Below are positions 1 through 64,000 of a stretch of DNA of 64,000 nucleotides, piece after piece (position 1 is the first letter of the stretch; each line of letters begins with the position of its first letter). A program made the translations under genes and the position numbers. Source of the stretch: Gekko japonicus (Eukaryota); contig NW_015165838.1 of assembly GCF_001447785.1 (NCBI RefSeq), forward strand, positions 160,857-224,856, given 5' to 3'. Below the pieces are notes generated by a model that was not told the DNA's origin, ran no database searches, and saw only the letters and a list, made by a program, of their open reading frames with translations.

Positions 1-467
1 TTTATAAGATTATGCATGGGATAGAGCAAGAAGAGAAAGAGGTACTTTTCTCCCTTTCTCACAATATAAGAACTCGTGGGCACTCCATGAAATTGCTGAG
101 CGGTCGGGTTAGAACAGATAAAAGGAAGTACTTCTTCACCCAAAGAGTGATTAACACATGGAATTCACTGCCACAGGAGGTGGTGGCGGCTACAAGCATG
201 GACAGCTTCAAGAGGAAATTAGATAAGCATATGGAGCAGAGGTCCATCGGTGGCTATTGGCCACAAGGTATAGATAGGGACTCCGGGGCAAGTGATGCTC
301 TATATTATTGGTACTTGGGGGGGTCAATAGTGTGAGGGCTCTTAGAGTCCTGGACCCACTGCTGGACCTCCTGATATCACTTGGTATTTTTGGCCACTGT
401 GTGACAGAGTGTTGGACTGGATGGGCCGTTGGCCTGATCCAACATTGGCTTCTCTGATCTTCTTATG
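1..467 (+). mobile_element. CR1 LINE, 3' end (ORF2 C-terminus and 3' UTR)
   Basis: RTRGHSMKL...RKYFFTQRVINTWNSLPQEVV...FKRKLDKHME is the typical CR1 ORF2 end. It is followed by a GTTGGACTGGATGGGCC...GGCCTGATCCAAC terminal hairpin and a CTTATG tail. Confidence 0.92.
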
Positions 468-589
468 AAATACTACCTAGGGAAAGTGACTGTATAGAAA
501 AATTGCTTTCTGCTTTCTATATCCACATGCCTTCTCATGTGATGTCTTTTTGATAACATGCTGTGTCTTGTTTCCTGTTGCAAGCCAAA

Positions 590-1263
590 TGTTGGGGGCC
601 CCATGGCCTCAATACCCATGTCATAAACCCACATTCTTTCACACTTCCATGCCAAAAGCCAGACCTCATGGCACCACTTTCTGGCTCACATGCGAATCAT
701 CACGTAGACGATGAAGCAGCTGGAGTTTGGGTGAGTTTAGGTCACCTGACTGCAGGCAGGGCTCCAAACGTCTAGCCTATCCCCACATGCAGCTATGACA
801 ACCAACAATTGGGCACACCCATGCCCACTTGTAATTGGCTGATGGCCACGCCTAATTGTGACTGGAATTGGGCTATAATTGATCAATCCCTATGGGAATG
901 AGAGCTTGCTCTGGATGCTCTCTTGCTTAGCTCTTCCTTCTTCGTCTTGCTGCCTGTTTTATTGCACCTGGAAATGCTGCCTCATGAGAGACAAAGAGTT
1001 GCTTAGTGAACTGGAGCACATGGGTGCAAGGATGGGATTTCTCCTTAAAATCCCTTGGTATCCGGGACTGTGGATGTCCTGACTTGGTAACTATGAATTA
1101 TTAATGTTAGTTAAGGCAAAGAGCCTTAGCCTTTGTTATTTTGTAATCTCTGGTAGTCTATGCTAATCTCTGTACTGAATAAAAACCCTTCTGATTGTTA
1201 AATGGTTTCTGATGTTGTACCTGAATTCTAAGTCTAAATCTTGTAGCCTAACGCTTCCAATAC
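590..1263 (+). mobile_element. LTR-like element, boundaries approximate
   Basis: Starts TGTTGGGGG, has a TATA-like ctataa near 873 and AATAAA near 1178, and ends CCAATACA. No TSD found. Confidence 0.35.
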
Positions 1264-2532
1264 ATGCTACCTTGGTAAGAGTGTGCATCTCTATATTGAG
1301 TTGCTAATGTGTTTTGTCCCAGATGCCAACTAAGGGTTTGGAATCTCTCCCTTAGGAAAGGCAGGGACTAGAGAAAAGAGGTTCTGGTAGCAAGTTGTTC
1401 TGAAAACCTGAGGGGGATAGACCATCTCGTGGTTTGTTGTTTAATGTACTGAAAAGTACAGGATTCCCTCCCATTCCTGGACTGGCTTGGGTGGGCAAAG
1501 ACCTGTACAGTGACTCATTCTTAATGTTATATATTTGTAAATAATGTAAAATGTTGCAAATGTGTGCTATACAGATTCATGTACCAGGTAACTTGCAGGG
1601 AGGGTCCACATGACAACCTTTTTGCACTGCTCAGGGATCTCTTTGATTTATTATCATATGAGCAAAAATTACGGTTCCATACCACACAATTTAGCATTAC
1701 ATTCCCCTTAAAAAATCTTGCAATGCCTGCTCCTGAGGGCAAGATTGCCTACCAGGCATATGCCTACCCAGAATTAAAGTTCTCACAGCAAAGGTCCTGT
1801 AGTCCCTACACTTTTCTTTTTCATTCTCCCGTTTTTAGCCTAAATACTTAAAAGTATTTAGCATTTAAAAGTATTATGCCCCACCCATAACAGATTATAA
1901 TTAACCATTTGTTTATTTATGAGAAAACCAACCTGCAACTAAGTTTGCTGCAAGGAGAAAAATCAAAGCAGCAGTAGTCCTGGGAAGTCTCAATATTGTT
2001 TTGACTACCCAGAGGCTAGTGCTGAAGTTGTGTTTTAAATTTAAAAAAATCAGATCTGAAAAACAGCCCAGGTAATACTAGAACACAACAGGTGGACAAA
2101 AGTGTCAGCCTAGATTTGACTGCATGCCAGTGTATATGTAGTGATCCATTCACTACCAATGTATAAAAGTAGTGTCTACTCTTAGTGATATTAATGGCTT
2201 TTAGGAACAGATGTTCTATGTACCATTAATTCCTTAGGTTAGCCTTTCTTATGGAATTCTGCACAAGCTCTTTAGCCATCACTTCTAAGTTCATTCCTCT
2301 AAAAGCTTCCTCAATCAATCAGTTAGAATTACATAATGAACACACTCATTTTTGCTGGGAAAGTCAGCAATGATCAAGGTACAAATGAGTACTGAAGCAA
2401 ATAATTAACCTTGAGAGGAAGACTAAAGTGTGTTTTTATTTCTTCTCCAATGCAATATAGATACAGAGCATTTTTAAACTTGAATGATAAAATTGGATAT
2501 AATTGCTTGCTTAGGAAAAAGAGCAAACTTAC

Positions 2533-2589
2533 CTTGACTGCACAATAATCAAAAAATCCAGTTTCTGAGAAGATTGCAACTAAAAGCAT
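2533..2589 (-). CDS. OCA2: OCA2 exon 12 equivalent: MLLVAIFSETGFFDYCAVK
   Basis: 57 nt, ttctatag| and |gtaagt, phase 0/0. Resembles human MILVAIFSETGFFDYCAVK. Confidence 0.97.
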
Positions 2590-2980
2590 CTATAGAAAAT
2601 AAAAACTATTTTGCAATGAAAGCAGCCACTTTAACAAAAAAAAGAGAGTAAATAATGTGCTGTCTTCCTCCCTCTATCCCACCCAACCCCTTCATGCCTA
2701 AATACATTCCAGTTACAAGTTCAATAAAACCGTGTTCCAGTTTTTACGGAATTACCTCTGTAGTGCAATTGCTCACAATCTTCACTAGAAAAAAGATAGC
2801 AAGACGGGCCGAAGATACTACACACAGTGGGGAAAGGTGAGCCTCAAATCCCTTTCAATGTATTCAGTGTAAAAATCCATGCAATGCTAGCAGCATAGAG
2901 TGGTACCAAGGATCCACTCAGATCTGAGGTGTAGATGCAATAATGAGGAGGAGTACATTGAAGAACTGTTGAGCAAGAGC

Positions 2981-3169
2981 TATGGTTGCCAGTCTCTGGG
3001 TGGGGCCTGGAGATCTCCCAGAATTAAAACTGATCCCCAGACTACAGAGATTAGTTTTCCTAGAGAAAATGGCTGCTTTGGAGGGTGGCCTCTATAGCAT
3101 TCCATCCTGCTGAGGTCCCTCCCATCCCCGGATCTTCAGGAATTCCCCTATCTGGTGTTGGCAACCCTA
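2981..3169. mobile_element. hAT (Blackjack-like) MITE
   Basis: Termini TA(T)GGTTGCCA...TGGCAACCCTA. Interior shared with copies at 31726, 32660, 47290 and 48291. Confidence 0.75.
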
Positions 3170-3939
3170 GTAAAAACAGTGTCCTACCACTCCACTAAGC
3201 CCTCCTCCATTTTAAGTGGCTCTTCTACATGAGGTGCCCACTGTAATGCAGAGTTCCAAAAGTATTTGCTGTAGGCAGCACCATCTTGTGCAAGATGATT
3301 ATCCCCAAGATCAATGACATCTCTCTGGTATTTATGCTGCGTATCCTGATCTGTATTATGAAGGCATTTCTCTCAGTAAAACACCCAATGGACCCAGGCC
3401 CTGGAAGCTGCACATTTTGGAACTCAACACAGGATTGCTAGGTTTGGGTTATTCCATACTTCTTTACTACTTATGAGCATTTATTGACATAGCAGTTTAA
3501 TGGTTATGAAGAGACAACTAGTAATCCATAAGTGAGTTTCCTAATTATGTATCCTGAGTCAGGCATGGGAAAACAACATTGGAAGAGGTTTAAAGGTATA
3601 GTCAATACCACTTTAAAAATTATGAAACAACTACTCCTTTTTTGTATCCCAAAAGAAATACAATTCTTAGAAAGTTGTCGGCAGCAACTTTCCGCATATC
3701 AGACTATTTTATGACATATTGAAGGAGACAATAACCCAGACCACCCAAAAGGTATTGGCCATTACAGATGACAACATCTGAAAATGACTTTTTGATATCC
3801 CAGTGATGTACCGTAATAACATAAAGGGAACTAACATTGTTACAGCTCCTCTCAAAAACAGCAAATGTGAACATTACCAGTATATTTTCTAAAAAATAAT
3901 GTGAGAAGGCACAAGATATACATAAAGAGTTTTAATTAC

Positions 3940-4005
3940 CATTCCAAAAAGTAATGCCAGAGTTTCAAAATCAATCCACTCCACTACTTTGACCAGGCTT
4001 GGCTT
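3940..4005 (-). CDS. OCA2: OCA2 exon 11 equivalent: KPSLVKVVEWIDFETLALLFGM
   Basis: 66 nt, ttgcag| and |gtaatt, phase 0/0. Conserved VVEWIDFETLALLFGM. Confidence 0.97.
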
Positions 4006-4531
4006 CTGCAATTAAAGACTGCAATTATCATTTAATCCCAAGGATCTCCTAACTAGTCTTTAGCTTTGAAAATACAAACTCAATTTTTACAAGGAAATTT
4101 CCTTTTTATGAAATTAATTAGTGTTTTTGCAAGGAGACCAAAGGAGGCACTTTTCTATGGACACCATAAAATGCTGACAACTTTAAGGGTTCGTTTATGG
4201 CATACCTACACTAAGCAATTTTTATTCTGTTGTTATTGTTCCACCTTTATAAAAATAGATAGAAATTGGATTACTGGTTTAAGGTGCCTTTCTGCTGATA
4301 CAGTAATACTATACAACTTCTTCCATGGACTGTCTGGAAGGAGTTCATAGAAGAAAAATTTCAAAAGGTTAAGGGACAAAGGATAAAAATTTAAGACGTT
4401 TCAAACAAGTAAGTAGCTTTGACAGAAATCTGTCTTTTTGCTGCATAAAACACTTAATATAAGTTTCAGAACACAATAAATAACAAGGAAGAGAAGGAGC
4501 AAAAAGTACATGACTAGAAGAGCACAGTGAT

Positions 4532-4836
4532 CCAACTTGTCAAATAAGAACCAGCTCTGTTTATCTGGGATGGGTGACTGTAGGCCAGTTTTTGTTCATC
4601 CAGACTCTTGTGTCAAAACGGAAGGGAGGGAAAATTATAAAAAAAAATAAAAGGAAAAAAGGAAAATAAAATGCCAAATAAAGACCAACTTGTCAAATAA
4701 GAACCAGCTCTGTATATCTGCGATGGGTGACTGTAGACCAGTTTTTTTCATCCAGACTCTTGTGTCAAAAAGGAAGGGAGGGAAAATTATAAAAAAAAAT
4801 AAAAGGAAAAAAGGAAAATAAAATGCCAAATAAAGA
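4532..4836 (+). repeat. Tandem duplication, two units of ~153 bp
   Basis: ccaacttgtcaaataagaaccagctctg...aaatgccaaataaaga occurs at 4532-4684 and 4685-4836 with a few substitutions. Confidence 0.95.
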
Positions 4837-4903
4837 AAAAAATCCATTTCTTATTGAGGGAATGGGACCAAGTCGGGATATTTAAGAGTCCAATCAGATG
4901 GCT

Positions 4904-5500
4904 CTTTAGATCCGTGTGAGGCACGATTGCCTCACGGATCTAAAGGTAATGTCCAGACACAAACATCTGGGAAATGTCCCTCTTCCGTGGGCATCCCGTT
5001 TTGCCGCACTTTGAAGCCGTACTTAAAAGATAGCACTTTAAATGTGGGGTTTTCGGTTACCTGCGGGACAACTGAGGACTTTCACCCGTCTGACCTTTCC
5101 ACCAGCGTGCAATCCTCCCGTCGGGGTGGTCTGATGTCAGACCATCCCAAGCGGGCACCATTTTTAAAAAATCTCTTCACATGGGCAGATCAACAAGGAC
5201 ATGCTGTCACGTCTATGTGCATGCGCAAAATGTTTTTTTAAAAAAAAAACACCACGCACCTCCTTCAAGGATGCACTGTGACACCTATACGCATGCACAA
5301 AAAGTTTTTTTTTTTTTTTAAAAAAAAACCCACCACGCATGCCTCCTTCAGTGGACGCCATCTTGACAATCCACAACGGAGGCAGCGCGCGGTAAGGCGA
5401 TTCACCAGGGTGATGTCTGGTCGTGCTATGACGTATTTAAAAGTTTGGGATAAAATTCAAGGTGGCATAATGACGGGATTAACTGCTCGTCTAAGTGCTA
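4904..5500. mobile_element. CpG-rich MITE-like insertion with a terminal hairpin and an internal ~70-bp duplication
   Basis: CpG-rich block in AT-rich intron. Hairpin at 4904-4945 and a repeated unit at about 5205-5350. Family not identified. Confidence 0.4.
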
Positions 5501-5622
5501 AAGTTCAGACCCTATTGTTACTAAAGTTGTTCTATTGCTGCCATTTCCTTGACTGAGTATCAATGCTGAGAACCAACTAAAAAGCTATCAAAACAAAAAG
5601 AATCAAGACTTTTTGTACTTAC

Positions 5623-5694
5623 ATCTCCAATTACAGCCAGTGTAGCTAAGGCAGCCAGGGACCCCAGCATCGCAGCTAAAGTTCTATGAACAAT
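5623..5694 (-). CDS. OCA2: OCA2 exon 10 equivalent: IVHRTLAAMLGSLAALATLAVIGD
   Basis: 72 nt, ttgtag| and |gtaagt, phase 0/0. Near-identical to the human peptide. Confidence 0.97.
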
Positions 5695-6254
5695 CTACAA
5701 CAAAAAACACATGGAGTTCCAAAGTTCAGTTGGACAATCAGCCTTGCCACCTTCCAACCCTTTTCCAATATTACATAAAGATGCTTCTCTGTTAGACTCT
5801 TGAACCTTTGTTAGATCAGAACAGCAGCAAACCAGGCTGCCTGAGGAAAATGGAGGCCTTCAAGGCAAATATTGACAAACACCTACTAGGATGCCTGTAA
5901 TTCTTATAGCTGATGTTTCTTTTTGCTAAAACTGAACTCTCACTTGGCTTGCTTACTGGGCCTGTTAATAGCTTTTAAAATAGTTATTCAACACTCGGGG
6001 GAAGTGTTCTTTAAGATGACAGAAGTCATCTTAAATAAATAATAATGCACAAGAAAAAAATAAAATGATCACATAACTTTAAACAGCAATAGCTGTTTTA
6101 ATGAGCGAAGACAGTAACAGAATACTTAAGACCCAGGAAACTTTGAATTAAAAAGAATTCTTACTTTTCAGACCAATTTAAAGTCTAAACTGCAGAATAG
6201 TGGTGACTGGGTTCCCTAGACTTCCTTGTACTGGACGGCATGATTGTTAATCAG

Positions 6255-6614
6255 CAGGAGTCTTTTCCTAGAAAAAGAGCTGCAGGAGCTCATTAGCATA
6301 TGGTATGCTAATGAGCTACTTGGCTATTAGCATAATAGCTCATTAGCATATGCAACACCCCCTGACATCACTCCCACTGATGTCAGAAGGGGAAGCAAAA
6401 GGGGGGAAGGCATATTCAAAAGCCTCCCCTTCCCTTCCCCAAGCCGGGGGGGGGGGGAAGCGAAGAGAGAAGAGGCTCCAGCGCTGGCCCGGGGAGGCAG
6501 CAGGGGGCCGCAGCGCAGGGAGCTGGGGGTGGGGCCTGCCACCACTGCCATTTGTTCCAGCGCCTGGGCTCCCAGAGCGGTGCTCCAGCACGCTCTGGCC
6601 CCAAAAGACCCCTG
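6255..6614. mobile_element. hAT MITE with 8-bp TSD TTAATCAG
   Basis: Terminal inverted repeats (TIRs) CAGGAGTCTTTT / AAAAGACCCCTG; TSD at 6247-6254 and 6615-6622. Internal CTCATTAGCATA palindromes are shared with the copy at 40051. Confidence 0.88.
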
Positions 6615-7189
6615 TTAATCAGAAAAAAACATAATAAAAGCATTGTTCAGAATGCAAATAGAGAAGAGGACTGCCACTATATTTAGGAGGAGGAAAGGGC
6701 TTGGAAAAGCCAAAATTCTGACTGAGGAAAACCTGAACAAGTATTACATGCTAATACAAAAGCAGTTTCTGATAAAGGACAATTCTAAATGGGGGTTCTT
6801 AGTAGGAAACAAAAGAGGGGGAAATGGGCAATACTGCAGAAGTGTTGGGTAGCTAAAACTGAACACTGAAATGTGAAGTATGAGCTTCTTCAATTCAAAG
6901 GAAGGCTTTTCCACATCTCATTCCCCCCCCCATCTAGCTCTGAATTGCTTAGGTTTATCCCCTGATTTCTCCGTGCATTTTTGTGTCTTGAGGCCACTTT
7001 TACTCTGATCTTTCTGGATGCCAATTCTGAGTTGGCTTTTTCCTTGTGCATAATGTTTCTGTTTTCTTCGTCCGTCCCACTCTCACCCACCTCCAGCCCA
7101 CTTTTTGATAACTGGACAGTCATTGTCAACACACTCTCTCCCTTCCCCCCTTCCCATCCTGAGGATGAGTAGATTTGTTTTCATTTTTT

Positions 7190-7455
7190 TTAAATGAAAA
7201 GCACACTAAAATATTGATATTTTACATAATAACGGTAGGTTTAGCAGGTTCTCTGAATTCTCACCTTTCAGTTTGTTTTTTAAAAAGTAAGTCTCTAGCC
7301 ATTTTCCTAGAGAAGATATGCCCTTTTCTTTATCTCTGTGAGGCAAGCAGATAAAGACTTACTTTTTTAAAACGAAAGTTGAGAATACAGAGAACCTGCT
7401 GAATACATCATTACAATGCTATACTGATGTATCAATATTTTAGTGCCTTTTTAAA
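7190..7455. repeat. Old imperfect palindrome, probably a decayed MITE
   Basis: Left arm cactaaaatattgata...agcaggttctctg...ttaaaaagtaagtct pairs with right arm agacttactttttaa...cagagaacctgct...tatcaatattttagtg. Confidence 0.7.
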
Positions 7456-8984
7456 GAAACGTAGCCATTATATTGATATATCAATATAAACATACACAAA
7501 AAAATAGAAGGGGGGATGCTGTGACACAACTAATGATACCACCGATGACTACAGCACCCTTCCTTGAAAATCATGATTATTTAATGCATATACAGAAAAA
7601 AATAAACTGCCTCCATAACTGAAAATGCAGAGGGAGGGCAGACGTGCCAAAGAACCATGCCCAAACCCATTCCAATGGTTGTGGATCAAGTACCAAGAAA
7701 ATCAGAAGCCAAGTTTGTGGAAAAGCCCAATGACAGGAAAGAGGAGTGACCTGAATTTATCGGTCACACCTACAGGGAAGTGTGTGGTCTGTCCCCATAC
7801 CAGAAGAATCTGCATCTTCCCGCATTAAGGGATATAGTTATTCTCTCCACTGGGCAAATCTTGAAGCAGTGGGGAGAAGTTACACCAGTCCTACTTCCTG
7901 CCTCACAGCTTCTGAAGCTGTATGAAGTTGCTCAATCCTCAAAATAATATTTTCCTTCCAAACATCTCAAAGCACATTCAAAAGGTGAAAGAAATATGTT
8001 AATGTCTTGGAGAGTGTATTAAATTGTTACATTCAGGATCCTGTCTTATTTCTCACAGTGGGAATTTAAAAACAGAACTTCAGTTTGGTTGCAACTCGAT
8101 AACCCTGCTGCAGATGTTCCTGTCATAAAACAAAGATAACACATTTCTTGGAATTTTCATTACTTTGCCACATTTTGTAAATATCTGAGAAGGAGGAAGA
8201 TAAAATGTCTCAATAAATTGTATGGTGTTTAAATGCCCTGGAACTGACTTGCTTACACTATGTCCAGGAGATGGTTTCCACAAATTGAATCATTTTTGAC
8301 CATGAAATATGTAATCTCATTAAACAAAATGCAATTGTGGAAGGTTTAATATAATTGAAAGAACTTACTGTTATCAGTGAATTGCCCTCAAATGAGTTAG
8401 AATGTTTAAAATATTACTCAGAGGAAAGTCAGATTTATTTCTGATCAAAGTATCATTTCACAAAATCTCATTCACTGCTAATTTCATTAGAATGGCACTG
8501 GCTGAACAGAAAGTAATAAAAGCAACCTCTGGGCTCCACTCTGTTTACTGCTATCATATCAGGAAGAAGTCTGAGCAGCATTATGTTAGAACACGGGTCA
8601 TGCCCCAAAAAAATAAGTAAATAAAACAAGCAGTTTCATGTAAAAAGAAGGGTAAGGAAGGAATTGAATTTCATACAGAAAAGGCTGAACTCTTCCCACT
8701 CTCCCCCCCCTCCATCCCCAGAGCCCCCACACTGTCTCACAGCTGTTTTTTACCCTCACATCTCCAATTAAAAGAATCCCAGACCTGGGAACAAGGTTTC
8801 TGTGCCTGAGGCCCTAGAATTATACTGTTGTCAAAGGACACAATATTGGGCTAGGTGGATTAAATATCTGACTTTGTATAGGGAGATGGATGTGAAGGGT
8901 ATGATTGATAAGCCAACTGACAGGCCTCAAGGGGAAGGATATGGCAATTGGAGATCAAGTTGCAATTTATTGCAATACTACTTA

Positions 8985-9200
8985 TTTATTTAGATATTTA
9001 TATCCCAGTATTCTCCCTAATGGGGACTCAAAGGAACTAACATCATTTTCCAATCCTACCTTTAACTCTCACAAAAGGTAGGTTAGGCTGAAAGAGAGTG
9101 ACAGGCTCAATAAGGTCATCCAGCAAGCTTCCATGTCAAAGTGGGGACTCAAACCTGTGTCTCCCAGATCCAATACTCTAATCAGTATACCATGCTGGTG
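8985..9200 (-). mobile_element. Degenerate tRNA-derived SINE (MIR/Ther1/Squam3-like)
   Basis: Diverged match to the SINE copies at 20440 and 37308. Confidence 0.6.
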
Positions 9201-10989
9201 TAACCTAAGAAGCACTATTTCTAACAGACTGAACAGAATAGGGTTGCCAGCTTATGGCTGGTAACTGGTGGGAGAAAGTAATCACACCAATGCCATGACA
9301 TCATTTCCAGCAGGACCTCAAAGTGATGTCATTGCTCCAGGAGATGCTCTAGCATTTGTCTAAAATTCTATGGTTTAACCATAGATCTTGGGGTGATTAC
9401 TAAAGTGTCATCTGATATAATGACATCACTTCCTTGTCATGCCAGAAGTAAAGTCATAACGTTGATATTATGCTGCTCCCCTCCCCTCTTTTCCCCAACA
9501 TTTTCTCCAGCTGAGTCGTGGTAGGTAAAACAGCAGATGTTAGAAGAGCAGGAGACCCAGTCTCATTGGAACAGTGATTAGCTGGGCACAAAAGTTCTAT
9601 GTAAACAGCTTTGCCATCTAGTATGGCTCTCCATTAAAAGAAACCCTACAAATCAAAAGGTATATTAAAAAATAAATGCTGTTTCAGAAAGCTACCCTAT
9701 TGATCCCTTATGTGTAATGCAGGGTTGATGGTTAATATAAAAGTGGGCCTATTCTAAAACATCTTTTCAAAACATCATTTGAAAGAATGCCACACCTGCA
9801 GAAGATGACAGTGATCTGACCTATAGAATAAACCTTCTTTTGTTTCACAACATCTAAAAGTGAACAACTGGTGTAAGCCTTCACAACAGCAGCAACACAA
9901 TCTTGAAAGCCCTCACAGTCAAAGTTCGTTTTTCAGAGTAGCTTTGCAGCATTTTTATTACAATTTCGGTACAAAAAAAATTATTAAGTCTTGTTCACAA
10001 AGTAAAGGCATTATATATTTTCAATAGTATTTAAAAAAAAAACAGTTTCATTGCATTTTCTTCAAACTACATTAAATGATATTTCACTAAAACAACCAGT
10101 GCAAACTTTTCATAAAAGATTTCAGAAGAGAACTGCAAAATGACTTCAATGGATTGCAATTATAAATGGTGACTGGGACCCAAAAGGCTTATCTATAGCA
10201 ATTGTGCATTTCCACAAAACTATTTATTTTTATTTACGTCAGTTTTTATACTGCTTCTTTTAAAGATCTCAAAGCAATTTACAACAATGTATGATTTCAT
10301 CAATCAAAACATGTAGAAAAACAGCATAGTAACTGGTTTTTCCTTCTGGCTATCAACATTGCAGCTATCAACATTGCCTTGGGGGGTGTTATGGAAATCC
10401 CCAAATCAGAGAAATAGATTTTGGGGCCGTGCAAGGGGCTGTACTGGGTAGGGGAGCCATGGAAGCATCAACGTACATGCAGAAGCTCACACTTTTGAAT
10501 TATTGTCCCCACTCAAGACACAGAGGTTGGAATAACTATGGGCATGACTTTAATATATGCATCTCCACTGCAGCAGCCAAACAATTAATCCTTCAAGCTG
10601 CCAGTAGAAATATCCTTTCTAACAAAGTTGGAAACGTTCTCCAGCTATTCATTTTGCTCAGGCAACATCTCCAGTCTCCAAGCCTCAGTTCAGTACTCAG
10701 ACTGCTCTCAGCTCTTACACTGTATGGAAAGAGCTCTGTCATCATAAATCAATACACCTCAGTGTTAAGCCAGGGTAACAACAAACTTCTAGAGCCCTAG
10801 AGATGGCTCCCAACCCCAGTTCCCATGAGCCAGTAAGCTACAAAAGCCCCCTTCACAACATCGATATCTCAGGGTTCTTACCAGATGTTCCCTATTTTTG
10901 TTGGCCTTACACTTTCACCAAACCAGCCATTGCTGCTAACTACAAAATAGCACAGCCCTCTTACAGGTCTGATAAAGTTATACAGCATC

Positions 10990-11166
10990 CCTTAGTGGAG
11001 GGACATTGGGTCTGCTTTGTAAGCAGAAGAATCCAAGTTCAATCCTTGACATATCCCATTATCAAGCACAGCCAGGTGATGTGAAACATCACTACTTGAC
11101 ACTTCTGAGTACTGACTGTTGCAGACTAATAGAATGACTTCATGTAAGGCAGCATTGTGTGTTCAT
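10990..11166 (+). mobile_element. Degenerate tRNA-derived SINE, same family as 38623-38816
   Basis: Ends taaggcagcattgtgtgttcat and has a B-box-like aagttcaatcc. Confidence 0.55.
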
Positions 11167-12559
11167 GGAGACATGAACCCCGTCATTCCTAAAGAGATTG
11201 TTATAAGGAGAGGGCATAAACAAACAGTTGTGCTCTTAACAAAGGCTTTATTGAACTGCCAGAGAGGCTGGACACTGTTCCCTTAGAACCCTTCCCCTAG
11301 CAACAGTAACTGCTTACAGAGTCCCATTTATCATGATATACAGGTGAGGCATGGAATCCCTGAAGCTCTGGAAGGGGATAAAAACAGTTTTCTGTAGCTC
11401 CCTATTACATTTTGCCTTGTCCTTTCCATACTTTTAGGGTCCTCTGCCCCACTGCAACCACAGCAGTATAACAACTTGGTTTATAAAACTGTGATCCCTG
11501 GAACAGTAGAATCCTGTCTTTCCTATCATTCCCTGCCCCCTCCTCAAAAAAACCCTTATGTGATTAAAAACCCTGGTGTACAGGGCTTGCTTCCCGGTGT
11601 TCAGCTGACTCAACAGCTAACCTACACATACTCTGAAACAATTGGCTGGGCAGATATGGATGATTAAGATGCCCTGCCTCTGTCTTTACCCTTCTAAGGG
11701 ATAGAAGCAATCATAACTACCTCTCATGATGCCCCAAAATTTTATTTACTCTCTCAGAATTTATCTGGACTTGTGCCACCTGGGCATCAGTCTCCTCTGG
11801 TTCTCTTTTTATTGATCAGGTTAGAAGAAGCCTCACCCCTATGAAAACCCAGAGACTCATCATTTCCCCAAGATCTTCTGAGTGAGAGCAAGAAAATACA
11901 GCTGACATTTGTTGTAGGGTTGGATTCAGAATATATATAAAGCTCTTTGGTAGGCTCTGATAGGTTTTCAGGAATGATTCTTGTAAAATTCATAGATCAA
12001 AGGTAAGACGTGCCTTGTAAAAAAATTGATCAACAATCCAAATTGATAGTGGTCCCCACACATAAAGTAATGCCTTACAGAAAAAAATTAGAGCATCCTT
12101 TTTATCTTTAATGTGTTTTCTGATGCTTCTGGATAAGTGATGCATTGGATCAAACAACTTTTGTCCATCCATCTTTCTTTCTAACAATGATAAAGAGCCA
12201 CTGAAAAATTGTCTCTCAGTGACTTTGATGTAGTGTTTCAAATGCACGTAAAGCCATATCTTATCAGTTTTATTCTCAAGAATTTGTTCTCAGGACATTG
12301 CATTTTTCCAGCAAGCAATTCATTTCTAATTGATAAGAACTGCAATTCTCCAGTATTAGAGATTTACCATGAGAATGCCTGGCTTTCTACAGTCACTATT
12401 AAACACTAAAGTATGTTTCATTTTAAGCAGTCAATTATTTTTTTAGCTAGGCAGAAAAGTACATAAGTGTTAAGCTTAACATTATCCTGTAACAGTTATG
12501 ATAGTAACCTGGAAGTTCTGCAAGAGAAGTTGCACACTCAATTCTCTAGTCCCTCCCCA

Positions 12560-14555
12560 TTTCTCAGTTCTACAATCCATCAGTAAACACTTTGGATCAC
12601 CAAAACATCATCTTTTAGGACTTCCCTGAATGGCTTTCCATCACTACAAATTAAATCTCTATTCAGGCTCCGGTCACACGAGAAGTTTTGGGCCGGGAGA
12701 GGGACGGATCGGGAGCAGAGCAAACGGGTGCAATCCCACCGCAACTGATGGGAAGCGTTGCGCACCCGTCCCCGATCCGGTCCTCCCACCCAAAATGCCG
12801 CGGCAAAAATAAACCACCTACCGAGGTGGTTCTTCTGGCAAGTCCGCATCAAGGCCGGCCGTGGGATCACCGGCGGGTCCTTCCGCCGGCGCATCCCCGG
12901 CTCCTGGCCAAACTGCGCATGCTCAGACATGTGCAGCTTGGCAGCCTTCCCCTCCCGACCGTGGCTTCCTCCCCGGCATCTGATCGTGCCGGGGAGCAAC
13001 GGCGCCGCGGCTCAGGGGATCCATGGGATCCCGCCGTGGCGTCTCTATTTTGGTGCGGCTCTGATTAGCCGCACTTTGCCCGGGTTTTTTTCTGCCGTGT
13101 GGCAGGGACCTCAGTAAACTGAAAAATGGGAAAGCCTCAAGTCCTGACAGTCTTCCTCCTAAATTATTTAAGAAACATCTGGAATGGTGGGCCTCTCCCT
13201 TAGCTACCCTCTTTACTCTCATTGACAAAACCAGACCTCGAATCCTGGACTAAGGCTATAGTAGTTCCAATTTTTTTAAAAGGAGACCCTAAAAATCCTG
13301 GGAATTATTCCCCAATAAACCTTCTATCAATTGTTGACAAACTGTAGGCAAACCACCTGCTGGACAAACTATCCTCTTGGCTTTGTGAGTGAAAAGTTTT
13401 GGGCCTTTAGCAGATTGGGTTCTGCTCTGATAGATCCATGCTTGATCATTGTTTTTCATTTGCCCATTTAGCAGAAAAATATGGAGGTCCTGGGGGGCGA
13501 GAATAGTACTGTAGCTTTTATCAACTTGGAGGACTTTGACTCGATATACAGAAGTTTACTGTGGAGCAAATTGGATAAGGTTCTCAAGGACAAAAGACTA
13601 CTCTTTTTTATTTACAATCTGTATTCTTTAACTAGCTGCCAGGTATGTTACAGTGGGCAGTGTGATTTAACTGGTGAGAACTCCACCAAACAGGTGGTCG
13701 AACAAGGATGTGTATTGGCCCCTTACTTCTTCAATCTCTTTATGAATGACCTAGTGCCAAGCTTGAGGACTATGGATGGCCATTTTCCTACACTTGGCCC
13801 TCACTGTATTCCCTCTTCTGCTCTACATAGGCAATGCCGTGGTGCTATCCCACATCAAATTCGGCCTCAAGTGCCTTTTGACTACATTTGTAGAGTATTG
13901 TGATTCCAACCTACCCCTTGTCAATCTTGAAAAACTGAAAATCATGGTCCTTTTCCAACACTTGGAGATGTACCCCTTGATTTGATCTACATGCTCAGGA
14001 GATATCAAGCCTTTTGCTTTCTGTGCCAGAGGTTAAAGGATAGTGATAGGCAGTCCCCTGTATGCAGTAGCAAATAGAACTTGCTCTCTCGTGGCCTTAC
14101 ATATTGCCCCTGACTACGGGACTTTGGCTGAATTTTTTTCCATCAGAGCTCCTCAAATCCACTGAGTCTTCAAGGTAGCTAGGTTTGACATGTAGCCTAC
14201 TGAAGTTCTCTAAGGCAGATATTCATGGATGCCTCATGCCAAAAGGCTCTACCAATGTCAGGATAAGGTCCCTGAAACCAGATCTCATGTTTTACTCTAC
14301 TACCACTGTCATCTTGAGCAGAGGAATCTTTTAATTAGCCCTCTTTGTAATTTTATCAGTCACCCAGACAAGTTGCTTGTCTCTTACCTTTCATCTGATC
14401 AAAATTCCTTTATTACTGAGATCACAGGAACAAACTAGAAAAAAATCCAGATAACTTATACTATATTAGTTATGCCAACTTCCCAACCCTTTCTAACCTT
14501 ATTCTACTATTTCATGTATGATTGTAAGTAATGCCTAATAAGGGTTCTGACTGAC
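12560..14555 (+). mobile_element. Decayed non-LTR retrotransposon (RTE/RTE-X-like) reverse transcriptase region, interrupted by a MITE
   Basis: Frameshifted RT motifs: LKNGKASSPDSLPP, WTKAIVVPIF..KGDPKNPGNYSPI, QIGF, AFINLEDFDSI, QGCVLAPYFFNLFMNDL and a degenerate LLY(ADD). A degenerate poly(A)-signal-like aataag and ctga repeats mark the 3' end. Confidence 0.8.
12666..13110. mobile_element. CpG-rich PIF/Harbinger-like MITE with 3-bp TSD TCA
   Basis: Imperfect TIRs GGCTCCGGTCACACG / CGTGTGGCAGGGACC with TCA on both sides. The host LINE peptide (SLF-SKLKNGKA) rejoins when the MITE is removed. Confidence 0.7.
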
Positions 14556-14677
14556 AGAAGTTGTCAAAATTATTTGAAAATTTGATTTGGTGAGATAAAG
14601 TAACTCAGATGACAGTTCAAAAGCAAAAAAATATATACAAAACATTTTTGGTTTTGGTTAAACTTTTTCAGGCTCTC

Positions 14678-14944
14678 TGTAAAGTACAGGGTTCACACAT
14701 GGAGACTCATACTACGACATGCTACTAGACGCGTTTATTGTACTTCACAACAAGACAGAGAAAACGGCCCGGGAAGGGCCAACTATATACACTCCACCCG
14801 GGCACACCCACAGTTCCATTGGGGGGTTTGCATTTCCCTCCAAGGTCCTACTGGAGGACTCAGGGATCCTTGGTCCCTATTGTGTTTGGAACCAAGCTAA
14901 GGACTAAGGCCGCAGACCCCTAGTGGTGGTCCGCGGACATAACA
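14678..14944 (-). mobile_element. Solo LTR, 267 bp, 5-bp TSD CTCTC
   Basis: TGT...ACA termini; TSD at 14673-14677 and 14945-14949; TATATA and AATAAA in the correct order on the minus strand. Confidence 0.85.
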
Positions 14945-15004
14945 CTCTCATCTCAAAGAAACATTATTACCAAGAAAGTGATCTCAGATACCTGTATTTC
15001 TTAA

Positions 15005-15240
15005 GAATAGTTTTTTATACCCTGCTTTTCACTACCCTAGGGAGTCTCAGAGCAGCTTACAATCACATTCCTTTTCTCTACCACAACAGACACCTTGTGA
15101 GCTAGGTAAGGCTGAGAAAGTTCTGACAGAACTGTGACTGGCCCAAGGTCACCCAGCAGGCTTCATATGGAAAAGTGGGGAATCAAACCCAGTTCTGCAA
15201 ATTAAAATCCACCACTCTTAACTACTACACCACACTGATT
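15005..15240 (-). mobile_element. tRNA-derived SINE (Squam3/Ther1-like)
   Basis: The minus-strand head has A box TGGTGTAGTAG and B box GGTTTGATTCC; the body matches the copy at 20440. Confidence 0.8.
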
Positions 15241-15411
15241 CTCTCTTAAAGTCTGTCCTACTTTTAAGAACTATAATAAATGCAGAGGTCACCAGAAAGG
15301 AATAAATTAGTTAATGATAGAAAAATCAATGAAAACCTTTACAGCATATAATATCTGATGTAGTTTCAACTAGAAGACTGGTTTGTGGCTAGGGTAAAGC
15401 TGAGGCCTTTT

Positions 15412-15690
15412 ACATAAGATAAGAAGAGCCCTGCTGGATCAGACTAGTGGTCCATCTAGCCCAGCATTCTGTCTCACACAATGGCCAACAATAGGGCATA
15501 GAAGTTGTGATTTTCCCCTGTCTCTGGGATTCAGAGGTTTAGTGCCTTCGAAAGTGGAGGTTCCCCTCAATCACCGTTGCTAGCAGCCATTGATAAACCT
15601 ATCCTCCATGACCCTTCATGAATTTATCTAATCCCCTTTTAAAGCAGTTTATTCTGGTCGTCATCACTACATCCTCTGGCAGCATGTGTG
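15412..15690 (-). mobile_element. CR1 LINE 3' fragment
   Basis: Reverse complement of the CR1 3' end (ctgctggatcagac...tggtccatctagcccagca; catcactacatcctctggcag). Confidence 0.8.
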
Positions 15691-16179
15691 CATGTTCTCA
15701 TGGGATTTTCCTGTCCATGTATGTGGCTGCAGAAATAGATGCAACTCTCAAGCCGTTCCAAAGTCACCTACTTGATAAGACAGATGTCAGGATGGTTTGA
15801 GACTGAGCAAATGCCTTCACCATGCCAATAGCTCAGTGAAAATAGTGAAATATTAAGGGATGACAAAGACAAAACTATTTAATTACTTTTTTGTACCCAT
15901 CTTTGCCCAAAGAGAAACTGTGTGCAACCTAGCAACAAAGTATGAATGGTGAGAGGACAGATCTGTAGCTCAAGACTGATTTTTTTTTTAAAGAAGAGTT
16001 GATTGGACAATATTAGTGACCTTAAATAAGTTCACGTCTTCCTGGCTAGAACTTTTGCTTCTTATTTTTAAAAAATTCTGGTGGTCTGCCAAAACTGGAG
16101 GTGGGCAAGCATTGTCCTCATTTTATTTTCAGAAAAATGGTCTTGCATTCAGGGTCGTCTTTCTTATGGATCAATACAA

Positions 16180-16660
16180 TAATAGTTGCACTGCACGATG
16201 CACTAGTGAGACCTCATCTGTGTACTGTGTCCAGTTCTGTGCATTACACTTTAAGATATAGACAAATTACAGCAGGTTCTGCAAAGAACAGCAAATTGGG
16301 AGTCTGGAAAATAAGTCCTGCAAAGCAAGGTTGGAGGAATGGGATATGATTAGCCTAGAGAACAGAGGAGAGACCAGGGTAATTATTTGCATATATATGA
16401 TGGCCACTTGTACAGAAGGAAAACATTATTTGCTGCTCCAGAGGCCAAAACTAGATCTAATGGGACTGAGTTACAGGAAGGTGATTCAGGTGAAAAACTA
16501 GAAGAATGGTGAAAGCAGTTTGACAATGGACCCAGCTACCACTGAGTGAGGAGGATTCTCTCTTGCTGGGACTTCAAGCAGAAGCTGAACAGCCATCTAT
16601 CCAAAATGGTTCAGCTATGAATTTCCTGCATTGAGCAAAGTGCTGGGCAGCTGTAAGACT
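16180..16660 (+). mobile_element. Old CR1 LINE fragment
   Basis: ALVRPHL..YCVQF motif followed by degenerate CR1 3' sequence. Confidence 0.7.
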
Positions 16661-17544
16661 CCTTTCTTGGATGAACTTGATGCCTAAATTCAAAAGCAAT
16701 AATAGCATAATCCCTTTCAGGGGAGCCTAATTGGCATTCAGAATTTGATGTTACTGTCACAGTTGTGGGGTGACCTTTTTCTGGAAGAAGAGAAGATTAC
16801 ACTTTTTTTTTCCTAACGTATGGGTGAGGTGTCCACAGGTGTCCACAGCTATGCAAGACTATCCTGATTGCCTCCTAAAAATAAAGCACTAAATGCAAGA
16901 CTAAGTGGCTATCAATATAGCCTTAAGTGTCAAAATCATAAGTAGAGAATAATTTTTAATCCAGATAAAGAACACTGCCAAATGAGATTTTTAGAACAAT
17001 TTTCATCAGTAGAGTGTGGTATTATATTTTGTTCAGTCCTTCTGTTACAGGCAGTGAAGCTTTGCATTAAAAAGCATCTTACGTTGTCTCTGTGGATACA
17101 GAAGCAACTGGCTGACCCCAAACATCTGAGGAAGTCCTCTTGAGTAAGTAGCCATAGAAACAAAGCCTGAGGAATCCAGTTCTGCTCTGACAAGTGCTTT
17201 CTGTATTGCTACTGTTTTCTACATAGCATCAATTCAAGAGTGTTCATCCAATACTTGACAAATTTCACCCAATAGGGTCTAACCTCTTTGTTGCTGCTGC
17301 TGCTATCTCTCTTAAGGAATTACTGTTGTACTTTTCAGAGATTTTAGTGTCAATGTCTATTGTTTTGTTCACCTGATCATGTTTGCTGAAATCCATTTGA
17401 AATGCCATTGCCATTAATAAATTAATATCACGTTGGGGAGGGGTTAGATCACACTGTTACCAGATCACATTCTTCAACTGTGAACTCTCAGATAATGATA
17501 GATGCAACACACCACAAGCAGATCTAGAATATTTGTTACAGTTT

Positions 17545-17900
17545 AAGAAGAGCCATGCTGGATCAGACCAATTATCCATCTAGTCCAGCATCCTGTTTCT
17601 CATAGTTGCCACCATGACATCAATGTATATGTGAAGTTAGGGTTTCCCCCAAAATGTGTTATCAATCTACACTGACTTAAATTGAACTTTATTGCCATGT
17701 TGCCCTTGCATCCAGTTTGGATAGACCCTCTTGGAGATCGTCACAATCCACTTTGGTTTTCAGCACCTGGAATAATCTGGCATCACCTGCAAACTTGATC
17801 ACTTCACTGCTCACATCTGATTGCAGGTAGTATAGGAACAAGTTAAATAGCACTGGTATTGACGGAGATCCTATTCTGGCTCTGTCACCAGATTGCAACA
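17545..17900 (-). mobile_element. CR1 fragments (3' end plus RT piece)
   Basis: PVLFNLF...KFAGDARLF...LQEGLSKL resembles the CR1 RT KFADDTKL region; a CR1 terminal hairpin lies at about 17550-17595. Confidence 0.75.
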
Positions 17901-18200
17901 TTCTAGCACAGAATAACCCATTGATTTGGTTCTCTCCACCTGCATAGGTTTTTCCTTTTCCATCATCTTATATCACACTATATCCTACAATGTTAGCCCC
18001 TCTATAAACAGGATAGAGAATGGTTCTCTAGAGCTGATTTAGTGGACAAACATGTAAGAATATAGGAAGAGCCTGTAGGATCAGACCAAGTGTACATCTA
18101 GTACAGCTTCCTACTTCTCACAGTGACTGGAAATCCTAGAAGCAGCTGTACAATGCTAGAAATCTAAAGTGCCCCCAGCAAAAGAATGTTGAATGCGTTA

Positions 18201-18488
18201 TGTTATGTATGGAACAAAAGGTATGAATGTATTGAGCTTGAGTCTAAGCAAGGTATTGTAAACCGACCGATCAGAACAAGGGAAGTTCTGGAGGGAAACA
18301 AAGTGATTGATCTTTATGTACAGTTTCTGATTGGATCTTATCTGACATGTGGGCATGGCTTGCCAAGCTCGGACTGTTTAAAAAGGAGACGGTTGCTCCA
18401 TTGTTTGTCTTCTTCTTGATCTATTCTTCACATCGTTAATAAAGCTGTTATCACTGTTCACCTGCTGCCTCGAGTCTCGTACTTAACA
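18201..18488 (+). mobile_element. Solo LTR, 288 bp, 5-bp TSD CGTTA
   Basis: TGTTA...TAACA termini; TSD at 18196-18200 and 18489-18493; AATAAA near 18438. Confidence 0.88.
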
Positions 18489-20439
18489 CGTTAATTCTAT
18501 TTGTGTAAAAAGATAATACACAACAGGTATGGAACTCCCAGTTAAACAAACACCTGGCAAGACACAGTCCTTAGCTAGTGAGCGGCAACTGGTAAAAAAT
18601 TGTGCAGACCTGCTGGATTTGTTGCTGGAATAGAATGCTGCTCTTCTACTTCAGTGAAAACAAAATTAATAACAGTAATTACATGACGGACCAGTAAATT
18701 TACTGATCTGCCTTTCAGGACATTTCGTTTTCCGAAGATGACCTGAGCTACTTCTTGGTCAAAATTCAGCTGGTAGCTCTCATAAAGAAGGAGCTCAAAA
18801 TCAGCCAAAACTAAAACAAAATAAGGGTATCCCAGAGAAATTCGAATTAATACTGCTTCTAAAAAAAATGAAGCATGGCCAATGTGCCAGATAGCAAAGG
18901 GCAGCTATCTGATTTTGCTGCTCTCTTCCCTGACTCAAATTTGATTTTTGTATTATTTATTGCATTTCAAATATTTTAACATTTTTGTTCTTAGTTATAT
19001 TTTGTATGTTACCTACAAATAGGGGAAAGTACACAGAAAATGTCTCACCTTATTCATTGAAACAGTTTTATGTACTTAGTAGTTTTATTGTTCTCTCTTT
19101 TAGCACCTCATTTCCTTAGCAGCAGTTCCTTTTACTACCATTTGCTCTTTTTCATGAGAAGAAATCTTATGTTGACTAATAAAAAGGTGCTGAAAGTTTG
19201 GATGCCTGGCAAATATATGGGGGGGCTGAATTCCTCTTGTTAATTTTTTGTAAAGACTTTATGACTCTCTTTCCCCTTGGTTGCCTTGGGCATACTGGAA
19301 GCTGTATAGTAGCGTTCAATTAACCCAGCTTAATATTCTACTGCCTACTTCCATCTGTAAAAAGGAAATACCAATACTTCACAAGATAGAAATCGAAATA
19401 ATAATAATGGGGCACATGCACAGCTCCTATCAAAACGTGACACAGCTGAAAATTAATTTTATAAGGCAGGTAAAAACATAAACACAGGGGATTCTGGGAA
19501 GTTGGTTTTCTGATTCACATGGTGAGGAAAAGGCATCATCACGCTGACTGTATCTAGAAAGCAACACTCTCTGTGCGAGAAAGCCAGGCAAAAGCATGAG
19601 CAAGAGTATCCAAGTCTTAAAAATAACAAGCAGCACCATCCAGTGGCTAAATATGAAATGCGCTCTTGATTTTTCAGCCCCAATTACAGTTTCCACCAAA
19701 TTATAGATGGGAAAATAACATTAGGGGGGGGAAGGATGGGATGGTTAAAAGAATTAGCGAAATATCCAAAGGCAATCATTTAAAAAAATTAAAACCTAGA
19801 GGGGTAAATAGGAGATGCAATAAAACAGCTATACTAACTGGATTGCACTCTGAAGATGAAAGATCGTGGAGGGAGAAACTCCTTATTTTCTTGAGGGGAA
19901 AACATCATTCATTTATATGACTGAAAGGGAATTATCTACTTCAGCTGTCTCTCCCACTGCTACTCCTGAAGCTGAATTAATGTGCACCCAACTACCTTGG
20001 AGAGATCCGGAACCAGCCCTTGCACTTTTCCATCTCCAACCTAGAAGTACTTGTCATCGCAGGGCCAAGTGCCAAGGATGCCAGTATTGCTGCATTCTTG
20101 GAGCCTTCGATCCTGCTCTACCCACTGTTTCTGGGATACTTTTTGGCAAAATCAGACCAGGGGCTCATTAGAACCCGAGGGTATAGACTGTAGACCATCC
20201 TTGCAGGTGTGTATAAGTCAGGTGTGCATGTAGGCATGTATAAGCCAGTCCTGAACAGACAATTGCTAGCAGGGCAGCTCACTTTCACACCACTTCTTAA
20301 AAGCCCAGCTGAGCCTTGGCACATTCTCCCATTGGGCCTTCCTGTACTGATCTGCCTCAATGACAGAAGGTGGGTTTCCAATGACAAGAGGTCTGTCAGA
20401 ACACCCAATTGATTATTATGGGCTATGAGCAGAAAATAG

Positions 20440-20717
20440 GAGGAGGAGATTGGATTTATACCCCACCCTTCACTACCCAAAGGAGTCTTAGAGCGGCTTA
20501 CAAACTCCTTTCCCTTCCCCTCCCCACAACAGACACCCTGTGAGGTAGGTGGGGCTGAGAGAGCTCTGACAGAAACTGCTCTTTTTCAAGAACAGCTGTG
20601 TCAAAACTATGGCTTGCCCAAGGTCATCCAGCAGGTGCTAGTGGAGGAGTGGGGAATCAAACCCGGTTCTCCGAGATTAGAGTCCGTGTACTTAACCACT
20701 ACACCAAACTGGCTCTC
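20440..20717 (-). mobile_element. tRNA-derived SINE (Squam3/Ther1-like), full length
   Basis: Head GAGAGCCAGTTTGGTGTAGTGGTTAAG..., B box GGTTTGATTCC and a (CCT)n tail. Confidence 0.88.
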
Positions 20718-22196
20718 AGGAACAAATGGTTTCCAAACACTGATGCTCTTCTTATGTGTTCATCACAAACATTCAATGTTGTCTTTCCAGTTCTAAAAGG
20801 TAAGGACCAAAACAGCTTCCAATGTTTTTTATAAACAGCCAAAGCTACTTTCAGTAACCCATTTAGTTTCTATAGCTTGTGTGCACCAAACTGTATGGAC
20901 ACTCATATACTGTCTAACCAGCAGTTCCTGCTCTAGACTTACAGGATAGCTCGCTCACTCTCTCCACCCTAAGAGTTCACAAAACCATATATCTAGGTCA
21001 GCTATCAAGTTCAATCTGGCTGAGCCAATTCACTTAAGTATAATTTAGCAGAGTTCCTCATGCTTTGTTTCCCCACTTGCTGGTTTGGCCTTGCTCATCT
21101 TGCTTCCTTTGGACATGCCCTGGGTCTAGATATCTCCTTGCTATAGTAGTACCCTAGTGTGCCAACAGATGCATCATTTGCATCATAAAATATGCATTAT
21201 GCCATCACTACAGAGATTATATGTTGGTGTAACCCCAGGAACTAATTGGTTTAGCCCAGTAGGTGTGGAGTCTATGAATGGAAGCTAGCAGCTCAGCAAA
21301 AAGTATGTCTGCTGGGGAGCTAAATGTAATTCTGGGCTCTTATGACCATGTATAAGGTAACTTAAATGTTATATAGATGAAATATTAATTGGAAGAGCAG
21401 GTAAATTTACTGAGAGTGTTTTTAATGGGATCATGTTATTACTGTAGAGCTGTAGTTTTCAGGCTTAGTTTCTGTGCTATTTATTTTGTTCCTTTAAGCA
21501 AGAGGACTGTGCCAGGAGACTCCGGTACTTGGTGGACCGGAAAAGTTGTATCAAGCAATCACCAGTGGCTTAACTAAATTCAAAGACATTATATACTGCA
21601 AGTTTCTATTCTCTGTTGCACCTTTTTTGTTTAGTTATACACATTTTGTTGGAGAGTTTTGATTTGAAATTTATTAACTTGCAGTATCTTACAAGTTCTG
21701 TTCCTATTTTAACCCAATAGAACTCACACAGGCAGAGGTTATATTAGCACCATGATACTAGAACCAGAGAGTTGCAAAATAAAAACCCAGTCTGGTGACT
21801 TTCTACACCAACAAATAAAGACTTAGGATGAAGTGTACCGACAACTACCCATACAACACTGATGGTTCTAAAATTAATGCTTACTTTTGTTTAGCCCAGC
21901 TCAATACTCAATCAATTTTGGTTTTCCTAGCAATTTTTAAGTCAAATGTACATTTGTTTGTTGAAAATTTGTTGTGGAATTGAGACCTTCTCAGTTGGTT
22001 TTCAATTCCATTAAATTTTGGGATTTAAAAATAGAATGAAAAGCAATCATATGCTGAGAACACAGTAAATTTACTTAGCAGCAAGAAGCTTGACATTTTA
22101 TTTTCTGCTTAGTATTTTTGAAATATATTAACTGTCAGAAACAATTCTCTTCTTACTTCCATTGAATAAAGAAGAAATGATGAATATCAGGCTTAC

Positions 22197-22350
22197 CTCA
22201 AATATGATCAGCGCATAAACACCTGCTAAAATGACTGATGCAATTGTCACTTGCGTCTCCACATTTGCATGAAGATATCGATATGTCATGGAAAGAGGAA
22301 CAATTTGTGATTCCTGAAGAAAAGCCTGAACACTTATGTAGTTTTCTTCA
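22197..22350 (-). CDS. OCA2: OCA2 exon 9 equivalent: EENYISVQAFLQESQIVPLSMTYRYLHANVETQVTIASVILAGVYALIIFE
   Basis: 154 nt, tttcaacag| and |gtaagc, phase 2/0. The VETQVTIA..ILAGVYALIIFE stretch is characteristic of OCA2. Confidence 0.97.
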
Positions 22351-23847
22351 CTGTTGAAAGAGAGTTGAAAAATTCTGCTTGGTAGGCTCAAATGGCAATA
22401 GCTAGATTGTTCTAATGTTAGAAAGCAATATTATTTGTAAAAATTTTAGGAGCAACAAGTGGGGACCCACAAGGAACTTGTGGAGAGGTGGGAAACCCAT
22501 TCCCCCCTCCCTTTGTTTCCTTCCCTTTCCCTCCTTTCTTTTTCTCCCCCAACTTCCTCTGTCAATCTTCCCTTACTGCTCTCTTTCTCCCTCATCCCTT
22601 CTCTGTTAATCTGACCCCCACCCCTGTCAATCTTCCTCCCTCTCACCTTCTCCCCCACTGCTCTTCACTTTCAGCACCCCCTGCTGCCTCCCCACCACTG
22701 GCTATGCCAGAGCTTGGGATGTTGCCCAGTTTGGCTGTGCAAGGTCTACTACCCTCTCTGGCCCTGCCTTGACCTCCCCGGGCCTCTGAGAGCCACTGCA
22801 CTGGCCACAGTTCCCCTGGGAGCCACCACACTGGCCACAGGTCCCCTGGAAACTGCCACCATAACCTTGTAATTGTGAGCCATGGTGGTAACAGCAGGGT
22901 CCCCAGGAGGTGCACCAGCACTGTTGGCCTGGTCATCAGGAGGTACAACTGCAGCAAAGATGGAGGAAGGTAACCGGAGGCCAGCAGTGTGTTTTTTTGG
23001 GGGGTATTTAAACCCCCTATGTTCTTTTAAAGCTTTCAGGTTTTTCTGCAAAACTGCGGGGCGGGGGAATCCTCCAAGTTTGCAGAACAATTTGTTTTCT
23101 GTCAATGTGGGCCCAATCCATGGATTCAGGTATCCAGATGGGCCCACACTGGAATATTAGAATATAAGATTAAAAATATAAAACTATTATTACCATTTTT
23201 AAAAGTTAGGCAATGCCATTTAGAATTTTCTAAAACATTAAGAATTAGAATTAGGTATTTTTACAAAGTATTTTACCAAGGAACACAGACGTCTTGCAAA
23301 TACTTGATACAAGTATAGGCCTGCAGTACTCACGTGGGGAAGGGATTCCCTCCCACCCTCCCACCACCTTCCTTGCAGGCTCACACCCTACACAACTCCT
23401 GGGTCTGCATCTCCACTACCAGTGGGCCCTGCATGACTCCCAGGCTGTGCTGCCGCCACCACTGCACTCAGCACAGCTCAAAGTGCTGCAAATATATCTG
23501 GTGAATTTTGAATGTTGCTGCTTTGGAAATAAAAAGACACTGTCAGTGTTGATGCTGCCCCATTCATGCATTTGACCCAGGACAACTGTCCTGCCCTTTT
23601 AAAAGGGAGAAGATACAGTAAATGTAAAAAAACCCAACAGTTTAACATTTCCACTCGGGCACCTCCTTTTCTTATCTCATATTAAAGTATTGTAATTTAA
23701 CAACATATCCTTCATATGGCAGAAAAGAATAAGGCAGAATTCTTCACACACAATCTTTCTCCTGACTGTAAGGATAGTGGAACACAGGCTCCACAAAGTC
23801 TTTAGCAAGCACACACTCCCCTGCTGTTTAAGCAAACTCCTAGACGG

Positions 23848-24136
23848 AGACCAATTCCCCACAAGCAACTGCGCTGCCCTCACTCTTCCGTTTTCCCCAG
23901 TTGCATTGGTCAATTTCACACTATTCACTGCGCTGCTGCATTTTGACCCGCATCTCCCCCCCAATTTCCCCCACGTCTTCTCAATCTCAAAAAACAAGGA
24001 TCGAGAAGACGCGGGTAAAATTGGGGGGAGATGCAGGTCAAAATGCAGCCATGCAGCAAATAGTGTGAAATTGACCAATGCAACCTGGGCTAATGGAAGA
24101 GCAAGGGTGGCACAGCTGCTTGTGGGGAATCAGTCT
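23848..24136. mobile_element. Long palindromic MITE, ~290 bp
   Basis: Arms of about 138 bp are reverse-complementary around a ~12-nt loop near 23987-23999. The ORF track shows mirror-image peptides on the two strands. Confidence 0.85.
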
Positions 24137-24408
24137 TACTGTGCAACCCTGGGCAGAATTCCTCCTTTCTAAATGCAATGATTTCTGTGGGCTTAGACTG
24201 GAGTAACTCTGCACAGGATTACACTGTAGAACTCTCTGAACAACTACTTGGATACATTGCCCTGCTATAGTCTCTTGTACGCATTAATAAGAACAGAATA
24301 TGAACAGAAATCTAGACATTGACTATGCTCATTATTTTAGCATCTAGCATCTACAAAATGTACTAAAACTAATATTTCTACCAGGTTTTTTATAATTTGT
24401 GAACTAAC

Positions 24409-24491
24409 CTGTTTAACATCTCAAAGGTCCTCGACACAATAATTTGTTCACTTTTTTTAGAATCTAAAGGCAGGGTCCAGTTGTGTAAGAT
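24409..24491 (-). CDS. OCA2: OCA2 exon 8 equivalent: ILHNWTLPLDSKKSEQIIVSRTFEMLN(S)
   Basis: 83 nt, cccccag| and |gttagt, phase 0/2. Conserved HNWT sequon and SRTFE motif. Confidence 0.95.
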
Positions 24492-24730
24492 CTGGGGGGG
24501 AAATTACACATCATCAACCATTTAAAAAGATATGAAAACTTTTGCTTGATTACTCTCCTATCCACTTTACCTGTTACTAATCTGATAGATGAGTATCATT
24601 AACAGACATAAATAGAGATTTTCTTAAAACCATGGCAAAGGCAGCCAGGAATCATATAAAAGATACATTTTCCTTTCTTGATCATGCTAAATGTTCAGTG
24701 TGTCCATGCCTTGGAATACATACTCTGGAG

Positions 24731-24922
24731 CAGGGGTAGCCAAACTGCAGCTCGGGAGCCACATGAGGCTCTTTCACAGTCTAATTTAATGTTAATAAAA
24801 AGCAAATTTGCCTATTTTTCAATTAAAAATGTGTGTGTGATATTTGTTCACGTCTTGCAGCTCTCAAACATCTGACATTTATTCTATGTGGCTGTTACAT
24901 TAAGCAAGTTTGGCCACACCTG
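24731..24922. mobile_element. hAT MITE with 8-bp TSD CTCTGGAG
   Basis: TIRs CAGGGGTAGCCAAACT / AGTTTGGCCACACCTG; perfect TSD at 24723-24730 and 24923-24930. Confidence 0.9.
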
Positions 24923-25167
24923 CTCTGGAGCATTCAGTAAAGCCAGGGAATGGAAGAGCCACAATGCCTTCTTAGATAGCTCCCTGCAATCCTTTAAGAG
25001 AGAGAAATGGTCAACAAGCGGCCATCGCTTGATTGAAGAGCTGTGGGGTAGGGGAAATGAGCAGAAAACTCTTCATCTACCAAAGACCAGCCATGGTTCA
25101 CCATCAGCTGGGAAACCCCTTAGAGGAAGACTCCTCAAAGGCTCAGGAGCCTCTCATGGTCCCCACT

Positions 25168-25468
25168 TAGGGTTGCCAAGTACTTACTGCAATCCGGCGG
25201 GGGACACATGCTCCCCGGCCGGAACATTTCTCCTTGTAACGCACCGTGCCATCGCCAGGAAATGACACTGGGCGACGCTCTGGCAATGGGGCTGAAAACT
25301 CGATGGTACCATCGAGTTTCTGGCCCCATTGCCAGAGCGTCACCCGGCGTCACCCGGCGTCACTTCCTGGCGACGGCATGGTGCAGCACGTCTGTTGTCC
25401 CCGCAGGAATGATCCTGCAAAGACGTCTTCGTCCCCCACCGAATCACGGTAAGTACTTGGGAAGCCTG
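25168..25468. mobile_element. hAT (Blackjack-like) palindromic MITE with 8-bp TSD TCCCCACT
   Basis: Termini TAGGGTTGCCAAGTACTTAC / GTAAGTACTTGGGAAGCCTG; TSD at 25160-25167 and 25469-25476; internal palindrome centred on atggtaccat. Confidence 0.88.
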
Positions 25469-26209
25469 TCCCCACTACATCCAAGGCTCCCTACATCCCA
25501 GAGCCTCCAGGGAAAGACCACAGCCCACTTCCAGTTCAAGGCCAGTGAAACAGGCAGAGCAGCAATCTCTTGAATGGATCTATCCACCTCCAGCACCCCC
25601 ACAGCTTTCCCCAGACTCAAAAACCAAGAAAGTGAAGTAGGAGAAGGAGCCATACACCTGGCATCTCAAAGCAAAGTGAACTCCAGCATCATGCAGGAGG
25701 AGAGCACCGCTCTCTAGATCTTTGCAGGATCCAAGACCAACTCTGGCCATTAAAAGATGTGGAATTATCAGTACCCTATATAAGCCTTGAGCTCTAGCCT
25801 TAAATGGTTCAATGCTGTTCATGCTAGTTCTTGAGAGCTCCCTGCAGAAAGGATCCTGTCTAGCTAACTCTCTGTTCCTGCTACCCAGCTGCAGCTCTTA
25901 AAGCTGGGGTCCACTCCAGGCAGGCCTGATCTTGGCTACCCACCAGAAATCCAAAAGCTGCCTTCTCCGGTTGACCATTTAAGAAAACAAGACACTACTC
26001 CTCTGCACTTCAATCAAAAAGTTTGAAGCAGAGGCAGCAGCTTCAGGAACCAAATTCTTTGACAACTGCTCTTTGTGTATAAAATTAAGATAAAATGCAG
26101 ACAGCAAATAAATGTTAATAACCATGCTAAAAGATGAGATCTACTCAGCAAGGAAATATTCGCTGCACTGCTTTGTGTTGTTCATAATAGAACCATATTC
26201 TGACCCTAA

Positions 26210-26580
26210 ATTAGGCTTACCATTTGCCCACTTATGGGAGGAGACTTCCAGGTAATTCTGCCCATTGCCCACCAACAGCTGGTTGGTGATTAGAATCATG
26301 GGTGGGGCAGCAACCATCATCCCTGCATGATGATACAACTTCCAACATGAGCCAGAAGTGATGGCATTGTGCCAGGTATACACTCTAGCTCTCATTCCAA
26401 GACTCTATGAAAACAGGATTTGGGGTTGAATGCTAGAGTGTCACCCCAAGCATGGTGTCATTGCTTCTAGGTCACACTGGAAGTTGCATCATTGCACATG
26501 AACAATGATCACACCTTCCCTCGGTATGTTTCTGCCTCCCCCATCTCCTACCAGTTTCCAGGCAATGACTGGCAACACTG
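26210..26580. mobile_element. Degenerate hAT (Blackjack-like) MITE
   Basis: Degenerate taggcttacca...tggcaacact termini and an internal palindrome like that at 43030. Confidence 0.55.
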
Positions 26581-27099
26581 TCTTAGGCAATATTCCAGAA
26601 TATGTTGAGGAAGTTGGCTAAACCGCCAGATTCTATACTTTTTTAGAAAGGAGCACTCTAAGAACTTCCCAAAACCCCAGCCCTCGAGTTCCGAAAACAC
26701 TACCTACTGTATAGCCTCTCTAACTCCATTTTGGGTTTTTGCTAGTGCGTGACCTCTAGTTGTTTGGGAGGATGGCTGGCAGGCCACTCTCAAGGGACTA
26801 TTTCTGCCCATTTTCATTAGTATTTTTCTGAGTTCTCATCTAAGAAAGCGGACTTGTTTTCCTTTGCCACTGGGTACCAGATGCAAGATATGGCTTGGCT
26901 TTCCTCAGCATTTAGGGATGTAACTTTGGTGACAATGTTCTTGACTTTTAGCCAGCAATAAGTTTTAGCCAGGTCTGTAACTACAGTTGCTCCTTTGGGG
27001 GCTCCGCCCCTTTTCTTAAAGGGACAGCCCCACAAGAATTTATCCTGTAAATGCTTTTTTTAATCATTGTAAAACATTTTTTAAACGTGTGTGCTCCTT

Positions 27100-28560
27100 T
27101 AAGCAGAGCGGGGTGCTGTAGTTGACTAAGTCCCGCACTGAGCAAGAGGGTTGGAGTAGGTGACATATTGGATCTTTTCTAACTCTATGTCAAGAAATTG
27201 GCCTCCTTTAAGAGAGTTTTTCTGCCTAAGTGTTTTCTTGACTACAGAAGTCATCACCCCCCACCTGCCGGCTTGTTATCAGAATTGCTGCTTAGGCTGG
27301 CAGAAGTGAAATCTGGAAGCAGCTGAGAATTGTCATCTAAAGTTAAAAACCCTTTATTCCACTAGAAAGAGTTCATCAAAAACTTTAAGAGTGATATTTA
27401 GATTGCCAAGTTGTGTTTCTAACACAAGCTTGTGCCCTGAATGTGGATTGATCAAAACAGAGGCAAGAGTGAGTCTCGCCTCCATTATATTGTGGCTTAA
27501 GTTAAACTATCTTCCCCAAGGATTAACATCCTTAGTTTTTTGGGACCGTTTTCGATCTCCCTGGTTAATGGCAGTCCACCACACACTGAGAATTTTAGGC
27601 TTGTCCAGAAGTGAAATCTGGAAGCAGCTGAGAACTGTCATCTAAAGTTAAAAATCCCACCAGAAAGAGTTCAAAAACTTTAAGTGTGATATTTAGATTG
27701 CCAAGTTGTGTTTCTAACACAAGCTTGTGCCTTGAATGTGGATTGATCAAAACAGAGGCAAGAGTGAGTCTCGCCTCCATTATATTGTGGCTTAAGTTAA
27801 ACTATCTTCCCCAAGGATTAACATCCTTAATTTTTTGGGACCGTTTTCGATCTCCCTGGTTAATGGCAGTCCACCACACACTGAGAATTTTAGGCTTGTC
27901 TGCTCAGACCCACCTGGTAATGGGACTGGACCAGGTGAAAGCTCTGGTAAAACAACAGGTGTTTGACATTGAGCACCAGAATGATATTAATAGTGCTCCA
28001 AATTCTTTGGCACCGGAGAATACTAGATACGTTGTAACACCAGCTGCTTATTTATTATCACTGGAGATACCATCTCATCACAGGGCTTTCTCCCTAGCTC
28101 GTTGGAGAGCACTCCCCTCTACAGTGGTCAAGGGAAGATATAGAAAGACCCCTATGCTTGAGAGGGTTTGCCTCCGCGGAGCTGGTATGGTTGAATCTAT
28201 TGAACATGTCTTGTATCAGTGTGGTTTCTACCAAGAAATTCATGTAAAGTTCATCCTTCCATGCCTTAGAAAGCCACTGGACTGCCCTGCTTCTGAGATT
28301 ACTAGGAAGCTCCTTACAGGTATGAATCCACAAATTACAGCTTCTTGTGCAAGGTTTTTTGTGGGTGCCAGCAAAATTCACAGTTATCTTAAGGCAGTGG
28401 TTCTTAAATTTAATATAATCTTTATTTAAATCTGTGATATCTTTAATCAAATTTAATTCTATTTTTTCCTATATGGATATTCTTTCATTACTTGTGACTG
28501 TGTGTATATGATTTATGCTTGTCTTTGACCATATTAATAAATCTGAATCTAAATCTAAAG
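27100..28560 (+). mobile_element. RTE/RTE-X-like LINE 3' portion with an internal ~300-bp tandem duplication
   Basis: ORF 27686-28429 contains RAFSLAR...GRY...ERVC..GAGMVESIEHVLYQC, a LINE C-terminal Cys/His motif. The element ends AATAAA plus (TCTAAA)n. The 5' boundary is uncertain. Confidence 0.75.
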
Positions 28561-29120
28561 TGGTTGACAGCTTGCCATTTAGAGATCTATCCTGGTAACA
28601 GCTTTCTATTGGCTAAATAGCTTTTCTTTCTGAACTGAGAACTTCAGCCCCACCAGAAAAAAATTTGCCCCATAAGCCACAAAAACCTGACTGGAGGCCT
28701 GGTTTTAGCTATATATCTTGTCTCAGATTCTAGCTAGCTTCACTCTGTGTGTGTGTGCTCAAGGCCCAGCGGATGGAAGCTTAGCCTGCTATGTCTCTGA
28801 ATCTGATAATCTATTAAAATCTCCTTATAAGCAGACCTGGATCTTGCATATTGTTTTCTTGGGACTGCTGCAAACTTTGGCGCTTCTGGGCCAGGGCTCC
28901 AAACAGCTGGATCCAGGCATACGGAAAGAACCTCGGGTTCCAGAACTCTGTTTTATCTTATAACATGCAGTTCCACTCTGAGCTGCCTCTAGACACTTGA
29001 CAGCACACACACGTTGGTTGGGAACAGATTGAAATCCTAATCTTTTCTCCTTTACTTTTTAAAAGGACTTTGGACAACTTTTATAAACATAAAATGGAAA
29101 ACACATTTTAAAAACCTTAC

Positions 29121-29278
29121 CTGCTGCTGATGTCTCCTTCTAGGCCCAAAGTCTTCTAATTGGCCAATCTGAACTAAAATAAATTCATCTGGTCGCCGGT
29201 CAACCACATCTGCTACAAATGGCCCTCCTAGTTCTACCTTTAGAAGAGCAGAATCTTGAGCATTCGTAAAGTTTATTG
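29121..29278 (-). CDS. OCA2: OCA2 exon 7 equivalent: (T)INFTNAQDSALLKVELGGPFVADVVDRRPDEFILVQIGQLEDFGPRRRHQQQ, luminal loop
   Basis: 158 nt, ctttcag| and |gtaagg, phase 1/0. In frame with exons 6 and 8; contains an NFT glycosylation sequon. Confidence 0.94.
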
Positions 29279-31725
29279 CTGAAAGTAAGACTGTTAAGGA
29301 CAACATTTTTTTTGCTGAGATATATATATATAAAAAGCCTACCTGAGGGAGAATACTCAACTTTCCTTTTCCCTCACTGCAACTGTTGAGGAGGAATTTG
29401 GCCTTCAAGACAGTGTACCTAATGGCTCAACATCTCTTAACTCCTGAGGAGACCGATAGGGAAAGGATTTGCCGTGCTAATGTTGTCTGAAATGAGCAAA
29501 ACAGGGGATTGGATCTACACTAAGTTTTCCAACAACAGAAGGGGAGGGACAATTCCTGTTGAATCCCTCTTCTCAATTTGCACCTCATGCCATTCCTGAG
29601 GGGCCCCTTACCCCTCAGGAGCAGCATTTTAGGGAGTCAGCAGGAAGGAAGGAGCAGGTAAGTTTCTTTTCAGGGATGGAAGTGCTTCCGTTAGCGGAAA
29701 ATTTAGTGTGGATCCCACCCATCCTAATTTCCCTCAGCAACAACAAACGCTAAACTTACCTAGGCTAGCAACTGCATGCTCACCTTTACTTCCATGGACA
29801 CTCCCTGGCTGTGAAGTGAAGCACACATGTGTAACCCTCAGGGAACCATGAGGAAAGGCAGGGTATAAATGTTTTAATAAAATAAACCTATAGCAATAGC
29901 TGGTTTAAGGAGTTTGTGGGAAGACATTTAATACAACAGCAACATTTCCTTTCCCTATCCCCTCCGTATATCTGCAGGCAGGAGATCATAAATAATATTA
30001 GATTTTACATTATACTTTTTTTGTCCAAAGTGTTTCACATAATCCTTAAACTTGTAAAAGAGTTCAGTTTTAGTGCATAATGGTTGTAGGGAGCTGAAGT
30101 GATAGGGAGTTCATGACTGAGGTGAGATTTCCCAGCTCATACTCTTAGTCATACTCACATCATATTTACAAATGATATTTGTCACCTCCATGAAATGCAG
30201 GAAAAGCTTCCCCCTTTCACTCCCCAAAAAGTAAATGCCATTTGCTATAGGAACACAATGAACCACAACCAATAATACCTATAGTTGCTATGGAAGTAAT
30301 GTGGAAAAACCACCAAGTAAATAGAACTGAGTGGAATAAATGCAGGATGTTGGCATGTGCCATGACTGCTTCACAAGAGGAGACAGAGTAAATTAAAAGT
30401 ACCACCTGGTGCCCACAATATCACTAATAGACCAAACTGCAGACTTTCTACCAACAGTCATGCGCTCTACGGAGAGTTTCCATGAGAGTGCATCATGCTT
30501 CTGGCGACAGGCGGAGCTGGCCTGGAAACTCATCATATATGTAGCGGAGAATGGTATGACAGTTCACAAAGGTGGCAAGTAGAAGAAACCAATCAGCACT
30601 TTTTATAACAGTGGCAGAATGTAACAGGTAATGCACAGGTCAGCTCTTACTCAGGATTCTGCTCTTGATTTCAAGTGATCTTGTTTTATTGGAGTTTTTC
30701 GCTTAATGTCAGAAGGACCTTTCAGAGTATGCATTTTAGGAACGGCACACTGTCTTTCACAGCCCATGCTTTCACACTGCCTGCAGTTTCCTGCCTGACC
30801 TTTCCACAATTCTCTTTCATTTTTAATTGTTTCTAATTGAATTGCTACACACACAAAAAGATTACTAATCCTGCAAGACAATATGTATCCATTTAGGAAA
30901 ATTGTTCGTAAGAATAGTTTTATACTGCAATTTGGGGTGAGCAATAGGATGGCTACTACATTTTCCAGTGCCATTAGATGAGTTACCACTTCATTTCAAT
31001 CCTATTTCAATTTTGAATGGTTATGTTTCAAAGGGTTTGCTGACCTGTATTAATTAACCTAATGGCCTGCAGCACTTTGACAGCCTGTAGACCATTTTAT
31101 GAGTATAGCCAATAATTTGTGTCTGCAAAAAGCTTCAGGTGCACATAATTACAGCAGCTTCCTTTATCACAATATGACTAAAATACACCCTATAATTACA
31201 CAAAATGTCCCATTCAGAAACCATTACAAATGAAACTTAGAATTGTAAGAAGAAAATCTAACTTTACTTTCAAGGTATCATATACCCATATAGAACAAAG
31301 TTAGCCAGTGCCGCTTTAGCTGTAAGCTCTTACTTTATATAGCACATTGAATGTGACATTCTTTGTAGAACTACTTGTAAGCACTTAACCAAAAAACTGC
31401 TTGGAGTATGTGTTAAATTAGACCACTGCACCATGATCTACAAAACGGTTTCGACTGTTACTTTTGGATTTTAAAGCAAATATTCCACTATTGGTCTCCA
31501 TGGAATGAATAGGCTTATAATTAAGATCTCTGCTTGCTTTAATATATATGACAAAACATATGAGATGACAAACATGTTTGACTTTCCTTAGTCCCCTCCC
31601 CTTCCCCAGTTCTTTCTGTTATTGATTCTCCTTTTTTCTTCCTGCTTCTACCCACTTTATCCCTTGCTAGTGTTAGCCAGCAGCCCTACACAGATGTTCC
31701 GACTGTGCAGGCTTTCACCATGACA

Positions 31726-31924
31726 TAGGGTTGCCAAGCTCCAGGTGGGGCCTGGAGATCTGCCGGAATTAAAACTGAGTACCAGATTAGAGAGATTAGT
31801 TCCCCTGGAGAAAATGGCTGCTTTGCATTATACCTTGCTGGCATTCTTCCTCTCCCCAAACCCACCCTCCCAGGCTGCACCCCTAAATCTCCAGGAATTC
31901 CCCTAATCAGAAATGGCAACCCTA
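31726..31924. mobile_element. hAT (Blackjack-like) MITE
   Basis: TAGGGTTGCCA...TGGCAACCCTA termini; same interior as the copy at 2981. Confidence 0.8.
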
Positions 31925-32716
31925 GCAAGGTGAGAGAGTGGGCACTTAGGATCTGCCTGTCTGTAGGACCATCTCCCCAAATATGCTCCCACTGTAGCAG
32001 CTGCACTCATCTGAGCAAAGCCTTTGGCCTGCAAATAGGTAAGATCAACAGCATCCTGTATCCTAGTGTCCTCTGCTGAGACTGTGACCCCACCTGATGG
32101 AACAGCCTTCCTGATGAGATCAGAAAGGCTCCTGTGCTCCACAGAATGCCTCAAACAGAATTGTCCAGGAGGCCATTTTTAAAATCAATCAGTGCTATTA
32201 ATTGCCTCTGTGACTATTAAAATAATAACTGGTCTTAATGTAAGTTGGAAGGCCAAAAGGCACTGTTCTCCAAGAAACACCCTGGCTCTTTCTAAAAAAG
32301 AAAATGGGATGGCATTTGGTTTGATTGACGAATACCTTATTATGACACCAGTAGCGTTATTTATTCTTTTCAGAGAATCAGCTTCTAATATGGTAATTTA
32401 GCTTGTTCCAGGCCTCTGTCCTCTATGTGCCTATATAAAAACATTACAATTTTGCATAGATTATAGCAGAAGTTATTAGGAACACAGCATGAAAGGAAGT
32501 GCAGTAATGAATGGTAAAATAGACAGAGTATTTCAGAGTAAGTCTGTAACACTAAAAATGATTTCCATTATGGCAAAAATCAGGTGTACTTTAATACTTT
32601 TTTCTTAATTGCTCACTCAAAGTATTTGAGACACCAGTAGGATCATTGAGGACAAGGACTGCCCATCTCTAGGTGAAACCTGGAGTTCTCCCAAAATTAT
32701 AATTCATCTCCAGACT

Positions 32717-33002
32717 TGAAATGTACGCAGACGGAGAGTGATTTCAGCAAAGCGTACTTTATTCGATCAGGAACAAGACTGCTTTGGCCGCCTCGCAGGC
32801 CGGCTTATATCCCCCAAGAAACTGCCACCCAAAACATACCCCTACTTCCCTATAGGTTATTTACAGTGGCCGAGAGTCCCATAGGTTCTTGGCCGGGAAC
32901 CTAGCCCCCTGATTGGAGCGGGCTAGGATCCGTATAGTCCATTGTCTCTTGGAGTGAAGCTTGACAGTTGTCTCTGGACTTGTCTGGACTGGATACATTA
33001 CA
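32717..33002 (-). mobile_element. Solo LTR, 286 bp, 5-bp TSD AGACT, nested in a Blackjack-like MITE (about 32655-33165)
   Basis: TGAAATGTA...TACATTACA termini; TSD at 32712-32716 and 33003-33007. The host sequence ctccagact|acagagatc rejoins across the insertion. Confidence 0.88.
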
Positions 33003-34619
33003 AGACTACAGAGATCAATTCTGCTGGAGAAAATGGCAACTCTGAAGGTCATGCTTTATGGCATTTTCCATGCTGGAGTTCCTCCCCTCCCCAAGCCCCG
33101 CCCCCCACCCCCCCAGGTTCCACCTACAGATGTCGAGGTGCTTCCCATCCCAGAGCTCACAATCCTGTATGGGACTGATTATTATATATGGTGAAATATC
33201 AGATCCTACCAAAGGCACAGACAAAGGTTGTGGTGGGAGTTCCTATGACCCAAATCTCAGAGAAGTTTCCTTCCTTCATTACCGAGGCTTCATTCTGAGC
33301 ATAGATATTTGGATGGGACAATCTGAAAATGCTTTCCGAAGAACAAGCCAAACACATAGAACTTCACTTCTGATAAAAGAAAGCCTCCAGTGGAACACTG
33401 GCACAAAACACCTTCTATAGTAAGCGCTTTGAGCTTTTAAGCCAATAAGTCACAGACTGAAAAAGGAACTGCAACTTTGCCATTTCAGAAAATTACACTA
33501 AAGCTATTTAATTTGAATTGTTGCCAGTGTGGAAAGCAAATGCATTTGTGATCAAAAATAGCCTTAGAGTAAATCTTAACAGACACGGAAAATTCCCATC
33601 AATTCAAGGTCAGTATCGGGGGAAGCATGGTCTGCTGGCTTTGCAGCCAGTAGCCTCATCCCAGCCATCTCAGTACGGAAAACCAACTGTGGAAGGAGGA
33701 GATGTTAGATGAGGATATTCAACAAAAGGGGGAAAAGAGAAAAGGAAATTCAGGGGGGATATGAAGCTGTGCCAAATCAACTACAGTACACAGAGACCAC
33801 ATCCCAGAGCTTGTGGCTGAAGCCTTTTTTAAAAAAGTAACAAAAATGTTGAAAGAACTGTTCTAATTTTCTATTTTTAACACATTTTCTCTCTCTTACT
33901 ATGTTCCCCATGTAGTACAGGAACACAGACCTCTTTCATTGGCTTTGTTCTGCCTTCCTACTCTCATACCAAACTGCACTGAGTGAGGAAGCAGAAGCAG
34001 AAATAACGAGCCCGGCAAGCATCAAAGGGTGGAGGGCATGACTGAAGGAAACTGACTTCAGGTCGGGCAGAGATCTCAAGGTTCTGTGAAGACCACAGTG
34101 TAGGATGGAAGATGCAGGCCACTGAGTTCTGAGGAAGGCCCTCTGCTGGTGCTTCAAATTAACTTTATTGCTACACGAGCCAGCAAACGCAAACAGCAAC
34201 CTGTACCCAAGTCCTGTGCCACTTGTACGTGCAAAGTGGAAAATGCTCCTATGGTTGCTTAGTGAATGGGCAGGGAGGAGAGGTGCTAAGCCTTGCCATG
34301 TGGCGCAGACCTTGCCTCTGAATAGCAGACTCTCCAACAAAGGAATACAACTTGGTGTTGTAATTGAGCTACACTAGCCACTGGTAGCATCACAGCCTGG
34401 CTAGCTCCCTCCCACACCCTTATCATGCAGCCTCCAGGTTGAGTACCAACTCTCCTCATTCACTCATCATTGTTTAGCAACGAGAGTCCAACTGCGCATG
34501 GTCTACACTGAATGGCCGACACCTGGCTTTTGGGACTATGACAGCACAGATATTATTCCTATTCCTGAGTAGTAAATACAGCAGCCCAGATCCTAGATTA
34601 GGACAGCAAAGATTAGGAC

Positions 34620-34790
34620 ACCCTCAGGAGGTGGTGGATGCTCCTTCGCTGGATGTTTTCAAGCTGAGGCTGGACAACCATCTTTCGGGTATGTTGTAGG
34701 GCTATCTTTTGGCTATGCTCCTGCAGAGTGCAGGAGGTTGGACTAGAAGACCTGCAAGGTCCCTTCCAACTCTAATATTCTATGATTCTA
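34620..34790 (+). mobile_element. CR1 LINE 3' end
   Basis: gaggtggtggatgctccttcgctggatgttttcaag...ggttggactagaagacc...ggtcccttccaac...ATTCTATGATTCT. Confidence 0.88.
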
Positions 34791-35378
34791 AGTGCTTTGA
34801 GCTGCAATGCAATGGCTTCCTGTGCACTAGAATGGGCTTCCAATAATCAAGGATGACTAGCATGGCATAGGGTTCCATTTGTGTTCTGTTCTCAAATGCA
34901 AGAATACTCAGCCTCCACTGTGCTGTTCACATGCCATCATCAGGACAAGGTCCTGGGTGGTATATTAAAAAATAACCTGTGTTCCCAATCAGAATTGGAA
35001 GTCTTTCTTTTTCATATTGATGCTGTCATCCAAATTTATTCATATGCTTTTGGAAATTAAACTGCAGATTGCAACCAATTTATTTTTTAAAAATAACGAG
35101 GAAACATCTAAAAGGGAAATAACAGAAAAACTAGACCTTTTGCATTCTTCATTACCACTTGGATAACAAAGTTGGGAAACAGGTTTGCAAATGAACTCAT
35201 TTACTACTTTAAGGCAATCCCAAGAGACAGTACCTGGAGCTCAAAAGAAATAAATCACTGTCAGTATTTAATTTAGCAAACAACGAGTCAGCCATTTCAA
35301 ATCAGCCTGTTATCAGTGATTCTGTACTACATTCCTCGATGTGTTTTTTTTAAAACCAGGTAATTGATAAAAGGATAC

Positions 35379-35451
35379 TGTAGCTGTCCATAGGTGACAC
35401 TGCCAGCATCTGCCAAAGCATTCCACTTTCAGGATGGATGCTAAATAAAAT
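35379..35451 (-). CDS. OCA2: OCA2 exon 6 equivalent: ILFSIHPESGMLWQMLAVSPMDSY(T)
   Basis: 73 nt, catctcag| acceptor and |gtatcctttt donor (U12-type), phase 0/1. Resembles human [24 protein letters not shown]. Confidence 0.95.
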
Positions 35452-37171
35452 CTGAGATGGTGCATAAGACAGTTACATGGTGAATTAGTAAATTATAAAA
35501 CAATCTCCCTTAAAAGTTCTGAAGACAGTTTAATGCCTGCTTACCACAATTCCATAAAGCAAGAATCCTCTTGCAGAGTTCTCCATCCCAAGCCCATGCC
35601 TACTGAACTGCTATGTAAACTTAGAGCTCCTGAAATAGTACACAGTTATACTCTTCTAAACCCATTGACATCAAAGTGGAAAGGTGTCATTCCACTTCTG
35701 GTGATTCTGTACCATAGGTCTCTCACGTGCTACTTGTATCTACATATGGCAGTTGCTAATATGGTATTTAAAAAGGAAGATTATACTAAATGTACATTCT
35801 AGTTAGTTTGAGATTTACATCTGAATTACAGATATTTAGAAAGAAAACTAGAGTTTTAGTTTCATACGTTTCTCATTTCACCTTCACGTTCCACCCCTGT
35901 CATCACCCGCTGGTAAAAGTATATAAAATCAGCAAGGGGTTGGGACCTATGACTCCCTTTCACCAAGATTTCCTCCAACAGTGAGAGACTTTTCTCTGCT
36001 GGAAGAAGACATTCTCCACCACAAAAAGTCTTTAACAGAAGAGAGTCATGGGATCCAATCAAAGGAATTTTGCTACTCCCATTCATTCAAGTTTCTAAAG
36101 ATACGTTTAAAGCAAGAACATTCATATGGTGAGCATTCATAAGCTGTTAGAAGTAATTCCCATTTTATTCAGTGGGGTTTACTCCCAGGGAAGTGTTTTC
36201 AGCTGGGGAGCACATTTGTCTCTGTTAATTTTAAAAGTGATTGATTTACAGCTAACCTTGTATCAATTGTCTTCCTATCTGGACTTGCATTCCTATCTGG
36301 AATAGATCTAAAAGTGTAGCCTTTGGGATTTAACTCACAGATCTATTTCATCTCAGTGCAAACCTGCACAACACTGAAGAGTCCTATGACACCTTAAAGG
36401 CTCTTTGTTATTTGAGCTTCAGTAGACTAGCATGACTAACCCTCTGGAAGCCATTTCCACAATATATTCCTGCAATGCACTTTACACCCACCAACATCTA
36501 TCTCGCAGGTTACTTGACTAATGGGAACCATGGCAGGGCCACTTCAAGCAATGCAGCTTATATAGGTAATTTTCCACAGAGTTGTGAGAGAGCTAATTTC
36601 ATATATTACCAGAGCAGTGAGGAAGCAGATTCCACATGCTGAAGCCACAGATTGATCCACTAAAGCCTAATAAGAAGGGAAAAGCCCTGATAGGTGACGA
36701 CTAGCATGGAACTATCCTCTGGGCCTGGCATGGTGGGAACCTACCACATCCATCACTGGACCCACTGGATTCCTCCTAAGGACTGTTACCAGAATGTTGC
36801 GGGGTATAACCATGCAAAAACACCACAGCCACAGTATCCTGACAGCATATACAGAGAGCCTCTGTGCAGTCTTCATTCCATTTTCCTAGCCAATATTCCA
36901 GAGTAATCATGAGTAGCTGCAGGAAAACCCATTCCAGATATTATGCTGGACTAGAAACACAGAGGGGCCTTTGGGAAAAGGAACTAGACAGCAGTTTTAG
37001 GCTGTATGCCTGAAGAAGGTGACATGAAATATTCTCCTGGGTTATGCTCACCTATACAAGGAATGTGGGAAACTGTGACACTTGCATCACTTTTATCTGG
37101 CAAAGCAGAGCCTATTTAAACACTATCAGAGACCTAAAATAGTTCCAAGACTTTAGAAATTCAGTACTTAC

Positions 37172-37229
37172 AGAGCATAGAACTACAAAGATGAAAAGGC
37201 CAGAAACTTTCAGGAATCTTAAACAGCAC
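37172..37229 (-). CDS. OCA2: OCA2 exon 5 equivalent: (R)CCLRFLKVSGLFIFVVLCS, first transmembrane segment
   Basis: 58 nt, catttacag| and |gtaagt, phase 2/0. Resembles human RCVQWLKVMGLFAFVVLCS. Not shown in this frame by the ORF track; translated manually. Confidence 0.95.
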
Positions 37230-37307
37230 CTGTAAATGTAAGGAGAAAAAGTTTAATAGAGAAAGAACACAGAATTTTTTTTTATTCCATCCAGTTTTAA
37301 TCTTTGG

Positions 37308-37583
37308 TGCCAGTTTGGTGTAGTGGTTAAGTGTGTGGACTTTAATCTGGGAGAACTGGGTTTGATTCCCCACTCCTCCACTTGCACCTGCTGATGGGAC
37401 CTTGGGTCAGTCATAAGCTCTGGCACAGCTGTTCCTGAAAGAGCAGTTTGTGTCAGAGTTCTCTCAGCCCCACCTACCTCACAGGGTGTCTGTTGTGGGG
37501 AGGGGAAGGGAAAGGAGTTTTTAAGCTGCTCTGAGACTCCAACTGAAGGCCAATCTCCTCCTCCTCCTCCTCCTCCTCCTCCT
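37308..37583 (+). mobile_element. tRNA-derived SINE (Squam3/Ther1-like), about 80 nt from the exon 5 acceptor
   Basis: GCCAGTTTGGTGTAGTGGTTAAG head, GGTTTGATTCCCC B box and a (CCT)n tail. Confidence 0.88.
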
Positions 37584-37644
37584 ATCATAAACTTCTGAGG
37601 GAGGCAGTTACAGTGCGATTCTAAGCAGTGTTTCCACACTTCTA

Positions 37645-37847
37645 AGCTCCCTCTAAGCTGTGGAGTCTTGTGAGCAAAAATTCTACTTTGTGAGCTACAG
37701 GCATTAAAATTATGAGTAAGCAATCTGGCTACTGTGTAAATTAGTTTGCTCTGGAGCCATCCTTCCTGAGCTAAGACAAAAATGTGTGAGCTGGAGGCTA
37801 AAAAACTGTGAGCTAGCTCACACTAACTCAGCTTAGAGGGAACACTG
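37645..37847. mobile_element. hAT MITE (CAGTGTTCCCTCTAAGCTG type) nested in a short palindromic repeat
   Basis: Right TIR cagcttagagggaacactg and partial left TIR tccctctaagctg; flanked by cttctaag / cttctaaa. Confidence 0.7.
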
Positions 37848-38622
37848 CTTCTAAACCCCGTGACTTCAATTGACTCAGAAGCATGTAATTGTGCATAAGA
37901 TAGCACTGTTAGGGTCAAATGACACATTATGGCATCCACAGGTCTGACCTGTGGATGTGGATGCCATTTTAGAGAAGAATTTGGCCATTTAAAAATCCCA
38001 CAAAGGCCCAATCTTGCCACAGGCCTGACCTCCCATGGCTGTTTCACCACCTGAAAAGGGTGCGGGGAGGAGACAAGATTGCTTGGTCCTGCAGCACTAG
38101 CCTTCTCAGCCTTTTTAAATGGCTGGACTCTGCTCTAAAATGGTGTCAGTGTCCACAAGTCTGTCCCATGGATACCGTAACATCTAGTTCGGCCCTCAGT
38201 GTACTAGCTACATAGACAAGAAAGTGCCAGAAGCTAAAAGAGAATGGCCTGCCCGAGAGTTCCATGGCTCAGCTTCTACACTGTTTTGTAAGAATCTTAG
38301 GAGATGCTTTATACCAAGGTCTTTCCCAACCCTGATATCCATGATTCTCAAGAAGCAAACTAGACATGATGCTAACAGTATGGCTGCCAATGAAAACAAA
38401 TCCTCCCTCCCTTTGTCGACCTTAGCTATGTCTTGACATCAGAACATTCCATACTCCCCAATCATGTCAACAGCCGATTAAGTGGATTAGAGCAGGGAAA
38501 CACACCCCATCACACCATGATGCAAAGGAAGGAGAGGGTTACTATGACAGATGGGCAAAGGTTTGATAACACTATACTCTCCTGTCATTTGAAAAACAAA
38601 TCATAGTAACTTTGAAGCAAAA

Positions 38623-38816
38623 ATGAACACACATGAAGCTGCCTTATACTGAATCAGACTCTCGGTCCATCAAGGTCAGTATTGCCTACTCAGGCTGGCA
38701 GAGGTCTTTCACACCACCTACTACCTGGTCCTTTTTAACTGGAATTGCTGGGGAATGAACCTGGGATCTTCTACATGCAAAGCAGAGACTCTTCCACTGA
38801 GCCGCAGCCCTTCCCC
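38623..38816 (-). mobile_element. tRNA-derived SINE with a CR1-like tail
   Basis: Minus-strand head GGGAAGGGCTGCGGCTCAGTGG, B box GGTTCATTCC and tail gatggacc...tctgattcagtataaggcagcttcatgtgttcat. Confidence 0.8.
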
Positions 38817-38889
38817 ATAAAAATGACAAATTAGGGGATGATACCAGTACCAAAGGGTTGCTGATAGCGGGGAGTGCTCCACCAAGTAA

Positions 38890-39080
38890 GTGTGTGTATA
38901 TCAAGTCGCTTCCGAATTATGGTGACTCTATGAATTAATGACCTCTAAAATGTCCTACCATTAATAGCCTTGTTTAAGTCTTGCAAACTAAAGGCCACAC
39001 TTCCTTGATTGAGCCAATCCATCGCATGGTGGGTCTTCTTTTCCTATTGCCTTCAAATTTTCCCAGCATTATTGTCTTCG
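38890..39080 (-). mobile_element. RTE/Bov-B-like LINE 3' end; a similar fragment lies at about 49362-49490
   Basis: The minus strand encodes KTIMLGKFEGNRKR-RPTMRWIGSIKE and ends gtcaccataattcggaagcgacttga. Confidence 0.75.
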
Positions 39081-40050
39081 TAAGTACCTGCTGTAGCTCT
39101 TTTTAATCAAAGACCAGCTTGTCTGCCTTTTGTTTGTCCCATGGCTCCCTTCTCCACATTTAAGGACATTCCTACTATAACTGTATTATTGTTACATGTT
39201 TTAATTTTTTTCCTTAGGAAATGGTGTTCTGTAGAACTGTTTCCAGAGTATTAAACACAAGACTGACTTCATTCTTTCAAAGTAAGATTAAAATTAAGAT
39301 TGCTATAAAGGCCAAGAACGAAGCATAAAAACCCATTAAACAAATGCTGTAGAAATCAAAAAGTGCTTGTCCTTAGATAACTAACCCATCTTGATAAACT
39401 GGCATGACAGAGGAAGGAATGTAATTTTATTAATAAACTTCAGCACTTAGAGCATTGCACCCTCCCCTTTCATCCTTTGGATGCTTAGACTTATTGGAAT
39501 CAGTGCTTTTAACAGCTTAGCAACCAGCCATGCTCAGGCCTGACTTACACGTATTTATCAACCCATGACCTTGCATTGCAATTCTAATCTGACATAGTAA
39601 CGTCATTCTATGCCAAAAGCAATGGAAATTTAAAACCCCAAATAATGTGTTCCACTTTATCTAAGAATCCTTTCACACAGTAAGAAATGTGACAGAAAAA
39701 TGGATGTGCCAGTGATTCATGCTTCCATTTTTTATTCTCCTGGGCAATGCGTAAGACAGCAACTTGCATGTCTCTGCACAGCAAGTTGCTCTACAAGAGT
39801 AGGTTTCTTCAGTTCTCCATAGGAAGAGAGTGAAGAGAGCAGGCAGCAACTTATAAACATTATAAATAAATGTCTCTCAAAGGTAATTCAAAATATTCAC
39901 TACAGAGGGGGGGAAATAGTCATCCCACCCATTTTTCTGGCACCAACATACATACTGGCTTGAAATACTCTGAAATTCCAGGTTTATATATTAAAGTTGC
40001 ATAGTTGTGCTCACAGAAAATAAAAGATCAACTCAAGGAACACTGATAGG

Positions 40051-40281
40051 CAGGGCTATTTTGGGGCAGGAACGCACAGGAACGGAGTTCCGGCTGGCTC
40101 CTGAGTTAGCCACGCCCAGCAGGAACTCATTAGCATAACAGGCCACACCCAACAGCAGAAACTCATTAGGATTGACTACATTAGGGGTGTGTGACCTAAT
40201 ATGCTAATGAGTTTCTGCTCTTGGGTGTGGCCTATTATGCTAATGAGTTCCTGCTGGACTTTTTCTACAAAGAAAGCCCTG
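40051..40281. mobile_element. hAT MITE, same family as 6255 and 58878
   Basis: CAGGGCT...AGCCCTG termini; degenerate 8-bp TSD ctgatagg / ctaatcgg. Confidence 0.8.
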
Positions 40282-41929
40282 CTAATCGGCAAACAAAGAG
40301 GCACCTTTTTTTAATTAACAAATTTCCCCTGGCCAGCATCTTTACACATTAGCTGGAGAATGCAGTAGAGAAGTCCATAGCTCCATATCGGGGGAGGGGG
40401 ACGACACATTTAAGGAATATAGCCCAGGTTCACATTCTCTCTCCCGACATATTCCTTTGATCAGTGTATTATTTAACAAGAAGAGCTTTTGGTCTCTTCA
40501 CAACAGTAGCTTCTGCAAGAAAGGCTAGAATAATCTCTCTTTAGTAAACACTGCATCCTCAGTACAGTTAACTTTGATCATACAGACACCTGGACAAACT
40601 ACAGCAACAGCATCCTGCAAGCCTTTTCTAACAGGAAAAACCAGAAAATTCTGGCTTTAGGTCAGACTCTTGTATGCAAGTCAGGAAGTCACACATCTCT
40701 TTAACGAATATAATCTGAATATATGAACAAGGAGTGACAATGAATATCTCCACATACTCAAATACCAAATGTATGTGGAGTTTATGTACCTTACAGAAAC
40801 AGATGAAAATATTCCTTTCTTTGTACAATACCCAGAAGTGTGAGTCACACACTCCTCCCCCTCAACCCCCATTGTACAAAGTCGATCCACAAGCCAATTC
40901 TATACTACAGTTTATTCTAAATGTGCAGATCCAAGACTCCTTTATAAATCAGCAAGGCTTTAAAACACCAGTCCCCAAACCACCAAAATTTCATTTGATG
41001 CCTAACTTAATTTAGGCATCAAATTTAATTTTGAAGAGAATGACAAAATTAACACAATAAAATTAACAATATACAGGACATTTAATTTCTCCTGTGAAAA
41101 TCAGCATCTCCCTATGCCCCCAAATTTCAACTACTTATAAATATGAAATAGAGAGATAACTGATTTAAGGGTAGAGGAGAGAAACCAAGCAGCCAGGAAC
41201 TATGAAAAATACATTCTGCCCAATACCATACCAAATGCCATTTGGGAACCTTTCTGGGATTCCTGCAAACACTCTTGTTTATCATATTAAACCCATACAC
41301 CACCATAAAGTGATGGTGACATCCAAACTTGTGGGGAGATTGGGAAGAGTCTCCAATGCAATACAAGAAACTGCAGTTAGAAAAGAATAGCAAACCCTTG
41401 TGTATATTCAAAAGCATTATGAACAGCTATAGGACTCTCTGGAACCCAGACCAAATGCAAGTGTCTTATCTAAAACCACACTTTGAAGAATACATGGGTA
41501 CACTCATTTTGGAACTAGAATCTAGCGTTATCACTGCACATACTGTGGATAAATATGTGTGTGAATGAAACCCACCCTATGCCCAATGTAGTGTTAAAAT
41601 CTGCTCCAAGGGGGCACTTCTCATGTATGTGTAAGGCTCACTATCTCCCCAGTCCCTATTTTGGGCTTTAGAGGTAGTTTGTGTCAGAGCAGTCGACAAG
41701 TGATTTTTCTCTAGGAATTCTTTCTCCAATCAGGTATTCAATTTTACAGGCAGTAACTCACAAGGACTTGTGGGGTGAATCTTATTTCCTTCTCCCTCAC
41801 TATTTTCATTGTCCCTTCCTTGAACGACCCCATAGCTTCTCCTTTTCCTACCTCTTTCTCTCCTTTCTATTCTCTGAACAACCTACCTTTATTTCTTCCC
41901 TGTCTTCAGTTGTTGGGGGTGGGGGATTT

Positions 41930-42155
41930 TGCGTATGTGCATTTCCATGCCTGGAAGTTATGGTGACTTCTGGTGACCCCTAGTGGGGCTTGGACATTTC
42001 AAAATGGCGGCATGCTATTGCCTACTTTTGCATCCTGGCCCTGGTATTCCTTGGAAGTCTCCCTTCCGAAGTTCCGAGTACTTGCCAGGGTCAAGCCCTG
42101 CTTAGCTTCCAAGATCTGATGAGATCAGGCTTGCCTAGGCTATCCAGGTCAGGGC
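41930..42155 (-). mobile_element. 5S rRNA-derived SINE (SINE3-type) with an RTE-like tail
   Basis: The minus strand reads gcctgatctcatcagatcttggaagctaagcagggc...ctggcaagtactcgga...gggagacttccaaggaataccagg, matching 5S rRNA including the internal promoter A and C boxes. Confidence 0.82.
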
Positions 42156-43029
42156 CTGTCTTCAGTTTTCTACCCTTCCCTACCCCAGACATCATCTACC
42201 CAAAGAACTATAGCCCTTGCATGGAGCTCAGCACCAATGTTTGCCTCCCCTCACATGGGACTTGCCATGGAGGGCCTCGGCTGTGCAGGGCCTTGCCGTT
42301 GGCCTCGCCTAGTGCAGGACTCAGGCCAGGCATCATCACCTGCCTGGCCTGGTGCAGGGCTTAGTCAGGCTGGATGCCTTTTGCCTCACCTTGTCCCAGG
42401 CTTGGGCTGGGCAGGGCACCACAGTATGGCTTGCTTGGAACGGAGGTCAGCTGGGTGCCAGTTTGTACTTTGTCTTGAGGGGCTGAGCCAAGTGCCTCCA
42501 CCGCCCTCAATCTGCATCTCGCACGGAGCTCTGGTGGGCCAAGCTCTATGTCCCCTGCCTCGCTTCAGGCTGGCTGGCTGCCACCAGTTCCACCTTGTGT
42601 GAGGGTTGGGTGGATCAGGGTCAGCCCTCCTGTCGGAAGGCTGGCTGGCCCTGGTTGGAGGCAGGCCATCAGGCCTCCAGGTGATCTCAGTTGCCAATTT
42701 GCCCCTGCCTGTGAGGTAAGTTAGGCTGAGAATGTGTAACTGGCCCAAGGTGAGTGTCCAGGGCAGAATGGACATTTGAGATCCTACTCTGAAACTCTAT
42801 CCACTATACCACATCAAAGTTCATGTGGAGGCTGCTGCTGAATAGTAGCAAGCAGCTAGGCCTAGGTCAGTGATGCAAGTTGGGTACAATACAAGCAAGG
42901 CATCCGGCCTGGCCCCAATGAGTCCTCCCTCCAGCAGTTATAGCACAGTGTATTTAAAGAGCCAGCTGCCTGGTTCATTTTACCTGACTGTGTGCTCCTG
43001 TTCATGACAATGGTTGAATTGGATTGCTC

Positions 43030-43412
43030 TAGGGTTGCCAAGTCTTACTTGTGTCCTGGTGGGGAGCTCCATCCCGGCTCCTGGAGTCTTCTGGTGTGCC
43101 TGACATGCCAGGCATGATGATGTCACCCAGAAGTGACGCCATTGTGCCAAACACATCATTCAGGGGACGCAAATGCTAGAGTAGCATTTGGGTAAAAAAT
43201 CTAAGGTCATCATAGAGTTTACCCAAATGCTAGAGCATTCCCCACGCAACATGCACAGTGCAATTACATCACTTCCAGGTGACATCTTTGCACCAGGCAT
43301 GTTGAGCACACCAGGGTTCCTTGGGGGCAGGGTTCCCCCTGCCAATCAGCAGCAAACTGGGGCCCTTGAAAGCAAGAAAAACCCTGCCCCCATCAAGGGA
43401 GTGGCAACCCTA
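43030..43412. mobile_element. hAT (Blackjack-like) palindromic MITE
   Basis: TAGGGTTGCCA / TGGCAACCCTA termini; degenerate TSD gattgctc / cactgctc. Confidence 0.82.
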
Positions 43413-43624
43413 CACTGCTCCCTCAAAGACCAAAATATCCCTTCAAAAGCCCCTACTCCTATCCTTGCTTTTTACTAACAGACATCAATCCTGTTGTGAT
43501 TGCCTAGCAACGGTCACTGAGGGAATCTGTTTTTCAAAGCAACAGGCACTCATTTTATCATGGGAGGGGCCTTTAACCTCCTTATTTTTAAAAAGATTTC
43601 GGCACTCATTTTATCATGGGGGGG

Positions 43625-44090
43625 TAGGCTTGCCAAGTCCTCCCAGGGGGCGGGGAAACCCCCGCCCCAGAGTTCCATTCCCCGCCACCGCCAGGTCGGG
43701 CCCCGGGGGGAGCTCCACCCCGACGTGCACGTCACCAGGAAGTGACGCGATCACGCGGGGCACACTGGGGGCGGGGCCATGACCATCTGAGGGAAAACAT
43801 GTCCTCTCTAGAACAGCTATATTTGCATCTGGTAGTACCTTAGAGATTAACCAGATTTTCAGGATGTAAACTTTCAAGAGTCAAAGCTCCTCTTGTCAGA
43901 TACCTCTCTAGGTATCCCCAAAAACTTTATGGTTTTACCACGGAGTTTTCAGTAATCCATAGAGAATTAGGATGTTACTTCCAGGGATTCCCCAGAAGTG
44001 ATGTCACACCATCACCAATCCCCACCCCCTGGGCATTCAGCACCACTCCCCCATTTCCCACTGGTTGCCAGGCCAGGCCTGTCAATACTA
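43625..44090. mobile_element. hAT (Blackjack-like) MITE carrying a nested Penelope fragment
   Basis: Starts taggcttgccaag, has ggaagtgacgcg/gaagtgatgtc internal motifs and a degenerate right TIR. Confidence 0.65.
43812..43902. mobile_element. Penelope-like terminal-repeat fragment with 9-bp TSD CCTCTCTAG
   Basis: gtagtaccttagagattaacc...ctttcaagagtcaaagctcc...gtcagatac resembles reptile Penelope repeats; TSD at 43803-43811 and 43903-43911. Confidence 0.7.
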
Positions 44091-45129
44091 GCCTCAGGAA
44101 TTCTTCCCCTGCACATTAAGGTTTCTGATATCTAACATTCTTAGGTTTATTGCCGGAGCAGGCATAATTCACAGCTTTTATTGGAGCTTTGCCGATTTAG
44201 GCCATAGCTCCAGACATTACAATAGTATAGTAATTTCTTAAACTTAGATCAAGGTGAGATCAGTATCTGTGACCTAAGGCAGAGATGTAAATAAGAGGCC
44301 TCGTTTTAGATAACCTGCTGCCATCATTAGGTACACATTCCTTGAAAAATTGTTCAACCTTTCTCTCCTGGTAAAAAAAAAACACCCTGGATGCAGTCTG
44401 GAGCCAATAGTAATTACTATAGTCTCCAAACTGGAGCTATTCTGTAACAATATTGTTTGACCACTGAGGAAGGTCAACTGACTGAAACGCATTTGCTCAT
44501 GGTCAATAAAAGTCCATCTTTGGGATTAATGTACAGTTTTATTCTGGAGGCTATTACTTGGGCCTATATTTGTTTATTGAATTTGTAATAAATACATGTA
44601 TATTTTATACATTTGATAATATTTATGTTTTAACTTTAGTCACAGAACTATTGAGCCCTTATATTTTGATTTCCTTAACCTTTTGGTTATTAATTTGATG
44701 CACTTTCAACCCACTTTAGCAATAGTTTGCAAGTGGTTTTTACCATTTCCCACAGTAAAATCTAGTTGCAAAGTGCATTGAAAGTGGACTGACTGCGTTA
44801 TTCAGCATGTGAGAAAACTAGGATCAAACTCTAAAATAAAAGAAGGGTCCAGAACCACTGGAGGGCTTCCATTTCCAAGGAAAAGAACCACACAATTGAC
44901 CCTGCCCACAATGGTGCATAACAGAAACAGTGTTAAAGTGGCTCCCATGGCAAAGTAACAAGTAAAAAATACCCTATAAAGCCCTAAATATATGTTTCTC
45001 TTTAGCCATAATTCTATATGGATCTTAAGAACCCAGAAAGGCTTTAGCATAAATTATTAACCCTAAGGACTAATATTATGTTATATGTTAAAAGCAAAAC
45101 ACAGAAGCTATACCAGATTTTCTTGAATA

Positions 45130-45215
45130 AGTAGAACAAATTCAGAGTCCAGTGGCACCTTTAAGATCAACAAAGTTTTATTTGAGGTATGAGCTTTCGT
45201 GTGCACACATACTTC
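45130..45215. mobile_element. Penelope-like terminal-repeat fragment
   Basis: gagtccagtggcacctttaagatcaacaaagttttatt...gagctttcgtgtgcacac. Confidence 0.7.
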
Positions 45216-45584
45216 AATAGGCTACCCAAGCCTCAAAAATTAAATTTACCCTGAAAGTGGTTTCATAGAATTTTTCTTAAAATAAATGATTGTAAGACCA
45301 ACCAAGGTTACAAATACGGACATGTTTTCCCTTCGCATAAACTAACTTTAAAAGCGTAAAAGGATTGTTTGCTTAGCTCCTACCATTACATGGGGCTATA
45401 AATCTGAAGGGATTTTATCATTTGTTTCATTGGATGTTCTGCCTGAAAATCAATGGCATGATAAGACAAAAAATATGGAGTGTTGCTTTACTCATTTGTT
45501 GAAGGAAAAATCAATTTCATGATTCTTTCCCTTGGCCGTTGATATTTGCAGAAACATTAATGGCAAAACATAAGGTGGACACAT

Positions 45585-46759
45585 TGTCACAGACACGCCA
45601 AACCAACCTCTGAACCTCCACAAACCATGCCCTCATGAAGCCAGGCTTGGCTTAAACAGTGGCTTTTGCTGAGAGACTAAGAGAATCTCATTTTGGCTTA
45701 AACACAGGCCAAGTGAAGTCCACGGGTCTAGCTGCACTGTCAAGCATCCTCCATGTGAGCAACCCACCCCCTTCTATCAGATCAGTTCATAATAGAATGG
45801 TCAAATCTCTGCTCTTGCCTCAGGCATCTTCTACTGACCAAATGGTCAGTCTTTTGTCTGTCAAATGCATAAGCAGGCAGGGACAAAGGGTTTCTTGCCC
45901 CCAAATCCTGTCCCAACTGTATGTCAGGAAATACCTTCTGGATAATCCTCTCATTCCTGTCTCTAAATCTTTGTCTAAATATCAGCATTCTTACACCTAT
46001 GCTATAACTCATCATGTCTAGTGAATAGTCACCCATTCAGCTTCATCCCACCACACATTAAGAAACCTCAACTCCATTGTCTGGCACCTAGGCAACACCG
46101 GATCATGCCACTGTTCCATAATGGGACTCCCATCAACCCACTGTGAAACTAGCTACCACACTTAAGCATACTCTCAGGATACTTTTGGGGTATAAACAAA
46201 TCCAGTCCCACACAGGCATGGTGTGATTGGGCTGGGCGTGCACAAAGCCATCACCCATGATTATAACTCAGGTCGAGCCCATGCACCTCCTCCCTACAAC
46301 TTCTGGACCTCACCACCTCTACAGGATAGGTATAGTATTACCCCAATCTCCCCATCCCCTCTATCTGTCAGCTAACTCCTTTTGTTTCTCCACTTCCACA
46401 CTGTCATTTTTGTCACTCATTTGTCCCTATTGCTTTGGGTTCCTCCCCCCCTTTCCCACATGTGTTTTGCTCCCTCTGGGACTACTAGAGAGAGTAAAAC
46501 ACATTGGAGGGGAAAACCCTGAAGCAAACAACTGACAAAAATGACAATGCGGAAGTGGCCCTTGTATGCTTGCAGTCCTTGATTTGAATGTAAATATCTA
46601 AATTATTATTTCTCTTAATAAAATTCAGTTTGTCCATAATTTGGACTAGTTATTGACTCAACCAGAGGTCTAAAGGGGACTCTGTAAACACTGATAGCAG
46701 GTCCTCACTTTACCCCAGCCTCTCGCTAGCCCTGACTTCGTCGCTAATTTCCCCAATCA
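45585..46759 (+). mobile_element. LTR-like element, boundaries approximate
   Basis: gggtataaa TATA near 46190, AATAAA near 46617, and end ctaatttccccaatca. No TSD identified. Confidence 0.4.
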
Positions 46760-46809
46760 AACTAAAGGCAATAATTTATTTTATAAAACTGGTAGGGGTA
46801 ATAACATAC

Positions 46810-47001
46810 CTCATTTTATGTAAATTGAATTTGCCATGGAAGGTGTCCAAGACTTCACATTTCTCGGAGGAGGAAGCAGATCTGGACAAGCTTGTTCTTT
46901 TACTTCCTGGCGGAAACCTTTGCTCAGACTCAGCTGAACTGTTTTCCCAGGAATCATCATCTGTGGTGAAATCTGTGTTATGAACAGCCATGCATCTTAC
47001 C
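46810..47001 (-). CDS. OCA2: OCA2 exon 4 equivalent: VRCMAVHNTDFTTDDDSWENSSAESEQRFPPGSKRTSLSRSASSSEKCEVLDTFHGKFNLHKM(R)
   Basis: 192 nt, ttttacag| and |gtatgt, phase 2/2. Resembles human EFITAEESWEDSSADWERR...SASSEKGDLLD. Confidence 0.94.
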
Positions 47002-47189
47002 CTGTAAAACATTATTGGCAAACATCAGTGCACACCATTTTTTGATACCGGGCCTGTCAGCAGTATTAAGAATCCGAGACACCAAACAGCAGCAAAGGTT
47101 AAGGATACTAAACTTTTGAGAACAGAACTATGCCCACTACAACTCAGCAAGGAGCTTATCTAGTAAGGCAGAAACCCAAATGACTCGTG

Positions 47190-47605
47190 AGTATGGTTGC
47201 CAGCTCTGGGTTGAGAAATACCTGGATATTTGAGGGGTGGACCCTGGAGAGGGGCCTCAGCTAGGTTTAATGCCATAGTGTCCACCAGTTAGGGTTGCCA
47301 GGTCCCCCGGCTACCTGTGGGGAATGGGGGGTAGGGAGATTTGCGGATGGAGCCTGCAGAGGGACCCCAGTGGGGTATAATGCCATGAGTACACCCTCCA
47401 AAGCATTCATTTTCTCCAGGGGCACTGATCTCCCTAGTTTGGAGTTAAGCTGTAATTCAGGAGGATCCCCAGGTCCCACATGGAGTCTGGCATCGCTAGC
47501 TCTACTTCCAAAGCAGCCATTTTCTCCAGGGGTGCTAACTATTTTGTCTGAAGATCAAATAATGCCAGGAAATCCCTACGCCCAACCTGGAGGTTGGCAA
47601 CCATA
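47190..47605. mobile_element. Cluster of hAT (Blackjack-like) MITE pieces
   Basis: Repeated GGTTGCCA / TGGCAACC termini and the shared cattttctccagggg...gatc interior. Confidence 0.7.
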
Positions 47606-48290
47606 CTGGAAAGAATTCTGCGATGGGAAAAACAAGAGGGGGACTGTAGAAAGAGAGTTTGTAGAATGAGTTGAGCATGGGTGAAGTACTTTTTAGGCAG
47701 AAAATTAGTTTCACCATCTTGTCTGGTGAAGTAATATTTCCTTGCCATGTTCTTAAGCTTAACGCACCAATTCTTAGTATATACATTTATTTCATGTATT
47801 TCCTAATGTCTTGTAATTAAATTGCCCACACTTTAAACATGACTGGGGAATAGGAATCCTCTCGTTTGCTTCACAGTAGAGCAGCAACCAAAAATATATT
47901 GCATTCCATAAGAGTATGGGGCTGGGAGAACCTCTCTCATAACCATCATTAAGAGGAACAACCTTGAAGTGAGTGCTTAAGCAAGGAAACCTATATTTGT
48001 CTAGGATCAGTTAAGGTTCATGTCCTCAGCACACTGCAAGCTGATCTCCTGATAAATTCTCCTTCATTTCAAGAGAAGACTGTTCTAGAAGGAACAAAAA
48101 TCACTCCAAGCTGAAGAAACTTACGCCCAATACAAACCATATTTCTTTTTAACAAGCCCTTCGCTCACGTTGTCTATGGGCCCTCCACATGAAGGATGCT
48201 GAAAAGCACATCCTTGGAACAGCATTCCATATGGGGCTTTGATACTTATAAGCCTCTCAACACTATCTGCTAGAGCTAATTTAGCACAAT

Positions 48291-48478
48291 TAGGGTTGCC
48301 AATCTCCAGGTGCAGTCTGGAAATCTCCAGAAATCACTACTGGTCTTCAGTCTACACAGATCAGCTCACTGTAGAAAACAGGTGCTCTGGAAGGTGAACT
48401 GTGCAGCATCCTACCCTACTGAGGTCCCTCCCCTCCCCAAATCTCCAGGAATTTCCCAATCCAAAATTGGCAGCCCTA
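48291..48478. mobile_element. hAT (Blackjack-like) MITE
   Basis: TAGGGTTGCCAA...TTGGCAGCCCTA termini. Confidence 0.75.
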
Positions 48479-48740
48479 CACCACATATTCCTATTGGCTC
48501 TGATGGTCCTAGCATGGAAAGCTTCCAGATCATTCACAGACCATTCCAGACCATCATATATACACAGTATTCCCCTCTCAGATGCATGTAGCACCAACCA
48601 TGCAGAAGAGATTTTCAGAATGGAGACTTTAAGTGTACAATATAGGGAAAAAAGACTTAAAATGAGAGATGTGCAATCAGAAATTTACCATTCAGGATTA
48701 ACACATACTGAGGTCTTAATATGAATTACAAATTTCCTAC

Positions 48741-48839
48741 CCATTTTCTTCAGAGGAAACTTTCAACAGAGGTGTTCTTTCTGTAAAAGAGCTGTCTTTA
48801 GATCTTGTGCAGAAGAATTTGGGCAAACTAAAATGGTAC
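48741..48839 (-). CDS. OCA2: OCA2 exon equivalent to human exon 3: (R)YHFSLPKFFCTRSKDSSFTERTPLLKVSSEEN(G)
   Basis: 99-nt exon with ttttaag| acceptor and |gtagga donor, phase 2/2. The peptide resembles human SHSSLPQ...RSKDSCFTENTPLL and includes the acidic dileucine sorting motif. Confidence 0.93.
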
Positions 48840-50540
48840 CTTAAAAAAAAAAGAAAACAAATAGTTAATCTTAATTGTAATCACCTCCTAAAACTATATA
48901 CTAAAGAGAGTATATTAACTCATTAGATATTAGATTAATTAAGTAACTTCAGGGGATGTGCAACTGCTGGGAAGCAAAATTATGTCAGTTGTTCACTTTG
49001 GACTTCTCTTTATGATTTTAGGAAAACTGAGGTTGCCAGGACACTGTCCAGTACCTCAAGTGCTTTGGGGAGCAAGGCAAGGGACAGACAATGTCACACA
49101 ACACATTAAAATTAAATTAAATTTAAAAATTAATTAATTAATTCCAAAAACCCAGCTTTTTTTGGCCAATCATCCATCAGTGGCCTGGTTCTGACTGGAC
49201 ATCTGATTAGATATTGGACTGCTTGACATCTGATCTCTCTGTTTACATGGTATTTTATATGATATGATATTATGTGCAAATTGCTACTTTAACATTATTT
49301 TAATTGTTGTACGCCCCCTGAGCCCATTTGAGGAAGGCGGTATATAAATCTAATTAAATAAATGTCCTATCGTTAACAGCCTTGCTCAGGTCTTGCAAAC
49401 TGAAGGCCATGGATTGGTTTATTGAATCAATCCATTTTATGTTGGGTCTTTCTCTTTTCCTGCTATCTTCCACTTTTCCTAGCACTTTTTAAAGTTACCC
49501 CTCCTCATTTTGGAAGGCAAACAGCCCCCTGTCCTTTCCCACAGCTCAGACAATGCTTGGAATAAACATTGCTTATTCCTTCTAAGCTGTTTTGGGCAAG
49601 GGACTGATGTAGGAGGGGGGTGCTTTCAAGATGTTTGCGATGGGGTCCCACTAAAGCTCCAAATTCTTTAGAATATGAATTAAGAGAGATGTCTGCTAGT
49701 ATTCTATGGTTAACAGCTCTTTCTTTTGGCAATGTCTGCACCTACACAGAAGTTACTGTTAAAGTTTGGGGAAATTATTCTCCTCCTGGTTTAAAAATCA
49801 CCCTGTTCCGCAACTGTGGCTGTTTACCTTAATTTGTAGAATCTAAACTGTAGCCAGGGCTGTCCCTGACTTGTAGATTGTTGCCCATTCTCCAAATTTA
49901 TGCAACTCCCCATCCAGAGATTATACCTCTTGCTTATGAAGCAGTAGTGTCAACTCAGTATGACTTGTCAGTTTACAAAACTAGAATAATCCTGTCATTC
50001 ACACTATAGCATTGCCTTGATGGTTTTATGTCCTATTCAAAACACTTTTTTTTCATTGCAGCCACTAACAGGGTCAGGCACATTGAAAAACATCTTATAA
50101 TTATGGTAACATAAATAGACCAGTTTTAAAAACAGTTACCTGGTCCTGTTTTGTGGCTCAGAATAATTCTTCCTCCCATGTATTCCAGCACTGAGAGCAT
50201 TTTGTCCTAGAGCACTGCTTGTCACCAAGGGCCAAACTAGACACGACAGCATCAATGGGTCCAACACCATGGGCATGACGTTAATTTCAAGGAAAACCCT
50301 GAAAGTTGTCATGCCTCTTTAGGAATTGCTGAAAACTCTATGGTAAAAACCATAGGGCTGTAGGTGTTTCCTACGGAGGCCTAAGGTCACTTCCAGGAAA
50401 ACCCTGTAAGTGATGCCAGTCCTTTCCTGGAAGTGATGTCATGCAATTGCTGATGGCTGCCACCCATGCCCCCCCCATCTCCTGCTGGTTGCCAGCATTT
50501 TAAAATCACTTAAAAATGGCAGCAGCATCTGCGGATTAAA

Positions 50541-50862
50541 TAGGGTTGCCAAGTCCAAAAGACAAGCCAGCAGGGGACTTACTAGGATGCTCCTGCAGAG
50601 GGGAGGGAAAACACACACTGTGCCTACATCACCTCCAGGTAACATACGCACATCGGTGATGGCAGGGGGTGGCACACTGGTTTTTGGGCAAAAATCCAGA
50701 GCATTGCCCCACGATGTCACTGACATGCCTACATCATTTCCAGGTGACATAGGCACATCAAGTTTAGGTTGGTAACGCTCTCCCACCGGTCAGTTGGCTG
50801 GCGCAAGGGGAGCACTGGAAACTGGCAGTTCCCCCATGCACCAGGGGGACCTGGCAACCCTA
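50541..50862. mobile_element. hAT (Blackjack-like) MITE with TSD ggattaaa / ggatcaaa
   Basis: Perfect TAGGGTTGCCA / TGGCAACCCTA termini and a 7/8 TSD match. Confidence 0.85.
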
Positions 50863-51149
50863 GGATCAAACCTGTGCATACCCTCAAATAGTTTGACCCA
50901 CAGTCTTTTATTTTTCCTAAGCTACCCCTCTTCCATTAAGCTACCCCTCTAACTCTCAGAAGATACCAATCAGCCCAAAGGAATGTTGGCTGTTTGATAT
51001 AAACTGCACACTCATCAAATGTTGTAGATACTTTCCCTGCAACTATTCTAAAAATACTTTAAAAGTAGGTCGATAAACAATTACTATAATTTTTGCTGTC
51101 ATTTATATTTAAAAGTAGGACTATTGCCTTGTGGCATAAAACCCAGTGT

Positions 51150-53824
51150 GTATTTATATTTTTATTTATTTTTGGATTTATATCCCGCCCTCCCAGAGTT
51201 AAAACAGATAACACAGCCTAAAACAGTAAAACAATATAATACAACAACAAAGTGTCAGTGCTCCATTTATCACAAGATGGGGTAGATCTTAATCCAATGG
51301 CAATTGATCCCGCAACCTGTCATCCCCTCTCCTTCCAGGGTCACCTCACACCCAGATGGAACCACATATTAGTGGTAGTGGTGCGATGCTGCATACATAT
51401 CGGTGGTGGAATTGTAGTGGCAGCGGCTCCTACTCAAAAGCTTGGTGGAAGAGCTCCATCTTACAGGCCCTGCGGAACTGAGAAAGGTCCCGCAGGGCCC
51501 GGATCTCCTCTGGGAGCTCCTTCCATCAGGTAGGAGCTGCCACCGAAAATGCCCTGGCTCTAGTAACAGCAAATTTAATATCCCTGGGGCCTGGAATTTC
51601 CAGGAGATGTTGACTCCTCGAACGTAGTGCCCTTGTGGGGGAACATATGGGGAAAGGTGGTCCCATAGGTAAGCCGGACCCTGGCCATACAGAGCTTAAA
51701 GGTAAGAACCAGGACTTTGAAGCGGATCCAGTACGCTATTGGTAGCCAGTGCAGCGCTTTCAGCACAGGCCGAATGTGATCCCTCCTAGAGAGACCCATC
51801 AACAGCCTGGCTGCAGCATTCTGCACTAGCTGCAGCTTCCGGATCCGCGACAAAGGCAGCCCCAAGTGGAGAGCGTTACAGTAGTCTAACCTCGAGGTGA
51901 CCATCGCATGGATCACTGTGGCCAGGTCATCGCGGTCAAGGAAGGGGACCAACTGCCGAGCCAGCCGAAGATGATAAAAGTCCGACTTGGCAGTGGCTGC
52001 CACCTGGGCTTCCATTGTTAGAGAGGAGTCCAGGAGCACACCCAAACTCCTAACCTCCGACGATGGCACCAAAGGCACCCCATCGAAGGTCGGGAGTGGG
52101 AGCCCCAGCCCTAAACTGGTCCGACTCAGGCCCAGGACCTCCGTCTTTGCTGGGTTTAGTTTCAACCGGCTCAGTCTGAGCCACCCAGCCACAGCCTGTA
52201 ATGCCCGATGAAGGTCATCCGGGGCAGAGCTCGACTGGCCGCCTAACATCAGATAGAGCTGGGTGTCATCCGCATATTGATGACACCTAAGCCCACAATT
52301 CCGGGCAATCTGGGCAAGGGGGCGCATGTAGATGTTAAACAACATCGGGGACAGCACAGCCCCCTGTGGCACCCCACATTCAAGGGGATGTCTCCGGGAC
52401 CGCTGGTCCCCTATCGCCACCCTTTGTCCCCGACCTTGGAGAAAAGAGGCAACCCATTGAAGGGCAAGCCCCTGAATCCCCACATCGGCGAGGTGGTGGG
52501 TCAGCAACTGGTGGTCGACCATGTCAAACGCAGATCTAACAGCACCAGTGCTGCCACACCACCCCGATCCAAATGCCTACGGAGGTTGTCAGTCAGGGCG
52601 ACCAGCACCGTCTCTGTCCTATGACCCGGGCAGAAGCCGGTCTGGAAGGGATCGAGGACAGAAGTATCATCCAGAAAGCCCTGTAGCTGTAATGCCACTG
52701 CTCTCTCAATAAGTTTGCCCGAATAGGGCAAATTGGACACCGGCCAATAGTTGGCCAATTCGGTTGGGTCCAAAGATGGCTTTTTCAAGAGAGGGTGGAC
52801 CATCGCTCAGGGAATCATCCCTCCAAGAGGGACATATTGATAATCTCCCGGAGGACACCTCGAAATCCCTCATGGCATGCTTTTATGAGCCAGGAGGGGC
52901 ACGGATCAAGGTGGCATGTGGTTGGACGTACAGATACGAGCAATCTGTCAACTTCCTCCAGGCTGAGCAGGTCAAAACACTCTAAACCCGGCACCAACGG
53001 CGTGCGAGGGGCCTCAAGTTCACTCACTGTTTCAATTGTGGCGGGGAGGTCACGACAGAGCGCCACAAATGCCTCGCAGCCAATATCCAATTCCCTAACA
53101 TTTTGCCTGCCCTGTGGCAGAGCTGTCAAAGACCGAATTATACTAAATAATTGGGCCAGACATGAGCTACCAGATGCAATCGAGGTTGCATTGAAGTCTC
53201 CCTTTGCGGCTTTGACTGCCATCTCATAGGCTTTCATAAGCATCCTATAGGATGTTCTTGACGCCTCATCACGAGCTCGACGCCACCGTCTCTCTAGCCA
53301 TCTCAGTTCTCGCTTCAGCTCTCACAGCTCCTGGATATACCAAGGCGCTTGCCTAACACGAGTGCAGAGAGGGTGCCTGGGAGCAATCTCGTCGATGGCT
53401 GAGGAGAGCCGGACATGCCAGTCCTCCACCAGCTCATCCAACGAGCCGCCAGGGGGCCTCGGATCCCACAGGGCCATCTGGAATCGCATTGGATCCATTT
53501 GGTGCCGCGAGCGAGCAGAAATCCGCTCGCCGCCTAAACAAGGTCGGGGTGGAACATTCAGATGAGCCTTCAGGGCCAGATGGTCCGACCATGGCATTGC
53601 CTCTACAGTGATCCGATCCACCATCACACACAACCCCGCAAAGATCAAATCGAGCATATGACCGTCCCGATGCGTGGGAGCTGAGATGAATTGAAAGAGT
53701 CCCAGTGCCACCATGGACGACACCAGGTCCGTAGCCCAGCTGGAGGTCACGTCCTTGGCATGGACGTTGAAATCACCCAAGACAATCAGCCTAGGGTGCT
53801 CCAACGCCCAGCCTGATACGGCCT
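51150..53824 (-). mobile_element. 5'-truncated L2-clade LINE, ~2.7 kb, ORF2 broken by frameshifts
   Basis: APE endonuclease motifs IVLGDFNVH and WSDH; RT motifs PLLKKPSLDP..NYWPVSNLP, GVPQGAVLSPMLFNIY, QYADDTQLY, SRLDYCNAL and LHWLPI. Ends in an (AATA)n-type tail, with a possible CCAGTGT TSD. Confidence 0.93.
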
Positions 53825-55064
53825 CCAGTGTTGATCTGGACTATTTTGTTGGTGCTGTAACTTTGGCTTGTTACAAAAGTGTTCCCTCACCATGGAAGCA
53901 GCTGCAAATTACATGGGAATGAACAAGAATTGTACCCACATGTCCCATCCTTGTGTTGTTCACTGCTACACACCCATCCCCCATCATATCTACACAGATG
54001 TACAGACAAGATGGAGGCTGCACAAGGCCCACCCACAGCTCAGCACCCCTCCCCTTGCTTAACAGTCAGGAAAAGAAAATTTGATTTAAAGGGCCAAAAG
54101 GGGGAGGAAATATGGCATTTAGTTCCACTCCTCCCTACGGTGGGCAGCCAAACACTGGCAACTGGCAGGAAGTATATGGGGGTGGGAATATGCAAATATG
54201 CATCAGTTCAATGTTGTAACATCACTTCTGGTACAACCACTGCATTGCACCACCATGATGCCTTCACTTCTGGGTTTACACCACAAGTGGTGTCGCAGCA
54301 TTGGAATATGTATTCCACCACCACCACCATTTTTACTGCTCTACTGAGCAGCAGCAAGCAAATTAGACTGCCAGTGGGAGGTCTCTTGCCATAACAGGAT
54401 TCCCTCTCTAAGTCTGTATCTATTAACCCAATGAGGCACCTCTAGACACCATGGCGCTGGAACTTCCGGTCTAAGCATTTTGCCGCTCAGACACATCTCG
54501 TCTCGCTCGGATGGAGACGCGCCAAGACCCGGCTGACAGGAGGGGTTCGAGTTTGTCCCGGACCCCCCCCCCCAGGGTTTCTATAGAAGACCCCCAGCCT
54601 GGGGAGCTGAGGAGAGCCTCTTCCAAGGGGATGCCCAAGGAATTGAGGCTCACCTTCTTCCCCGATAGGTACCATCGCCACGGAGCCAGCATGGCGCCTA
54701 GAGATGACTGCCGAAGCAAGTGATAACAACCAACTCATTAAAAAGACTTCCAAAAGATCTCCAAGGCTACAAACTGTGAGTTAAGCAAAGCTCAGGTGAA
54801 AAATAAGTGAATGGAGCCTTGGTAATAATTGGAAGCGCCTAAGTTTGAAGTGCAGGGGGAGGAGATTTCAAGCCCCCCCCCCAATAGGAGTAAACTGTAA
54901 AAAACAGTTTTAAAGTGAAAATAAAGAGACTTTGAGCCAAACCAAGCACATTAGAAGTTAAGTGAACGCAAAAGCTGCTAAAATATATGAAGCGGAATTA
55001 AAACATATAACTTTTGCTTTGTTTTGGAAAACTTACTTCTTGTTGCTATTATGGCTGGGAGAGG

Positions 55065-56186
55065 ATGGAGAGCGCCGGAAAAAAACTGGTGACCGAAAAA
55101 AAACATACCAACAACTCCCTCCCAGAACCAGGAAGCATCTACAGACCTTTCTTTGCTGTTAGCAAATGCACTGCGTCCTCTAATGGAACAGATGACTACT
55201 CTTAACACCAAACTAGACAATGTGCAAATACAGCTAAAGCAAATGGACAAGAGAACTACAGCAACTGAGAAAACATTGAACAAGATGGAAAAACAGACTG
55301 AGAGTATTAATAAAAGAGTGGATGAAGCAGAGAAGGAGAGATCCTCGGATAAAACGCAACTAATACAGCTCCAGCTGGAAAGATCAATGTATGTTCTACG
55401 TTTCCATGGAATACCTAAGGATAAGAATGAGGATTTAAAGGAACTCTTGGTGGTTGCCTTGGCCCCACTAATGGATTACAAACAAGAAGACTTAATTAAG
55501 GAAATGGATGTGGCGTACAGGACTTATCCGGACTTTATAAAGAAAAATAAACTCCCAGGGGAAACTTATTTAAAATTTATGAAACGATCAACCAGGGAAC
55601 TGGTGCTAAAGTCAACAATGGGGAAATCCTTTAAAATCAAGAATGAAGAGATAAAAATTTTGAAAGACATCCCATTCGAAGTAAGAAAAAAGAGGAAACT
55701 ATGCAGGATGCTTACTCTCTCGCTGCAAAAAAGGGAATAGCGTATAGATGGCTATTTCCAGAATGGTTGAGTTTTAATTACCAGGATAAAAAATATATAC
55801 CGTATTTTTTGGACCATAAGACGCACTTTTTCTTTCAAAAAAAGTGGGAGGAAAAGTGAGTGCGTCTTATGGACTGAAGGTTCAGAATATTTTTTCCCTG
55901 TTTTCCTCCTTTAAAAACTAGGTGCGTCTTAAGGTCAGGTGCGTCTTATGGTCCGAAAAATACGGTAATTGACTCTGTTCCAAAAGCAGAAAGATTTATG
56001 GATCAAATGCTTAATGTAAAAAAGAAGCAGAAGGAAAAGAATTTAAAAATGGATGCAGAGGAGCAAGAAGAAGATGAGGAGTCCTACTCACAGGACTCAA
56101 CAAGCCAAACTTCCTCGTCATCAGAATCATCTGAATTGGAAAAAAGGAGAGGCCGCTCCCAAATTGCAGAAAATGAAGAAATCTAA
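55065..56186 (+). pseudogene. L1 ORF1p-like reading frame (coiled coil, RRM, CTD, acidic tail), broken by frameshifts and a MITE
   Basis: Heptad region, then LRFHGIP...EDLKELL...MDVAYR...KFMKRSTRELVLK...IKILKDIPFEVRKKRK. After a frameshift it reads IAYRWLFPEWLSFNYQDKKY and continues beyond the MITE as IIDSVPKAERFMDQM. Confidence 0.8.
55800..55965. mobile_element. Tc1/mariner-type MITE, 166 bp, TA TSD
   Basis: TIRs CCGTATTTTTTGGACCATAAGACGCAC / GTGCGTCTTATGGTCCGAAAAATACGG flanked by TA. Confidence 0.92.
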
Positions 56187-58877
56187 GAAGAAAAGACTCT
56201 AAAACTAAAGCATGAGTGCTAAGGGCAGTAAGTGTGCCAAGCTAATAACTTTATACTATTTATAATCAAACTAATCTCTGTATAACCTGTACTAATAGGT
56301 TAAAAAGGTCTATTTTAAAGCTTTTTTAGATCGTGATTTGTATTAGTCTTTACCCCTTCCCCATATCCAGTAGGAGATTTAGAACAAAATGGTAGTTTTT
56401 CCTCCCCTTATCCAGTAGATTATATGTATCTAGACTTCCCTGACCCATTTCCCATAGTAATAGTGATAGGGCATTACTACTCCTTTCCCCATTCCATATA
56501 TGTAGTGTGTAGAAAATGCAAAAATAAAAAAATTCCCCTTCGGGGGGCCAAAAAAAAAAATAGACACCATGGCGCTTGCTGACACCTTTCCTGGTGCCCA
56601 CCATGTTTTTAGGAAGAGGGGAAGTCCAAGCAGGACTTTTGTTCAGCAAGTTTTCTGATTGGCTGTGCAGTTGTTTTTTTAAAGCATTGCTTCAGCAGCA
56701 GCTGCAATCACAAGACAAAGATCTTCAGTGTGTGACTGAAGGTAAGTTGTGTGTATGCAAGGAAATATTTAAACAATTTATTTATTTTCAAAGGCATCCT
56801 GTAAAACAGAACTTCTGCTGGAAATATCAGAGAGTGACAATTAGAGTTAGGCATAATCTCACTCCCTCATATTTTGAAGCTGGCTCCTCCTCTTGTGTCT
56901 GTGTCTACCACCCTGTGTCAGAATTCCAAAGGTACCTGCAGGCTCAAAAAGGTTGAGGACCTCTGTATTAACCACATGATCATTGCACGGCCTAGTTTAA
57001 AAGAGATGGGAGAGAGATGGAAGGAAGAACTGTACAATTTCTGATCAAAGAAACCCTAGTGTGAGCACCTCTGCCCTCCGCTGTCATGTCCCACTCATCT
57101 GGGTTCCCCAGGCCAAATCAGGAGGAAAGACAATGGTTGCAGCACCTCTGGCCTCTCCAATCCCCAGGGAGCACTCAACCTTCTGTTTAGGCACAGTGTC
57201 TTCCCCTTTCCCTCCTCAGTCAGGTCCTGACACCCTTCTTTTATACCCTGCCCCAAAACTCTGGCTCTCTACCCCCTTTGGTACTGCCTGGACCAATTCC
57301 CTGTCCTGTGGGCAGGACATTCCTACCTTCCCTGTCCCCTTTCTTTCCCCCCACTTCCCCGAGTCTTGGTCTGGCTTGGCCAGAGTTGATCTCTTCCTCC
57401 TTGCTCCGATCCAGGTGGTCAAGATTGGCAGCCTCTGGATAACTCTGCCCAGCCAAGGAAGATTCTCTCCTCTTATCTTAAAAAGCTAGGATCTCTCCAG
57501 TGAAGGCTGATTGACATCATCAGCCAGCAAGAGGAGGCTGTTGCAGGTGCCCACTGCTGCTTGAGGCCAGTATTGAATCTGGCAGCAAGGCATGACTCCA
57601 GCTCAAACCTGTTCCCAGCCCTTGCAGTGGCTCCAAGGCTGAGGGTGGCGATGGGGTTCTAGGCCCCACATGGCCAGCCCAGTCTTGGGTGTCAGTGGCA
57701 GCTGGCCCAGGACAGCCATCTGGTGGCAACAGGGTTCCCTGCTCCCTCATAGATGACTCCCAGTGAGGTAAGGCTGGCAGACCTGGGATTGTTGGTGCAG
57801 CAGGGTCCAGGGGTGGCAGAATGGGGATTTGGACATGGTTCAGGAGAAGATTGGGAAGTAAAAGCGTCCCTGGAACAAGCCAAGCTGAATGGTCTGTGCA
57901 GGGGTCTATGCAGAGGCCTCTGAGCTAAGCAGCACCAGCAAAAGGCATTAGATCACCTCTCACTTTTCCCCCATAACCTGGTAGTAGTGCAGAAGGAGAT
58001 ATCCAGTGAGCTGACACCCATTACCATTGCTACTTAACAGTCTGAGCCAAGTGGCCTATGAGGCATTGGCAAAGTTGTTTGGTTTGACTCCTGCCGGCCT
58101 GTTCCTGGCCACCAGGAGTCCTCTAGAGCAGCGACTCACTGGGAAATGGTTGGATTGGGGTTGGGGAAATGAGGGGTGCAGGAACTTTCTTATGCACTCT
58201 CATTCCAAATGTGTTCAATTTTGGGAGGGAGACAAGCTGGCTTCCCAATTGTGGGGGTGGGGAGAGATGTTCAAAATCAAGACTCATTTTATTTCATTAC
58301 ACATTCTTAAATCAGAAAACATTTTTGTAGCATTTCAATATTCAACACAGAATATTTCAACACACACCCCCATGCATAAATAGTGCACTTGTGCAATTCT
58401 ACAAAGGATATTCTTGGTTATTCTGCCAAGACCCATAACTGAGGGTGGTTGATCAGAACAACCAGGAACAAGACTAAAATCAGACATTAAGTACTCTTTT
58501 TCACCCATAGAAGCTACTACTGTCAGTCAAGTCTGTGATGAGCATTTAACATACATCTGACATATACAACAAAGTCAGCCCTTTCTATCTCTGGGGTCAG
58601 GAAAGTCAAGGAAAGCTGGGTTAAGCCAGCGTGACTCACAGAATCAAGGTAGCCAGTTTCTGATCTATTTATCTGATCTATCTTATCTATTTAAAATTTG
58701 ATAGTGACTGCTGTAAAGTATAAACATTCCCAGTAGGCAAAAGTCTCATGAGGCAAAGTCATGTCCAGTGAAGGCCACACACAGCACATAGCAGCAGCCT
58801 GAAGCTTCCTGGGAGCAGAACAGAACCAACGTTTCAACCATATAGGCTAATCACTTTAGATATTAAAGTAGTACAGA

Positions 58878-59100
58878 CAGGGCTATTTTGGGGCAGGAAC
58901 GCACAGGAACGGAGATCTGGCTGGCTTCAGAGTTGGCCACGCCCACTACAGCCAAAACCTCTGCATACGTGGCTACAGAGGGAAGACCTGGAGAGCTACC
59001 CCCCCCCGACAATTCCAAGGTGGGCAGGCTGGGGGGGGCTGGAAGGATCGGGGAGGCATTTAAATTCCTCCCTGTGCCTTCCCCAGTCTGTGCAAGGGCC
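58878..59100. mobile_element. Truncated hAT MITE, same family as 40051
   Basis: Left end cagggctattttggggcaggaacgcacaggaacggag is identical to 40051. Confidence 0.8.
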
Positions 59101-61573
59101 GGCTTGCCCGGCAGCAAACTGATTCGATGTGATCTTTGTCCTCTACATTTTGTATTTATTTATGGGACAACCAGAGAATTGGCAACACAGGCATTAAGTG
59201 CTACAAAATGTGCTGTTTATAAAACATTCATACCCAACATTCTTCTCTTCCCAAGTTGTCCTGTCAGTCACCAAGTAAATTCCCAGTTGTCAGGTCATGA
59301 CATCCATACACATACCTAGTACATATTATAGGCTGTCGGTTTTCCAGCCATGCCATTACCATGGTGGTGGGTGTTTTCTTCCCCTCAGACTGAATGGTCT
59401 AAGGACATATCACATATTATCCCTCATGAATGAAACGTTCTGAAAGCCCTAGAGCATCAATTAGACCCAAGAGAGCAATTTGGTTAACTAGACAATTTCC
59501 ATCTATCAAAAATTCTGAAGACTGACTGTCATGCCACCAAGAACACTTTGAGTAACCACTCAGAGCGCTTATAGGGATGGACAAAGAAGAGTGCAAATGT
59601 AGATCTGCCAGTGTCACGAGCTTTATTCAGAAAGTCCTTACAACAAACTCCAAAAGGGGAAACTAGCAATAAACCAGCTGAGATGAAATGCACTCAAAGG
59701 CACATTATTTATTATTACCTCGCATGTTCTAATCTGAAATAATGGGTCCAAGATCTGAAGTCAAACAGATAATGTTCCCTGACAAATGGGATGCACACAA
59801 GTCTGAAATGTACCCTGTGTTGATTTTCTTTTAACTGGCTTGGCTGTCTTTTTTCAAGTTAATGCAGCATATGTCTGGTAGAGAGGCAAAGTACTGCCTA
59901 TAGATTAAATGCATAATATCTGTGTAAACTGCCCATATTCCTTGCTGTATGGAGATATTCTGTTTTCTATCTAAATGGACTAGAACAAATATTTCTGGCT
60001 CTATAATCTTTTTTAATACTGTTATACAACTATGAACAGATTTCTAACGGCAAACTCCTGGATACATGTTGCTATTAACATGTGATAAAAACAGGAGTTC
60101 TTTAATAGCTTGGGAGGATGGAGTATAGAATTTACCATTTAAAATAATTGTTTTCTGTAAGTTTACCTGACAGGGGTGGGGCACAATTACTGCAGTTTAT
60201 AAAGCTTTAACTGACCCAAGTAAAAAGACAACAATTAAAAATACTAGAACTAAGAAAGGGCCTTTAAAAATGCTTTTGCTGTGGTATATTTAAGACAAGA
60301 GGCTGGGGGGGGCTGGAAGGATCGGGGAGGCATTTAAATTCCTCCCTGTGCCTTCCCCAGTCTGTGCAAGGGCCGGCAAACTAAGCAGCAAACTGATTCG
60401 ATGTGATCTTTGTCCTCTACATTTTGTATTTATTTATGGGACAACCAGAGAATTGGCAACACAGGCATTAAGTGCTACAAAATGTGCTGTTTATAAAACA
60501 TTCATACCCAACATTCTTCTCTTCCCAAGTTGTCCTGTCAGTCACCAAGTAAATTCCCAGTTGTCAGGTCATGACATCCATACACATACCTAGTACATAT
60601 TATAGGCTGTCGGTTTTCCAGCCATGCCATTACCATGGTGGTGGGTGTTTTCTTCCCCTCAGACTGAATGGTCTAAGGACATATCACATATTATCCCTCA
60701 TGAATGAAACGTTCTGAAAGCCCTAGAGCATCAATTAGACCCAAGAGAGCAATTTGGTTAACTAGACAATTTCCATCTATCAAAAATTCTGAAGACTGAC
60801 TGTCATGCCACCAAGAACACTTTGAGTAACCACTCAGAGCGCTTATAGGGATGGACAAAGAAGAGTGCAAATGTAGATCTGCCAGTGTCACGAGCTTTAT
60901 TCAGAAAGTCCTTACAACAAACTCCAAAAGGGGAAACTAGCAATAAACCAGCTGAGATGAAATGCACTCAAAGGCACATTATTTATTATTACCTCGCATG
61001 TTCTAATTGAAATAATGGGTCCAAGATCTGAAGTCAAACAGATAATGTTCCCTGACAAATGGGATGCACACAAGTCTGAAATGTACCCTGTGTTGATTTT
61101 CTTTTAACTGGCTTGGCTGTCTTTTTTCAAGTTAATGCAGCATATGTCTGGTAGAGAGGGAAAGTACTGCCTATAGATTAAATGCATAATATCTGTGTAA
61201 ACTGCCCATATTCCTTGCTGTATGGAGATATTCTGTTTTCTATCTAAATGGACTAGAACAAATATTTCTGGCTCTATAATCTTTTTTAATACTGTTATAC
61301 AACTATGAACAGATTTCTAACGGCAAACTCCTGGATACATGTTGCTATTAACATGTGATAAAAACAGGAGTTCTTTAATAGCTTGGGAGGATGGAGTATA
61401 GAATTTACCATTTAAAATAATTGTTTTCTGTAAGTTTACCTGACAGGGGTGGGGCACAATTACTGCAGTTTATAAAGCTTTAACTGACCCAAGTAAAAAG
61501 ACAACAATTAAAAATACTAGAACTAAGAAAGGGCCTTTAAAAATGCTTTTGCTGTGGTATATTTAAGACAAGA
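59027..61573 (+). repeat. Near-identical tandem duplication, two units of ~1,274 bp
   Basis: Copy 1 is 59027-60300 and copy 2 is 60301-61573. Duplicated ORFs in the track are offset by 1274 (59417 vs 60691). Confidence 0.97.
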
Positions 61574-63639
61574 GTCATGAAAAGAAAAGGGATTCTCTAG
61601 TTGAAAGAATACAAGCTTTCAATCCCTACTGTGTTTTGTTCAGCATTTGTAGTATCTATTCTGTACCCTCTCTTGTAAACTGAAGCAAACCCAGCAATAG
61701 TATGCCCATGGCAAAAGCTCCTACCATTCTGTAAAATGTCTATTTTAAAAAAAATCCAAACAACTTTGAAAATCTGCAGAACATTTTCCTCATAACGAAC
61801 ACCAGATCATCTGATAAATAGAGGCCTGTTCCGCTATTACTTCTTCTCTGCTTTCCCCTACCCCACCTTGGCTTTACAATTCCTTTCATCAGGCATATTC
61901 ATTAAAATCAGGTTCACGGTTTTCAGTCTCAGGGTTGCATGATGAAACAGCTGTCAATAAAACCTTAAAGAGGATTGGTGCTCACATGTCCCTGGCATGG
62001 CTGAAGGGGTAAAGTTGCTCCTATCACTCCTAGAAAGATTAAAGCCTGGATCTATCGGAGGTTGCTTATTTAAAAAAAACTGCAAAGAGCACATTACATA
62101 AATCAACTATTGTGGGTGAAGTAATCATCCTTAAGAATATAGAAAAATGCATTAATTCTGGCTTATGTAGGATACTGTGGACTTATCTACTGCATAACAC
62201 ATCCTACACAAGAAACAAATATAATACCTTGCCTCACCTAATCAGAAAAATTGCCTCTGTGGATGTACTATTCAGGGCCAGCTCTATCAGCAGGTCACCT
62301 CAAGAAGCAGATTTAAGGGGCAGCAACCTGCCATCCTGCCTTTCACCAGCCTTCAACTGCCACTTAGCCAGCTATCTGTCCACCTACGGTACCTAAGCGA
62401 CAAAAGCCAAATGAGATCATCATCCTTACTTTCTTGCTCACCCCAGACTTTCCCCGAAATAGAACATCTGGCCATGCATGCTAGTTCCCAAACTCCCCAA
62501 ATATTTCTTCTTCTCATGAGACTTTGGAGATGCCATTTCGGTTCCCAGGAAATGTTGGTCAGACTCTTGCAAGAAGTAGTATCCTTGCAAGTGTTCAGGA
62601 AACTTGGCATGCGCAGCTTGCTGTGCTTTTTTAAAGAATCACTGGGATAGTGAAGAGGTAAAGAGGATTATCTCGTCCAGCTACCGAGCACCACAGTAAG
62701 GTGGGAACCGCGAGAAATGTTGAAGTGCAGTGATGGTGGGGACTGCTGTCTCAGGAAGAAAAACGTCTTGATGCCACTGATACTATACACACTATACAAT
62801 AGCTGTGCTGGGTCAGATCAAAGTCTAGCATTCTCTCCCTAGCATTATCTAGCCAAACGTCACTAGGAAGCTCACAAACACAGAATGATGGAGAGATTCA
62901 GGTTGGAGTTCATCATTACAAGCATCCTGAAACTGAAGGTATAGAACCTCTGGACACAGGAGTTCCATTCTTAGCTACTATAATTAATAGAAATAAATTG
63001 CATTAACTCTGCATTATGGTACATACAAATGTATTCCTTCATTACACATAGTGTGAAGTATTTTCTCTCATTTGTCTTGAACATACTGCTAATCTCCCTC
63101 AACCATACTCTAGCATTCTGAGAGGAAATATTACTTCTATTCCTTCACTCTCTTCACACAAGTCATAATTTTCTAAACCACTTGTAGTAAAAGAGTTGTC
63201 AGTATTTAAAGGCTGTGTCCATTTAGAGAGAGGGGGTTACAACATGGAGCAGCTGTCAGACTTCTTTATATCCTAATAAGACAGAACTGTTGTTGAAATG
63301 TTTCTACAACTGGGCTGACACAATTGGGCTGAGGGGTCTAACAGTAACTTTACAACCAGTTTGGACAGTTAGCACATTAACTACTTTTGTTCCTTTAAGT
63401 TTACCCTCAGACATTAAAATGAAACCAAGGTGGTGCCAAAATTGTACCATGTGACACATGCTACAACATGGCTGCCTGAGGACTTGGTAAATCTCCACCC
63501 TAGTGCTGTACATGCCTTCAGCAGTTTGGACTGAACTGGATATTTACCGCATGATTGGGGGAACCACATGAACAGACAACCTGGAGCCTTTCTGAAGTTG
63601 CAGCCACATCATCCTCATTAGCTATGACAAGTGGGGAGA

Positions 63640-63960
63640 TGGCTGAAGTTGAATCCATCCAAGATGGAGGCCATGTGGCTGGGAAAGACTGAAATGCTAA
63701 CAGGAGGGTCACTCTTGAGACTCAATGGTGTCCAGTTGACAGCTGTAGACTCTCTAAAGCGCCTCGGGATGTAGTTGGATTCTGCACTATCATTGGATAA
63801 ACACGTGTCCATGGTAGCATGGTCAAGTGTTTTTTCACATGCGCCAGGCCTGCCAGCTGGCTCCTTATTTACAGCAACAGAGGCGGCAGCAACACTCCCA
63901 GCTACCCACATCAGTGATGGCAGTGGCTCTCACGGAATCACACTAGGTGTCCCAGCTACA
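63640..63960 (+). mobile_element. Old L2-like fragment
   Basis: Degenerate SLKRLGM*LDSALSLDKHVSMVA resembles the VRSLGVLLDSSLTMEAQV stretch of the L2 at 51-54 kb. Confidence 0.55.
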
Positions 63961-64000
63961 TACATCCATTTCCCTTAGGAATGCCAGCTCCAGGATGGAA

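What the first reader, a model, noticed from the sequence alone, without database searches (positions are those of the whole stretch)
54443..56576. A complete ORF1-only 'half-L1' retroelement in a reptile intron
Seen in the sequence: a 16-bp TSD (TAGACACCATGGCGCT) brackets a unit with an L1-like GGAACTTCCGG CpG-rich 5' end, ~600 nt of 5' UTR, one ORF1p-like frame with an added acidic/Ser-rich tail, a ~370-nt 3' UTR, AATAAA and poly(A). Without the nested MITE it is ~1.9 kb and has no endonuclease or RT sequence. Established: ORF1-only non-autonomous L1 derivatives (HAL1) are known mainly from mammals. Inference: both ends and the TSD are intact, so this probably retrotransposed as a unit using ORF2p in trans. 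It may represent an independent squamate half-L1 family that supplies its own RNA chaperone. I cannot tell whether it is already catalogued.
Basis: partly seen in the sequence, partly recalled or inferred. Interest (0 to 1): 0.72.

Follow-up and report, generated by a model that had tools for sequence, protein, structure and literature searches.

The report
Gecko half-LINE-1 family with tail hairpin
This is a dead copy, in an intron of a gecko pigment gene, of a jumping-gene family that carries only LINE-1's RNA-binding protein, has hundreds of copies and several sister families, and likely borrows the copying enzyme of full LINE-1s, possibly hooking it with a small hairpin just before its poly(A) tail.

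Summary
Confirmed and larger than reported. The 16-bp TSD brackets a 1.93-kb unit (plus a younger MITE) lying antisense in an OCA2 intron of a gecko. Its protein is LINE-1 ORF1p (profile E 2e-15, fold match to human ORF1p). It is a family: 322 exact 5' ends; 88 insertions fetched, 44 of 69 with their own TSD, none with ORF2 inside. ORF1 was under purifying selection on the source lineage (0.27x neutral) and decays neutrally after insertion (0.88x). At least five sister ORF1-only groups share the 5' motif; the four families put on a tree form one clade (100/99) apart from the autonomous L1 ORF1s sampled; no parent L1 was found. New feature: a hairpin, mostly a UNCG-type loop, between AATAAA and poly(A) in 80 of 88 parsed ends of four families, in 0 of 24 autonomous L1s; one subfamily lacks it. 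Best reading: HAL1-type element, ORF1p in cis, L1 ORF2p in trans (inferred). Repbase/Dfam could not be checked; nine paper searches found no reptile HAL1. The scan noted such elements before on other DNA of this genome and in rays.

The parts
54443..54458 (+). 5' target-site duplication (16 bp)
   Evidence: identical to 56561-56576
54459..55050 (+). 5' UTR, 592 nt, starting GGAACTTCCGG (family GGGACTTCCGG); likely internal RNA polymerase II promoter
   Evidence: same start in 63 of 88 fetched insertions; 322 exact matches of the 26-nt start, control 0; like the lizard clade-1 L1 start GACTTCCGGTG (PMC5381506). Promoter activity is inferred
55051..56202 (+). L1 ORF1 (coiled coil, RRM, CTD, acidic/Ser-rich and basic tail), dead in this copy: single-base indels near 55079, 55096, 55726, 56142 and a MITE insertion
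   Evidence: naturally open sister copies L038, L052, L032; profile to human ORF1p E 2e-15; model pLDDT 87.4; Foldseek E 1.8e-10
55798..55967 (.). younger MITE with 29-nt inverted arms including TA ends, inserted after retrotransposition
   Evidence: absent from all other fetched copies; 40 of 40 scored places 97-100% identical
56203..56549 (+). 3' UTR with imperfect C-rich repeats, no ORF2 remnant detected
   Evidence: (D6)
56523..56528 (+). polyadenylation signal AATAAA
56534..56547 (+). 3'-terminal hairpin CCCC-TTCG-GGGG between the signal and the poly(A)
   Evidence: z only -0.87 against shuffles for this copy alone, the case rests on position and recurrence across families
56550..56560 (+). 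poly(A) tail (11 A)
56561..56576 (+). 3' target-site duplication
48841..64000 (-). host context: part of an about 18-kb intron of OCA2 (runs on beyond the window); the element is antisense to the gene

Best explanation
The unit is a dead copy of a multi-copy, ORF1-only (HAL1-type) LINE-1 derivative of geckos, whose source copies likely made their own ORF1p in cis and likely borrowed ORF2p from intact L1s to insert. Shown: unit structure, many independent insertions with own TSDs and A tails, ORF1p identity, absence of ORF2 in every fetched copy, purifying selection on the source lineage and neutral decay after insertion, sister families, the terminal hairpin. Inferred: (1) transcription by RNA polymerase II from the GACTTCCGG 5' end to AATAAA; (2) ORF1p coats its own RNA, which a polymerase II transcript appears to need; (3) L1 ORF2p nicks a pyrimidine|purine site and reverse-transcribes from the poly(A); (4) least certain (about 0.45 on its own), the hairpin next to the poly(A) helps the RNA capture ORF2p in competition with L1's own hairpin-less RNA, as proposed for the Alu stem-loop.
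For: Family: 40 of 40 scored places at 91-100% for the 3' part and for ORF1, 150 of 150 by protein, 322 exact 5' ends. 88 distinct insertions fetched; exact TSD of 9-20 bp in 44 of 69 with both ends in hand, control 43 of 4692; target Y|A-rich like the 9 autonomous L1 TSDs found among 24; 5'-truncated copies and one copy with an internal inversion and TSD (L043). No ORF2 inside any copy; control: ORF2 hits in 19 of 20 Transposase_22 loci. ORF1p: 38B (15 of 118 rows hit Transposase_22), 46, 53. Selection: internal branches 100 N/173 S, terminal 860/517, Fisher p 5e-15, seen in coiled coil, RRM and CTD; neutral N/S from UTRs 2.16, 20 young copies 314/166 (0.88x, p 0.19), internal 0.27x, p 8e-27. 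Hairpin: A 48 of 54, B 11 of 12, C 11 of 11, D 10 of 11, autonomous L1 0 of 24 parsed ends; three different stem sequences; loop T-N-C-G with N = T, C, A or G by family. Literature: polymerase II Alu needs ORF1p (PMC2666806, abstract); stem-loop beside poly(A) is bound by human ORF2p and may explain Alu outcompeting the L1 3' UTR (PMC10830416, passages).
Against: No parent or partner L1 was found: best ORF1 identity of family A to autonomous L1s was 38% or less (17 ORF1s) and 34% or less for L1 ORF1s of 40 further loci, and no 3'-end similarity was seen, so the enzyme donor is inferred from insertion hallmarks only. The autonomous sample was seeded by one Pfam model and one endonuclease and missed at least one distant L1 clade (seen by chance in L256). 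One A subfamily (5 of 5 parsed: L083, L084, L086, L087, L088) has no hairpin yet 4 of them have TSDs, so the hairpin is not required. Stems are mostly homopolymer runs, with no compensatory pairs counted; this copy's fold is not better than shuffles (z -0.87). In the human assay, unpairing the stem gave only a modest drop. Terminal branches over all 61 copies are at 0.77x neutral, partly because 40 loci were picked by protein similarity. RNA reads on the family come in both directions with empty flanks and do not show a full-length transcript.
Confidence: 0.85

Rival explanations
1. The copies are short products of a hidden autonomous L1: its transcripts are often cut at a strong poly(A) signal after ORF1, and the selection on ORF1 is that of the full-length master.
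For: Premature polyadenylation of L1 is described (PMC5381506 passage). The assembly is fragmented (191,500 contigs) and the L1 sample is incomplete.
Against: 0 of 88 family-A insertions, 0 of 36 B-D loci and 0 of 25 ORF1-bearing elements sampled by 5' motif alone have ORF2 after ORF1 inside the unit, including 40 fetched with over 4 kb downstream; the four families form a clade with no autonomous member among 24 and 14 (7 shared) L1 ORF1s; subfamilies succeed each other with the short structure kept.
Confidence: 0.04
2. Same element, but moved by a non-L1 LINE (CR1, L2 or RTE type) that recognises the 3' hairpin as a stringent tail.
For: A 3' stem-loop is the usual recognition signal of stringent LINEs (recalled). 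No L1 partner was found. Other LINE clades are present, one 600 bp away.
Against: Pure A tails after AATAAA, 9-20 bp TSDs and a Y|A-rich target like the genome's L1s, an internal inversion (L043); the hairpin sequence differs among families and is missing in one subfamily; none of the 30 best matches to the 3' 591 nt has RT inside the unit.
Confidence: 0.07
3. ORF1 is conserved because the host uses it (for example to poison L1 particles), and the copies are processed pseudogenes of such a gene.
For: L1TD1 is a domesticated ORF1 in mammals (PMC4161310, search listing). Sixteen of 61 aligned copies are open through codon 270.
Against: The open copies are enriched by protein-based picking (14 of the 16); unbiased young copies decay neutrally; the lineage keeps a transposon 5' end and has split into at least six groups; no single intron-bearing or near-identical master gene was seen.
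Confidence: 0.03
4. A one-off deletion of ORF2 at this locus, or a chance TSD.
For: None found.
Confidence: 0.01

Closest known systems
HAL1 (half-L1) of mammals (Smit 1999; Bao and Jurka 2010, not held; seen through passages of PMC5753468, PMC5786205, PMC3627910)
   Same: L1-derived, encodes ORF1p only, multi-copy, coding capacity maintained over long times (29-44 Myr in guinea pig), cis ORF1p plus trans ORF2p proposed.
   Different: Squamate host; ORF1 falls among squamate L1 ORF1s and its model is 17% identical to human ORF1p, so a separate origin is inferred; at least six groups about 32-48% identical in protein between the four measured that look like one origin rather than several; terminal hairpin between AATAAA and poly(A), not mentioned in the passages read.
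Lizard clade-1 L1 (PMC5381506, passages)
   Same: 5' start GACTTCCGGT, ORF1 with coiled coil-RRM-CTD, C-rich and T-rich repeats in the 3' UTR, AATAAA and poly(A).
   Different: No ORF2, shorter 5' UTR (0.6 against about 1.3 kb), signal-to-tail spacer about 21 nt with hairpin against a median of 6 nt without.
HeT-A (Jockey clade) and Ag-Sponge (CR1 clade) (PMC5786205, passage)
   Same: ORF1-only non-autonomous LINE derivatives.
   Different: Other LINE clades and hosts; this family is dispersed and L1-derived.
Alu as ORF2p substrate (PMC10830416, passages)
   Same: Stem-loop next to a poly(A) tract on an RNA copied in trans.
   Different: Alu is a non-coding polymerase III RNA with a long stem; here a 4-8 bp stem on a protein-coding, likely polymerase II RNA; binding by a gecko ORF2p is untested.

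Membership tests
HAL1-type (ORF1-only L1 derivative) | encodes an L1-clade ORF1p | tested here: met
   Pfam alone misses it
HAL1-type (ORF1-only L1 derivative) | no ORF2 in the unit | tested here: met
   0 of 88 insertions; control 19 of 20
HAL1-type (ORF1-only L1 derivative) | amplified as a unit: many copies, own TSDs, A tails | tested here: met
HAL1-type (ORF1-only L1 derivative) | ORF1 coding capacity maintained by selection on source copies | tested here: met
HAL1-type (ORF1-only L1 derivative) | bipartite: 5' and 3' parts traceable to a parent L1 | tested here: inconclusive
   5' terminal motif matches lizard L1 and two gecko L1s; no parent by ORF1 or 3' UTR among 60 L1 loci
HAL1-type (ORF1-only L1 derivative) | mobilised by L1 ORF2p in trans | not testable with these tools
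   only hallmarks: TSD length, target bases, A tail, inversion
mammalian HAL1 lineages by descent | ORF1 derived from mammalian L1 | tested here: inconclusive
   no mammalian HAL1 sequence was in the trees; named nearest relatives are squamate, so descent from mammalian HAL1 is unlikely
autonomous L1 | ORF2 with endonuclease and RT | tested here: not met
domesticated ORF1 gene (L1TD1-like) | single conserved host locus with intact frame | tested here: not met
   this copy is broken and one of hundreds; synteny across species was not testable
a family already in Repbase or Dfam | match to a catalogued consensus | not testable with these tools
   no repeat library is offered

The most novel reading that the evidence does not exclude
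Geckos carry an old, uncatalogued radiation of ORF1-only retroelements from a single loss of ORF2, as deep in ORF1 as the genome's sampled autonomous L1s and with over two thousand 5'-intact copies, that outlived its parent L1 and evolved an Alu-like trick: a UNCG-type hairpin placed right before the poly(A) that lets a protein-coding polymerase II RNA take ORF2p from L1.
Probability: 0.3. Interest if true: 0.8.

Novelty: new variant of a known kind. Interest (0 to 1): 0.6.

Why it matters
ORF1-only L1 derivatives are described, in the papers that could be read here, from mammals. A separate, diverse and abundant lineage in a lizard shows that this way of life is a general outcome of L1 biology, and the clean contrast between selected source lineages and neutrally decaying copies is natural evidence that ORF1p is needed in cis. 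The hairpin, present in the parasites and absent in the host L1s, makes an open question testable with a 14-nt change: how a non-L1 RNA overcomes L1's preference for its own transcript. Because Pfam misses this ORF1, such copies are easily misannotated (relatives are named 'apolipoprotein A-IV-like' or 'myosin-6-like'). The insertion in the OCA2 intron itself shows no sign of an effect.

Tried and rejected
Pfam and single-sequence PDB searches gave only coiled-coil noise, including haemagglutinin HA2, rejected. The word-index protein search found nothing; the full HMMER search found 336. The single-sequence fold was poor (pLDDT 51.5) and was replaced by the alignment-based one. Rfam: 0 matches in the window. 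A first neutral calibration on singletons only was biased against transitions and was redone on all differences. A first hairpin regex hit an internal site in several copies and was replaced; 20 of 74 A ends, 1 of 12 C, 1 of 12 D and 6 of 30 L1 ends could not be parsed and are left out of the hairpin counts. 27 of 88 copies with gapped or partial ORF1, including the window's own, were left out of the tree and selection counts. ORF2 hits beside L016, L020, L024, L028/L044, L050, L060, L081, L092, L100 lie outside the unit, beyond the tail or on the other strand, and were read as nesting; L256 is a complete short element followed by an unrelated L1. An empty-site test with the downstream repeat was inconclusive: other copies match only from the TSD rightwards. 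No RNA holder was listed by the index; laid RNA reads do not separate own transcription from read-through. Contig depth over the element is thousands of times the flank, but the tool says this is no copy number. A three-copy complex job was not run. ESM Atlas was blank for the L250 frame. No supplements were read; those of PMC5381506 (lizard L1 families) and Bao and Jurka 2010 could bear on the parent and on novelty.
Full report
Observation. The sequence shows a 16-bp direct repeat at 54443-54458 and 56561-56576 around a 2102-nt unit that begins GGAACTTCCGG and ends AATAAA, 21 nt of spacer and 11 A. A MITE with 29-nt arms sits at 55798-55967; it has many 97-98% identical copies of its own (40 of 40 scored) and is missing from every other fetched copy of the element, so it came later. 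Without it the unit is about 1934 nt. The reading frame starts at 55051 and stops at 56202 and is broken by four single-base indels and the MITE. Over 746 aligned bases the copy differs by 2.9% from the majority state of its subfamily.

Host context. RNA reads join two minus-strand exons at about 47001 and 48741 (60 reads in run X22); the loose end of the second matches an exon 3.2 kb beyond the window. The first exon is 100% identical to a record named P protein [Gekko japonicus], i.e. OCA2. The element therefore lies antisense in an intron of about 18 kb. A decayed endonuclease-plus-RT LINE at 51575-53840 is on the other strand and outside the TSD.

The protein. Pfam and single-sequence PDB searches see only a coiled coil. 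A naturally open sister copy (L038, 301 aa) finds 336 relatives at E<=0.001; of ten looked up, six carry names, all from squamates. A profile of L038 with 117 of them hits human L1 ORF1p at E 2e-15 across coiled coil, RRM and CTD; 15 of the 118 rows hit Transposase_22; the model has pLDDT 87.4 and its ten best Foldseek matches are human ORF1p; the ESM Atlas agrees (0.94). The acidic tail is shared with the genome's autonomous ORF1s.

It is a family, and ORF2 is absent. DNA and protein searches of the own genome filled their output limits (40 of 40, 40 of 40, 150 of 150) and the 26-nt start has 322 exact matches against 0 for the control. I fetched 88 distinct insertions, picked as best DNA hits (48) or spread over the protein hits (40), so full-length copies are over-represented: 63 have the 5' end; 44 of 69 with both ends in hand have an exact TSD of 9-20 bp against 43 of 4692 mismatched pairs; bases around the cut are pyrimidine then A/G-rich, as in the 9 autonomous L1 TSDs found among 24. 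One copy carries an internal inversion within its TSD (L043), a hallmark of L1 reverse transcription (recalled). A gecko L1 ORF2 (L102; EN and RT confirmed) hits nothing inside any copy, while it hits 19 of 20 loci found with Transposase_22.

Selection. 61 copies with one continuous ORF1 give a ladder of subfamilies. On 12 supported internal branches there are 100 non-synonymous and 173 synonymous changes, on terminal branches 860 and 517 (Fisher p 5e-15), with the contrast in all three domains but not in the N-terminus or tail. With the mutation spectrum of the UTRs, neutral N/S is 2.16; 20 young DNA-picked copies give 314/166 (0.88 of neutral, p 0.19) and the internal branches 0.27 (p 8e-27). 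So the source elements needed the protein and the inserted copies do not.

Sister families. Three other ORF1-only elements were found nested in L1s; each is multi-copy (40 or more scored places each), with TSDs and no ORF2 inside in 36 fetched loci. A search by the 5' motif alone, blind to what follows, gives 1817 matches against 3; of 40 fetched (chosen for varied spacers), 25 carry an ORF1 nearest to these families, none followed by ORF2, and 15 show no ORF1 (gaps, interruptions, or short TSD-bounded derivatives). At 70% DNA identity they fall into six groups with family A. In a 50-row tree families A-D plus one unnamed protein form a clade at 100/99, with stem 0.64, apart from 24 autonomous L1 ORF1s (same result in a quick 77-row tree). 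One origin is thus not ruled out, but not shown: the L1 sample is biased and missed at least one distant clade. No parent L1 was found.

The hairpin. Between AATAAA and the A tail, a stem-loop of at least -3 kcal/mol is predicted in 48 of 54 parsed A ends, 11 of 12 B, 11 of 11 C and 10 of 11 D, and in 0 of 24 autonomous L1 ends, whose spacer is a median 6 nt (unparsed ends listed under Tried and rejected). Stems differ among families (CCCC/GGGG, CCCTG/CAGGG, TTCTCTCC/GGAGAGGG), and where the stem is C/G the loop reads T-N-C-G with N = T, C, A or G by family, plus CpG-decay forms; UNCG is an extra-stable RNA tetraloop (recalled). Against a strict role: one A subfamily lacks it (5 of 5 parsed) and still inserted with TSDs; this copy's fold is not above shuffles (z -0.87; D -2.93, C -2.04); no compensatory changes were counted.

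Mechanism. Shown: anatomy, copies, ORF1p, no ORF2, selection, hairpin pattern. Inferred: polymerase II transcription from the 5' end (which matches the lizard clade-1 L1 start, PMC5381506 passages); ORF1p acting in cis, in line with the report that a polymerase II Alu needs ORF1p (PMC2666806 abstract); L1 ORF2p in trans; and, at about 0.45, hairpin-aided capture of ORF2p, by analogy with the human structure in which a stem-loop beside the poly(A) is held by ORF2p and is proposed to let Alu outcompete the L1 3' UTR, with only a modest drop when unpaired (PMC10830416 passages). A role in cleavage or RNA stability is the main alternative for the hairpin. RNA reads on the family exist but run both ways and prove no full-length transcript.

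Comparison and novelty. It works like mammalian HAL1 and meets the testable HAL1-type features; descent from mammalian HAL1 is unlikely. What I saw of the literature: passages of PMC5753468, PMC5786205, PMC3627910, PMC5381506, PMC10830416; abstract of PMC2666806; listing only for PMC4161310; nothing of Bao and Jurka 2010. Nine searches listed no paper on a reptile ORF1-only L1; only the listings were seen, most subscription papers, Repbase and Dfam are not covered, and no supplements were read. Earlier notes of this scan describe similar elements on other DNA of this genome and in rays; they are unchecked and not used as support. Verdict: a real feature, new variant of a known kind, interest 0.6.

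Noticed in passing
L118:3606-5490, L113:4480-6140, L105:4476-5260 and loci L121-L156: Three further multi-copy ORF1-only families (B, C, D), 32-48% identical in protein to each other and to A, each with own TSDs and its own terminal hairpin.
   Followed up: yes
L218, L222, L225, L230, L245, L250, L253: Elements of about 0.8-1.8 kb (L222 longer, with an N gap) with the same 5' motif and hairpin tail but no ORF1 hit; L245 and L250 share an unrecognised frame of 100-127 aa. Possible ORF-less or re-coded second-level parasites.
   Followed up: partly
L081, L083, L084, L086, L087, L088: The earliest-branching sampled subfamily of A ends like an ordinary L1, without the hairpin; the other A subfamilies share their last 30 nt with family B, which suggests loss or tail exchange.
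   Followed up: partly
window 51575-53840 (-): Decayed LINE with endonuclease and RT pieces, 600 bp upstream and outside the TSD; clade not determined.
   Followed up: partly
window 56561-56955: Old dispersed repeat (71-79% to other copies) at whose left end the element sits; its right end looks like a hAT-type terminus (label recalled).
   Followed up: partly
window 46810-47001 and 48741-48840 (-): Two spliced exons of OCA2.
   Followed up: yes
L102:1325-2428 and 3643-8420: An L1 with a tandem duplication of its 5' UTR-ORF1 part in front of a nearly complete element.
   Followed up: no
L256:3100-4050: An L1 of a distant clade (ORF1 about 22% identical to the others, G-rich spacer before ORF2) not reached by my L1 sampling.
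   Followed up: no
protein P0031, aa 1046-1252: A Varanus record named PRDM9 with many zinc fingers holds an ORF1-like stretch; gene-model artefact or exonised L1.
   Followed up: no
proteins P0003, P0004, P0009: Squamate L1 ORF1 proteins are annotated as 'apolipoprotein A-IV-like' or 'myosin-6-like'.
   Followed up: no
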